Assembly: GCA_027923505.1 (NCBI GenBank)
Contig: BROI01000013.1
Location: 434,001-498,000, forward strand
Direction of reading: 5' to 3'
Length of the DNA: 64,000 nucleotides
DNA from: Mayamaea pseudoterrestris
Lineage: Eukaryota
A program made the translations under genes and the position numbers. Shown one piece after another: positions 1-64,000 of this stretch; position 1 is the first letter of the stretch, and each line of letters opens with the position of its first letter. The notes below the pieces were generated by a model that did no database searches, was not told the origin of the DNA, and saw nothing but the letters and a program-made list of their open reading frames with translations.

Positions 1-466
1 TTTCAATGAAGGCATCGACAAGCTTGGATGTCTTAGCGACAAAGATGGAATCGTCCACAAAGCAACACATCACCAAGTTCTTTCCATAGAACAAACAAGG
101 ATCAAAGTAGCTTTGTTTCAGACCGAGCTTGATAAGGGCTGCCTTCAAATGCTCAAACCATAGCCGAGGGGCTACAGTCAATCCGTAAAGACTCTTTAGG
201 AGGCGCAAACACATGCCGGAGCCTTTACTCGTGTGAAAACCTCGAGGGAGATGGATCCACACTGGGTCATGGAGCTCGGCTTGGACAAATGCACTGGCAA
301 AATCCGTGGAGCAAGCATACCAGTTAAGGTTAAGGGCTAGAATCAACATCAATCGGATGGTCGACCATGCCACAACTGGTGCGTATGTTTCAAAGTCGCC
401 TTCTTGCAGATCACCTCGAACGCAGTAGCGAGCTTTGTACTTCTTAATTGTCCCATCTGGGGAGCG
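1..466 (-). pseudogene. Reverse transcriptase domain (copia type) continuing in a shifted frame, not in the ORF track
   Basis: Manual translation from 466 leftwards: RSPDGTIKKYKARYCVRGDLQ...TYAPVVAWSTIRL...DFASAFVQA...LLKSLYGLTVAPRLW...DPCLF...CCFVDD (FVDD at 50-61); open to the window edge. Confidence 0.93.
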
Positions 467-3400
467 CCAAAAGTACCTGGAAGAATTTTGGTCTTGGCTT
501 CCGACTTGGGGACTTCAGTCCATGTGCCTTTGGACTCCAACGATTGAATCTCCTTCTCGGCGGCAGCTTGCCAATGCTTTACATGAGCATGATCAGCCAT
601 GGCTTGATCCCAAGTTAAAGTATCTGGATCCGATGCAGCAGCCTTGTAGAGGGCTGGAGCAGCAATATTAAAAGCAGCAAAGTAGGAGACGAAACTGGCG
701 TCACAAACTGACTCGATTTGGGCTCCGGAGGCATCGTAAGAGAGGCGGGACGGCTTCTTAGAGGCACGACTGGAACGACGAGTACTTGGCGTAGCTGTTG
801 GAGCTGTAGGATTCTCCCTCGGAGACTCATTGTTGGAGACCGAAGATGGCGATGGATCAGCCGGCAGCTCCCTCGGAGGCGAAGATTCTGCTTGCACTTC
901 AATTGGAAGCTCCCTCGGAGACTCGGGCTCCCTCGCTTGGGCAGGCTCTTGGCTTGGTGCCGACGAAGGCGGCGCTGGCAACTCAGGAGGAGGAGGGACT
1001 TGCAAATCTCGAGGAGGAGCATGGCGCTCAAAAGCATCCCGAACGGCATCCGCTCGAGTGGAGACGGCAGGCTCAGCCTCGAATTCAGCAGAAGCAATGG
1101 CTTCATCTTCATCATCCAATGGGATATACTGAAGAGACGTGTTTCCAAAGAGATTATACCACTCAGTGGAGGCAAAATCCGGCATTTGCGACTCAGTTAC
1201 AGCCACAGTGGCAAACCAATCATCAAAGACGACGTGAAACTGCGGCGTAATGGCGCCCGAGTGCGGATTTAAAACCAAAGGAACGGAGCTAGCATGGGCT
1301 TCACTCATTCCAACAAAGATGCAGCGATGGGACCGCGGCTGCCAGCGGGGCAACTTGTGGCCGTCCGATATCGTTTTATCAAGAACATACACTGGAGACC
1401 CCCAAACGTGTAAGTCATGGAACTTGGAATGGGGCCATCGAGTGCGAGTAAAGATATCTTGGGGAGAAAGGCCGCTCTGTAGATTAGGGACCTTGTTCCA
1501 AAGATACACGGCATGCTTGGTGACCATGGGCCAAAGTGAAACATCGGCGACATCGGGCCAATGGATCTTAGCATGCATCAACATGGCGCGCGAAATAGAC
1601 ATAATGGTCTGTATGCAGCGCTCGGCAATCCCATTATGATGGTGAGCGCCGACTCCAGCAAGCGCACTGACTTGATGGAAAGTTGTAAGATGCTTGGAGA
1701 AGCCTTGTGACGTAAAGGCACCACCATTGTCGGAGAGATACTTGAGGGGAATGACTCCAACATCACGGCAGAACAACTCGAAAGCTTCTTTAGATCTTAA
1801 TGTATCATCCGTATTTAAATGCTGTTGCAGCTCAAGATGAACGTAGCCGGATGCATGATCAACAAACACACAACCGCCAGTGTTCATGGCAGTTTCCTTT
1901 GTCTTGCCACGCGAGGAGAAAAGGCGTCCTTTTGTAGAGCAAACAAAGTGATCAACGGAGATGCGCTGGCCTGGGAGAAGGTTGTCTCGGCGCAAAGCAT
2001 CAACTCGGTCTTTAACAACTTTGGTTGTTTGACCAGGAGAGGAACGCACTCGCTGCTTGGCATACATGCAGGCGGTGCACTTGGGGCATGGCTGCAAAGT
2101 TGCGCAAGCTCTATGGAGACGGCGTGCCGACTCAGAATTAGCAAGCGTTCCACCACGCATTAGAAACTGAATGGTTTTAAAGTTCAAATGGCCAAGACGG
2201 AAATGCCAACGGAGCAATTCCTTTTCAGCCTCAGACAAGTTGGTATTCGAGCTGGCGACGGTGGAGCTTTGGCTTGGCGGTGGTCTTGGCTCACGGCGAG
2301 GGCGTCTGGTGGGCGCACTTGCTCCTCCATCACTTGGAGGACCATCGGCTGGCGGTGGACCGCGCGGCGGCTGCTGAGCAGGAGCTGGACCAGGACCAGG
2401 ACCAGGCGGAGGCAAAGGCGCCTCGCCAGCACTGTAAGAACTTGGCATGCCACTGAGATCGTATGCGATAGCAGTCGGCAAGTTGGTAAGAGGATCAATT
2501 GGAGCCTCAACACCATCATTCGTTATAGAGCCATCCTTGTGGACTCGCTCCACAGAACCGCTCAAGTAGATAGCTCGGCGATCGGCATATATAACTTCAT
2601 TTGGATACTGTTGCAGCAATCCTGGCATACTCAACAGACGCACTTTGGCCTCAGGAATCCAGTATGCTGGAACCTTTACCGTGCGAAGCATGCCTCCATT
2701 GTCAAGAAAGCTCCAGGCGACAAACCCTTTGCCTTTAACTCGACCATCTTTGAAGAGACCATTCAAACGAACACTTGGCGCTGGCTGAATGGGGCCAACA
2801 AAGTCGTCGCGGCTTGGCGAAATGGAGATGCTTGCTCCTGAATCCCAGATTACTGGCAGCATCTTGTCCTTCTCCTTGCACGGTGGTGCTGGCGGGGACT
2901 TGCGATATTTATTGTTAAAGAGAGATTGGCTCAATGTTGGTATATTCGGCTGGGCAGATTCCAAGTGGGACGCTTGGTAGGCTTCTCCAAAATCGTCGAA
3001 ATCTGAAAAATCCCCAAACACAACAGACGCAAACACCTCTTGTGGCATTGGATCAATTGATTGAATTGAAGCTTGCGGCACTGGTGGAGGCAAAGGCGTT
3101 GGCGCCTTGTCAGTTTTAAAGCGGAACGGTTGACGCCGACTGGCTTGCCGCTCCCGATCTGCATGAGCTCTACTGAAGTAGGTGACTCCATCAGGCGTTG
3201 TAATCAATGGATCATTACGCCAGTGATCATTACGCCAGTCTCGATTGCGAATCCGATGGCGCTCTTCATATTGATAAAGAAGCGTATCATTTAGCCATGC
3301 GTTCCAATCTTCCTCTTGGGCGCGAAGGCGGTCACTGATTATATTCTCGTAAGCCTCATTAACTTGATTGGCAGCTTGAGCTTGTCGAAAGGTTGAACGG

Positions 3401-6400
3401 AGAGCCTCAGCGCGAGCATTAATTACCAAGGGCGGAGCAACGGCAACTGCGTGGGCAGTCCGAGGGCGCCATGGTTGGTCGCGAGCTGGGCGACGGCGCG
3501 GCACTTGGCTTTGGTCTGGGCCTTGGCGAGGACGCTGGCGATGGCGCTGCGCTTGGTTTGGACTTGGGCGTGGGCGCTGTCCATGGTTTCGACCATTGCG
3601 ATGATGCTGCTGAGCACGGTTTCTTGGTTGGACTCGAGCTGGGCCTCGTCTTCGAGCATGCAAATGCCATGGTTCTCCCTCGTTGGAAGGCAACCTGCAT
3701 AAAATGGCGCGCAAGAAGGCAAGGAACTTGGCTTGGAGACGCAAAAACCAAGGGATTACCCGCTTCCGAAACCGACGGAGACGGTGAAACCGATGGAATA
3801 AGAAACGGAACCGTTGGAACCTTGAAACAGAGCGACGATTGCGGCGATCTTGATGGATATAGGCGCGACGATGGCGTCGATCCGAATGCCGAGGAGGCTT
3901 TGCAGGTGGCTTCCAAAATATCAAGGCAATGGCGACACTAGTGAGCGTCAACCAAAGGATCCCAGGCACCATCAAACGCCAATGATGGTAAATCAAACGG
4001 CCGATGACATGGACAAGAGAAAGGCTCTCGCAACCAACTGTCATGATGGAATGGCCAAGTTGATCAGCCAAATGGAGACTCTCGCCAAGGGCGGCTGTTG
4101 TATTGGCAAACTGCTGGGCCACAGCAGCATGCAAAGCCTGAGTCTCAGTTGCGTTATTGGAACGAACAAGAGATGAAACAGTTCGAGTCACAGTGAAGAA
4201 TGCCTCACTTAAAGTCGAATGGCTCACAGGCAGGGTTGAAGCTGGGCGCTTAACCAATCGAGCTGCTGAGCACGAATTCACCAAGCAAATCAATCCAATC
4301 ATAAGCACAAATGAAAGTGCACTTGGAGAGAGACTGCGAGAGCGACGGTAAAGCACCTTGTTTGGCTTGGTAGGGCGCTTGGCAGATGGCTCGGAGCTGG
4401 GGCTCGAAGGAGGCGTCCAGGCTGGGGCAGCAGGATTCAACTTAGCAATCTTTGCAGGGGGAGCGTTAACACCACTTGCAAGCTCCCTCGCTTGAATAGC
4501 TGCATTCCGAGCAAACTGCACATCAGACTCATAGCGATCATCACTAGGAGAGCGCTCAATATTGCAGAGCTTGGCGACAATGGCCGCTGGCGTATGCTCA
4601 TCAATGATCATTGGATCATCGGCAACAATGGAAGCAATGGCATCCTCGCCGTCCACCATGGCAGACGCAATCTCGTCAATGACAGCTTCTTCACCTTCTT
4701 CAAGAGAACAATCGTCATTGGCTAAAGCAAGGGCTTTGGCGTCAGCGGCGGCTTGGGCGCAAGCTGATGGATCCTCGATAGCTAGATAGGCAGCTGGCGT
4801 ATCAAACCAAGCAAGATGACCACCATTGGGAGCAGCAGCCGGAGCAGATTTACTTCCAGTGTGCTCGTCAGTGCCATGGTTAAGTTGCCACTTGTTGCAA
4901 TGCGCGCACCAATGGTAGGTCTTTCCTCCCTTTTCAATGGTAGATGGCTGCGATGCTGAAGGAGCAATTCGCCGCCATGGCGCATGGTAGTGATGGACAT
5001 TGTCAATGGCCTTTGACGAAGCACCATTTCCACTCTTTGGAGCAGTCTTGGCCTTCCCTTTTCCATTTCCTTTGGGAGCGCCGCGCTTGTTGCTAGTTTT
5101 CACGGTCGTTGCCTGTGGGCAATCGCGCTGAAAATGGCCGGTCTTATGGCAAATGTGACAAGTCTTCTCCTCCTTTGCTCCCCTTCCGTTTGCCTTGGCT
5201 TTGTCAAGTTGAACAACGCCTCCAAAGGCGGGCGGAATGGCAGTCTTGTCGCGCGGATTCTTGGCGGGAACCCAGTCATTGGCCGCATGAATCTGGCGGT
5301 AAGCAGTATTAGCTACCTGCGCCAAATCCTTTAATGTTAGATGCTCACGCGTCATGTAAGCATCCTGATCCGTTGGAGTCATATTCGAGCAAGCTTTCAA
5401 GCCAATGACATGCTTAGCTTTCCAAGCTTTCATTTCGTCAATGAACTCCTCGCCGCCAGTGTTTTCAAGGCAGCGCTTGCCTCCTGCTTGGAGAAGGTTT
5501 TTCAACACTTTGGTGGTCAGGGAATGCGGATACTGACCCGCATTAATTAATGGCTTTGCTTTGATAATAAGCGCATCCATGTAGGTGGTAATGTTTTGGC
5601 CTGGCTCCGCTTGCGGCTTGTAGGCGGCGACTTCTTGTTCCACTTTCAAGTACCAGTCGCGGGATTGGTGAAGAATCATCTCCATTACTTGGAAATAGAC
5701 GACACAGAAGCTATCCTGGGCGCTAGCGCTGGTATAATGATCCAGGCGCGTGCGAAGCTCCTCGTTGCACGAATTCTTGAAGAATCTAATGAGATCCTTG
5801 TCGTTGCCGCGATCATATTCGTCGTAGCTGGCGACGAAAGGAGCAATGGCTTCCTTGACCGACTCAATGCTCTCAAACAGCGAATAATATTGAAGGAAAT
5901 TAACCAACTTGGTCTTGGTTGGATCGCGCGGGTCGATGACGTAACAATATGTGTCGTTGCCACAGAGCTCCGCCTGTTCCTTAAAGAGCATTTGTTGATG
6001 CTGCAAGTTGCATGTCAACGTAAACTTCGTTGGAAGTCCTTTCTGCCGCTCTTGTTGCTTTGAATCGTTCAAGGGACGAAGCATCAACGAGTTGCTTGGC
6101 TTGGCTCCGTCGGCGACTGGCTTTTCCAATCCCGACCAATCCACATTTGGTGGACCGCCGCCCATGCATGCCGCTCGCTCCTTGGTGGAGATTTGGACGA
6201 CAGTGCCCATGATGGGTTTGTTTGGCGTGTACACTTGGACAGGTGCGCGATGCTGACGTAGCATCTCTTTGGCGATTTCGGAATCCATGTGTTTGGCGAT
6301 GGCTTCGATTCGTCGGTCACGCGCGGCTTCTTCCATCGCCTGACGAACGGCGTCATCGATGGCAGCCTGCTGCTCTTGCTTGGCTTTGAGCTGAGCAGCA

Positions 6401-6606
6401 ATCTTCATCCGCTGCTGTTGTTCGTTATACAGCTGGCGAATTTCATCCTCGGCGTCTCGCTCAGCTTGGGTGAGCTTGGCGCGTCGTTCACGTTCCACCC
6501 GATTGATCATTTCGGTTCGCTGGACTTCGGCAGCTTGTAGGAGCGTGCGCTGGTCATCCGTCAACTGGACGGGAGGCCGTGGTGGTGTTGGCGTTCCTGG
6601 CGCCAT
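349..6606 (-). CDS. Gag-PR-IN(-start of RT) polyprotein with a large internal membrane-type insert; last ~40 codons are out of frame after a lesion at ~470
   Basis: Zn knuckle CHICHKTGHFQRDC (5119-5160); second C/H motif WCAHCNKWQLNHGTDEH; protease VIWDSGAS (~2830-2853); pre-integrase LLRWHFRLGHLNF; integrase ISVDHF...SDNGGAF...NGIAERCIQ; RT start W..A..KEIQSLESKGTW. Confidence 0.95.
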   Translation of the reverse strand: MAPGTPTPPRPPVQLTDDQRTLLQAAEVQRTEMINRVERERRAKLTQAERDAEDEIRQLYNEQQQRMKIAAQLKAKQEQQAAIDDAVRQAMEEAARDRRIEAIAKHMDSEIAKEMLRQHRAPVQVYTPNKPIMGTVVQISTKERAACMGGGPPNVDWSGLEKPVADGAKPSNSLMLRPLNDSKQQERQKGLPTKFTLTCNLQHQQMLFKEQAELCGNDTYCYVIDPRDPTKTKLVNFLQYYSLFESIESVKEAIAPFVASYDEYDRGNDKDLIRFFKNSCNEELRTRLDHYTSASAQDSFCVVYFQVMEMILHQSRDWYLKVEQEVAAYKPQAEPGQNITTYMDALIIKAKPLINAGQYPHSLTTKVLKNLLQAGGKRCLENTGGEEFIDEMKAWKAKHVIGLKACSNMTPTDQDAYMTREHLTLKDLAQVANTAYRQIHAANDWVPAKNPRDKTAIPPAFGGVVQLDKAKANGRGAKEEKTCHICHKTGHFQRDCPQATTVKTSNKRGAPKGNGKGKAKTAPKSGNGASSKAIDNVHHYHAPWRRIAPSASQPSTIEKGGKTYHWCAHCNKWQLNHGTDEHTGSKSAPAAAPNGGHLAWFDTPAAYLAIEDPSACAQAAADAKALALANDDCSLEEGEEAVIDEIASAMVDGEDAIASIVADDPMIIDEHTPAAIVAKLCNIERSPSDDRYESDVQFARNAAIQARELASGVNAPPAKIAKLNPAAPAWTPPSSPSSEPSAKRPTKPNKVLYRRSRSLSPSALSFVLMIGLICLVNSCSAARLVKRPASTLPVSHSTLSEAFFTVTRTVSSLVRSNNATETQALHAAVAQQFANTTAALGESLHLADQLGHSIMTVGCESLSLVHVIGRLIYHHWRLMVPGILWLTLTSVAIALIFWKPPAKPPRHSDRRHRRAYIHQDRRNRRSVSRFQRFRFLFHRFHRLRRFRKRVIPWFLRLQAKFLAFLRAILCRLPSNEGEPWHLHARRRGPARVQPRNRAQQHHRNGRNHGQRPRPSPNQAQRHRQRPRQGPDQSQVPRRRPARDQPWRPRTAHAVAVAPPLVINARAEALRSTFRQAQAANQVNEAYENIISDRLRAQEEDWNAWLNDTLLYQYEERHRIRNRDWRNDHWRNDPLITTPDGVTYFSRAHADRERQASRRQPFRFKTDKAPTPLPPPVPQASIQSIDPMPQEVFASVVFGDFSDFDDFGEAYQASHLESAQPNIPTLSQSLFNNKYRKSPPAPPCKEKDKMLPVIWDSGASISISPSRDDFVGPIQPAPSVRLNGLFKDGRVKGKGFVAWSFLDNGGMLRTVKVPAYWIPEAKVRLLSMPGLLQQYPNEVIYADRRAIYLSGSVERVHKDGSITNDGVEAPIDPLTNLPTAIAYDLSGMPSSYSAGEAPLPPPGPGPGPAPAQQPPRGPPPADGPPSDGGASAPTRRPRREPRPPPSQSSTVASSNTNLSEAEKELLRWHFRLGHLNFKTIQFLMRGGTLANSESARRLHRACATLQPCPKCTACMYAKQRVRSSPGQTTKVVKDRVDALRRDNLLPGQRISVDHFVCSTKGRLFSSRGKTKETAMNTGGCVFVDHASGYVHLELQQHLNTDDTLRSKEAFELFCRDVGVIPLKYLSDNGGAFTSQGFSKHLTTFHQVSALAGVGAHHHNGIAERCIQTIMSISRAMLMHAKIHWPDVADVSLWPMVTKHAVYLWNKVPNLQSGLSPQDIFTRTRWPHSKFHDLHVWGSPVYVLDKTISDGHKLPRWQPRSHRCIFVGMSEAHASSVPLVLNPHSGAITPQFHVVFDDWFATVAVTESQMPDFASTEWYNLFGNTSLQYIPLDDEDEAIASAEFEAEPAVSTRADAVRDAFERHAPPRDLQVPPPPELPAPPSSAPSQEPAQAREPESPRELPIEVQAESSPPRELPADPSPSSVSNNESPRENPTAPTATPSTRRSSRASKKPSRLSYDASGAQIESVCDASFVSYFAAFNIAAPALYKAAASDPDTLTWDQAMADHAHVKHWQAAAEKEIQSLESKGTWTEVPKSEAKTKILPGTFGAPQMGQLRSTKLATAFEVICKKATLKHTHQLWHGRPSD

Positions 6607-6698
6607 GGTAACTCGAGTGTGATTAAAGCTTTGGCTTCTGTCTTAGTTGCTTGCTTGGGCGTGCACTCCCTTGGCAAGGCGACGAACAGAAGAACCGT

Positions 6699-6711
6699 GG
6701 GGCTCGTAACC
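6699..6711 (-). promoter_or_regulatory. Primer-binding site of the half-tRNA(iMet) type
   Basis: Minus strand GGTTACGAGCCCC closely resembles the GGTTATG(G/A)GCCC PBS of Drosophila copia and yeast Ty5, complementary to the tRNAiMet anticodon arm. Confidence 0.75.
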
Positions 6712-6713
6712 AG

Positions 6714-7020
6714 TGAAGATTTCCAGCGACAGCAATGGCTGCACTAGCAAATGCTTCTCACTCAATAGGATTGAATGGAGACTGTTATTAAGAGCAACAA
6801 CAAGAGCAAAGGACTCGAGTAATTGCAACTGCTACAACAACGAAGGCGTTGGTGATTAACTGAGAGGATTTAATTAACTGCTATTGATTTACCTCGCTCG
6901 CCCATCGTGGGCATCACGATTGCTCGTCCACGATGCCGTTGGGGCGTCAACTTACACATATAGTAAGAGAGGTGCTTGCACCTCGGTAGGAAGGTAGGAT
7001 ACACCTTCAACTTCGACTCA
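6714..7020 (-). repeat. Putative 5' LTR (~307 bp)
   Basis: Minus strand begins TGAGTC at the satellite junction and ends ATCTTCA 2 nt before the PBS (TGA...TCA termini); partner LTR is not in the window. Confidence 0.75.
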
Positions 7021-9418
7021 CCATGCCCTGACACTCCGCACATTCAACCAATGGTTGAATGTGCCAGCCCTGCTCCCATTTTGGCTGCAGGGATCATCAG
7101 CATTGCCTGCTGAGCCCTTCCATTTCTTTCCAATTGTGTTTGTTGTCAACGATGGGCCATAAGTTCATCAGTTGCACCTCAGCATCCATCACCGTGTACG
7201 CCATGGTGAGACTGAGCAGATCCAACAACTTGTTGGATCTGCTAGCGGTGCACCTCAAGTGGCAGGTGAGACTTCCAAAATGGTCTGCAGACCCCTTAAT
7301 ACAACCAATATGTACTTGAACAATGAATGGGACTCATTGACTTGTCCATCTGGGTGTGGAAGCCATCACCATGCCCTGAGACTCCGCACATTCAACCAAT
7401 GGTTGAATGTGCCAGCCCTGCACCCATTTTGGCTGCAGGTATCATCAGCATTGCCTGCTGAGCCCTCCAATTTCTTTCCAATCATGTTTGTTGTCAATGA
7501 TGGGCCATAAGTTGGTCAGTTCCACCTCAGCATCCATCACCAAGTACGCCATGGTGAGACTGAGCAGATTCAACAACTTGTTGGATCTGCTAGTGGTGCA
7601 CCTCAAGTGGCAGGAAAGACTTCCAAAATGGCCTGCATACCCCATAATACAACCAATATGTACTTGAACAATGAATGGGACTCATAGACTTGTCCATTTG
7701 GGTGTGGAAGCCATCACCATGCACTGAGACTCCGCACCTTCAACCAATGGTTGAAAATGCCAGCCCTGTGCCCATTTTGGCTGCAGGGATCATCAGCATT
7801 GCCCGCTGAGCCCTCCAATCTCTTTGAAATCATGTTTGTTGTCAGTGATGGGCCATAAATTGGTCAGTTGCACCTCAGCATCCATCACCATGTATGCCAC
7901 GGTGAGACTGAGCAGATTCAACAACTTGTTGGATCTGCTAGCGGTGCACCTCAAGTGGCAGGTGAGACTTCCAAAATGGCCTGCAGACCCCATAATACAA
8001 CCAATATGGACTTGAACAATGATTAGTACGCATAGACTTGTCCATTTGGGTGTGGAAGCCATCACCATGCCCTGACACTCTGCACATTCAACCAATGGTT
8101 GAATTTGCCATCCCTGCGCCCATTTTGGCTGCAGGGATCATCAGCATTGCCCGCTGAGCCCTCCAATCTCTTTCCAATCATGTTTGGTGTCAATGATGGG
8201 CTATAAGTTGGTCAGTTGCACCTCAGCATCCATCACTGTGTACGCCACAGTGAGACTGAGCGGATCCAACAACTTGTTGGATCTGCTAGCGGTGCACCTC
8301 AAGTGGCAAGTGAGACTTTTAAATGGCCTGCAGACCCCATAATACAACCAATATCGACTTGAACAATGAATGGGATTCAAAGATTTGTCCATTTGGGTGT
8401 GGAAGCCATCACAATGCCCTGAGACTCTGCACATTCAACCAATGGTTGAATGTGCCAGCCCTGCACCCATTTCGCTGCAGGGATCATCAGCATTGCCTGC
8501 TGAGCCCTCCAATCTCTTTCAAATCATTTTGTTATCAATGATGGCCCATAAGTTGGTCAGTTGCGCCTCAGCATCCATCACCGTGTACGCCACAATGAGA
8601 CTGAGCAGATCCAACAACTTGTTGGATCTGCTAGGGGTGCACCTCAAGTGGCAAGTGAGACTTCCAAAATGGCCTGCAGACCCCATAATAGAACCAATAT
8701 GGACTTGAACAATGATTAGTACGCATAGACTTGTCCATTTGGGTGTGGAAGCCATCACAATGCCCTGAGACTCTGCACATTCAACCAATGGTTGAATGTG
8801 CCAGCCCTGCGCCCATTTGGCTGCAGGGATCATCAGCATTGCCTGCTGAGCCCTCCAATCTCTTTCAAATCATGTTTGTTGTCATTGATGGGCCATAATT
8901 CGGTCAGTTGCTCCTCAGCATCCATCACCATGTACGCCACGGTGAGACTGAGCAGATCCAACAACTTGTTGGATCTGCTAGTGGTGCACCTCAAGTGGCA
9001 AGTGAGACTTCCAGAATGGCCTGCAGACCCCATATTACAACCAATATGGACTTGAACAATGATTAGTACGCATAGACTTGTCCATTTGGGTGTGGAAGCC
9101 ATTGCGATGCCCTGAGACTCCGCACATTCAACCACTGGTTGAATGTGCCAGTCCTGCACCCATTTTGGCTGCAGGGATCATCAGCATTGCCCGCTGAGCC
9201 CTCCCATTTCTTTCCAATTGTGTTTGTTGTCAATGATGGGCCATAAGTTGGTCAGTTGCACCTCAGCATCCATTACCGTGTACGCCATGGTGAGACTGAG
9301 CAGATCCAACAACTTGTTGGATCTGCTAGCGGTGCACCTCAAGTGGCAAGTGAGACTTCCAATATGGCCTTCAGACCCCTTAATACAACCAATATGGACT
9401 TGAACAATGAATGGGACT
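7021..9418. repeat. Tandem satellite A: 348-bp unit, ~6.9 copies; each unit is a dimer of diverged ~174-bp subunits
   Basis: Unit starts at 7021, 7369, 7717, 8065, 8412, 8758, 9105 (period 346-348). Confidence 0.97.
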
Positions 9419-9948
9419 AGTCTTCAAGGGTGACAGCTCCACCATCAAGCCGTTTGCGGGTGTTCCGAGCAGGTCTGACAAACATGCTACCTGCAGCATG
9501 AGCTATTGGAGCTACTGATGGATCACAACTATGAGCCAGCAAAGGCCTACCACACCGTACTGCACCGCGCACACGCCCTCAACCAAGTGGACAACTATCA
9601 CGACTTCCTCAATTTCCTTCCCTTCTGCACCACCTCAGAAGCAAACAATCAGCCTGCTTCCATTGTGCTGGTGCTCCTGATGATGCAAGCACTTGCAGAG
9701 TAGCCATCACCATCCACCAAGTGTAGCTAGCAGGTTGCAAACAAAAATAGCAACTAAAGCAATATTTTTACTTGTCTTACTGTGGGTGCCTTGTATACAG
9801 CATATAGTACACATGCAGATGGAAAAGTAGCAGCGTGATTAGAGATGATATAGCTGGTTATCCTTGGTTCAATTCTGAGATGCGCTACATATAAAGGCAT
9901 AGTGTTACTACTTTCTGTTGCATACTTGCTATAGCTACCATTGCCCGC

Positions 9949-12900
9949 AAAAATTCAGTCAGTCCCTGTGGCAGAACTTGGAGAATAGATGCGCTAGTGA
10001 TGAATGCATTGCACTTTCTACATGATGAAACAATGTGTGTCAACTGCCAGCTATCAACATGTCCCGTCCCCTCTGGCTGTTGTTGGGTTATGAGGCTTTC
10101 CCTGTGGCAGTACTTGGCAACTATCTTGACAGAAATTGAATGCATTGCACTTTCTACATCATGATACAATGCCTTTCAACTGCCAGATAGCAATTTATAC
10201 CTCTCTGGCTGTTGGAGTGGTTCATGGCAGCCAGCTACTGTGGACAAGCCTGGGGACACAAAATTCTGGCAGTCCCTGTCGCAGAACTTGGAGACTACGT
10301 GGGCTAGTGATAAATGCATTGCACTTTTGACATCATGAAACAATGCCTGTCAACTGCCAGATATCAATTTACACCTCACTGGCCATTGGAGAGGGTCATG
10401 GCAGCCAGCTACTGTGGGCAAGCCTGGGGACACGAAATTCAGGCGGTCCTACAGGCAGAACTTGGAGACTACATGAGCTAGTGATGAATGCATTGCACTT
10501 TTGACATCATGAAACAATGCTTGTCAACTGCCAGCTATCAATTTACACCCCTCTGGCTGTTGAAGTAGGTTATGGCAGCCAGCTACCGTGGACAAGCCTG
10601 GGGCCACGAAATTCTGGTGGTCCCACAGGCAGAACTTGGAGACTACATGAGCTAGTGATGAATGCATTGCATTTTTGACATCATGAAACATTGTTTGTCA
10701 ACTGCCACCTATCAATTTACACCTCTCTGGCTGTTGGAGTGGGTCATGGCAGCCAGCTACTGTGGGCAAGCCTGGGGACACAAAATTCTGGCAGTCCCTG
10801 TCACAGCACGTAGAGACTACATGGGCTATATTGACTGCATTGCATTTTTGACATCATGATACAATGCCTGTCAACTGCCAGCTATCAATTTACACCTCAC
10901 TGGGCATTGGAGAGGGTCATGGCAGCCAGCTACTGTGGACAAGCCTGGGGACACGAAATTCTGGTGGTCCTACAGGCAGTACTTGGAGACTACATGGGCT
11001 AGTGATGAAAGCATTGCATTTTTGACATCATGAAACAATGCCTGTCAACTGCCACCTATCAATTTTCACCCCTCTGGCTGTTGGAGTGGGTTATGGCAGC
11101 CAGCTACTGTGGACAAGCCTGGGGACACGAAATTCTGGCAGTCACTGTCGCAGCACTTGGAGACTACATGGGCTAGTGATGAAAGCATTGCACTTTTGAC
11201 ATCATGAAACAATGCCTGTCAACTGCCAGTTAGCAATTTACACCTCTCTGGCTGCTGAAGTGGGTTATGGCAGCCAGCTACTGCGGACAAGCCTGGGGAC
11301 ACAAAATCTGGCAGTCCCTGCGGCAAAACATTGAGACTACATGGGCTAGTGATGAATGCATTGCGTTTTTGAAATCATGAATAAATGCTTGTCAACTGCC
11401 AGCTATCAATTTACACCTCTCTGGCTGTTGGAGTGGGTCATGGCAGCCAGCTACTGTGGGCAAGCCTGGGGACACAAAATTCTGGCAGTCCCTGTCGCAG
11501 AATGTGGAGACAACAAGGGCTATATTGGATGCATTGCACTATTGACATCATGAAACAATGCTTGTCAACTGCCAGCTATCAATTTACACCTCTCTGGCTG
11601 TTGAAATAGGTTATGGCAGCCAGCTACTGTGGACAAGCCTGGGGACACGAAATTCTGGCAGTCCCTGTCGCAGAACTTGGAGACTACATGGGCTAGTGAT
11701 GAATGCATTGCACTTTTGACATCATGAAACATCGCCTGTCAACTGCCAGCTATCAATTTACACCACTCTGGCTGTTGAAGTAGGTTATGGCAGCCAGCTA
11801 CTGTGGACAAGCCTGGGGACATGATATTCTGGCAGTCCCTGTCGCAGAACTTGGAGACTACATGGGCTATATTGGATGCATTGCACTATTGACATCATGA
11901 AACAATGCCTGTCAACTGCCAGCTATCAATTTACACCTCTCTGGCTGCTGGAGTGGGTTATGGCAGCCAGCTACTGCGGACAAGCCTGGGGACACAAAAT
12001 TATGGCAGTCCCTGTTGCAGAACTTGGAGACTGCATGGGCTAGTGATCAATGCATTGCACTTGAAACATCGCCTGTCAACTGCCAGCTATCAATTTACAC
12101 CACTCTGGCTGTTGAAGTAGGTTATGGCAGCCAGCTACTGTGGACAAGCCTGGGGACATGATATTCTGGCAGTCCCTGTCGCAGAACTTGGAGACTACAT
12201 GGGCTATATTGGATGCATTGCACTATTGACATCATGAAACAATGCCTGTCAACTGCCAGCTATCAATTTACACCTCTCTGGCTGCTGGAGTGGGTTATGG
12301 CAGCCAGCTACTGCGGACAAGCCTGGGGACACAAAATTATGGCAGTCCCTGTTGCAGAACTTGGAGACTGCATGGGCTAGTGATCAATGCATTGCACTAT
12401 TGACATCATGAAACAATGCCTGTCAACTGCCAGCTATCAATTTACACCTCACTGGCCATTGGAGAGGGTTATGGCAGCCAGCTACTGTGGACAAGCCTGG
12501 GGACATGAAATTCTAGCAGTCCCTGTCACAGAACTTGGAAACTACATGGGCTAGTGATGAAAGCATTGCACTTTTGACATCATGAAACAATGCCTGTCAA
12601 CTGCCAGCTATCAATTTACACCTCACTGGCCATTGGAGAGGGTCATGGCAGCCAGCTACTGTGGACAAGCCTGGGGACACGAAATTCTGGCAGTCCCTGT
12701 CGCAGAACTTGGAGACTACATGGGCTAGTGATGAAAGCATTACACTTTTGACATCATGAAACAATGCCTGTCAACTGCCAGCTATCAGTTTACACCTCAC
12801 TGGCCATTGGAGAGGGTCATGGCAGCCAGCTACTGTGGACAAGCCTGGGGACACGAAATTCTGGCAGTCCCTGCGGCAAAACATTGAGACTACATGGGCT

Positions 12901-15900
12901 AGTGATGAATGCATTGCGTTTTTGACATCATGAAACAATGCTTGTCAACTGCCAGCTATCAATTTACACCTCTCTGGCTGTTGGAGTGGGTCATGGCAGC
13001 CAGCTACTGTGGGCAAGCCTGGGGACACTGAAAGCATTGCACTTTTGACATCATGAAACAATGCCTGTCAACTGCCAGCTATCAATTTACACCTCACTGG
13101 CCATTGGAGAGGGTCATGGCAGCCAGCTACTGTGGACAAGCCTGGGGACACGAAATTCTGGCAGTCCCTGTCGCAGAACTTGGAGACTACATGGGCTAGT
13201 GATGAAAGCATTACACTTTTGACATCATGAAACAATGCCTGTCAACTGCCAGCTATCAGTTTACACCTCACTGGCCATTGGAGAGGGTCATGGCAGCCAG
13301 CTACTGTGGACAAGCCTGGGGACACGAAATTCTGGCAGTCCCTGCGGCAAAACATTGAGACTACATGGGCTAGTGATGAATGCATTGCGTTTTTGACATC
13401 ATGAAACAATGCTTGTCAACTGCCAGCTATCAATTTACACCTCTCTGGCTGTTGGAGTGGGTCATGGCAGCCAGCTACTGTGGGCAAGCCTGGGGACACG
13501 ATATCGCAGAACGTGGAGACTACATGGGATATATTGACTGCATTGCATTTTTGCCATCATGAAACAATGCTTGACAACTGCCAGTTATCAATTTACACCT
13601 CTCTGGCTGTTGAAATAGGTTATGGCAGCCAGCTACTGTGGACAAGCCTGGGGACACGAAATTCTGGCAGTCCCTGCGGCAAAACATTGAGACTACATGG
13701 GCTAGTGATGAATGTATTGCGTTTTTGACATCATGAAAGAAAGCTTGTCGACTGCCAGCTATCAATTTACACCTCTCTGGCTGTTGGAGTGGGTCATGGC
13801 AGCCAGCTACTGTGGGCAAGCCTGGGGACACAAAATTCTGGCAGTCCTTGTCACAGAACGTGGAGACTACATGGGCTATATTGACTGCATTGCATTTTTG
13901 ACATCATGAAACAATGCTTGTCAACTGCCAGCTATCAATTTACACCACTCTGGCTGTTAAAATAGGTTATGGCAGCCAGCTACTGTGGACAAGCCTGGGG
14001 ACACAAAATTCTGGCCATCCCTGTCACAGAACTTGGAGACTACATGGGCTTTATTGACTGCATTGCTCTTTTGACATCATTAAACAATGCCTGGCAACTG
14101 CCAGCTATCAGTTTACACCTCACTGGCCATTGGAGAGGGTCATGGCAGCCAGCTACTGTGGACAAGCCTGGGGACATGAATTTCTGGCAGTCCCTGTCGC
14201 AGAACTTGGAGACTACATGGGCTAGTGATGAATGCATTGCACTTTTGACATCATTGAAACATTGCCTGTCAACTACCAGCTATCAATTTACACCTCTCTG
14301 GCTGTTGAAGTAGGTTATGGCAGCCAGCTACTGTGGACAAGCCTGGGGACATGAAATTCTGGCAGTCCCTGTTGCAGAACTTGGAGACTACATGGGCTAG
14401 TGATCAATGCATTGCACTTTTGACATCATGAAACATTGCCTGTCAACTGCCAGCTATCAATTTACACCTCTCTGGCTGCTTGAGTGGGTTATGGCAGCCA
14501 GCTACTGTGGACAAGCCTGGGGACACAAAATCTGGCAGTCCCTGTCACAGAACTTGGAGACTACATGGGCTAGTGATCAATGCATTGCACTATTGACATC
14601 ATGAAACAATGCCTGCCAACTGCCAGCTATCAATTTACACCTCACTGGCCATTGGAGAGGGTTATGGCAGCCAGCTACTGTGGACAAGCCTGGGGACATG
14701 AAATTCTAGCAGTCCCTGTCACAGAACTTGGAAACTACATGGGCTACTGATGAAAGCATTGCACTTTTGACATCATGAAATTATGCCTGTCAACTGCCAG
14801 CTATCAATTTACACCTCTCTGACTGTTGCATTGGTTTATGGCAGCCAGCTACTGAGGACAAGCCTGGGGACACGAAATTCTGGCAGTCCCTGTCGCAGAA
14901 CTTGGAGACTACATGGGCTAGTGATCAATGCATTGCATTTTTGACATCATGAAACAATGCCTGTCAACTGCCAGCTATCAATTTACACCTCTCTGGCTGT
15001 TGGAGTGGGTTATGGCAGCCAGCTACTGTGGACAAGCCTGGGGACACGAAATTCTGGCAGTCCCTGTGGCAGAACTTGGAGACTACATGAGCTAGTGATG
15101 AATGCATAGCACTCTTGACATCATGAAACAATGCCTGTCAACTGCCAGCAATCAATTTACACCTCTCTGGCTGTTGAGGGGTTAGTGGCAGCCAGCTACT
15201 GTGGACAAGCCTGGTCTGGCAGTCCCTGTCACAGAACTTGGAGACTACATGGGCTAGTGATGAATGCATTGCACTTTTGATATCAAGAAACAATGCCTGT
15301 GAACTGCCAGCTATCAATTTACACACTCTCTGGCTGTTGGAGTGGGATAGCCAGCTACTGTGACAAGCCTGGGGACACGGAATTCTCCAGTCCCTGTCGC
15401 AGAACTGAGACTACATGGGCTAGTGATATGCATTGCCTTTTGACATCATGAAACAATGCCTGTCAACTGCCAGCTATTCGTTATCCCCTCACTGGCCATT
15501 GGAGAGGGTCATGGCAGTCAGCTACTGTGGGCAAGCCTGGGGACATGAAATTCTGGCAGTCCCTGTCGCCGAACTTGGAGACTACATGGGCTAGTGATGA
15601 AAGCATTGCACTTTTGACATCATGACACAATGCCTGTCAACTGCCAGCTATCAATTTACACCTCTCTGGCTGCTGGAGTGGGTTATGGCAGCCAGCTACT
15701 GCGGACAAGCCTGGGGACATGGAATTCTGGCAGTCCCTGTCGCAGAACTTGGAGACCACATGGGCTATATTGACTGCATTGCTTTTTTGAAATCATGAAA
15801 ACAATGCCTGTCAACTGCCAGCTATCAATTTACACTTCCTGGCTGTTGGAGTGGGTTATTTCAGCCAGTGTCTGTGGACAAGCCAGGAGCCACGAAATTC

Positions 15901-18900
15901 AGGCGGTCCTACAGGCAGAACTTGGAGACTACATGGGCTAGTGATGAAAGCATTACACTTTTGCCATCATGAAACAATGCCTGTCAACTGCCAGCTATCA
16001 GTTTACACCTCACTGGCCATTGGAGAGGGTCATGGCAGCCAGCTACTGTGGACAAGCCTGGGGACATGAAATTCTGGCAGTCCCTGTCGCCGAACTTGGA
16101 GACTACATGGGCTAGTGATGAAAGCATTGCACTTTTGACATCATGACACAATGCCTGTCAACTGCCAGCTATCAATTTACACCTCTCTGGCTGCTGGAGT
16201 GGGTTATGGCAGCCAGCTACTGTGGACAAGCCTAAAGACATGAAATTCTGGCAGTCCCTGTTGCTGAACTTGGAGACTACATGGGCTAGTGATGAATGCA
16301 TTAATTTTTTGACATCATGAAACAATGCTTGTCAACTGCCAGCTATCAATTTACACCTCTCTGGCTGTTGGAGTGGGTCATGGCAGCCAGCTACTGTGGG
16401 CAAGCCTGGGGACACGAAATTCTGGCAGTCCCTGTCGCAGAACTTGGAGACTACATGGGCTAGTGATGAATGCATTGCGTTTTTGACATCATGAAACAAT
16501 GCTTGTCAACTGCCAGCTATCAATTTACACCTTGCTGGCCGTTGTAGAGGGTCAAGGCAGCCAGCTACTGTGGACAAGCCTGGGGACACGAAATTCTGGC
16601 AGTCCCTGTCTCAGATCTTGGAGCTTACATGGGCTAATGATGAATGAGTTGCACTTTTGACATCATGAAACAATGCCTGTCAACTGCCAGCTATCAATTT
16701 ACACCTCTCTGGCTGTCGGAGTGGGTTATGGCAGCCAGCTACTGTGGACAAGCCTGGGGACACGAAATTCTGGCAGTCCCTGTCGCAGAACTTGGAGACT
16801 ACATGGGCTAGTGTTGAATGCATTGCACTTTTGACATCATGAAACAATGCCTGTCAACTGCCAGCTATCAATTTACACCTCTCTGGCTGTTGGAGTGGGT
16901 TATGGCAGCCAGCTACTGTGGACAAGCCTGGGGACACGAAATTCTGGCAGTCCCTGTCGCAGAACTTGGAGACTACATGGGCTAGTGATGAATGCATTGC
17001 ACTTTTGACATCATGAAACAATGCCTGTCAACTGCCAGCTATCAATTTACACCTCTCTGGCTGTTGAAGTAGGTTATGGCAGCCAGCTACCGTGGACAAG
17101 CCTGGGGACACAAAATTATGGCAGTCCCTGTTGCAGAACTTGGAGACTACATGGGCTAGTGATGAATGCATTGCACTTTTGACATCATGAAACAATGCCT
17201 GTCAACTGCCAGCTATCAATTTACACCTCTCTGGCTGTTGGAGTGGGTTATGGCAGCCAGCTACTGTGGACAAGCCTGGGGACACAAAATTCTGGCAGTC
17301 CCTGTCGCAGAACTTGGAGACTACATGGGCTAGTGATCAATGCATTGCACTTTTGACATCATGAAACAATGCCTGCCAACTGCCAGCTATCAATTTACAC
17401 CTCACTGGCCATTGGAGAGGGTTATGGCAGCCAGCTACTGTGGACAAGCCTGGGGACACAAAATTCTGGCAGTCCCTGTCGCAGAACTTGGAGACTACAT
17501 GGGCTAGTGATGAAAGCAGTGCACTTTTGACACCATGAAAAAATGCTTGTTAACTGCCAGCTATCAATTTACACCTCTCTGGCTGTTGAAATAGGTTATG
17601 GCAGCCAGCTACTGTGGACAAGCCTGGGGACACAAAATTCTGGCAGTCCCTGTCGCAGAACTTGGAGACTACATGGGCTATATTGACTGCATTGCTTTTT
17701 TGACATCATGAAACAATGCCTGTCAACTGCCAGATATCAATTTACACCTCACTGGCTGTTGGAGTGGGTCATGGCAGCCAGCTACTGTGGGCAAGCCTGG
17801 GGACAATTTCACTCAGTTGATTTGCATGTCTCGTGCAGTATTACACCTCGGCTGTTGAGTGGCAGCCACTGTGGCGAAATTCTGGCAGTCCCTGTGGCAG
17901 AACTTGGAGACTACATGGGCTAGAGATGAATGCTTCGCACTTTCTGCATCACGAAACAATGCCTGTCAACTGCAAGCTATCAAGTTATACCTCACTGGCC
18001 GTTGAAGTGGGTCATGGCAGCCAGCTACTGTGGACAAGCCTGGGGACACGAAATTCTGGCAGTCCCTGTCGCAGAACTTGGAGACTACATGGGCTAGTGA
18101 TGAATGCATTGCACTTTTGACATCATGAAACATTGCCTGTCAACTGCCAGCTATCAGTTTACACCTCACTGGCCATTGGAGAGGGTCATGGCAGCCAGCT
18201 ACTGTGGACAAGCCTGGGGACATGAATTTCTGGCAGTCCCTGTCGCAGAACTTGGAGACTACATGGGCTAGTGATGAATGCATTGCACTTTTGACATCAT
18301 TGAAACATTGCCTGTCAACTACCAGCTATCAATTTACACCTCTCTGGCTGTTGAAATAGGTTATGGCAGCCAGCTACTGTGGACAAGCCTGGGGACAAGA
18401 ATTTCTGGCAGTCCCTGTCGCAGAACTTGGAGACTACATGGGCTAGTGATGGATGCATTGCACTTTTGACATCATGAAACAATGCCTGTCAACTGCCAGC
18501 TATCAGTTTACACCTCACTGGCCATTGGAGAGGGTCATGGCAGCCAGCTACTGTGGACAAGCCTGGGGACACAAAGTTCTGGCAGTCTCCGAACACATGG
18601 GCTAGTGATCAATGGATTTTGACATCATGAAACATTGCTTGTCAACTGCCACTTATCAATTTACACCTCTCTGGCTGTTGGAGTGGGTCATGGCAGCCAG
18701 CTACTGTGGGCAAACCTGGGGACACGAAATTCTGGCAGTCCCTGTTGCAGAACGTGGAGACTACATGGGCTATATTGACTGCATCGCATTTTTGACATCA
18801 TGAAACAATGCCTGTCAACTGCCAGCTATCAGTTTACACCTCACTGGCTGTTGGAGTGGGTCATGGCAGCCAGCTACTGTGGGCAAGCCTGGGGACACGA

Positions 18901-19920
18901 AATTCTGGCAGTCCCTGTCGCAGAACGTGAAGACTACATGGGCTAGTGATGAAAACATTGCACTTTTGACATCATGAAACTATGCCTGTCAACTGCCAGC
19001 TATCAATTTACACCTCTCTGGCTGTTGCATTGGTTTTTGGCAGCCAGCTACTGTGGACACGCCTGGGGACACGAAATTCTGGCAGTCCCTGTCGCAGAAC
19101 TTGGAGACTACATGGGCTAGTGATCAATGCATTGCACTTTTGACATCATGAAACATTGCCTGTCAACTGCCAGCTATCAATTTACACCACTCTGGCTGTT
19201 GCATTGGGTTATGGCAGCCAGCTACTGTGGACAAGCCTGGGGACACGAAATTCTGGCAGTCCCTGTTGCCGAACTTGGAGACTACATGGGCTAGTGATCA
19301 ATGCATTGCATTTTTGACATCATGAAACATTGCTTGTCAACTGCCACTTATCAATTTACACCTCTCTGGCTGTTGGAGTGGGTCATGGCAGCCAGCTACT
19401 GTGGACAAGCCTGGGGACACGAAATTCTGGCAGTCCCTGTTGCCGAACTTGGAGACTACATGGGCTAGTGATCAATGCATTGCATTTTTGACATCATGAA
19501 ACATTGCTTGTCAACTGCCACTTATCAATTTACACCTCTCTGGCTGTTGGAGTGGGTCATGGCAGCCAGCTACTGTGGGCAAACCTGGGGACACGAAATT
19601 CTGGCAGTCCCTGTCGCAGAACGTGGAGACATCATGGGTTATATTGACTGCATTGCATTTTTGACATCATGAAACAATGCCTTTCAACTGCCATCTATCA
19701 ATGTATCCCTCTCTGGCCTCAGGAGTAAGTTATGGCAGGCAGCTGCTGTGGACAAGCCTAGGACCATAAATTCAGGCAGCCCTATGGCAGGAGACTTGGC
19801 AACTCAATGGACCAGAGACAATTACATTGCACTTTCTACATCATGTCATAATGCCTTTCATCTGCCAGGTATTAATTTGGCTCAGCAGGCAATGCTGGAC
19901 TATCCCTGATACAAGCTGTG
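9949..19920. repeat. Tandem satellite B: 174-bp monomer, roughly 57 copies, degenerate at both edges
   Basis: GACATCATGA recurs at 10329, 10503, 10677, 10850, 11024 and onward; shared core ...CTGTCAACTGCCAGCTATCAATTTACACC...GGCAGCCAGCTACTGTGGACAAGCCTGGGGACA... Confidence 0.98.
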
Positions 19921-20065
19921 TACGTCGCGCCCTGCAAGTTTTAAACCTGTGCGACATTCGAGCTGGATTAATGACGCGCGCGGATCTGATTCTTGCAGCA
20001 TTTCCTGTTTCCTGACAAACACTCAAGCTTTGCGTAATACAAACACTATTTTACACATATACAGG

Positions 20066-20902
20066 ATGCGAATACCCAGCAGTCACGCAAGGCAAATCGA
20101 TTTTGCACCCGCGGCAAAGCTGTTTACCACGGGAAGCATTGTCGGAACTCTGGTTGATTCGCTCCACAACCAATGCTTGCTCGAATACCACTTTTGTCCA
20201 TTGATCATTGATAATCACTTTTCGGAATCAACTGGCCGCGACCATTTGCTTGCTTCGAGTTGGGTCGTGCCGCCATTGCTTGGAGTGGCATATGTGGTTC
20301 TGGGAAGCGTGTTACCTCGATTCGTTGAGTTCGGCCTTGAGCGAATTGAAATGACAAGGCAGATGAATCATATAGTCGCGGCAACGATGAGCGACTCAAA
20401 GAAGCAAATGAAGAAAACATTGCTACCTGTTTCTTCTGAATCATCATCAAAATCAGTCGGTATACGAGCCGCTTATGCCGTTGTGACGACTGCCATGCTC
20501 ATCAAGTTGTCATCCTACTTGGAGGTTTCATCCACTCCACATGGACAAGAAATCTTAATATTACTCGCGCTACTGCAATGGGCCGTCTTGGACGGAAGTC
20601 TATCATCCTTGTTAGTGGCAACTCTGGCGAGCATTGGCGGTCCGTTGGCGGAACTACCCTTTGTCGGCCACGAAATATGGACCTACCTTCCGACGGCTGC
20701 CGACTACTTTCCACTGCAGAATCTTACAGTCGAAAATACTGGCGTGAACACTGTCATTCAAACCATACTCGGAACGAATAACTATCAAAGCTTGGCACTG
20801 GCTAGCATCACTGGTCCTTGCTACTTTGCCGTGACCATGGATGCGATTGCTTGTGGACGAGCGTTTTCAATTGACACTGAGAACGACGCTGCTGCTATCT
20901 GA
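20066..20902 (+). CDS. Multi-pass membrane protein, INSIG-like algal/plant family; start uncertain (ATG 20066 is preceded by an acceptor-like TACAG)
   Basis: GTLVDSLH, WVVPPLLG, W..LDGS..SLLVA.LASIGGPLAE motifs; several hydrophobic helices. Confidence 0.6.
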   Translation: MRIPSSHARQIDFAPAAKLFTTGSIVGTLVDSLHNQCLLEYHFCPLIIDNHFSESTGRDHLLASSWVVPPLLGVAYVVLGSVLPRFVEFGLERIEMTRQMNHIVAATMSDSKKQMKKTLLPVSSESSSKSVGIRAAYAVVTTAMLIKLSSYLEVSSTPHGQEILILLALLQWAVLDGSLSSLLVATLASIGGPLAELPFVGHEIWTYLPTAADYFPLQNLTVENTGVNTVIQTILGTNNYQSLALASITGPCYFAVTMDAIACGRAFSIDTENDAAAI

Positions 20903-21072
20903 CGAAGACATTGAAGTAAACTCACTAATGTAAATGATATCTGCTTATGTTTGTTGCTAATACATTTGAGTATTATATTGCGCATGTAAAATTTATCTGA
21001 GAGCAATGTACTGAAGCATGCTGTTGCATATAAAAACATCCATCCATATTATCCTTTTTAACAATTTCATAT

Positions 21073-22320
21073 TTACACCCGCTCCAATACGACGGCAATT
21101 CCCTGACCTCCTCCAATGCATGCAGCTCCAACATGAATGTTATTTTCCGGCTTGCGAGCAAACTCGTGCGCCAAGTGTGCCGTGATGCGACTGCCCGACG
21201 CACCCAGCGGATGTCCAAGCGAAATGGCGCCTCCCGACAAATTAGTCTTGTCCATGTCCAACCCAAGTTCCTTGGCGCATGCCAATACTTGCGCGGCAAA
21301 GGCTTCGTTAATTTCAAAACGGTCAACATCAGCTTGATTAATACCAGTCGTAGCAAGTACTTGCTGAATGGCTGGAACAGGACCAATGCCCATGGTCTTG
21401 GGGTCACATCCAGCCACGGCCCAGCCTGCGAGGCGACACAGTGGCGTCCAATTGTTTTCCAAGCAAGCTTCCTCGGATGCTAGCAAGACGGCGCCCGCGC
21501 CATCGCAAATTCCACTCGCGTTGGCCGCTGTAACGACGCCATCCTTTTTAAAGACTGGTTTCAACTTGGAAACACTCTCCATGGTTGTCTGCGGACGCGG
21601 ATGCTCATCAGTGTCAACAACAGACTCGCCCTTTTTCGTCTTGATGGTCACTGGGGCCATTTCCGAGTCAAAGACTCCAGCCTCGTGCGCTTCCGCCCAC
21701 AATCGTTGACTGCGAATGGCATACTCGTCGCACTCTTCACGCGTAATCCCATACTGCACGGCCAAATTTTCCGCCGTCATACCCATTGGCGTATTCTCCG
21801 CAAACGAGTCGGTCAAACCGTCCCACAGCAAGTCGCGCGCGTTGAAACCTTGTCCAAGCGCTACGCCCCAGCGGACTTGACTGCCGTAGACGACGAGCGG
21901 CGCGTTACTCATATGTTCCGTACCTCCAGCCAAGTACAAGGCATTCTTGTCGTTATGCTGACTAACTTGAATCGCCTTGTACGCTTGAATGAGAGTTTCA
22001 AATCCGCTGCCGCAGAGACGATTAATCGTCAGTGATGGACTGCGAATGGGCATGCCCACGCGCAAGCCAACATGCCGCGCCAAGTAGGCCGCGTCGGGAC
22101 TGCTCGGTAGTACATTGCCAAAGTAGACTTCGGAAATATGCGAGGCAGCGTCATCAGTCTTGAGGTCATGGAGCGCCGCCTGACTCGCCGTCACGCCCAA
22201 GTCTGTCGCCGTGAGCGATTTGAAGGCTCCGCCAAAGGCTCCAAAGGGGGTGCGCTTGGCGGCGACGATGAAAACGTTGCGCGCGGCGCTCGATGGGAGA
22301 ATTAAATTTGGAGATGGCAT
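21073..22320 (-). CDS. ACAA2: 3-ketoacyl-CoA thiolase (ACAA2-like, mitochondrial)
   Basis: KRTPFGAFGG, INRLCGSG, EINEAFA, GGAISLGHPLGASG, CIGGGQG. Confidence 0.93.
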   Translation of the reverse strand: MPSPNLILPSSAARNVFIVAAKRTPFGAFGGAFKSLTATDLGVTASQAALHDLKTDDAASHISEVYFGNVLPSSPDAAYLARHVGLRVGMPIRSPSLTINRLCGSGFETLIQAYKAIQVSQHNDKNALYLAGGTEHMSNAPLVVYGSQVRWGVALGQGFNARDLLWDGLTDSFAENTPMGMTAENLAVQYGITREECDEYAIRSQRLWAEAHEAGVFDSEMAPVTIKTKKGESVVDTDEHPRPQTTMESVSKLKPVFKKDGVVTAANASGICDGAGAVLLASEEACLENNWTPLCRLAGWAVAGCDPKTMGIGPVPAIQQVLATTGINQADVDRFEINEAFAAQVLACAKELGLDMDKTNLSGGAISLGHPLGASGSRITAHLAHEFARKPENNIHVGAACIGGGQGIAVVLERV

Positions 22321-22634
22321 AATGATAATGAGAGAGAATGAGTAATGTTATAGCAGACGTGAATGTGTTTGTTCAATGGCAAGAAACTGCAGTCGAGAAG
22401 AAAAAGTGTGGTCGTGCAGCAGGATCATCGTCGAACCAATGGAATTTCAGTGCCATGGTGTCATCGACGCAGGGTATCTTTGGGTCATTTGTGACGTCGA
22501 GTCACACTTTGAGTCGTCATCTTGGCGGTTTCGCCGCGCCGCCGCGCCTTTCCACTATGGCACAAGAAGAAAGGATCCATGGATCACTTGGCTCCACAAC
22601 AATCTTTCTAAATCAACAAATACATCATCAAAAC

Positions 22635-23708
22635 ATGCTTCTATCTCGCATTTCCTCGCGCAGTCGCCTTGCGTGGGCAGCAGCAAGAACTGCTCCAGCA
22701 TACAACGCTTCCTCAATGCTCCATTGTCAGCATCGCTCCATGGCAACGCTGATTCTAGCCGATCCACTTTCCGCCAACCAAATTCCATCGGGAGCCACTT
22801 GCAGCGCCGTTTCTGCCGCTCAGCAATTCAAAGATCCTGATATTTATTTACTGGTCGTCGGAGAAGCTCCTGCGCAAATTCCTCAAGGTGTCACCAAGAT
22901 GATTCACGCATCCTCGTCGAGCGCCCATCCAACCGCCGAAACGATTGCCTCCACCACTGCCCAAGTAGCTCAATCCGATTCTAATGTTCGACGCATTCTT
23001 GGAACTTCTACTAAATTTGGAGCCGCCATTGTTCCTCGCATTGCTGGACTCTTGGAATCGTCGCCCATGACGGATGTTGTGGCGATTGAAAGTAACGGAG
23101 CATCCTTTGTGCGGCCAATGTATGCTGGAAACGTTTTGACGAGAATCAAACCGAGTGCAAACGCAAGTAGTAGCAAGACATTGGTCATGTCGGTCCGACC
23201 AACCAGTTTTCCAAAGGCGGCATTGGTGGATGCTTCAAGTGTCACTACGGAACAAGTCACAGCCGAGGAGTTTGCCGGCAGCGAGTGGATCTCCGACAGT
23301 ACGGGAAGCGATGCATCCGACACAAAGATTGACTTGGCGAGCGCCACGACGGTTGTCAGTGGCGGACGCGGCATGAAGGAGACTGCCAATTTCGAGTTGC
23401 TGGCCAAACTGGCCAAAACGTTGCCCCATGGAGCCGTTGGAGCGTCGCGAGCGGCTGTGGATGCTGGCATGGCGCCCAACGATTGGCAGGTTGGACAAAC
23501 TGGAAAGGTTGTTGCACCAAACTTGTACTTTGCTGTTGGTATTTCCGGAGCGATTCAGCATATATCTGGTATGAAGGATAGCAAGGTTGTTGTCGCGATT
23601 AACAAGGATCCGGATGCGCCAATCTTTCAAGTTGCCGACTATGGACTGGTCGCAGACTTGTTTACGGCGGTTCCAGAATTAACGACCAAGCTGTCTGCAG
23701 GCGAGTAG
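22635..23708 (+). CDS. ETFA: Electron transfer flavoprotein alpha subunit
   Basis: VVSGGRG, GASRAAVDAG, QVGQTGKVVAP.LY.AVGISGAIQH, AINKDPDAPIF; Arg/Ser-rich mitochondrial presequence from ATG 22635. Confidence 0.96.
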   Translation: MLLSRISSRSRLAWAAARTAPAYNASSMLHCQHRSMATLILADPLSANQIPSGATCSAVSAAQQFKDPDIYLLVVGEAPAQIPQGVTKMIHASSSSAHPTAETIASTTAQVAQSDSNVRRILGTSTKFGAAIVPRIAGLLESSPMTDVVAIESNGASFVRPMYAGNVLTRIKPSANASSSKTLVMSVRPTSFPKAALVDASSVTTEQVTAEEFAGSEWISDSTGSDASDTKIDLASATTVVSGGRGMKETANFELLAKLAKTLPHGAVGASRAAVDAGMAPNDWQVGQTGKVVAPNLYFAVGISGAIQHISGMKDSKVVVAINKDPDAPIFQVADYGLVADLFTAVPELTTKLSAGE

Positions 23709-23797
23709 ACGAAATGGAAGCATGGAAGATTACAACATTTCGAAGTAGCAAAGTTGTAGTATCACAAACAAAACATTTAATAACAACTACTAGCCAA

Positions 23798-25708
23798 CTA
23801 GCCCAGAAAGGTGAACGTCCTCGTCTCATCGTCGGCATCCTCCACATTAACAGCATCGTCCGCTTCAGTCTCCGTGGCCCCAGGCAAAATATTTTTAATG
23901 TCGTAGTAATAGGAGACAAGTTGGTCTGGAATCTCATCCAAAACGGCTTCCGTCAAGGAGTTGAAGCTGCGATAGTCGGTAAAGCGGACAAACTTGGTAA
24001 TGTCGCGACCAGAATCCGTTGCAGGGTCAAAGTCATCAAGAAACTGCATGCCAGCAAAATCTGCTTCGCCAATACCGACAATCACCACTGAAAGCGGATC
24101 TTCGGATGCCTCCATCAATTGCTGCTTGGTTTCGCGAACGTTTTCAACATTACCAGCGGTCAAAATGAGCAGTATTGTATACGAAAGCTTGCCTTCCTGC
24201 TCGGCCACCTCCTGTTCATGCCGCGCATAGGCCGCGGCCGTTTCAATTACGGCATCAAAGCGCGTGGGGAAGCTCATGGTGAGTGGAGTGCGAAACACGC
24301 CGCGATAGGCATCCATAATGCCTTGCACGCCTTCCACTTCCACTTCGGTGCCGCACTGGAAGCAATGACGGACAACGTCACGATACTTGGCACCAAATCC
24401 CCATATTGGAAACTTTTGATCAGAGTCATACTTTGCTAAAATGGAGCCCACCGCAAAGATTGCTTTTTCGTAGTCATTCCATTCCTTGCTGTCCGACGGA
24501 TGAAAGTAGTGTGGGGTACCAGGCTGTCGAGGATCTCCATTGCTTGCCGTAAAATCAATAGCCACAGCCAAGGATATTTGACATCCGCTTGAAAGGTAGT
24601 CGACAAACTCGGGTCTCCGTCGGGTGCGGCGGGATGACTTGGACTTCTTCTTGCCATGATTGCTGCTAATCGGATTGGCGCCTCCATTGTGAGAGCTGCT
24701 TTCAACGGTGCTCGAGTCGTCTTTATCCGAAGCCTTTCCTCCGCTACCTCCAATCAATGTTGCATCCGCCACCAACACAATCCCAGTCTCATTGCCTTGC
24801 CGCATGAGCGTGAACCCAACTTCGTCACCTCCGTCCATCGCATCATCACTCAGTTTGGCTTGGGCGAATCCCTTCATGCTTGTTTCAAATTCGCCAATTA
24901 GCTTGTGCTTTCCAGTCCGTCTATGATCCCACACAATCACCTTCATGGCGCGGCTCAAATCACCATTGCAAGTGGCTTCCATGTCGAGCGTCACTTCGGT
25001 CCACAGTGGATTTAAATCTGACTTGACCACGTTACTCCTATATACTGAAATCCATGTCGCTCCCGTAGGTCGATCGACCTTGCGATATAATTCAAAAAAT
25101 GGACTGCTCGTTCGACCAAGTGTTTGCACATTTTGAAGACTCTTGGCTTGCAGCTGAAAGCTCATGACTTGCGCTCCGCCGTCCTTGCCATGACTGTGAC
25201 TAGCGCTGCTGCACCGCTCAATGTGCGCGTACACTTGTCCACCAGTCTGCAAACTCTTGCTCGCCAGATTACCTCGACTCGCCAGAATCTGACCCACTTC
25301 CAGTAGCGCCGTCCCCATGACCTTGTGCGGAAAGGTGCCCGTCCGCATCAGTTCGCGCGTGCCTGCATTCTTGGTCAAAACCGTCTGCGAGTGAAGGTCC
25401 ATGCGCGCCAGTTCCACGTCCGTCTTGCCGGTGGAGTTTGCATCGAAATCAAAGACGCCAATCTCAATGTAGTATGGGACTCCAAACTTGTAGCCGTCCA
25501 AGAATATTGTTCTCGACCATGATGGACTCAATGATTTGAAAATGACTTCTGTTTGTCCGACAATGTGCGGTTGATTGTCGGGAGAATCGCCTCGGACAGT
25601 GACAACGCAAAAGGGATGGCTCACCGTATTGCGGCCCAAGACGGACTTTTGAAGGTTTTTCAAATCCTTGGCTCGTAAATGAAGTTGAAGGCGAGTGCTT
25701 GTCGACAT
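23798..25708 (-). CDS. Copine (C2-C2-vWA)
   Basis: Two C2-like domains; VAIDFTASNGDP, YDSDQKFPIWGFGAK, PLSVVIVGIG.ADF..MQFLD, RDITKFV. Confidence 0.93.
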   Translation of the reverse strand: MSTSTRLQLHLRAKDLKNLQKSVLGRNTVSHPFCVVTVRGDSPDNQPHIVGQTEVIFKSLSPSWSRTIFLDGYKFGVPYYIEIGVFDFDANSTGKTDVELARMDLHSQTVLTKNAGTRELMRTGTFPHKVMGTALLEVGQILASRGNLASKSLQTGGQVYAHIERCSSASHSHGKDGGAQVMSFQLQAKSLQNVQTLGRTSSPFFELYRKVDRPTGATWISVYRSNVVKSDLNPLWTEVTLDMEATCNGDLSRAMKVIVWDHRRTGKHKLIGEFETSMKGFAQAKLSDDAMDGGDEVGFTLMRQGNETGIVLVADATLIGGSGGKASDKDDSSTVESSSHNGGANPISSNHGKKKSKSSRRTRRRPEFVDYLSSGCQISLAVAIDFTASNGDPRQPGTPHYFHPSDSKEWNDYEKAIFAVGSILAKYDSDQKFPIWGFGAKYRDVVRHCFQCGTEVEVEGVQGIMDAYRGVFRTPLTMSFPTRFDAVIETAAAYARHEQEVAEQEGKLSYTILLILTAGNVENVRETKQQLMEASEDPLSVVIVGIGEADFAGMQFLDDFDPATDSGRDITKFVRFTDYRSFNSLTEAVLDEIPDQLVSYYYDIKNILPGATETEADDAVNVEDADDETRTFTFLG

Positions 25709-26183
25709 GCTGGGTGACGTATTTTTTGTTCGTTGCTCAAAAAGAGGTGCTCCAACAATCAGATTTCCGTAATCGGAATTTTAACGCAAACAAGGACAAA
25801 GCGACGGCCTACAACTACTAGAGTGTCTTCCGCTACTGCTTTAATGCTGTAGATTGTTGTCGCTGCCTTGAATGACAATGGAGCGACGGTCAATCTCACA
25901 GGCTCACTGTCAAGTCATGCGAGTTGATGGTGCGAAGACGAGTGACCTTCGTCAGTCTTGTCACGTCTTGGCTCTACTATAGCCCGTGGAATCGGACAAT
26001 GTCTTTTCACAATGTCTCGTTGCGTCTTTGCGGCACTCATCTCCTTCGCTCAGAACCTGACGCGTCCCGGCCTCACACTCCATCAAGTGGTTTCTCGCAG
26101 CCACGAGGATCCGTGGTGGCAAGCAATCATCATCATCTTCCTGTTCTGCGTTCATATTCAAGTAGACGAAAGACTATAACACG

Positions 26184-29100
26184 ATGGTACGTTCACCATG
26201 AATGAGACTGGTGTGACTGCGTCGAAGAGAGATGTATATTTTTGCCGCGGATGACGGCGTCTATGTTGGCGTCGAGATGAATGACTTGATGGGACGAAAG
26301 ATTCGATCGATAGCGTGACATCGCGTCAGCCTTTACTTGGTTCTTTGAAATGGAATAGCGCCGAAAGGATAGAAATGGAGTTGCGCGAGTGAAGTGATCA
26401 AGCTTATCAAGAATAAGTCGGTGGCAATCCTGCTGGACGAGATTTGGAAGCGACGTTTGCAAGTCATGGTTGTTACCCAACGCCACTGTTCTTTCATCGG
26501 AGCGTCGCTCTATACTTCATTTATGCTGCTTCTGCAGCGCCTTTTGCTTTATCCTCGTCTTTTCGTCTGTCATTGTCATACCTCCTAACTAATCGAATCA
26601 TTCTCTTCCTTCTATTCATTTTCTCCTTGCAGGTGAACTTTTCCGTCGAACAAATGAGGTCCATCATGGACCTCAAACATAACATTCGCTCCATGAGTGT
26701 GATTGCTCACGTCGATCACGGAAAGACGACCTTGACGGACTCGCTCGTCCAAAAGGCTGGTATCATTTCCGCCAAGGCTGCCGGAGGAGCTCGCTACACG
26801 GATACCCGCGCCGATGAAGCTGAGCGCGGTATCACCATCAAGTCCACCGGAATCTCCATGTTTTTCGAGTACGACATTAAGGAAGGAACCACGGTTGATG
26901 GCCAGCTTACGGCCGAGGAGGAAGCCCAGCGTACCAAGGACATTGAAGGCAAGCTTGACGCCCAGGCCAGTGTGCAGATTACGCAAAACTCGTACTTGAT
27001 CAACTTGATTGATAGCCCCGGTCACGTTGACTTTTCGTCCGAAGTCACGGCGGCGCTTCGTGTCACGGATGGAGCCTTGGTCGTTGTTGACACGATTGAT
27101 GGCGTTTGCGTTCAGACGGAGACTGTCCTGCGTCAAGCTATTTCGGAGCGCGTCCGCCCAGTGCTCATGGTGAACAAGGTTGATCGTGCCTTGCTGGAGC
27201 TTCAGCTTCCACCGGAGGAACTTTACCAGGCATTTTGCCGTTCCATTGAGTCTGTCAATGTGATTGTCGCCACCTACAATGACGAGGCGCTTGGTGACAT
27301 TCAGGTGCATCCGACCAAGGGCACTGTCGCGTTTGGATCTGGTCTTCACCAGTGGGCCTTTACGCTCAAGCGCTTTGCCCGTGACTACGGTTCCAAGTTT
27401 GGAGTCGAGGAGAGCAAGATGATGGACAAGCTCTGGGATAATTGGTACTTTGATGCCGAACGCAAGGTTTGGACGTCAACCAACAAGGATGGAAGCTTGG
27501 AGCGTGCCTTTTGCCAGTTCATCATGACGCCCATTAGCAGTCTGTTCGAGGCCATTATGGCGGAGAAGGCTGGCAAGGTCAAGAAGATGCTCAAGGCCAT
27601 TAACGTTGAGCTCAAGGGTGACGAGAAGGAGCTTGTCGGCAAGCAGCTTTTGAAGCGTGTCATGCAAAAGTGGCTCCCGGCAGGAGATGCCGTCTTGGAG
27701 ATGATTGTGCTTCACCTTCCTTCCCCGGCACAGGCCCAAAAGTACCGTGTCGATACCCTTTACGACGGTCCTCTTGATGACAAGACAGCGACGGCCATTC
27801 GTACATGCGACACGAGTCCGGGTGCTCCATTGTGCATGTACATTTCCAAGATGGTTCCCACCTCTGACAAGGGTCGCTTTTACGCATTTGGTCGCGTCTT
27901 TTCTGGTACGGTTGCCACTGGCCAAAAGGTTCGTATCATGGGTCCCAACTACGTTCCGGGCAAGAAGACTGATCTCTGGGTCAAGAACATTCAGCGTACA
28001 GTCATCATGATGGGTCGCTACACCGAGCAGGTTGCTGACGTTCCGGCTGGTAACACTTGCGCCCTTGTTGGTGTGGATCAGTACTTGCTCAAGTCTGGAA
28101 CTCTTGCCACGGAGGAGGATGCCTGCCCCATCAAGTCGATGAAGTTTTCCGTCTCGCCGGTTGTTCGTTGCGCCGTTGAGCCCAAGAACTCTGCCGATTT
28201 GCCCAAGCTCGTTGAAGGTATGAAGCGCTTGGCCAAGTCAGACCCAATGGTTTTGTGTTACACGGAGGAATCCGGAGAGCACATTATCGCCGCGTCTGGA
28301 GAGCTGCATTTGGAAATTTGCTTGCAGGATTTGCAGAACGACTTTATGGGAACTGAAGTCAAGGTTTCGGAGCCAGTCGTCTCATTCCGTGAGACTTGCA
28401 TTGGCAAGTCTACCCAGACATGTCTCGCCAAGTCTGCCAACAAGCACAACCGTCTTTTTGTTGAAGCCGAGCCTCTCGGTGAAGAGCTTTGTAAGGCGAT
28501 TGATGACGGTGAGGTCAAGGCCGGAACTGAAGCCAAGATTTTGGGACGTCACCTTGCCGACAACTTTGGATGGGACGTTACCGAGGCTCGTAAAATTTGG
28601 GCTTTTGGACCAGAAGGAACTGGTCCCAACATGTTTGTTGATACCACCAAGGGAGTTAACTACTTGGCCGAGATTCGTGAATCGGTCGTCGGTGGTTTCG
28701 CCTGGGCGACTCAGAACGGTCCTCTTTGCGAGGAAGTCATGCGCGGTTGCCGCTTCAACTTGATGGATGTTGTCCTTCACGCTGATGCCATTCATCGTGG
28801 TATGGGACAGATCATGCCTACATCCCGTCGTGTGTGCTTTTCCTCGATGATGGCTGGAGGCCCAGGTATCCTTGAGCCGGTGTACCTCTGTAACATTTCT
28901 GTTCCGCAGGATGTCATGGGTAACGTCTACGGAGTATTGACCCGTCGTCGTGGTCACGTCTTTTCGGAGGAGCAGAAGCCAGGCACGCCCCAGATGACTC
29001 TGTTGGCGTACTTGCCGGTCATGGAGTCTTTCGGATTCACCGCTGACTTGCGTTCCAACACCGGAGGAAAGGCATTCCCGCAGAATTCGTTCGACCACTG

Positions 29101-29227
29101 GGAGCCTATGTCTGGATCACCATACACACCAGGAACCAAGACGGAAGAGGTGGTGCTCAATGTCCGCAAGCGCAAGGGTCTCAAGGAAGGTGTGCCTGAC
29201 CTCAACCATTACCTTGACAAGCTCTAA
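26184..29227 (+). CDS. EEF2: Translation elongation factor 2; exon 1 = ATG only (26184-26186), intron 26187-26632, exon 2 26633-29227
   Basis: [40 protein letters not shown]; splicing ATG|GTACGT...CTAAC...TTGCAG|GTGAAC restores the conserved MVNF start. Confidence 0.97.
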
Positions 29228-29449
29228 GGAGAGAGTAGAAGGTAACTTTAATGATAAAGCTTAAACTGATTGCAGAGGTTGTTTCCTTGTACTCGTATAT
29301 CGTAGAAGCTGTGCAGCGATGCATATGCGTCGACTAACTTACGAAACATAGACAAATATCGTACCGTTACTCCTTGTGTCACGCCCTCACAATTTCGATT
29401 GCACATCTATGAACCAAGCTTCAACTTTTTGCTGAACAAGCCAAGAAGG

Positions 29450-30508
29450 ATGAGGTATTTTGTCAAAACACGGCCAAAACTCTTGACAGCGTGGCTGATA
29501 TGCCTTGTAGCCGCTTTGGTTGATGCGTCCATCAGCAGTGGCAGAAGCAACATGCTCGGATCGAAAGGTGTCATCGGCATGCGGACGCAAAATGACAATC
29601 GACGAGGACAAGCGCAACGAAATGTATTTGGTGATCAATTATGTTCTTTGAATTTAAAGGAGAATGGCGACGATAACCAGGTCTTGCTTTGTGGCAATCC
29701 TTCTGTCGCCAAGACTCTGTTTCGTGGAGCTGCCCTTCGCATAGCATCCGACATTTCCGGAGGCACTGTCTTTGAAAGCATCAAGACTCGCGTTTCAACG
29801 ACGAAAGAGTCACCATGGGAAGCTACTAGAAACATTGTCAATAATGGTGGCATCTTGTCGCTGTGGACAGGAACTCAATCACGCATTGTCGAGGGAGCGC
29901 TCGTTGGTGCTGTTTTCATGTGGTCATCGCGAATAACAAAAGCGCAAATTGTTGGCATGGGCGCTGGTCCAGAAGTAGCAGCGCTCGTGGGAGGCTTGGT
30001 TGGTGGAGTAGCTCAAGCAATTGTCATGACTCCGGCTGGTATGGTGTTTACGAGTTTGAACTGCAACAAGGAGAAGAAGGGTTTCGAGAAGGACAATGCA
30101 ATGTCGGTGACTCGACGCATTGTCAAGGAAAAGGGTGTTCGCGGAATGTTCTACGGAGGTGGACCAATGGCATTGCGGCAAGCAAGTAACTGGGCTTCGC
30201 GTGCAGGCTTGACGGAAATTGCGAGAACGTCCTTGGGTTTGTCGCAGATGGGAATTGTCGGTGAGATTGGATCCGGGATTTTGGGCGGGCTTGGCTCTTG
30301 CTGGAATACACCTATAGAATTTGCGAGAATGAGAACGCAACGAGACGTATCGTCCGGCAAAAATTCCAAGTCCATGCTTGGGTATTGGACAGAGACCATC
30401 AATGAGGAAGGTTGGACGGGCGTCTATCGCGGCATCACTCCTCGCGCTATGCAAGCTATATGGCAAACTTGCTTTCTCGTCGTTGTTCCCAACGTGATGG
30501 GGCTATAG
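29450..30508 (+). CDS. Mitochondrial carrier family protein (Yhm2-like) with hydrophobic N-terminal extension
   Basis: Three carrier repeats; ALRQASNWASR, WNTPIE, GVYRGITPR. Confidence 0.85.
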   Translation: MRYFVKTRPKLLTAWLICLVAALVDASISSGRSNMLGSKGVIGMRTQNDNRRGQAQRNVFGDQLCSLNLKENGDDNQVLLCGNPSVAKTLFRGAALRIASDISGGTVFESIKTRVSTTKESPWEATRNIVNNGGILSLWTGTQSRIVEGALVGAVFMWSSRITKAQIVGMGAGPEVAALVGGLVGGVAQAIVMTPAGMVFTSLNCNKEKKGFEKDNAMSVTRRIVKEKGVRGMFYGGGPMALRQASNWASRAGLTEIARTSLGLSQMGIVGEIGSGILGGLGSCWNTPIEFARMRTQRDVSSGKNSKSMLGYWTETINEEGWTGVYRGITPRAMQAIWQTCFLVVVPNVMGL

Positions 30509-30571
30509 AAGTGTAGTACTATGAAACGGAAGCATGCAGTTGAGCAATAGATTACTTCATTAAAGCGAATC

Positions 30572-30928
30572 TTACATCTCCGGCAGGTACTCCCTCCAAT
30601 TAGCCGGCATTTTATGTTGCAAAGTCACTTCGCCCGTACGTGGATCTACAATGATATTACTCTTTAGTTTAATGCGCTTTTGAAGGGTCGTCTTGAGTCG
30701 CTTCTTGTGTCGGCTAATCTTCTTCTTGGGGACGGCGAACCAAAGAAAATCTTGTAAGATTGAAGATGATGTCGAACCGGGTGCTTGCTGTTGCGACACC
30801 AATGCTTCCACCATTGCAGGTTTCAGCGTTGCATTGTTCCAAAGACGAAGCGGGAATACGGGTCGTCGAGGCAGGTAGATTGAGGAAAGGGTGCGTGTTA
30901 AAAACTGAATGGTACGAAAGGCCGACAT
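30572..30928 (-). CDS. MRPL32: Mitochondrial ribosomal protein bL32m
   Basis: Presequence followed by WFAVPKKKISRHKKRLK. Confidence 0.85.
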   Translation of the reverse strand: MSAFRTIQFLTRTLSSIYLPRRPVFPLRLWNNATLKPAMVEALVSQQQAPGSTSSSILQDFLWFAVPKKKISRHKKRLKTTLQKRIKLKSNIIVDPRTGEVTLQHKMPANWREYLPEM

Positions 30929-31283
30929 TTTCTTTGTCCCTGGGTAAGGCTGCGGCCAAATCTTTCACAACTTCCAATTCTGAATCAATATCGTTAATTG
31001 TTGATAAAGAAAGTTACAGGAAGAATGCTGTAGTAACTTGTCGTCGCCTTATCAGTCTCACGTCGCGCTATAAGTGCACACCTCGATCGTGGTCAAAGCG
31101 ACGGACAAGAGTGGTGTCGCACTCAGATCCAGTGCGACTTTCAATGACGTACGAGAATCGTCGGCGCGCTCTTTGGCGCGACCATGGCACATTTATTTCT
31201 TCCTTCCTTTGCATGTTTTCGTCTCTTGCAAATTGCGTCGAGACATGCGTGCACTGCTCTAGCTATACCTTGAGCTGCTATCC

Positions 31284-32853
31284 ATGAAATCAAACTTCTT
31301 GCTTTTACTATTGCTTTCCACTTCGCTCAAAATCTTCGACAGTATGCATGTGACTCGAACATCCGCATCGGCTACTCAGCCCAGAATCGCAATCATTGGT
31401 GGCGGAGCTGCAGGACTCGCGGCTGCCCGAGTGTTTTCGCGACAAGGGTTGAATCCTGTCGTTTTGGAAAAGGATCACGTCGTTGGAGGCGTTTGGCGAC
31501 GCGTTCCAGCATCCAAGTCGCGACCCATGTACCAAGGACTTCGAACGAACCTCCCGAAGGAAATCATGGCCTTTCGAGAGTTTCCATTCTCATCAACGAT
31601 AGATGCTAGCTTTGTGACTCATGAGCAAGTGCATACTTACTTGCAGGAATATGCAAAGCACTTTGACTTGGAGCAGTACATACACACCAATTGCCGCGTC
31701 GAACATGTGAGGGTCTTGCTGGAGCATGGAGCTTCTGGACTAGCCAATGGTCGCGACTGGAAGAAGATCCGAGTGGACTGGACAGTAACAAAGACGAATG
31801 ACAGCCCAACGGAATCATGCTCTGATGTCTTCGAAGCTCTCTGCATTGCCAACGGTCACTACGCCCTTCCTGCGATACCTCCACTCGAAGGCATGCATTA
31901 CTTCAAAGGACGTGTCCTTCATTCAATCGAGTATGATGTTCCGCAAGAATTTGCCGGTCAGTCTGTTCTTTGTGTTGGCGGCAGAGCGTCGGGGTCTGAC
32001 TTGGCCCGTGAGATTGCTATGCATGCCAAGCACGTTTACCTCTCAGATCCCAAAGCACCGTCAACGCCAGTCACTAAATATAATGTAACGTGGGTTCCAA
32101 AGACGACACACGTCCTCTCCGACGGAAGCGTTGGTTTCCAGGACTGCAACGAATCAGTTTCTTTCGACACGATCATCTTTTGCACTGGCTACGAATACCA
32201 ATTTCCATTCATCAATGCAGCGTCAAATCTGCCACTGACCTTGGGAGGACGCAGAGTCGCTCCGCTCTTTGAACAGCTTTGGCATGCCATGGAGCCGAAC
32301 GTTGCGTTTCTGGGTCTCCCGCACAGCGTCTTGCCATTCCCAATGTTCGAGTTGCAAGCGGAGGCGCTGTTGCATCAATGGCTAAAACAATGGACATTAC
32401 CAAACAAAGATGTAGTGCTGCGACTGGCAGAGGAAGCAGCGGTCAGTGGAGGAGAAGGCAAGGAAGGGGGGCGAGTACCAGAAGATACACATTACCTTGG
32501 TGATGCGCAGTGGGAATACTGTCGTCGTATGGCAAAGTATGCAGATATTTATGAGGATGGAATGGAAGACTACTTGATGACAAACAAGGTACGTGACTGG
32601 GGAATGCGAGACAATGTTGCCGAACCATGATGAGCACACTTGACAACGCTTCATAGGCAGCTCATGCCTTGTGCTGTCGCTTTACTAATAGACAATTTAC
32701 GATGACGCGGCAGCTGCTCGCGCTAACAAGTTCCCTGCTGGCCCTGACGTGTATCGTTTGCTTTGCTACGCGAGGCACAATGCCATGAGGTCCTTTCGGC
32801 GATGGAGCATTGCAAGGGAGGCTCTTGGTCGTTGTACCGTGCATCCTTCGTAG
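31284..32853 (+). CDS. Flavin-containing monooxygenase; exon 1 31284-32588, intron 32589-32691, last exon A 32692-32853
   Basis: IIGGGAAG, GGVW, MY..LRTNLPKEIM, FKGRVLHSIEY, VGGRASG.D, FCTGY; phase-0 GTACGT donor; exon A reads TIYDD...FPAGPDVYR. Confidence 0.9.
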
Positions 32854-32919
32854 CGAAAACTGTCATATCATATGACGATCGGTGCTAAACAGTGAAACCT
32901 GTTTCTTTATTGTTTACAG

Positions 32920-33024
32920 GAGGTTTGGTACCATTCTAGCGCTCAGCGAAAATGCGGTTTCCCTGCCGGCCCCGATGACTACCGAGAGACAAGGTATAGC
33001 AGAGACTGGAAAAGCAAACCTTAG
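32920..33024 (+). CDS. Duplicated alternative last exon B of the FMO gene
   Basis: GCTAAAC branch-like site, pyrimidine tract, TTTACAG acceptor, phase 0; reads EVWYHSSAQRKCGFPAGPDDYRETRYSRDWKSKP*. Confidence 0.65.
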   Translation, partial: EVWYHSSAQRKCGFPAGPDDYRETRYSRDWKSKP

Positions 33025-33938
33025 TAAGTCGTCTTCTCTCAACTCTCTTGATGAAGAAAAGGCTTCGTTCATTTCGGAAGGTATTTGCTGAATAGGTGAT
33101 TGACGTCTGATGTCTGACGTCCATCTGGCGATGGAAGATGGGAAGAGCAGGTCTTAACTCTTAACTAACCTTGTCGTGAATATTACGATTTTAGAACTCC
33201 AAGTCAATCACCCCACCACTTCGCATTGAAGTATGTTTCATTGCGTATCAGTTATAGCGCTTTTGCCATCTCGGTAGTAGGCAAGAAGCAAAACCTTCTC
33301 TCCCCTCTCCTCTCTGCCTCTCTTGCTCCTTGCTCGCTTGCGTTTACGCGAGCTGGTACTGGTGAAAGCAGCCAGCGCACATCGTCTTCTTCCCTGTAAA
33401 GTTCTTCAGGAGCGACTAGAGACACGACACAACTTCTACAAGAGACGATGATGTACGGCACTGAAATTTCGGCACTCGCTAGTCGCTGGCGCGGAAAATT
33501 GATCCGACTGGTTGCCAAATTGTGATTGGGTACGTGACCACTCATCAAAGCCACCTGGCTTGGAGATACGAATTGTATCTAACTAGAAACCAAGGAACGC
33601 TGGACGCGCGTTTGAACATTTTTGATATCTCATAGTTTTCCGTGCGTTGAGTCGTAAGAAACCGAGCAAAACCAGCATCAGATCGAGCCGGCCGGGTCAT
33701 TTTTTAAATAGCTCTTGTAGCGTTCGCGCACCAATTTTGTCAAGGACGACCATAACTTTTCGTCGGCAGACAAGATCCGATAGAGAGCCGTCTCTAAAAT
33801 CATTCCATCACACAATTGAGGCGAAGAAAAGTCATCTACAAGGACTCTTTCTTGTTAGTTTGCTATCAAGAACGCTTACCAAGCACTGTACTGTAGCGAG
33901 AGAAGATCACTGGGCGGCGACTCTCCCATCAATAAAGA

Positions 33939-35624
33939 ATGATGTCTGCGGAAGCTGCTGCCAATCAAGCGAGAGAGCGCTGGTCAGATGAACCTATCTT
34001 AGCGAGCACCGATGGCTTTCTTCCGCCCGCCGAACCCCCTACGATGACAGAGTTGCCACCTCTGGGCCATGATGACGGTGAGAACGGCGACGACGCCAAA
34101 GATGTCTCTCAACCCGAAACCAGCAACAAACGGAAACTATCCGAGCAAGAACCCGAGTCTCAAGGAAATGACAATGATGACGATAACGAGAATGTCCAAG
34201 TGTATGCGAAGAAGGAGCGTGCCTACTACGACGAGACCGAAAGCAGTTCTCCCGGTCCGTACCCAAAGCATGTCCTTGTTCCGGCAGCGGATCATACCAA
34301 GGAAGACTTGATTGAGCCTCTTGACCATCATCATCACCATCATATTCAGCCAGCCGCCTTCTCTCCACCTGAGAAAATGGGTCAGAATGTGCTCACTCCT
34401 GACAGTGGGGGTCGCAGCAGAGGGGACTCAGGCTACCGCGGTGAATGGGGAGCTGAAGCTCCTCCCATTTACCCAAGGCACCAGCCGTATCATCATGACG
34501 TGTATCGAGCTCCTTCATACAATCCTGACATGGAGTACGGTCGTCCGGTAAACAATTATGGGGGTCATCCGCATCAACAGCAGTATGGCCGTGCCCCGGA
34601 AGTTCGAGGCGAAAGCCGCCCGCCTCGTCGTTGGGCCTGTGACTACTGCAACGTTGCCACGTTTCTGAGCTACGAAGAAGCGTGCGCGCACGAAGAAGAC
34701 TGTGCTCGGCGTCATCATGATCCGTATGGTCGCCCGCCGCCGCGACCGCCAGTGGAGAGCTACCATCGCCCGCCGCCTCCCACTCATCATTCTGGCGGAC
34801 TAGGTGCGCTGTATCATGCAACACAAGAGGTAGTCACCCCACCGACGCCACACCTTAACCAGCACAGTCCATGGAACACCCGAGGGCCACCACTCCCTGT
34901 GCTTCCTCACGAGCAGAACTATTACGCTCACGGAGGATACTACGAGCGACATGATGAGCCCATTGCCTTCCACCACGAGTATCCCTCGTATCCCCCGGCG
35001 CCCCACGGACACGGTCATCACAATGGACCATCATTCTACCAGAAGCGCATGCTGCTGGCTTTGGCTACTGACAAAGAGTCGCTCTCGGATCGCCAGTGCT
35101 ACGTGCGCTCCGAAATGGTCGAAATCTTTGCTGCAAGCGACAAGGAGGTCGCTGCGCGTCATTCAAAGGGAGCGCAAAAGCTTGTCATTGGCCAAGTTGG
35201 AATAAGGTAAGTCTTCTCAACTTTGCCTCCATTCATATTATGAGACTGTCTTTTCTCATTCTTCTTTTCTTCTCTCCGTAGATGCGTTCATTGCAGTCAC
35301 CTTCGCCCACGCGACCGAGCCGAGCGAGCGGTCTGTTACCCATCGTCGATCAGTCGCATCTATCAGACAGTTGCAGACATGCAGCGCTTCCATTTTGAGC
35401 AGTGTCGCGAAATTCCCGAGCATGTCCGCCAATATTACCGAAAGCTCAAGACAACTCGCCCCCGTGGAGTGGGCTCTCCCCAAACGTACTGGGTGTCCAG
35501 CGCCCAGCTGATGGGATTAGTCGATACTGAAGGCGGCATTCGATTCGATACAGAGGCTTCCAAGGAACAAGCGGCACAATACAGCCAAAACCCTCCGGCA
35601 GCCTTGTCAATTAGCACCCCCTAG
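33939..35624 (+). CDS. Diatom-type Cys/His putative Zn-binding regulatory protein; intron 35207-35281
   Basis: WACDYCNVATFLSYEEACAHEEDC finger; LSDRQCYVR...GQVGIR|CVHC...AVCYPSSISRIYQTVADMQRFHFEQC; GTAAGT...CCGTAG intron joins the frames. Confidence 0.85.
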
Positions 35625-36123
35625 AATTTCACATCCGGATATAATGTGCCGGTTGAAATGTATGTAAATTGTCTTCATACTCAGATTATCCTACTATTTA
35701 AACGAAACGATTATTATTATCGGCGATGTGTTGACTATTACTAGTAATGTTTTCGATAGCTGTTTGCGTCTTATTATCGTTAGCTACAGTTTTAAGTTGA
35801 GCGAACGCGCAAACTCGACGCGCCGCAGTATCTCGACTAAAGTGCACCTTTGCACTTTATCCCCTTCAACCTAGCATACACTTTTTGAATGGAGCAAAGG
35901 CATTTTCCTTCATAAGTAATAACTGCAAAAGGCGAGTCCGGCAAACAAAAGCTTACTAATAACTATCAATGTGATCCACTCACAGCTCGATAGCTGAAAC
36001 AACGCCCTGAATTTTGAATCTCCTGAAAAGTAAAATAGCTAACACGCCCAGCATAAACATAAATCCCAATCTTCCTTCAATCACTCTCGCCATAATAAAC
36101 GTTCGTATCTCTAATCAGATGGT

Positions 36124-36402
36124 TTACTCCTCCTTGGTCTCCGCCTCGCCAGCATCAGCATCGGCAGGAGCAGGAGGAGCAGCAGCAACTTCTTCCTGCT
36201 CAGCTGGAGCAGCAGCGGCAGCTTCCTTGGTCTTCTTGCCCTTGGCTGCCTTGGCAGCCTTGGGAGCGGCAGCAGCCTTTTCCTTCGCTGGAGCTGCGGC
36301 AGCCTTCTTGGCCTTGGGAGCGGCAGCTGCTTTCTTAGGAGCCGCCTTCTTGAGTGGACTGGGAGCAGGAAGTCCGGCAGCGGCACGACGAGTCTGAACC
36401 AT
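36124..36402 (-). CDS. Small (92 aa) Lys/Ala/Pro-rich protein with acidic tail, resembling a histone H1 tail or HMGN
   Basis: MVQTRR...SPLKKAAPKKAAAAPKAKK...EAETKEE; strong AAG/GCT/GCC codon bias; AAC-ATG start context. Confidence 0.7.
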   Translation of the reverse strand: MVQTRRAAAGLPAPSPLKKAAPKKAAAAPKAKKAAAAPAKEKAAAAPKAAKAAKGKKTKEAAAAAPAEQEEVAAAPPAPADADAGEAETKEE

Positions 36403-36746
36403 GTTGCAAAAGTAGAGAGTAGTGATGAGCGAAAGAGTGCTGAAAAGGGTGTGGTCTACTACAGCAGGCAGCAGACGGATCCAGTCGAATGTCAGTCGAG
36501 GTGTTCTGATGATTGCCGATCCAACGCGTGCAGCGCCGCGCGTCTTTGCTGTGTCCGCTTGGCAGCTGGCTCGGGATTCCGTTTCCGCGCCAAAAATATC
36601 CCGAATGCTAAGTGGGTTGAGTCTTGTCATTGGAGCGCGTTGCGGTAATATTTCAAGCCGAAACGGAACGCTCCAAGTTTAGGTTGGTCGTGTGTTAGGA
36701 GCAAGATAGTACTGCTAATAATAGCGATCGCACAACAACTAATGCA

Positions 36747-37004
36747 ATGATTGCCTCCCGGTTCCCAAATGCTATCGAAAGCGCTTCGTCGAGCATCGCG
36801 ACATCCTCGAGCCACGTGAATTTGCAGTCATCTTTGATGCATGAACCAACTGAAGCAACGGGCAAAGCCACCACGACCGATAGTCTCTTTGAAAAGCTCA
36901 GGAAGCTTGAATCGCAGTGGGCAACACAGCGCGTTATATTTGCCGATGACCAGAGAAGTGCAACATCGTCATTGTCTGATAGCGACGATAATTACGCATC
37001 GTAA
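36747..37004 (+). CDS. Possible small hypothetical protein
   Basis: ATG-started 85-aa ORF with protein-like C-terminus (SLFEKLRKLESQW...); no recognised family. Confidence 0.25.
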   Translation: MIASRFPNAIESASSSIATSSSHVNLQSSLMHEPTEATGKATTTDSLFEKLRKLESQWATQRVIFADDQRSATSSLSDSDDNYAS

Positions 37005-37783
37005 TGACGACGGCGCGATGTCTAAGGTTTAAAGCCGATTGCCAAACCAACACTGTCAGTGTCGAATTATGGACGATGTAAAAGAAAGCCTAATACGTTG
37101 ATGCAGTCCAAACAAAGTAAAGACCAAAATAAATAAACTGGTTCGCAATAACTTGACATCTATACTTCTTGTGTGTGCACCCTCTTTGTGTTTGTATAAT
37201 CTCTTCAGATGTTAGATGAGCACAGAGCGAAGAGCGCGAACGAAAAAACTTTTCACAGGAACATGACCATGAGCTTTCAACCACGCAAAAACGTATCAGT
37301 AGCAATTGATCAGCGTTCGCACTGATTGCCCGATAAAGGGATGATCTGCCGCTCCAAATTTGACGCAATAGATCAGGGAAGCAAGCTTGTCCCTGCAGGA
37401 CGAGTGAGTAAATGACAACAAAATATTGCGCGAAAACAAACGTATCAATTTCACGCGTTTGTGGATTTGAGCCACGTGAGTAGCAAAACTGGCTTTCCTG
37501 CATATTAAGTGGCGGAGTAGTGCCCATTACTCGTCGCGCGCATAGACACTGATCAAAGTCAACCATGTAGATTTAGCTTGGACTGGTTCAAAACATGTTT
37601 ACAGTCCATGCGATTATCCTCTAACTGCGAACTTTACGTCGGGAACATGTTAAGTTCAGTTCATCACGTTTCATACTGATAGTTAGATTCGGTCACGCAT
37701 GTCGCTTCGGTTCTGTCCTTCCGGATCGAAAATGGAAACTCGCACGCAACGACCACTCTTTCCAAGTCAAAACGTGTGCTACC

Positions 37784-38371
37784 ATGTCGGCAATTGCCAC
37801 TCTTCGAGCTGTATGCAATTCAAACAGAGGCATCTTGAGTCAGAAGATGGAATTGATCGATGCGCTAGTTAACAAATTTGGTCAGGAGCAAGCCACGACC
37901 GTCTACAACCGTCAGTGCACCGTCGTCAAAGCTTCCATTGGACAGCATGTGCGCCACAGTCTCGACCATATAGATCGAGCTGTCTCTGCTGCAAGGATTG
38001 ATAGTGCTTCGAAATTGATTCGTTATGATTTACGCCATCGAGGTGGTGTAGATGAGTCGGACTTGCGAGCTGCAAAGGACCGCATCGAAGGCGTCGACAT
38101 GGCATTACAAGAGATCATGATGGAAGACTTTGGGGAACAGCGTATCCCTGTTTTTGACCCGGTCGATGCTTGTTTCATGCTCTCTGGGGATGATGCTACC
38201 GAATTTATTTTGCCGAGCTCGGTGGCGCGAGAATTGGCCTTTGCCGCGCACCATGCCATTCACCACTTGGCTTTGTTGCGAATTATTTCCGAAACAGACG
38301 CAGTACGACTAGAATTGCCTCCGGACTTTGGAAAGGCACCAAGCACTCTCAACTTTGTAAAGGACCAGTAG
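37784..38371 (+). CDS. DinB/YfiT-like protein
   Basis: ASIGQHVRHSLDH, YDLRHR, RELAFAAHHAIHH, FGKAPST. Confidence 0.85.
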   Translation: MSAIATLRAVCNSNRGILSQKMELIDALVNKFGQEQATTVYNRQCTVVKASIGQHVRHSLDHIDRAVSAARIDSASKLIRYDLRHRGGVDESDLRAAKDRIEGVDMALQEIMMEDFGEQRIPVFDPVDACFMLSGDDATEFILPSSVARELAFAAHHAIHHLALLRIISETDAVRLELPPDFGKAPSTLNFVKDQ

Positions 38372-39199
38372 ATGTGTGCGAGCGCTGTTGCTGTCGGTAA
38401 ATGAAGAGATACAAATACTTTACACGTGGCTCATGCGCACATTTCCACGACTTGCTTCGTGTAAGGCCGTAGAATGACCGGATTGTGACTAACAAACATC
38501 TGTGAAAAAATTTTGTTTGAAGTATTGAGACGAGCCATGTTATCAAATGTTAATGTGGGCATCGTGTGGCATAACGCAACACGGAGTAACTCTCCGCGAC
38601 GTCAACACTCTCCGACCAGCGTCATGCGCATGCCTTGAACCAGCATTCTCGATGCAAAGAGTATCATTGTTGCAGCATGAACCTATGCATACGCACAATT
38701 TGAAGGTGATTCATCGCTATTGCGCGAAGGTTACTCGGAGCCATTAGCGAACCAGAATGACAACCGGCAGTGAAACAATTGTTAATAGCGGCGAGTGTCG
38801 ACCGTACTGCGATATGCAGCAGAACGGACCACGAGAAGTATGTACAGTTAAAGCTGATCCATTGTTTCCATACGTGACGACGAAGGAGTTTCGAACAATT
38901 TCACTTGATTCACAAATAACTTGCCACCCCATCTTTGGCCATAGCAATGCTCCTTGCGACGAACGCGGCTGCTCCGAGGATGAAGGTGGTCGCTACAGCA
39001 CAGGAGACGGAACAGATATGCTGATTCAAATGCACCCATGGCATGTCCGTGCAAAGGCGTCGTCTAGAACTCGCGGAACTGGGTATGAAACTGGACGAGA
39101 AGACAATGAGACGAGGGACCCACCAATTTAGAGGAAAAATGATCGATGAATTATGAGCAACGGCTGTACTATTGTTTCATTGTATTGATATCAGACTAT

Positions 39200-40846
39200 T
39201 TATAATTCGACATTTACGCGTAGTTTCGGTTGTATGCGTAGCAATGGAGGCCGGACTCCACCAAACTGTGCTATAACTTGTGGATCGTCCGCATCGTTGT
39301 GAACACCAAACGTAATACTATTGCCACCTGGTAGATTGTATCCGGCATAGCCTTGCAATGACCCAAATCCATCAGGGCGAACGACCGCTACTACGTCAAG
39401 ACCAAAGTCAATGGCGCGCGTTGAAGGTTTTCGTTCCCGGTTGACAACTTTGCTGACTTGCTGCGTTCGCTTAATTTTTGCTTGGGGGCTGTCGGGAAAT
39501 GATGTCATTACGTCGTTCAGCCTCGCGGACATCTCTCGCACAGCTTTCTCCTTAGTAAGTCCCAAAACTGGTACCTGCAAGTCTTCCGCTATACTTTCGA
39601 ATTGATAACTCTCTGTGCGCATAGCTGCAGCGTTAGTATCCATGGCGGATTCGCTGGGCTCGTTGACGGTTCGCAGTAGCTGCTTCTCCAGACGTTTAAT
39701 GGTGGCCTTTTCGAGGTTGCTGATCTGGGAACCATAGAGTTCTTCCACTGCCGAGTCAAGTAGCGACTGAAGCTGCGATCTCATCTCAAGTCGATATGCC
39801 GAAACAAGGGGCAAGCCCGCTGCAGGCAATGTTTCGGCGTCAAACGAACCCAACACGCGCTTACGCAAACCTTCCGCTTCTTTGCCAAACCCATCGACCC
39901 AAAGACCTCGGGCAACGCGAGACTTCCAGGAAGCAATGCGAGCTCTTGCAACACGTGACTGCTTTTGATACGCATTGCCTACTTGCACAAAGGCTTGGGC
40001 AATGTGAGGAGTGTCCAAGGCCAAGGCGGCGACGCCAGATTCCCGTACTTGCGACAATTTTTGGTTTAACATCGATCCAATCGCCTCAGACGATCTCTCA
40101 GACGACCGAGCAGCCTCGGTAGCAAGAGATAGAATCTGATAAAGCAAATAGGTTTTAAAAGGAAGGGATGAGATGACAAACGGTGTAGCCGTTCTCTGCT
40201 GTCGACGCGATGCATGACGTACCGAGTCTGCGTCTCCAGCGGAAGCGACAGAGCGTATCTGTAGGTCGTAAGCATCTTCAAAGGACAAAGATCCCTTCTT
40301 TTCGACTGCGGAAGCTTTGTATAATGCTTTAACATCTCTTTCAACCGACTCGGCAACCTTATCCTTGTCACCATCGGCGACTTCCACCAACCCAATAATC
40401 AACGTTTGCTTGCTTTCGTCAGACTCAGTCAACTTAATTCTGGATCTAAACAGAGCAGTCAACGTACGAGCATGTCTGGAATTCTGAAGCCCAGCTTCGA
40501 CGTCTCCCATGGTTACACCGTCAACAAGAAGGGCGCCAGAAACCAAACTGCAAAGTGCTAGGGACGTGCGATCATCCTGCGAGGTGCCGCCAAGAGTAGA
40601 TCCGCGACAGTATAAAACAATTCCAGAGGCAGTTTCTTCCGCGGAAAGCACCGAGCTTACTTCCGATTCGTCGTTATTTAGCGCAGAAGGAGTTCCTGGG
40701 CTGGAAATGACAGTAACGATGCTAGTCGTTTGAGACGGCAGGGCTCCGACGTTTTGAAGACCAGCCGCCACTGTATCTATCAACGAGATACGTGCTAACG
40801 ACGGCTGTACACAGAGCAGTGCTAGCAGCAGAGTAGAGACATTCAT
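39200..40846 (-). CDS. Signal-peptide protein with degenerate RHD3/Sey1-like region and beta-rich C-terminus; in-frame 87-nt intron 40136-40222
   Basis: MNVSTLLLALLCVQPSLA signal; minus-strand GTACGT...TATCAG intron; helical middle; C-terminal alternating strands ending PKLRVNVEL. Confidence 0.7.
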   Translation of the reverse strand: MNVSTLLLALLCVQPSLARISLIDTVAAGLQNVGALPSQTTSIVTVISSPGTPSALNNDESEVSSVLSAEETASGIVLYCRGSTLGGTSQDDRTSLALCSLVSGALLVDGVTMGDVEAGLQNSRHARTLTALFRSRIKLTESDESKQTLIIGLVEVADGDKDKVAESVERDVKALYKASAVEKKGSLSFEDAYDLQIRSVASAGDADSVRHASRRQQRTATPFVISSLPFKTYLLYQILSLATEAARSSERSSEAIGSMLNQKLSQVRESGVAALALDTPHIAQAFVQVGNAYQKQSRVARARIASWKSRVARGLWVDGFGKEAEGLRKRVLGSFDAETLPAAGLPLVSAYRLEMRSQLQSLLDSAVEELYGSQISNLEKATIKRLEKQLLRTVNEPSESAMDTNAAAMRTESYQFESIAEDLQVPVLGLTKEKAVREMSARLNDVMTSFPDSPQAKIKRTQQVSKVVNRERKPSTRAIDFGLDVVAVVRPDGFGSLQGYAGYNLPGGNSITFGVHNDADDPQVIAQFGGVRPPLLRIQPKLRVNVEL

Positions 40847-41250
40847 TATTCCTGTCGTCTGCAATTGTATTTAACTCGGATATGCGAGCGACGCAATCCT
40901 TCCAATTGATGGCCATGGTCGCGTGCGTCGTGGAGAAGTTGCGCGCAAAGTGGACTCTAAGCATGTAAGTACATTGTGATAACACTAAAGTCAATAGTAA
41001 GTTTTCGTTTCTCGAATAGGTTCGGGACAATAAATATTGCTGACGTATTTGTGACGGAAACACTTAGGATCCGAAACCTTGCGACCATCATGAAGTCGTC
41101 GCGGCGCTGCAGCTTATGACGCAACGAGAGACCCTTGTCATTCACAGCATTGTCGTGCTCAAAACAATCCGAAACCAAAAACGGCCATCAACAATAGATC
41201 TTCATGTCTAGTACTACTAAAAGAGTTTGATTTTTGTCAATTCTCGTGCG

Positions 41251-44200
41251 ATGGCTGGCCCATCACGGAACAAGAGAAAGAGGACGGAGGCGCCCGCCGG
41301 CGACGCGCTCGAGAGGGGACGCGGTGCGATAGGTTCTGAGCCTATGCCCAAGGTGGCACGGACAGACAACACAAAAACTAATCTACCAGTTGAAACTTTA
41401 GGTTCAGTTACCGATGATCCAACAGTTCCTGATGACAAAGAGACTGTTTTGCAAATTCAAAACAATTTACACGACGGGAATGATCATGCGGAGGCTGAAG
41501 AACCAACACTGTCATTGGTAGAGCAGAATATAATCGAGACTGGAGCTACAGTGCCAAATACGCGGCATAGTGAGGAGTCGGGCGCCACATCCTCAATAAA
41601 CGATGAGGGCGTTTTTTCCGAGTTTATATCTCCGGTGAGGAAAACCTCCATACAAGATGTATTAGATCATCGAAAGCTTCTACTTTGCCGCTTGCGCCAG
41701 GCAAAATCTTCGACTCAAAAGCGAAAAATGCTCATTTTTCAAAGCCAACCGTCGAAAATACAAGAGACGGACACGCAAGAGATGGCGGAATATCACGAGA
41801 TGGCTCGTGTTGCCACTGCAATAGCAAGGAAGCAGACTAAAACTGAAGTTGCTGCTCCGAGCGAGCAAAAGCGAAACGCTTTACGTAGGGGGAGTGGCGT
41901 TGGCAAAAAGATGAATGCTGCTATATCGTCCTTAATGTCCGGCTCAACGGCGACCGAAACGCCACACAGCACGTCCGCAAGCCACCCTGTAACAACAATT
42001 CCGGTTGCAGCCGCCTCTGTCGCTCTTCCTGGCCAAGTGATGGAACCGAGTGGAGCGCTGGCTGACGCTGACAAATATCCATCTGCACCAGTGCCGCTAA
42101 ACAGTAAACGCACCGGAGCTTCACAGAGTGATAAGTCGCCACTTCGACCCGCATCAACCGCGTCAGGCTCGTCTCGGCCCAGCATGTATTGCCCGGAAAC
42201 TACAAACTTGCGCGACAGAAAGAAACTTTTAGAGCGACGACTGTCGTCTAAAATTTTAGAAAGGCATCAACGAATTCAAATTACTAAAAAGAAAGTTGAA
42301 GGTAATTTGGACTCGCTTTCGCTCTCCTCGCAGTTGACGCCTTCTCGGAAAGGAGAATTGCTATCAAAATCTTTGATTGCTACAGCAGTACGCGGCCCAA
42401 GACTAGCGACACATTTGCCTTGCCGACGCGTCACTCACTGGGATAGCGTGCTTGACGAAATGAAATGGCTTGCGACCGACTTTATTGAGGAACGTGAATG
42501 GAAACGATGCGCATCAATGTGTTTAAGTGAGTCGCTGGTCGTTGAGCGTCAAAATGCGATCGGGCGCACCTCAAGCGAGGCCGCAGGTAGGCCTGTCACG
42601 GCGGAAAAGCCGGTGGCGAATTTGTTGTCAACAAACTCTATTTCAGTAAGCTGCATGATAGACGATGCTGTCTCTGATGATTTGAAATCCACTATATACT
42701 ACGACGAAACCGCACTTGACTGTTCTGCAGGACGAGGTGTCGCTAAAGTACTCTCTGGTATGGTCGTCAAGTTGGCTTCCGTCGTGCCGAGGTATCCGAA
42801 ACCCGTGGCTGAATACATTCGAAACAGCGATTCTCAACGAAATACGTCTGACTGCCCTTCAAATCTAGCGCTTGGCGGAGCTTCCGATCCAACAATTTTA
42901 CCGTCTCCCACCACGCCCACTGCTCATGTTGGCAAGTCGGCGATGTTCGAAAAGATGTCGCACATGGTTGATAATATTACGTCAGACGTCACCAAATCTA
43001 GAGTGAAGAGTAATCTGTTACAGCTTGACCGACTACCCATTACACTTTCGCAGGCGCAGCTGGAAACCTTGGAAGCTATAGAAACCCAATGGAGAACAAC
43101 CCGATGCGGTGTTCAGCTGGGTGGGCCAACATCCTCTGGAAAGACTGTGCTGGTTAGTACCATTATTGGCATGAATAAATCATTTGGGCCTCAACTGATT
43201 CTCTGCAATGCCTCGAGCATGGTACGTACCCGTTGTTCTCGATCCGCCGACATTTTTGGGTCTCGCTAATTTGCTGTTCTTACGAACAGATAAGATGGAT
43301 GCATGAGATTAAACGGTTGACGGATGTCCGCATTCAATCTGTTGGAGGCTCGCCAAGATCTTTATCTCGAGAAGAATTTAACCCCAATGATGTTGTTGTC
43401 GGTGATTTCGCGCTGCTTTCGAAGCTGTCGGATGAGACTTTGGCGACATTTTACTCCATTGTCATCGATTTGCGATTTCCATGTGGCTATGGCGCTGCAA
43501 AATTGAGAAATCATGCGAATTGGGGAGGCGCATCTGGGCAGCTAAGCACCTATAGCGGCGTACATCCACCAGCAGAGCTTATTTCGACGCGCTGGTGGAC
43601 TCGATTGGCCAACGTTACTTGCCATAATCGCATGTTAATCGACTACCCCGTCCCTTGCATGTCACATAACTACATCAACGCAGAAGTGAAGAATCGGCAG
43701 ACGGCAGAAATACTTGCGTTGCGTACTATGTTCATTCTTGGGTTAGCTGAGCTTCAACTACCAGGCTATTCAATGGCGAAGTCTGTGCTTGCTTGGGCTC
43801 GATGGCGAGTAAGGAATTTGGATGGCGTTGTACCTAACTTAAATCGAGTCTGGACACACTTGTCGGACTTGTTAAATTTGCTATGGTGTAATATCCAGAA
43901 CGGGTCGGGTGAGCGCTTAGAGAAGGATTGGGATGTCCGCTTATGCGCTTTGACCGGAGTGCAACGGGTAGCGTACGATCGTGGATGTCATGAACTTCGG
44001 ACTATTTTGTCTTTGTCAACAAAATTGGTTACAAGCGAAAGTTTGCCACAAAATGACTCGTTCGCACCATTATCGGAAGCTCTACTCCATTTGCGCCGAC
44101 TATGCGTGTTCGCGGATATTTCTAATATCTTGGATGGTGGTTGCTCGCTGAGCTTGCATGGAAGTCCGTCGCAACCTGATATCGAGCTTGCCGCTCGAAT

Positions 44201-47200
44201 ACTCACAAGCTCAGCCAAGTTAAAAGAACTTGTACTTATTCTTGTTGCAGAGTGTGGTGTCAAGCTACCATACTGGGATCTTATTGCCGGCGCCTTGTAT
44301 GCTGAGGTTCCTAAAGCGTCTGGTAAAATTGTGCATAGGAATGGCGCGGACAAGAGAAGAGTTGCTGTACTGGCGACACTTCCAGATGCACAAATTTTGA
44401 CTTCATTTTTATTGAATGTCCTTGGTATTCCGCATACTCTACTGCTAAGACCGCCTTCGCTTCCAGACGTTGAAGCGAAGGACGATGGTGTGTATGGGTT
44501 CGGGCAAGCAACTTTGTCCCATTTCAATTCCGACACCAAGGGGCAGCGTGATATGATACGGGAAGCGTACCCGATAGTTTTAATTACTTCACCCGAACTT
44601 GTCGGTGGCGATCATGCCGGCCTTGGGGTCGAAACGGCTGATCTTGTGGTCTTACTCGACGACGATTGGAGCGGGCGAGGAAGCCTTTTACTGCGTTCGC
44701 TCAGATCTCGCATTTTTTCTCGACAGCAAGGGTCTTCAAAGCTGGGCACTTGCAACTTTATCAGGCTAGTAGCAGCAGACACATGCGAAGCATCATTCAT
44801 AAACAGCACTGACGAGTTGGATCAGTATGAAACTTTAAACAAATGCGAAGTCACACGCGCGATAGCTTGGCCTACAAATGCAGCAGGAGAATATTATTCT
44901 CCGATTCTAATGCCCTGCCCTGTCCGCGATGGTGGCTGTCTGTTTTGCAAAAGCCTTGCTTCGGAATTTGGTTTCCCCGCGACAAATATACTCAAATTTA
45001 GAAACGCGAACCTTTCGGACGTGCTGGCGACGCAAATTGCAGCATCACAGCTTTTGACATCCTCAGAGCTACTATTTGTTCCGCGTTTTACTAAAAAGGG
45101 AATAGATTCGGATACGGATGCGGCTTTAGCGGCTAGTCTCATTAACCAAGAGGAGAAAGTAAGGTTGCGACGCCCAACCGTTTCAAATTGCCTGAAAGTT
45201 CCGAGAAACAATGCACTTCCTTGTGAGCCATGGAAACCTTCCTTTGTTGCCTTGTCGCATAGAAACGAGTTCAAGCCTCCATCGATTGAATGTTTGCCAT
45301 TTGTTAGAGGCACTACGTTTGATGAAGGCGTAACGGATGTTGGGAATATTGCTCTTTCACTTCCTACCGCTCTAACCGCAACTGATTTGAAGGCCTCTGC
45401 CTCTCCTTATGAATTGGAATTGACCCAACATGAAGACGCGAGTATTGAACCTGTCGGGACACCCGACGCTTTACTTTTCTATCCTTATACAGACCGCAAA
45501 ACTTCGATTCGGACCATCGCCTCAGGCTCGCGTGTCAACGCATTTTCTCTTAGCTTTAGCGAGACTGTCATGTCGCTCACTCAAAGTTTCGGAAGCGCGG
45601 CTTTAGAGGTTCTTCTTTACAGTCCACCGCTTCTTCCAGGAATTCAAAATTGCGCCGAGCAGGCTCGACATGATGTTGGATCGATGTATTCTCGTCAGCA
45701 GTTGGCAGACGCTGGGATTCAAGCAAGCAAAGAACATAACTCATTTGTGACTGAAGATGAAGCTATCTACGGCGATGCAGCCTCGGTACTGAATGACCTT
45801 GCAGATGACTACGGTCTAGCTGGAATAGGTGCTGTTCCGTTACCGAGAGATTCGGCGCTGCTTGCTGGTTGGTTGACAACCGAGACAAAGAAAAGTCAGC
45901 CGACAGATGCTGTTGACATTTGGTTGTCTCAGTTACCACCTTGTGACAATGAAGAAAAAAGTTCGTTTCTTGCTGGGGACTATAATGCAGTCACCCGCGA
46001 TCGAATGCTCTTACTGGTTTCTCGCAAGCGAACTCGCGATGGCGAAGGGTTATCTTTTTTTGCGAGTTCTACTATTGCTCCGGGAAATACGTCTTATGCG
46101 TCCGGGGTTGCCAAATCACTTCAAAGCATCAATACATATTTTCAAGACGCCAATGGAAAGCGATTAAAGAAGAAGATTGCCCCGACGGATGCTCGAGCTT
46201 CGGCCTTCAATCGGCTTAGTCCAACCGGTAAACCTGCCTCTTTGGTGTCCGGGGACCAGTTTGCGGTGGTTTCTTCTTCAATGCATAGACCCGTTGATCA
46301 TTCCGTGCGCAATTTATCGCTTGGAAGACAAGGCGGTAAACCGCGGTCATTGTTCGAAACTTCTTCCTACCAAGCAGCGACATCTCGTGTAAGGAATAGG
46401 GTGGCTGACCGAATCGAGAGACTATGCTGGAACTCGCCGACTGCATTTGATGTCGGTCCTGGACTTCCTCTCATCGTCAAGCAGCATATGTCGGCCCCGG
46501 CTCGCCATGATTTATTTGCTGTTGATCCGGCTCTATGGACTAGCATAGTGAAGCGTCTCAGGACAAGAGAATGCTCGACTGGTGACGAGTCATTGGGAGT
46601 TGCTGCAGCACAGCGAGCTGCGTTTCGGCGGTGTTTAAATGGTCCATGCCGGATCGACTTTGGTCCATTTCAATGTGGATTTCTTGCTTATCCGACTGGA
46701 ATGAGCGCGATTCTGCCACCTCGTCTGCGACCGGGTATATCCCTCCCGATGGGCGTAAAGATTCATGCGCCAAAGAATCTACTATTTGATCCTTGGAAGG
46801 AAAAAGAAGATGAATTGCTGCGTCAGTCGGTGTCTCGCTTCGGAATGAATTGGGTCCTGATTTCTAAAGTGATTGGGGGATTTGCATGGGTTAGCTCGTC
46901 GTTTCAACTAACGTCTTCGGTTGCAAAATCGCCTCGAGCATGTCGAGAGCGCTGGCAGTTGTTGGTTCGAGCGCAGCCTAAATTGGCGAAGGAAAATAAT
47001 GAACAATTTGCTAGATCGTCTACAATCGCTGATGCGGAAACTCGACGTGTGACAGCCGAAATTACAACTTCTGATCGCGTCCCCAGCAAGATCGAGTTTC
47101 TTGTTTTAGAAAAGAATGAGGCGAAGGGCATGCCGATGGATTTTGCAAATGAGAAGGACGCCAAGGACACTCCTCCCATTGCCGGGTCAAAACGATCGTT

Positions 47201-47939
47201 TGCCGCGTTTAAAGCTGCAAGAGCAAGAAAGCATGTGGTACCGGTTACACTCCCTGGAGTCAGCGGGAGTACACCAGCAAGCCTTCCCGTACACCCATCG
47301 CACGTACAGGCGACACAAATCGCAACGGCTAATTATTCTAGCAGCGGGCGGACCGAAATGTGGCCACTCCAGCTACTTGAGACCTTGGATCGACAGCGTG
47401 CTTTATCAACATCTCCGCCCTCTTCTTCAACTGGCGCTGCGGTCTCAGCTACTGCTAAATCACCCAGTCCTGCTGTTGCTTCATCTCGCAGTCAAGGAAA
47501 GCCGTCATTAGCGTCCTCGACAATTCGTGCGGTCGCTCCTCCAAACGCCTCGGCAAGCCATCAACGACCTGTGCCGCCTACCAAACCAACTACAACGACA
47601 TCTTTAAAACATTCACACACATCACCTCAAAGGCCTGCCGCCACGGCGGCATCCTTCAATCCACCACCGTCGACAATGACTACTGCACCTGCGTCGACCA
47701 CATGTTCATCTTCATCGAATGCAACTGCCTACAAGGTTAATTTGCCCGATACCACTCACCAAGTGCCATTGCCAGCAACGCCCCTAGCGAAAGATACGCC
47801 TCCGGCATCTACAAGTGCAACAACTACTGAGGCTGCCTCTGCTCTTGATGCGCAAGTGTCCTTGTCAGCGCTTGAGCCGGCAATGAGTACGCCTCTAACG
47901 AACGAGGAACCGCCTGCTGATGGCAAACCCAAACCATAG
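41251..47939 (+). CDS. EP400/SWR1/EAF1-like chromatin protein (HSA + degenerate SNF2 ATPase + SANT/Myb); intron 43222-43289
   Basis: THWDSVLDEMKWLATDFIEEREWK (HSA); SSGKT, GPQLILC..S...WMHEI, SSAKL, GLGVETADLVVLLDDDW; WKEKEDELL...FGMNW...SPRACRERW. Confidence 0.85.
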
Positions 47940-48022
47940 ACCATAGACTGCATGTTGCTACTAATATACATCCTTTTTGATTGACTTTCTATAGCAGTTC
48001 TAAATGCAAAATTAAATACATA

Positions 48023-48337
48023 TCAAGTATCCTTCTTACTCTCGGCCAGTGATGTTTTCGTTTCGTCATTCTCGTCATTTACAATCACAACGTCCGCCTC
48101 CTTATTGGCCGCATGCCACACGCGATACCATTTCGTTAAAACTGCAACCACAATGGTCGCCAGCAATGCCAGCAGTCTCGAATATGGAGGCAATGGATCA
48201 ACGACAAACAAGCCAATGCAAAGTATGAGCGTTGCCTTGGCGACATACTCGAACGGAACGTAGCTAAGGAGGGCGAGTGACGCTGCTAGCATTAAATTGC
48301 CGCCCATGACGGGTTCGCCACGAGAAATTTGAGACAT
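48023..48337 (-). CDS. Small membrane protein of unknown function
   Basis: 104 aa with ~3 hydrophobic segments and a charged tail. Confidence 0.65.
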   Translation of the reverse strand: MSQISRGEPVMGGNLMLAASLALLSYVPFEYVAKATLILCIGLFVVDPLPPYSRLLALLATIVVAVLTKWYRVWHAANKEADVVIVNDENDETKTSLAESKKDT

Positions 48338-49096
48338 GATTGTGTATTGTCAAAGCTGTAAAATGTAGTGAAGCTTGGGGATTTGTATAGCCTATTTATT
48401 TTCTTTGGTTCTCGCAGAGTCAACAACAAGTCAATCTTGAACGATTGAAGCTCAAACGCCAGTCGACAGCTTCAAATGCTTTCTGATTCGCTGGTCGTTG
48501 CTAGTATTGCTGTTTTCTACCAAGCTAGGAACTGTCTCCCGGTTTACTCCTTGAGCACGACAATGTCGATTGTAAAATTGTGGACCTTGTGAATGATGAT
48601 TGCACACGCTTGCCCGAATGTGTGGCGGATAGTCTCGCAACCCTTGCAACTTTCTGGTCTATTTATGAGCTAGTCCAGCCCGCCAAATGCTGTTGCTATG
48701 TTTTGGTTCTTGTCGATACTTGCTTCGTCTCGGAGCCAAAGCTCTGCTGTATATCGGTCACACCTCGCATCTTTCAAAGAAAGGAACTTGAGTACCGGTA
48801 CGAATGTGATTTGTAACGCTACGACACTCCCGTTTTCGAAGCGAAACGTCTTCCGCCATGACAAAAGAGGCAGCGCTCACACCAAACTAGCGAGAGAAGT
48901 CTGCCGAAGGATATCCGACGGACGCAGAGCTTTGTGATTACAAAAGCCTTTAGTTGCACTCGATTTTGCACGTCGTTTCTTCCGACTAGCTTCTTTTCTC
49001 TCGTCATTCACCGCACAGTCCAAGACTCGGTCTCACACGAAAGCTGCAGCAGCCAGCACATTCCTTTCTCAACTCTACAAAGCAAACAGAGCAGAT

Positions 49097-49684
49097 ATGC
49101 CACTTTTTACTTTCTTTACAAAAACGCGAGCCTTCAAGCGTTTGACAAAGTGGGCCTTCAAGGAGTGCGACATTAAAAAGACGGGACGCATTTCCAAGAA
49201 CGATTTCTACGCCGGCATGTTGCTCGTGCACATTCAACTCGCCAAGTACGCGGGGTCGGCCGCCTGCTTTCCTCCCACGCGACAGGTCTGCGACAAGATT
49301 TTTGAAGCCTGCGATGAGGATAACTCGGAAACGATTGATGAATTGGAGTTTAACCAGTGCATGGTGGTGTGCTGCGCGCAAATTTCGAGTCGCATTGCCG
49401 TTTACTACTCTGTCATTATCTTGTTTGTTCCATTCTTGGTGCAGCATATTATGCATGTCGTTGACAGTGCGGATGATTTTGCGCTTTGGCTGACTGGAGG
49501 AGGAGCCATGCAGCGGCTACTTGATGTTTCGTCATCCTTTTTGGATTGGTCGTCCTTGGCCAAGTCGGTGGTGTCAAGCTGCTGCTTTACTTTGCTCATT
49601 CCGTTTTCATTCGACTTGATTGATCGGTATTCTCGGCGAGCTGCTGAAGAGATTACTGTTGCTGGTGCCAAGCGAATGACTTGA
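49097..49684 (+). CDS. EF-hand protein with C-terminal hydrophobic helices
   Basis: DIKKTGRISKNDF and DEDNSETIDELEF loops. Confidence 0.8.
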   Translation: MPLFTFFTKTRAFKRLTKWAFKECDIKKTGRISKNDFYAGMLLVHIQLAKYAGSAACFPPTRQVCDKIFEACDEDNSETIDELEFNQCMVVCCAQISSRIAVYYSVIILFVPFLVQHIMHVVDSADDFALWLTGGGAMQRLLDVSSSFLDWSSLAKSVVSSCCFTLLIPFSFDLIDRYSRRAAEEITVAGAKRMT

Positions 49685-49748
49685 ATATAATTTTAAAAGT
49701 GTTACGACTACCTTTAGCGTTATTAACGACACGAATAAATTATATAAG

Positions 49749-50697
49749 TCACTCTTCAATCTTTGCCTTCTTTGCTAACGGCTCTGGCATTGGCCCATCC
49801 TCTTCATCGTCAGTCTCGGCATCATCGTCGTAATATTCGAGCGTTTCGTTTTCCAGCTTTTTATTGCTAGCCCAGACACCTGATTGAGGAGCAGGCCCAA
49901 AATCCTCTTCATCGTCCGTCTCGGCGTCGTCACTATCTGTTTTCGCTGCTGCTGCTACTGCTGCATCATCTTCATCATCCACCTCTTCGTCACTATCATC
50001 CTCGTCGCCATCATTTTGTTTCCTTTGTGCTTGCTCCTCCTCCTGCACTTTGCGAGCCTGCTCCTTGGCTTCGAGCCGTCGTTCTCGCGCAATCTGGACT
50101 GCCGCCAGCGACTGCCCGTACTTGTTGCCGAAAATGTTTCTTGGTCCATTACCTTTTCCCGATGCGCACCCCATGCAACCCGTCTGTCAAAATAAAAAGA
50201 CATGCACATGGAGTAAGATGATTAGAATTTGCAAGTGACAGTCGCACTCACGCACTCATTTTTATACATGCAGCACTCACCGTCGGATCCTTGGCATCCA
50301 TCTGATCCTGCGATCGATCCTTCCACGGAACGCGACAAATGCTAGTCGTTCCAAACTTGTAGTTGGCAGGATTGATAACGTAGGTGGAGCAGAGGCGCTC
50401 ATAACCAGGCTTTTTCCATTTGGCAATCAGCCCAGCGTCAATTAGCTTTTGGTCCAAGCAGTATTGATAGACTTGTCGCGAAATCTTGTTGTATTTGTAA
50501 AACATGTCGTAGACGTAGCGCGATCGTTGCCAGTTGATTTGATGGACCGGCCAGAGCGATTCATTCTTGCGAATCGTGAGGTTGTTTTCCTTGACCTTGT
50601 CGCGCAATTCATTCTCCAGTGCCTCGAGAATAGGCTCGATATAGTCAAAACCAGGAGGCGGACGCTTTGATTTGTTCCATTTTTGAGGAAGAGGCAT
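49749..50697 (-). CDS. BUD31: BUD31/G10 splicing factor with acidic C-terminal extension; intron 50184-50280
   Basis: PPPGFDYIEP, ESLWPVHQINWQRSRYVYD, DAGLIAKWKKPGYERLC, ICRVP, GCMGCASG after a GTGAGT...GACAG splice. Confidence 0.92.
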
Positions 50698-50933
50698 GAT
50701 GGCTTATCTAGTAGAAGCGATCAGATGAGCAGCAAGGCAAACGACAAGAAAGGAAAGTGCGGATGGTGCATGGCGATTCGACCTTCCCTCGTGAGTACCG
50801 TTAAGACGACTGATGCGACATTTATCGCATATTGCCGCTTTATTTTAGTTACGATCGAAATCAAAGCGATCAATTACAATCTTCGTATAGCATACAAAGC
50901 CATGGTAAATAGTTACAAAAATAGCTGTTAGGA

Positions 50934-51530
50934 TCATGCACCAGTCGACGTGGGTCTCGCAGGCAGCGCATCCCTAGCATTGTCAATCGCATTCGAGTCC
51001 TGTAACCTAAGCAGCCGCTTGTCTGCCTCAATGTCGCTCATCTCCAAGGCTACTTTGGCTAGTTCATCCAATACACCATGAAGTAACACCGACTCCTGCA
51101 GTCGATACTGCAAACTAGGCTTTTCGCCATGTCGGACAAATTTAATACCGTAATCTTCCAGTTCAATTGACACCATGCCAGATCCATCAGCATAATAGAC
51201 TTGCAACTCACCCGGCTGGTCACCTTGCTTGGTGAACCATGACTTTGGAACAGGCTTGTTCTGTTCTCCGACGAGATAAATCTGCAACAGAAATCGCAAG
51301 GCGCCAATCTTGAGGTCGGTCGCAGGCACTTGCATGATTGTTTGCGGTCCTGCACTCTTGTTACCAAGTACTCCTCCAAGAAGGTCATCCAGAAAACCTT
51401 CCCGAAGAGTTGTCGAAGTTGACGATGAATGGACAGCTGTGCTTGGAATGGCAGACGGCACGAATGCCGAGCACGACGACACCATCAAGGTTGAAAAGAC
51501 GAGTACGAGTGGCGTGGCGGATCCTTTCAT
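50934..51530 (-). CDS. Plastid-targeted hypothetical protein
   Basis: Signal peptide ending CSA-FVP (ASAFAP-type) followed by a Ser/Thr-rich transit peptide. Confidence 0.8.
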   Translation of the reverse strand: MKGSATPLVLVFSTLMVSSCSAFVPSAIPSTAVHSSSTSTTLREGFLDDLLGGVLGNKSAGPQTIMQVPATDLKIGALRFLLQIYLVGEQNKPVPKSWFTKQGDQPGELQVYYADGSGMVSIELEDYGIKFVRHGEKPSLQYRLQESVLLHGVLDELAKVALEMSDIEADKRLLRLQDSNAIDNARDALPARPTSTGA

Positions 51531-51646
51531 TCTAGAGATGAATGATCTATTTTTAGCTTGTGATATCTGGTGGCCGGCTTATTTATATAAGCAGCAAGGA
51601 TGAATCTTGTAAATTAGGTGGTCGTTTCTTTTTTTATTGTCGTCGT

Positions 51647-51673
51647 GTCGTCGTCGTCGTCGTCGTCGTCGTC
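51647..51673. repeat. (GTC)9 microsatellite
   Basis: Read directly; lies between two divergent genes. Confidence 0.9.
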
Positions 51674-51874
51674 GAGCATCATCGTCGCGATGCCTCGACA
51701 AACTGTCTGTCGTATCGGTTCTCGCTAGTACCGATCCGACATCGCGAGGCTCGACAACCCATCATCATCTTCGTCGTCAGCTGCCATGAGAGTTTCGCTT
51801 CTATCACAACCAGCCTGCTAAATATTAGCTAGTCAACTCACAATTCCAATTATAATACAGATTGGAATGGCAGT

Positions 51875-52969
51875 ATGAGCAACGCGAGCGATCTCCAATA
51901 TGTCTCTTCTCTTGCTTCCGCCATGCCTCAACAGACTGGCCCTCGCAAACGACTCGGACGAGCGTCTCGCCAACGACGCCAGAAACTCTTGGAAATTGAG
52001 CAAGCTGAAGCGCTCATGCTGGAGCAAATGCGAAATCCAGCTTCTTCTGGATGTAATCATGCTAGATGCAAGATTGAAGCAATGGAAAATTCTCTGCTGC
52101 CGAATGATCGCGATTTGACCATCCAAGGTGATCATCCCTGTGCACTTTCGAATCGCGACAAAGCCTTCCTCACGGCGCAGCTTGGATACGTACCAGGTAA
52201 CGCTCTGCGCGTCTCTTGTCGCCTTGGTGATCTGGACTTACCAGGTGTTTGTCAAAATGATGAAAACAAGGAGGAGCCAGTGGCGATTCAGCTGTATCCA
52301 CTGGTTTCGCGAAAAGCAACAATCAACAAGACAATGAATGGCGCCAAGAGCACTAAAACTCGCAAACAGAGGACACGGAAGCGGCATGTTTCTGAAGTAA
52401 CGACGTCAGTTGATGGAACCGATGTTGCTCATGCTGGTGTTTCCGTCAGTGACAACGAGCACGATCCAACTGCTCATGACGATCAACTACTGCTCGAACC
52501 CTTTCCTACCATGTTTTGGCTGACACACCCTTTGCTACGCATCATGATTTCAAAGTTGGAAGTTTCAGGCATGGGAAGTGAGATTGAAAAGCGTTTGAAC
52601 GGAGATGGTAGCACACACGAGGCTAGTGCAGGCCCATTGGACACCAATGCAAACATAACCGACAACCAAACTTTATCCCACTTGGACCAGATGAAACGCG
52701 CGCACAGTGCGTATGGGCAGGCACGCTTTCAATTGCTCACGCCTGCTCATGTGCAGTTGCTTCATGACCGTTCCTGGACGAGAGCACTGGATGCGTCGCG
52801 AGGTGTCGCTGGCATGGCAATGCCCAACGCCGTCAAGTGTCTGCACACACATGCTGCTCACTTTATGTCGCGGCCGCAGGATGGAAATGTTATTGGAAAG
52901 TGGGTCATGCAGGAAATTACTAGAGTACTGACAGAGAAACAGCAAGCGGTTGGCGAGCTAAAGATGTAA
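51875..52969 (+). CDS. DUF501 family protein
   Basis: QLGYVP, EPFPTMFWLTHP, ISKLE..G, H.AY...R, GVAG, VKCLHTHAAH, NVIG. Confidence 0.85.
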   Translation: MSNASDLQYVSSLASAMPQQTGPRKRLGRASRQRRQKLLEIEQAEALMLEQMRNPASSGCNHARCKIEAMENSLLPNDRDLTIQGDHPCALSNRDKAFLTAQLGYVPGNALRVSCRLGDLDLPGVCQNDENKEEPVAIQLYPLVSRKATINKTMNGAKSTKTRKQRTRKRHVSEVTTSVDGTDVAHAGVSVSDNEHDPTAHDDQLLLEPFPTMFWLTHPLLRIMISKLEVSGMGSEIEKRLNGDGSTHEASAGPLDTNANITDNQTLSHLDQMKRAHSAYGQARFQLLTPAHVQLLHDRSWTRALDASRGVAGMAMPNAVKCLHTHAAHFMSRPQDGNVIGKWVMQEITRVLTEKQQAVGELKM

Positions 52970-53076
52970 ACCAGTACTTAAAGCAACGCTTACTGAACTT
53001 TAATATCTATACGTAGATTTTAATTTTATCGATCATCCTACGTAGCATCTTGCCGACTTGTTATCGAGTGCATCAA

Positions 53077-54093
53077 TCAATTACATCGCAGGTATCTCTC
53101 TTGTTGCTGTCTGACTTGGTCGTCATGTGCTATTCTTTCGTGGCCCGTCGCCAATATTGCCTCCAGACATTGCTCGACAGTGGTCCCGACTCGATACCCA
53201 CATTCGACCAGTGCTTGCCCATTACCCAATTCCCAATCGTCGACAACAGCTTGGACTTGCTCCGCAGAGTAGACGCTCGGCTCGAGTAAATTGGTTGCCA
53301 CTTCGTGACGTCCATGCGAATAGGCCAAGGTCAATGCTTCCACTTTTCCGTTACTCTCCATGCGAATGCGTTTCGTCAATGTCGTGGCAAGTTTGCGTGG
53401 ACACTTTGAATGGAGGCGAACGTTGTAGTTTTCGACGAAGCCATGTGTCGGTGCGCCAATGGTAATAATGGAAACAGATGGCCTTGTCGACGCATTGGAA
53501 GATGGACGGAAAAAGTCTGTAAAGTCGCGTCGAATAGTGGCGAGTGACGTTTTGCTGGGATGGGCATCTCCATAGTATAAAATTTGCTGATCAGAATGTC
53601 TGGCTTTGATTGTTTGGCCGATTTGTAGAGCGATAAGTGCACTAGGTGTATGTGAAAATGGAGATGATTCAATTGCTGCTCGGCCTTCTTCCTTTAAACC
53701 TTTAGTATTAATCTCCTGAGTGTATTCCAACGGCATGACTGCGATATGATCGACGAGACCAACCGTAGGATGAGCTGACGAGTCATTGTCTGTCTCAGCG
53801 TCAGACTCCAAGATTCGTCCTGATACCCTGTCGAAGACTCTCGACACCAGATCCGAAGCTATGCTAGCTATTTGACTCGGTCCTCCAGCAAAGTGAAAGG
53901 ACGATCGATTGTAAGCAGTGTCAGTGTAGGCATGAACGACCACAATGTCTTCGAGCAAGAGGCACTGGTTTTGCGCGTGACGAAGAAGCGAGCGAAGGAT
54001 TGGAGCGTGACTTGCATGTTTGCCTAGCGTCACGTACACGTTGCAAGCCTGTAATTTTGTTGCGACTGCAGCAGATGATGACATTCTTATCAT
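53077..54093 (-). CDS. Formiminotransferase N-terminal subdomain protein
   Basis: LQACNVYV, DTAYNRSSF, HPTVGLVDHIAVMPL, LATIRR, VENYNV, VEALTLAYS. Confidence 0.82.
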   Translation of the reverse strand: MIRMSSSAAVATKLQACNVYVTLGKHASHAPILRSLLRHAQNQCLLLEDIVVVHAYTDTAYNRSSFHFAGGPSQIASIASDLVSRVFDRVSGRILESDAETDNDSSAHPTVGLVDHIAVMPLEYTQEINTKGLKEEGRAAIESSPFSHTPSALIALQIGQTIKARHSDQQILYYGDAHPSKTSLATIRRDFTDFFRPSSNASTRPSVSIITIGAPTHGFVENYNVRLHSKCPRKLATTLTKRIRMESNGKVEALTLAYSHGRHEVATNLLEPSVYSAEQVQAVVDDWELGNGQALVECGYRVGTTVEQCLEAILATGHERIAHDDQVRQQQERYLRCN

Positions 54094-54371
54094 ATTGCTT
54101 ACTATGCTTTGTCGAATGTGAAAGGTTCGTGCTCTTATCTTTGACAAACGAACAGAACCCCGTTGTTGCCTTCATTTTGATCGCGACGAGACGAACGTTT
54201 CTGTATCATGCGCGTCGCTACGGTACTCATATTGAAATTATTTGGAATTTCGATTTTGTCTTTTCATGATCTGAAATTGCAAAAGTATCCTTTGGCATGC
54301 CAATAACTGCTTTTCATTCCGTCGCATTAACGCACAAAACAGCACTATGAGAGCACGACTAAAAGGCTGCA

Positions 54372-56756
54372 ATGATGATGGTCTCCAGAACACTCACCGT
54401 CAAAAGCATTATTAGCCCCAAAGTAGCACCTCATCAACAGCGTCGACGACGCAAGATTATTCTATTATCATGCCTTGGTGCAGCGACGCTCTGGTGGCGA
54501 TTGCCTCGATCGAATCAACGTTCCTTATCCATTGTTCCCTCCGACGTACGGTTTGAGGACTCCATGATAAGGAAGCGAAATTCTGATACTCCGACTTCTG
54601 CCTTTGAAACCATTGATAAGAGCCTTTCTCGAGGCGTCTTTTACAACGTGTTTATTCCAGACTCGGACGACGGCAAGAGGAATGCGAGACGAATCGTCAA
54701 GGAACAGCTGCAACAAGTGGCTCATTCATTTGCCGCCACATCAATGCAGCAGCCCTTGCCAGTCTTTTACTATACCATTGGAGCTGTTAATGTGGTGACA
54801 CCGAAAACCATGGCATCGTTTTGCCCCGATCCATTGGAATGCCATCATATGCAGCATCATGAGCAAGGTAGCGAAGCCATTACTCTAGACGCGCTTCGGC
54901 AGTTTTGCATGGAACGACCAACAGCAACGGTCACCTACATTCATTCCAAAGGATCTTTTCACCATACTTTCTTGAATGAGCGTTGGCGACGTATTTTGAC
55001 GGACGCCGCCCTCAGCGAGCACTGCTACGCGCATATGGGATCAGACTGCAACATTTGCGGCGCCCAGTTTTATGCTCTTTGGACCTACTTTTTCCCTGGC
55101 AACATGTGGACGGCTAGTTGCGACTATGCAATGCAGCTGACTAGCTTGGAAACGTTTGAAACTACCATTGTCCAAGTCGTCAAACGGTTTCTCATTATGC
55201 GGCTTCGCAAGCAAATGACAGACGCATTGTTCACTCCGGAAGGAAAGGACTATTTTGGTCTAGAACGTTACGCAGCGGAGCACTGGGTAGGCTCACATCC
55301 AGATATCCGGCCGTGCGACTGCTTGCCCAATCGTAAGCTTGCCGCTCAGACTAGAATCAAGTACTCGCTGGCCGACTTGGAGTTTCAAAAGGGGCTTCGC
55401 GATTATCTTCCCGCCACAGGTTACAGACCAAGTCTGTTCCAGCGTATCATGAGTGATCCAGCAGCACGCATTCGAGAATATTATGTGTTTGGCGGAATGC
55501 TCATGAAGTGGTACGCTCTTTACGGACGGGCACCTGACCCATCTTCATGGGTATGGACGCATCATCCAGATGGAGCGTTTTGGCTCAGCAAAGTAACACG
55601 ATTTGGCGAGAAAGCTATCGAGGAAGTGATGAGCCTCCCATCATTACCTCCGGAGCCACTTTTTGCCTCCACCAATTCATCAAAGTTGTTTGCGGAAGTG
55701 GGAAAAAGCCCCAATACAACGTATGTCTTTTTCGATGCTTTTGTTCCGCCAAATGCCAGCAAGACAGAGGTTCATCATGAAGCCGAAATTTTTAATCAGC
55801 TGATCATGAACTTGAAACGCTCGGCGCGATCTACGGGTCGGAAATCTGTTCTATTCTACCATGCAATGCGAAACGCAGCTCTGAAGCAAAGCCTTTCCAA
55901 TTACGGGACTGCCTCTAAGCTACAGTGCCTCTCGCTTTCTCATGACAATAATCAATACGAAGGAGAGACGATGCGTCAGTTATCCATGTTTTGTCAGGAG
56001 AATCCGACACAAACTGTCACTTACATACACAGCCAAACTCTTGATGACATGCATACATCAAGCCTTGCGAAGAAACGCCGCCTTATGCGTCATGTGGCAA
56101 TGGCAGCAATGCATTGCACATCCATGCCGTTGGAGCAATGCAGCGCTTGTGGCCTTAAGTTTGACGCGATACCTCATCCTGGCTTTTATGGTAACATGTT
56201 CTCGGCAAGGTGCGACTACATAAACCAGCTCCTACCACCCCATATCTTTGTCGAGAAAATGGAGTCATACGTTGCGGAAGTGCTGTTGCAGAGACTGGTA
56301 AAGAAGTTGAACGCAGGGATTCAAGAGGCGAAGACAAGCTCTTTAGGTTTAGGAAAACACGCATTGAGCCGCTGGATCGGCAGTCACCCGTCATTTGAGC
56401 CATGCGATATGACCGACCAGGCACTTACATTTTGGACGACTAAAAATCACACAAGCAACAACTTCTTGTATGCAGTGTCTCGTCTGCGAGGGCGCAGAGA
56501 TTCGTGGAAGTTTGATGCTTCTGTCGGGACAGAAGTGATGAAAGATCCCAGTCTTCGGCTGCGCGAAATCCATTTCTTACCCGGCCAGCTTTTATTGTGG
56601 CAAACGCTTTACAACAAATTGCCTGACAGCTCGTCGGGCCTCTACGGATGGTATCCGGATGGTGATAAGTGGTCGGAATGCATTCATCAGAGAGGTGCAC
56701 TTGCCTGTTTTGACGAGATCACCACGCCCTACGCTATCAGTAAATATGTCAGTTAG
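54372..56756 (+). CDS. Type II membrane protein with two tandem homologous domains, putative glycan-modifying enzyme
   Basis: N-terminal anchor; repeated modules TYIHSKGSFH/TYIHSQT, FPGNMWTASCDY/FYGNMFSARCDY, EHWVGSHP/SRWIGSHP, HPDG..W/YPDG..W. Confidence 0.75.
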   Translation: MMMVSRTLTVKSIISPKVAPHQQRRRRKIILLSCLGAATLWWRLPRSNQRSLSIVPSDVRFEDSMIRKRNSDTPTSAFETIDKSLSRGVFYNVFIPDSDDGKRNARRIVKEQLQQVAHSFAATSMQQPLPVFYYTIGAVNVVTPKTMASFCPDPLECHHMQHHEQGSEAITLDALRQFCMERPTATVTYIHSKGSFHHTFLNERWRRILTDAALSEHCYAHMGSDCNICGAQFYALWTYFFPGNMWTASCDYAMQLTSLETFETTIVQVVKRFLIMRLRKQMTDALFTPEGKDYFGLERYAAEHWVGSHPDIRPCDCLPNRKLAAQTRIKYSLADLEFQKGLRDYLPATGYRPSLFQRIMSDPAARIREYYVFGGMLMKWYALYGRAPDPSSWVWTHHPDGAFWLSKVTRFGEKAIEEVMSLPSLPPEPLFASTNSSKLFAEVGKSPNTTYVFFDAFVPPNASKTEVHHEAEIFNQLIMNLKRSARSTGRKSVLFYHAMRNAALKQSLSNYGTASKLQCLSLSHDNNQYEGETMRQLSMFCQENPTQTVTYIHSQTLDDMHTSSLAKKRRLMRHVAMAAMHCTSMPLEQCSACGLKFDAIPHPGFYGNMFSARCDYINQLLPPHIFVEKMESYVAEVLLQRLVKKLNAGIQEAKTSSLGLGKHALSRWIGSHPSFEPCDMTDQALTFWTTKNHTSNNFLYAVSRLRGRRDSWKFDASVGTEVMKDPSLRLREIHFLPGQLLLWQTLYNKLPDSSSGLYGWYPDGDKWSECIHQRGALACFDEITTPYAISKYVS

Positions 56757-57754
56757 ACCATCATGGCTGTTTTCCTTATGTACATAACAAATAGGTTGTG
56801 TGGTAGCCGCACTCGACATGCAGACGTGTGCTCCAAAGTAAAGCACAGCCGTCTGCTGGGCCTTTTTTTACCCACACAACCGCACATGCGCAGTGTATAC
56901 ATTACTCTGCTTAGCGAGCGCGGCCGACGCCTGCATGTCCTAGTCACCGCGATGTCGCTGCCCTTTGTCGGCCGCGTCGGCTGTATTCAACTTGCCGCAG
57001 CGAAAATGTGCCGTTTTTCAGGTGATGCGATGAAAGCGACAAAACTTGCTCACACTTGTTCGCCAAGTTCGAGAGTCAACTTCGATCTTCTACGCAAAGA
57101 TTTACTATAACTTCAGACCCCCATTTTCGTGCAAACTTTCGTCGCTCACATAATCGCACAAAAGGGTGAGCGACAAGGCTCCCGCACAATTCTTTACTAG
57201 GGCCCCATGCTGAAAGGCGCCGAAAAGATTGTTACTTTGTGCGCAAAGGTCAATGGCAATGCCGCTTATGGGTGTTTTATTAACGAATGAAAATCTGGTG
57301 TATATAAAGAGCTTCGCCAAGACATTATTGGAATGTGACGCCAACTCTGCAACCCTCGTGGAGCGATCGCTTTGAGCACCTGCTCTTTAGCGAGCGCCTA
57401 GAGTGGAATTTACGCTACTACATCAACTGTCTTTAAGAGCTTATCGGTAAATATACATGCACCTGAGCCATAAATGTAAGAAATATCGCATATGCGACGA
57501 TCAACGAAGGCAGGTCGCAATAATGGCACTCGCGGATAGCTGATTGTCACTACGGTACTCACAACGGCCCATCGATTTTTTCTTTCGGCCATGGCGGATG
57601 GTGGAAACGCGGAAACCATCGAATACGCAATGTCAATTTGCTCGTCCAACACTCAGACATCGTATCAGATTACAATCGGACAAGAGCTATCTTACTTCCA
57701 GTAATAACTATTGAGTCGCAAGCAGCACAACTTTAAACGACTTGGCGCCAGCGC

Positions 57755-58897
57755 ATGATGATGACTCGAGGACGACGTTTGCTGGGGAAAGCATCACTTC
57801 AGCGCGTATTGGAGATTAGGCAATCATCAAATGTTTTCAGTATATGCTATATGCGACGACTGCGGTGTTATCCGACTTCGTCATTGAAATCGACGCGAGT
57901 TTTCTCGTCTGTGGCGCCTCCGAACGGCGACGACGAGGACAAGCAACAGCAGCAGCAGCCTCGTAAATTATTAGACCCGCCCGTCATTACGTGGGTCGAC
58001 GACTTCTTGCCATCATCTATACAACCTTATGCTCGATTGGCGCGCATGGACAAGCCCATTGGCACCTGGTTGTTGCTTTGGCCTTGCTACTGGTCGACGG
58101 CACTGGCAGCAACCGAATCAACGTTGCACTTGCCGGATCCAACCTTGCTGGCATTGTTTGGCGCGGGCGCTTTCATCATGCGCGGAGCTGGTTGTACAAT
58201 TAACGATTTATGGGATCGCAACGTGGACAAACATGTGGAACGAACGTCGAGTCGACCGTTAGCGTCTGGACAAGTAACTATTCCGCAAGCGATTGCCTTT
58301 TTAGGCGTCCAGTTGACGGCTGGACTAGGAATCTTGCTGTCACTTCCTCATACGTGGTACTGCTTTCAGTGGGGCGCAGCTTCACTTCCACTGGTGGTGG
58401 CGTATCCGCTCATGAAGCGGTTCTTTGCGTACCCGCAACTTGTGCTGGGGCTAACGTTCAATTGGGGCGCTTTCATGGGATGGGCAGCGACTTATGGAAG
58501 TATGGATTATAGCATCATATTGCCATTGTATGGGTCAGGGGTGACTTGGACGTTGGTGTACGATACCATTTACGCGCACCAGGACAAGGCGGATGATGCC
58601 AAGCTCGGCTTGCACACGACGGCGCTTAGTTTTGGTGCCGACGATGAAACGCAACGAAAGGTCTTGTATGCACTAGCGACAGCAACATGGCTACAGTGGC
58701 AGCTAGTGGGTCATTATGCTGAATTACATTCGGGCTTGTTTAGTTTTGGAAGCGCAGTTGGTTTTGGACACTTGCTGTGGCAAATTAACTCGGCCGATTT
58801 CAATGATCCGCACAATCTTTCCGCAAGATTCAAAAGCAACAGTGCCGTCGGCGCCATCATGTTCGCCACGTTTGTAGGAGGTACATATTTTGCATAA
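57755..58897 (+). CDS. COQ2: 4-hydroxybenzoate polyprenyltransferase
   Basis: RMDKPIGTWLLLWPC, GAGCTINDLWDRNVD, RPLASG, YPLMKR, YDTIYAHQDK.DD. Confidence 0.96.
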   Translation: MMMTRGRRLLGKASLQRVLEIRQSSNVFSICYMRRLRCYPTSSLKSTRVFSSVAPPNGDDEDKQQQQQPRKLLDPPVITWVDDFLPSSIQPYARLARMDKPIGTWLLLWPCYWSTALAATESTLHLPDPTLLALFGAGAFIMRGAGCTINDLWDRNVDKHVERTSSRPLASGQVTIPQAIAFLGVQLTAGLGILLSLPHTWYCFQWGAASLPLVVAYPLMKRFFAYPQLVLGLTFNWGAFMGWAATYGSMDYSIILPLYGSGVTWTLVYDTIYAHQDKADDAKLGLHTTALSFGADDETQRKVLYALATATWLQWQLVGHYAELHSGLFSFGSAVGFGHLLWQINSADFNDPHNLSARFKSNSAVGAIMFATFVGGTYFA

Positions 58898-58963
58898 CCG
58901 CGGAAGCACGAGTGATTAGTAATACATTAAACGTGTTAAAGGTTACATGGCCATCGAGCCATT

Positions 58964-59932
58964 TCATTGCTTCTTCTTTTCTCGCAGTTTCTTGGCTTCC
59001 TCCTTTCCTATCACTTTAAGACCAGTCTCGTCTGTAATCTTTTCCACAACACCCCGATCTTCCAGCTCCTTGTTCAGTAGCAGCGCCTGACTAGCTGCCA
59101 TGTTATCTGCCTTTTTGTAAAAGTCCTTGACGGCTCCCAAAATGCCCTCGCTCTTTGCCCCTTTTTCGTCAACCGGCGGCGCAGCATTCGGCTCGCTACT
59201 CATCAAAGTCTCTTCTTCTTTCTCCACACTCTCCTCATCTATTACCTCCACTAATGCATCCAAACGCTTTGACTTTTTGCCAGCCTTTTGTTTCTTTTTT
59301 GATGCATTGACATTCTTTTGCTTCTTTCCTTCGGCAGCACTCCGACGCCGTTGCATTTCCTCCCAAATCTTTTCCGCGTTCGTTCGTCGCGTATCCATTT
59401 CCGCTTCCGCCAGCAAGCCAGATCCCGCTCCAAACAGCAACAGCAGTGCTCCTCCAATCTTGTTCATGAACAGAAATTTCGTCAACCATGAGCTTAGCAC
59501 CCATGCAAAGGCAGACTCTTCAATGACAAAGGGAATTTCGTCAGGAGCTGAACTCGCTCGTAGTTCCGTTAAAAAGCCATTGTAAAAGGCGCCAGTGACG
59601 CCAATCAAGCAAATGACGGCGTAGATTGCCACTCGCTTGCCTCGTTCCTTGGCGGCTTGGGTGTTTGCTTCCGCTTGATATATTTCTTGCTCGACTTCTT
59701 TTGGAATAGTAGACTTGATTGGATTGAATATAAAATCGAAAGGACCTTCCTTGGAAGTGTCTTCGGTTGGAGATTCTCTCAGCAGCAGTGAGCGATGATT
59801 GTTTTGATGGCGAGAGGTTTTGGAGCAACAGCAAGCAGGCAGTGCAGTGAATGCGTCGACTGTCGTCAAGAAAATGTTTCCAGCTAACAGTAAGCAGAAA
59901 ACAGGAAATTTACATAGAAACAGGAATGTCAT
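58964..59932 (-). CDS. Plastid-targeted membrane protein of unknown function
   Basis: Signal peptide ending VDA-FTA; two TM segments; charged C-terminus. Confidence 0.75.
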   Translation of the reverse strand: MTFLFLCKFPVFCLLLAGNIFLTTVDAFTALPACCCSKTSRHQNNHRSLLLRESPTEDTSKEGPFDFIFNPIKSTIPKEVEQEIYQAEANTQAAKERGKRVAIYAVICLIGVTGAFYNGFLTELRASSAPDEIPFVIEESAFAWVLSSWLTKFLFMNKIGGALLLLFGAGSGLLAEAEMDTRRTNAEKIWEEMQRRRSAAEGKKQKNVNASKKKQKAGKKSKRLDALVEVIDEESVEKEEETLMSSEPNAAPPVDEKGAKSEGILGAVKDFYKKADNMAASQALLLNKELEDRGVVEKITDETGLKVIGKEEAKKLREKKKQ

Positions 59933-60190
59933 GATCTTTACAGACACTAGCAAAAGCTGTGGAGTGGATGACTGGAAGGTCTCAAGATTGCGAGGACGAA
60001 TGATGTGCAAACGACGATCTCGTGTGATGCGTCGTCGTCTCGACGGCAAGAAGCGTCTTATCGGTACTCGGTGCGACATTAATTGGCGAACGAGCGAGTG
60101 ACGCCAAGCCGCAAAAATGCGAGTGGAGACGACGAAGGAGCTTTATCTATTATATCAAAGCGAGTACGCTCTTCAGAACCTTTGCCGCCA

Positions 60191-61839
60191 ATGAGGATGT
60201 CGAGAATTCAGACGGCGCCACGAAAGCGAGCATGCGAAAGTGACAATTGTTCCAGATCATCAAGCTTTTCCTCGGCACGAGCATGTGAATTAGTCGCCGA
60301 ATTGTCGTCGGCATTGACACTGCCCCAGCGACTCTCGGCGCTTGAGCATGTTCATCTTTACTTGCAGCACGATAAAGATGCAGCCTCGCAAATGATGGAA
60401 GCTGGTATGGTAACTTGCATCTTCATGCAAATGAATCATTTGTTGCAGCAGCCACAAGCAAATTTTTCCGCGCACCTTTCCCCAGTCGAAGAATTATGCC
60501 GACTCTTGTCAATGATACTGCAGCAACTGCAAGTGGAGCAACTATCTGTAGCAGCAAAGGGTATCTGCAACTCGCACAGCATGAGAGTGCTTGCTAGCCT
60601 CATGAAAATCAATGTCAGCGAACCGACTTTCGAAATTCTTCATTTACTTTCGACCCTTTCTTCAAGTTCAATCGAAATGACTCAATCAAGAGAGTTGCTA
60701 CCGACACTGGCAAAACGAATGACCGAAAGTAACATGACGGAACAAGCGCTACTGGACGGCCTGGGCTGTCTCAAGAATGTTTCATGCTACGCCGAGGAGC
60801 GTCGGAGTCAGTTGCTTTGTACACCTGGCTTTAAAGATTGTATATGCATCCTTGCCAAGCGTCTCGAAATGGAAAAGACATTGGAGCGACTCTCGGCAAC
60901 GTTTCGAAATCTTTCCATATCGCCAGAGTGTCGGTCCATCATGACTGGAGACGCCTTGGTGCTTGATGCATTGCTTTTCATGTCTTCCAACCATATGAAC
61001 ATGATTTCGCTGCAGCGCAATCTACTCAACACTTTCGTCAGTCTAAGTATGGAACATGATGCATGCGTAGTCCTCTTGTTTCATGGAGATGGAGTACTGC
61101 TTGAATGTTTACAAGCGTGGCTGCAATATGATGCTGACTCCGTTTTACGGAAACGAGCCTCCCGGTTGGTCCGCTCCTTGGCCAATGATCTTTCAGGTCC
61201 CATGCTTGTTCAAAATACGAAACTCATGGATCTAATATCGCGCGCCGCGCTGCAGGACGAAGATCGAGCCGTGAGGATTGAAGCAACGGAAGCCTTTGCG
61301 CGATGCGCGTCGCAGACGCATACTGGTCAACCAAACTACACGGCAGTGCTTGATGCACTCGTGCAACTCGCTAGGCGCCCCAATGCATGTACAGAAGCTA
61401 TTGCAAGCGCACTGAGAGAGCAAGCGTCTCGGCTTGACCATCGTGTCCATATAGCGAAATGCCCCGAGCTGCTTGCCGCTGCTGCCATGATTGCCATGGC
61501 GCGGAACTCGTCCATCCGCAGCAAGGAGAATATTTGCATCGCATTGCTGGACTTGACGTATGAAGAGTCGAATTTGCATTTCTCGCACAACCTTGTATAT
61601 TGGACGCACTCGTTTACAATGCAAACGAATCTAGTTCACTTCAGCTTGCCGCAGAAACGAAACGGAGGGCATCTGTAAATACGTTGATACGTCTCGCCAA
61701 ATGCCCAAGGAACCGATCAATCATGGTTAACCATCATGGCTTGTTGGAGTGTCTCATTCGCTTTGCTACCAACGCATCGGATGTCGAGTGCAAGCGTGAA
61801 ATAAAAGCAGTCATTCTCTCGTTAGTGGGAGAATTGTAA
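60191..61839 (+). CDS. ARM-repeat protein, split by an apparent 1-nt frameshift at ~61580
   Basis: Leu-rich helical repeats (LGCLKNVS, SATFRNLSISPECR); the second frame continues LAQPCILDALV...LIRLAKCPRNRSIM. Confidence 0.75.
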
Positions 61840-62002
61840 CGGGCAACTCTGCAGCATAACTCGCCAGTTACTCCGCCAACTAATTAAAAGCAGAGTACTG
61901 CCTACTACCAAGCTATAAAGTAGGTATGTGTGCAAATTACACAGTTATATCAAAAATGTGTATCCCTTATTTAACAAGCAAAATCAACGTGATAACTCGT
62001 TT

Positions 62003-62881
62003 TTATTTGACTTGGCCCGTCTCGACCTGCTCATTCAACCGATCCATATACTCCTCCGCATCCTTTCTAGTCATACGAAAGCACTTGTACTCAATCTTGT
62101 AAGACTGCTCGCGACCATCAGGATCCCGCAGCGAGACGAGCATGCCTGGAGGCAACGAGGTGTGCGGGAGCGGCGCGTCCACATCGTGAGGCTTGAATAG
62201 ATAAGGAGCGCGCTTGGAACTCCTTTGACTCGTAGCGAGCGAATCGCCTTCCTTAGTTTCACCGTCAGTCAGCCAGGGACTCGAATCCAACTTGTCATGC
62301 AGATCATGGTCCGTATCCCTGTACTCGAGCGTCTTGCGCCGCATGTCATCGTAGGCATCTCGCTCCACGCGGTAGCGATTGACTTCCCCCTCCGCCAAAT
62401 CGTCATATTCGCGCCGATCTTCCTCGCTGAGTGACTTCCAACGTTGTCCAATCGTCTTGCCGAGCTCCTCGAACGAAACGCGACCAGAAGATTGCTCGTA
62501 GATGCGGACGCGTTCTTTTTGGAAAAATAGATTGTATGCACTCAACGGTCTCTTGGGCATTCCCTTCTTCTTTTTCGTGCGGCGTGACGATGGTCCATGG
62601 TGGATCGAAGCCTTGGATTCAGCCTTGGTAATCGTGGCCGTTGTATGCGCTGCAGCAGCAGCAGAATCTTGATCGCGCGCGGCAGCCGCCGTCTCAAACC
62701 AATTACCGAGGCCAAGAGTGTCATTCATTTCCATCGCCCATTCTTCTTCTGATGCGTAGGCACCGTGGTTGCTACCATTGAGGTAAACTGCTTCATTTCC
62801 TTTGCTTGAGGAGCGACCGATTCCTCCGACGCCATTGCCGTCAATCGCCTCGCTTGGATATCCTGTCATCACACCGCTCAT
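62003..62881 (-). CDS. HMG-box protein
   Basis: MPKRPLSAYNLFFQKER...SFEELGKTIGQRWKSL...YDDLA..E..RY. Confidence 0.93.
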   Translation of the reverse strand: MSGVMTGYPSEAIDGNGVGGIGRSSSKGNEAVYLNGSNHGAYASEEEWAMEMNDTLGLGNWFETAAAARDQDSAAAAAHTTATITKAESKASIHHGPSSRRTKKKKGMPKRPLSAYNLFFQKERVRIYEQSSGRVSFEELGKTIGQRWKSLSEEDRREYDDLAEGEVNRYRVERDAYDDMRRKTLEYRDTDHDLHDKLDSSPWLTDGETKEGDSLATSQRSSKRAPYLFKPHDVDAPLPHTSLPPGMLVSLRDPDGREQSYKIEYKCFRMTRKDAEEYMDRLNEQVETGQVK

Positions 62882-63613
62882 GGTCTTCCTTTATCTTGGT
62901 CCAGTTCTGTAAGGGGCGCGCCGTCAATTAGCAAGAGTCTCGGAGTTGCAACTATGAACAACGAGTGGGAGAAAAGGAAAGTGCGATTAAAGGAATCTGA
63001 GAGATGCATGTGCTTTACTGCGTGGAGAGCCACCGGTTGAAAGGCCTTGGAGCTCGACTTGACGCTTTTCGGCAGCGTCAACTTGCGTGGCATTCGTTCG
63101 AAGAGGTTCTCCGTGAATGATTCTGGCGTAAGAAGACTGGGCCGGCGTGCATGGCAATAGCTACGAGCTTCTCAAGGCTCTTTCACGCCACTAATGCATC
63201 CTTAAAATAATATTGCCCAATCTTGATGACGACGTTATTGGCGGAAGGTGACACCGATTTGCAAAGTGCCGCGCCTCAACCGGCATTTGCACACATGCGC
63301 GATTATCGTCGAGTAAGTTGCTCTTGTAACGGCTGAACAACGGCAATCGTGCGTTTCGAGCTCCGATTTAGCTAGCCAGGAGCGAGGTAGATGTGATGTT
63401 TGCAGTGTGGAGCAGCTACTTGGTAGACCTAATAATGTTGCAAGATATTAAGAGAGTTCAACTTCTTCACGTTCGGTGACGATTCGGTGGAGTCGAAGCC
63501 ACCCAATGACTTCTGTTTGGCTCAATCTGCAAAGGCATATCGGTTATTGTATGTTTAAGAAATGACTCCATACATTTGATAACAGTGATTGTTATTAACT
63601 GCAGTTATATATC

Positions 63614-64000
63614 TTAGGTACTGATATCCATTCGTCGCAGTTTCGCCGTCTCCAAGTGTTCCAATGACCGATGCAAGCGGCCATCCATTTGCAGAAATGC
63701 TGTTTGCAGGATTTGTAGCACATCCCCATGAGCCACAAGAATAATCATGTGATCTTGTAGCAAAGCATCATACTCGTTGACAACAGCAACAGCCCGACTC
63801 TTCACTGAATCAACAGACTCGACTTGATGTAAGGTGTGGGACGAGTCCTTGGCATCGTCATCCCACACAAAAGGATAGTTACCATCGCTTTGCATGTCAA
63901 AGTCTCCAAAACATCGCTCCCGTAATCGAATATCCACAATCACTTGCCCTTTATAAAGTGGTGGGAGGTTGTCACGTCGATTCGACCCCTCTATCGGATG
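63614..64000 (-). CDS. Histidine phosphatase (phosphoglycerate mutase-like) family, C-terminal part; 5' end outside the window
   Basis: RLRERCFGDFD, VESVDSVKSR, ILVAHGDVLQIL. Confidence 0.85.
   Translation of the reverse strand, partial: HPIEGSNRRDNLPPLYKGQVIVDIRLRERCFGDFDMQSDGNYPFVWDDDAKDSSHTLHQVESVDSVKSRAVAVVNEYDALLQDHMIILVAHGDVLQILQTAFLQMDGRLHRSLEHLETAKLRRMDIST

Follow-up and report, generated by a model that had tools for sequence, protein, structure and literature searches.

The Gag-Pol polyprotein of a Ty1/copia-type LTR retrotransposon from a diatom carries two hydrophobic segments between its zinc knuckle and its protease. We propose, with modest confidence, that this region is a conserved, working membrane hairpin of diatom copia gag-pol, and that it anchors Gag-Pol in an endomembrane, probably that of the endoplasmic reticulum (ER). 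Copia-type elements are described as forming cytosolic particles from Gag and Pol. A conserved hairpin between the nucleocapsid (NC) and the protease would turn Gag-Pol itself into a membrane protein, and the presence of the putative hairpin in most relatives suggests that a cell membrane is where these elements assemble.

The element lies at the start of the window, a 64,000-nucleotide stretch of contig BROI01000013.1 from Mayamaea pseudoterrestris. It occupies positions 1..7017, and an adjoining satellite begins at 7018. (Coordinates are those of the window, and every feature of the element is on the minus strand.) The element extends past the start of the window, so the window lacks the remainder of the reverse transcriptase (RT), the RNase H, and the 3' LTR; beyond the ORF, only the element's 5' side is present, at about 6607-7017. 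Contig depth is raised over 6637-6873, which is the pattern expected for an LTR. Using tblastn with two distant homologues (P0124 and P0125), we found no other copies within the window and no frame jumps.

One ORF without a stop (P0001; 349..6606, 2085 aa) encodes Gag, a long spacer, the protease (PR), and the integrase (IN). The NC part has a CCHC zinc knuckle (aa 483-496, 5119..5160), which matches the pattern C-X2-C-X4-H-X4-C of Gag knuckles; its score against zf-CCHC in Pfam is 17.6 bits, below the cut-off of 20.8. A second Cys/His motif (aa 565-582, 4861..4914) is conserved across the lineage (hhalign probability 99.7%). The domains that follow are in the order PR-IN-RT, as in other Ty1/copia elements: the active-site motif of the protease, DSGAS (aa 1255-1259, 2830..2844), precedes an integrase with GAG-pre-integrase, core, and SH3-like domains (aa 1447-1796, 1219..2268; PF13976, E = 1.1e-08; PF25597, E = 3.5e-07; PF00665, weak). 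The start of the RT (2..472) is out of frame with the main ORF and matches RVT_2 (PF07727, E = 3.8e-25), which is the RT type of Ty1/copia elements. Reading all three frames, we found that a frameshift near 467-480 puts the rest of the RT into another frame, so the window's copy is not intact. A contig from another sequencing run (X2) carries an additional 13 bases at 467-470. The RVT_2 RT, the order PR-IN-RT, and the single gag-pol frame with a CCHC knuckle are shared with the CoDi-like Ty1/copia elements of diatoms (Pseudoviridae). We provisionally call the element CoDi-like, a label that comes solely from its nearest named relatives, which are from the diatoms M. pseudoterrestris and Fragilaria crotonensis.

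An earlier note on this sequence had listed the ORF, the knuckles, a basic stretch, two hydrophobic segments, two sequons, a helix in the tail, and the DSG motif, and we recovered every one of them as reported. It had also counted about 650 extra residues between Gag and protease. The spacer is indeed long and free of stop codons, with 771 residues between the zinc knuckle and the DSG, but the excess over the element's own kin is about 360 aa (the median distance among lineage relatives is 409 aa). The spacer begins with an acidic, Ala-rich linker (aa 600-745, 4372..4809) that is missing from the consensus of 70 relatives' spacers. Next comes a basic stretch (aa 750-758, 4333..4359) that resembles the n-region of a signal sequence, and then hydrophobic segment 1 (aa 763-782, 4261..4320; Kyte-Doolittle [KD] peak of 2.12). 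A loop of 93 aa (3982..4260), which we predict to be lumenal, contains the sequons NAT (aa 818, 4147-4155) and NTT (aa 835, 4096-4104). Segment 2 (aa 876-898, 3913..3981; KD peak of 2.17) has a P..LW motif that is common to the whole lineage. It is followed by a WKPP motif with an Arg-rich juxtamembrane tail (aa 898-949, 3760..3912), a candidate amphipathic helix (aa 950-972, 3691..3759), and an Arg/Pro/Gln-rich stretch and the region up to the protease (aa 973-1254, 2845..3690). Pfam gave nothing meaningful for the spacer or for P0124 and P0125, and no family covers aa 600-1254.

In the whole 2085 aa, the only 19-residue windows with KD hydropathy of at least 1.6 are those of segments 1 and 2. 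Two windows of at least 2.1 arose in just 3 of 2000 composition-preserving shuffles.

The earlier note had treated the module as a feature of a single odd element; instead, we found the hairpin to be a trait of the whole lineage. We compared 79 polyproteins that have both a zinc knuckle and a protease motif (the window's protein and 78 relatives). At the same threshold of 1.6, the spacer contains at least one hydrophobic segment in 74 of the 79 and at least two in 50. As an internal control, we took Gag and Pol from these polyproteins: segments occur at a density of 4.03 per 1000 aa in the spacer, versus 0.10 in Gag and 0.62 in Pol. Their position is also regular. The median distance from the knuckle to the first segment is 133 aa (interquartile range 124-150), and that from the last segment to the protease is 236 aa. 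In the 74 polyproteins, the 40 aa after the last segment contain 8.4 lysines or arginines on average, versus 2.7 before the first segment and 4.8 for the protein-wide background.

We aligned the window's group to the spacers of 70 relatives with hhalign, and helix 2 and the basic tail (aa 861-942) were matched with a probability of 96.5% (E = 7.2e-10). We interpret this link as homology, not mere composition. One tryptophan of helix 2 is invariant across a 45-row alignment (A2). As to whether relatives keep the layout described in the earlier note, most keep the two helices and the basic tail but not the sequons: among the 37 relatives that have exactly two segments, the median loop length is about 24 aa, and only three have a sequon in the loop. 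The loops of most relatives are about 10-60 aa and have no sequons. Since sequons are not enriched across the lineage, the general purpose of the module cannot be glycosylation.

Might the helices instead be buried, or oligomerize, within a soluble Gag-Pol and never enter a membrane? Hydropathy is a coarse criterion that also picks up a recurrent segment within the RT, and 5 of the 79 polyproteins have no segment at 1.6, as a soluble spacer would allow. But the KD peaks of the window's segments exceed 2, the charge asymmetry past the last helix is strong, and helix 1 of the window's sub-lineage resembles a signal peptide. Also, an AlphaFold2 model of a relative's core (P0015 aa 454-653, from a 45-row alignment; mean pLDDT of 79.2) has two predicted helices of 27 residues with a short connecting loop. 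We consider a soluble spacer to be unlikely. (For the window's own module, with only three rows, the model had a pLDDT of 54.0 and a pTM of 0.23, which is too poor for a fold search; in this low-confidence model, the candidate amphipathic helix of the tail comes out as helical.)

Searches among 1.84 billion representatives yielded four matches in total. P0122 and P0123 are sister copies of the window element's Gag and linker, with 97% and 77% identity, respectively, in the Ala-rich linker. P0124 and P0125 are the sole distant homologues among these representatives, with 33-35% identity and the same order of parts. P0124 continues into the protease in one frame, and the last ~100 aa of the window's spacer before the protease (within aa 973-1254) align to it (E = 2e-15); P0125 is a fragment. 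None of the four matches contains a Pfam family of host genes.

These matches bear on whether the spacer is neutral filler or a recently acquired piece of a host gene. Its excess length and its low-complexity tail might suggest filler. Constraint is also weaker than in Pol: among the substitutions listed (40 of 90) between sister contigs, dN/dS is about 0.31 in the spacer, compared with 0.06 in Pol. However, all four matches appear to derive from the same kind of element, which speaks against the captured host fragment that the earlier note had raised as an alternative. The parts keep their order and position at 33-35% identity, the hairpin occurs across the whole lineage, and the spacer's indels in the sister contigs (about 99% identity) are all in-frame, including a 15-nt deletion at 3210 in one of them. 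The frame is not kept everywhere, as the sister protein P0122 loses it just ahead of helix 1. The expectation of dN/dS below 1 held for the spacer, although the counts are small, with 7 synonymous and 7 non-synonymous changes among the substitutions listed (40 of 90). For aa 749-972, the listed substitutions (again 40 of 90) comprise 3 synonymous and 5 non-synonymous changes, which gives a dN/dS of 0.55, also from small counts. We conclude that the module is neither junk nor a captured host fragment, because segments are present in 74 of the 79 polyproteins, because hhalign links it to the relatives' spacers, and because P0124 and P0125 have the same order of parts; we give filler or host capture next to no credence.

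Our proposal is that the module acts as a membrane anchor during translation. We infer membrane insertion, topology, glycosylation, cleavage, and the role in assembly from the features of the sequence, their conservation, and their position. When the first helix leaves the ribosome, the nascent chain would be brought to the ER. The first helix would insert while Gag remains in the cytosol, and the second helix would be a stop-transfer segment that leaves PR-IN-RT in the cytosol as well. The polyprotein, along with the RNA under translation, would then be bound to the membrane, which would be the site of particle assembly. The earlier note had suggested the same topology, with Gag and PR-IN-RT cytosolic and the loop lumenal, and the charge pattern fits: 7 lysines or arginines lie within the 15 aa preceding segment 1, and 14 lie within the 40 aa after segment 2.

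In the window's sub-lineage, the hairpin may do more. Signal peptides have a basic n-region, a short apolar h-region, and a c-region with small residues at -3 and -1. Segment 1 is similar to a signal peptide in that its apolar core has only 11 residues and a run of small ones comes next; its homologue in P0125 is built in the same way, with a core of 12 residues and then small residues. This lends support to the idea, also from the earlier note, that host signal peptidase acts here. With a signal-peptide-like helix 1 and a long loop that bears sequons, host signal peptidase may cut Gag off a membrane-anchored, glycosylated spacer-Pol. P0124 and P0125 both keep the second sequon (FxNxT) unchanged, and each of these has a first sequon at about the same place. 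Neither sequon is touched among the substitutions listed (40 of 90). Two sequons per 93 aa is not significant by itself (Poisson P of about 0.055). Overall, the hairpin appears to be ancestral to the lineage and to have been elaborated in the window's sub-lineage, in which helix 1 resembles a cleavable signal peptide and a loop extended to 93 aa bears two sequons.

The same features could point to a surface protein. The loop, helix 2, the polybasic tail, and the amphipathic helix might be released by signal peptidase and the element's protease as a small glycosylated type I product, similar to Env or to the FAST-like proteins, that serves in envelopment or in passage from cell to cell. According to the available portion of a preprint (bioRxiv 10.1101/2025.03.14.642691), in the FAST-like sORF2 proteins of insect Metaviridae, a membrane helix precedes a juxtamembrane polybasic stretch (3 or more K/R in the first 15 aa past the helix) and an amphipathic motif. 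The window's module is similar, with 5 K/R within 15 aa downstream of helix 2 and a candidate amphipathic helix whose hydrophobic moment of 1.23 (shuffled mean 0.63) was reached by 3.3% of shuffles, which is modest support. The signal-peptide-like helix 1 and the conservation of the sequons within the sub-lineage would also fit, as would the near-identical copies that we found in sequencing runs labelled as five organisms, although these may be merely close strains or species. On the other hand, the sORF2 proteins in that portion of the preprint are separate ORFs of 63-107 aa (60-210 aa as a criterion) with one helix, an N-terminal myristoylation motif, and an ectodomain of about 30 aa. The window's module has two helices inside a polyprotein, in frame within gag-pol, and no MGxxxS/T at a start. 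Nor does it have a fusion peptide or an ectodomain with heptad repeats, and the loops of most relatives are short and free of sequons.

The predicted membrane proteins of other LTR retroelements differ in similar ways. As far as the available text of PMC8515867 goes, the sole membrane protein described for Pseudoviridae is the env-like ORF of sireviruses; this ORF, like errantivirus env (Metaviridae), is a separate ORF downstream of pol. In contrast, the window's module lies in frame between NC and protease, and its ectodomain would have at most 93 aa. Searches of Pfam, sequences, and folds found no match between the module and an envelope or fusion protein. (The fold searches used the P0015 core model, from a relative, with no hits in BFVD at E ≤ 0.001 or in the PDB at E ≤ 10; the best score in a VIA-wide fold search with this model was a Z of 4.1, for single helices.) So the membrane module that the earlier note had placed between Gag and protease is real and appears to be under selection, but the description "env-like" did not hold up, given the lack of such matches and the short loops of most relatives. 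We consider an Env-like or FAST-like product to be improbable. A broader version of this idea is that the polyprotein is an integral ER membrane protein across a diatom-wide copia lineage, that the sub-lineage releases a glycosylated Env/FAST-like type I protein that enables budding or passage between cells (such as gametes), and that the copies under five organism labels reflect horizontal spread. We view this as a long shot; if true, it would amount to an infectious-style pseudovirus in algae.

Small membrane proteins of RNA viruses offer another comparison. Hepacivirus p7, alphavirus 6K, and potyvirus 6K2 are short hydrophobic helices between parts of a polyprotein, and some of them are cut by signal peptidase. 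The window's module might resemble these anchors in mechanism, but there is no homology, and their hosts and replication strategies are unrelated. If the element's protease cut the hairpin out, then it might permeabilize membranes as a viroporin does (like p7 and 6K), for instance to let the particle or its DNA pass. A two-helix hairpin between the structural and enzymatic parts of a polyprotein would suit this role, and the conserved flanking motifs are possible cleavage sites. But no cleavage sites are known, we found neither homology nor a fold match (again with the P0015 core model as the fold query), and the topology that we predict, with both ends cytosolic, is opposite to that of p7. 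A viroporin seems distinctly unlikely to us.

Returning to a membrane-anchored Gag-Pol, the hairpin parallels the anchoring of RNA-virus polyproteins to membranes. Ty1 is not known to have such a hairpin between NC and PR. The hairpin would be a built-in path to ER-linked assembly, which Ty1, also a copia-type element, reaches through SRP: in the available text of PMC3945221, Ty1 RNA undergoes SRP-coupled translation and is brought to the ER, and this nucleates particle assembly sites, while Ty1 Gag enters the lumen by translocation and later goes back to the cytosol. Diatom copia elements are abundant and stress-responsive (Maumus 2009, PMC2806351, from its available text), so their assembly site bears on how diatom genomes change. 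We found no published description of a membrane hairpin in copia Gag-Pol, or of copia or CoDi elements with transmembrane segments, in limited searches of the literature. The words "transmembrane," "hydrophobic," and "membrane" are absent from the available text of Maumus 2009 on CoDi-like elements, and "transmembrane" is absent from that of Llorens 2009 (PMC2774666).

A word-index search with aa 600-1254 against proteins of 1146-3649 aa had no match, and one with P0015 aa 454-653 returned the query itself and one relative, which is uninformative about taxonomic spread. Among metagenome contigs scanned with an alignment of the module, there were 242 pattern matches, of which tblastn confirmed none, and the ESM Atlas gave no usable match for the module.

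We also noticed that the motif that follows helix 2 in the relatives (GLHR.YP.RLR) is degenerate in the window's copy. We considered a double frameshift as the source and rejected it, since P0124 aligns in one frame.

The first 7 kb of the window carry, on the minus strand, a Ty1/copia-type LTR retrotransposon that extends past the window start, with its 3' LTR outside the window. By ORF reading, Gag through protease and integrase form one ORF (P0001, 2085 aa; 349-6606, minus strand). Pfam finds GAG-pre-integrase (E = 1.1e-08) and retroviral SH3-like (E = 3.5e-07) domains in P0001, and both the integrase core and the CCHC knuckle are weak matches. The reverse transcriptase (2-472, minus strand; RVT_2, E = 3.8e-25) is out of frame with the main ORF, with a frameshift near nt 467-480. 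At this site, a contig from another sequencing run (X2) has 13 extra bases relative to the window, so this copy is slightly broken, outside the spacer (the region from the zinc knuckle to the protease DSG).

When we re-read the ORF, every feature that the earlier note had placed in it matched. In order along the minus strand, these are the CCHC knuckle (aa 483; 5119-5160), a second Cys/His motif (aa 565; 4861-4914), a basic stretch (aa 750-758; 4333-4359), hydrophobic segment 1 (aa 763-782; 4261-4320), the sequons NAT (aa 818; 4147-4155) and NTT (aa 835; 4096-4104), hydrophobic segment 2 (aa 876-898; 3913-3981), a tail helix (aa 950-972; 3691-3759), and the protease DSGAS (aa 1255; 2830-2844). 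The second Cys/His motif (WC..C..W...H....H) lies about 80 aa past the CCHC knuckle and is conserved lineage-wide. Segments 1 and 2, the two helices of a candidate membrane hairpin, are the sole 19-residue Kyte-Doolittle windows of at least 1.6 in the 2085 aa (peaks 2.12 and 2.17); of 2000 shuffles of P0001, 3 produced two windows of at least 2.1. The two sequons by themselves are not significant (P ~0.055), and the tail helix is modestly amphipathic (3.3% of shuffles reach its hydrophobic moment).

Of greater interest is the conservation of the hairpin throughout a large lineage of diatom copia elements. A PR-IN-RT query found 317 relatives, and we examined 121 proteins: P0001 and the best 120 of the 317. 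Many of these 120 are 2000-2400 aa long, and the few named ones belong to two diatoms, Mayamaea pseudoterrestris and Fragilaria crotonensis. We kept the 79 of 121 proteins with a zinc knuckle (by regular expression) and a protease motif downstream; the 42 left out are mostly N-terminally short gene models. Among these 79 polyproteins, the number of spacer segments of at least 1.6 is zero in 5, one in 24, two in 38, and at least three in 12. Four of the five segment-less polyproteins have two sub-threshold spacer peaks (at least 1.2). Per 1000 aa, the spacer has 4.03 such segments, Gag 0.10, and Pol 0.62 (n = 79). Median distances are 133 aa from the knuckle to the first segment (IQR 124-150) and 236 aa from the last segment to the protease; the spacer's median length is 409 aa, versus 771 aa in the window. 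We rejected the idea that the hairpin is a quirk of a single copy, since 74 of the 79 polyproteins have at least one spacer segment. The gene model of the Mayamaea relative begins within the second helix and continues to the protease, and the second helix of a Fragilaria protein closely resembles the window's.

The spacers of 70 relatives align with a conserved order of motifs: the second Cys/His motif, DPSAW, helix 1, helix 2 with AP.LW, an R..RR cluster, GLHR.YP.RLR, and further motifs up to the protease. All rows of a 45-row alignment share one tryptophan in helix 2. A profile of the window's group matched that of the 70 spacers (probability 96.5%, E = 7.2e-10) over aa 861-942, which takes in segment 2, the helix preceding it, and the basic tail. 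With a three-sequence profile, 16 relatives among 125 proteins scored at E ≤ 1e-3, mostly within this same part. GLHR.YP.RLR is clear in three lineage relatives (P0015, P0018, P0023) and a distant homologue (P0124), and is degenerate in the window (~3780-3850); it may serve for cleavage or docking.

When aa 600-1254 were compared by phmmer with 1.84 billion representatives, only four proteins matched. Of these, two derive from sister copies and cover Gag and the linker (97% and 77% identity). The other two, P0124 and P0125, are distant homologues (33-35% identity). P0125 comprises the basic flank, helix 1, loop, helix 2, and the beginning of the basic tail; in P0124, the loop, helix 2, and Arg-rich tail are followed by the protease, and its alignment to the window stays in one frame from 4239 to 2752. 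In the three-way alignment, FxNxT (the second sequon), P..LW (helix 2), and WKPP after helix 2 are invariant, and all three have a first sequon falling within two columns. In the window and P0125, the two sequences with a helix 1, this helix resembles a cleavable signal peptide: its apolar core has 11 residues in the window (with 7 K/R in the preceding 15 aa) and 12 in P0125, followed by a run of small residues. Among the 37 relatives with exactly two segments, the median uncharged run of helix 1 is 20 residues and the median loop ~24 aa (93 aa in the window), and a sequon occurs in the loop of only 3. On this evidence we consider the hairpin to be old and the long sequon-bearing loop and signal-like helix 1 to be elaborations of the window's sub-lineage.

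We compared contigs from four runs (four organism codes, two studies) along the element. A 6013-nt contig (479-6497) is ~99.2% identical to the window, with all indels in frame (15 nt at 3210; 9 nt near 6307-6311), and a second run's contig is gap-free over 3752-4935. Among 40 of the 90 substitution rows, Pol has 19 synonymous and 4 non-synonymous changes (dN/dS ~0.06) and the spacer 7 and 7 (~0.31); aa 749-972 give 0.55 from 3 + 5 changes, and there are no sequon changes or new stops. These counts, though small, indicate that the spacer is under weaker constraint than Pol but not unconstrained. P0122 (the 97% identical Gag model) loses the frame just ahead of helix 1 (~4350) and ends 28 aa on, through either damage to that sister copy or an error in the gene model. 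Also, the match to the fourth run's contig (X5) ends near 3758-3792, with unlike sequence beyond, so some copies are broken or rearranged within the Arg-rich tail.

The AlphaFold2 model of the window's module (three rows) is unreliable (pLDDT 54.0). The core of P0015 (aa 454-653, 45 rows; pLDDT 79.2) is modelled as two 27-residue helices with a short helix-bearing loop between them, followed by two more helices, one basic and one long. This model had no matches in BFVD at E ≤ 0.001 or in the PDB at E ≤ 10, and a wide fold search matched single helices only (best Z 4.1).

Most likely, judging from sequence, the module inserts into a membrane, as follows. About 760 aa of cytosolic Gag would be made first, and the emerging helix 1 would bring the ribosome to the ER. 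Helix 1 would insert with its basic flank left in the cytosol, the loop would pass into the lumen, and helix 2 would halt transfer, so that the strongly basic tail remains cytosolic along with PR-IN-RT; in the 74 polyproteins with at least one segment, the 40 aa past the last helix average 8.4 K/R, versus 2.7 ahead of the first. Gag-Pol and its RNA would thereby be tied to the membrane as an assembly site. A precedent for membrane-tied assembly is the SRP-associated translation of Ty1 RNA at the ER (PMC3945221). Cleavage by signal peptidase past helix 1, and glycosylation of the loop, may occur in the window's sub-lineage. Less likely alternatives are a hydrophobic domain outside any membrane, a viroporin-like peptide, and neutral filler. 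The interpretation in the earlier note is partly supported: a membrane module with the topology that it proposed is plausible, perhaps with signal-peptidase cleavage.

We also considered a released Env or FAST-like protein. In the passages covered, the ICTV profile of the family names Gag and Pol alone, to which sireviruses add an env-like ORF (PMC8515867). That ORF is separate and downstream of pol, whereas the window's module is in frame between knuckle and protease. FAST-like sORF2 proteins of insect Metaviridae, as described in bioRxiv 10.1101/2025.03.14.642691, are encoded by short stand-alone ORFs and have a single helix plus a myristoylation motif. We found no support for calling the module env-like or for an enveloped particle. 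A literature search for copia or CoDi with "transmembrane" found no description of such a module; the CoDi-defining papers, in the text covered (PMC2806351 main text; PMC2774666), do not mention membrane segments.

Runs X1-X6 (five organism codes, two studies) contain 25-79% of the sampled spacer words, and over window 1-7100 the contigs of the four compared runs are mostly 95-99% alike to the window. These near-alike copies may reflect strains, sister species, or horizontal transfer. On its 5' side the element adjoins a satellite array starting at 7018, and it appears to have inserted at the margin of a very abundant satellite. The tandem arrays beside it (7018-9418 and 10137-19878) have periods of 348 and 174 bp, and contig depth over 6874-7100 is >100x the element's. 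Beyond these, 19949-62881 contains ~20 ORFs of 200-1568 aa on both strands, which look like ordinary host genes.
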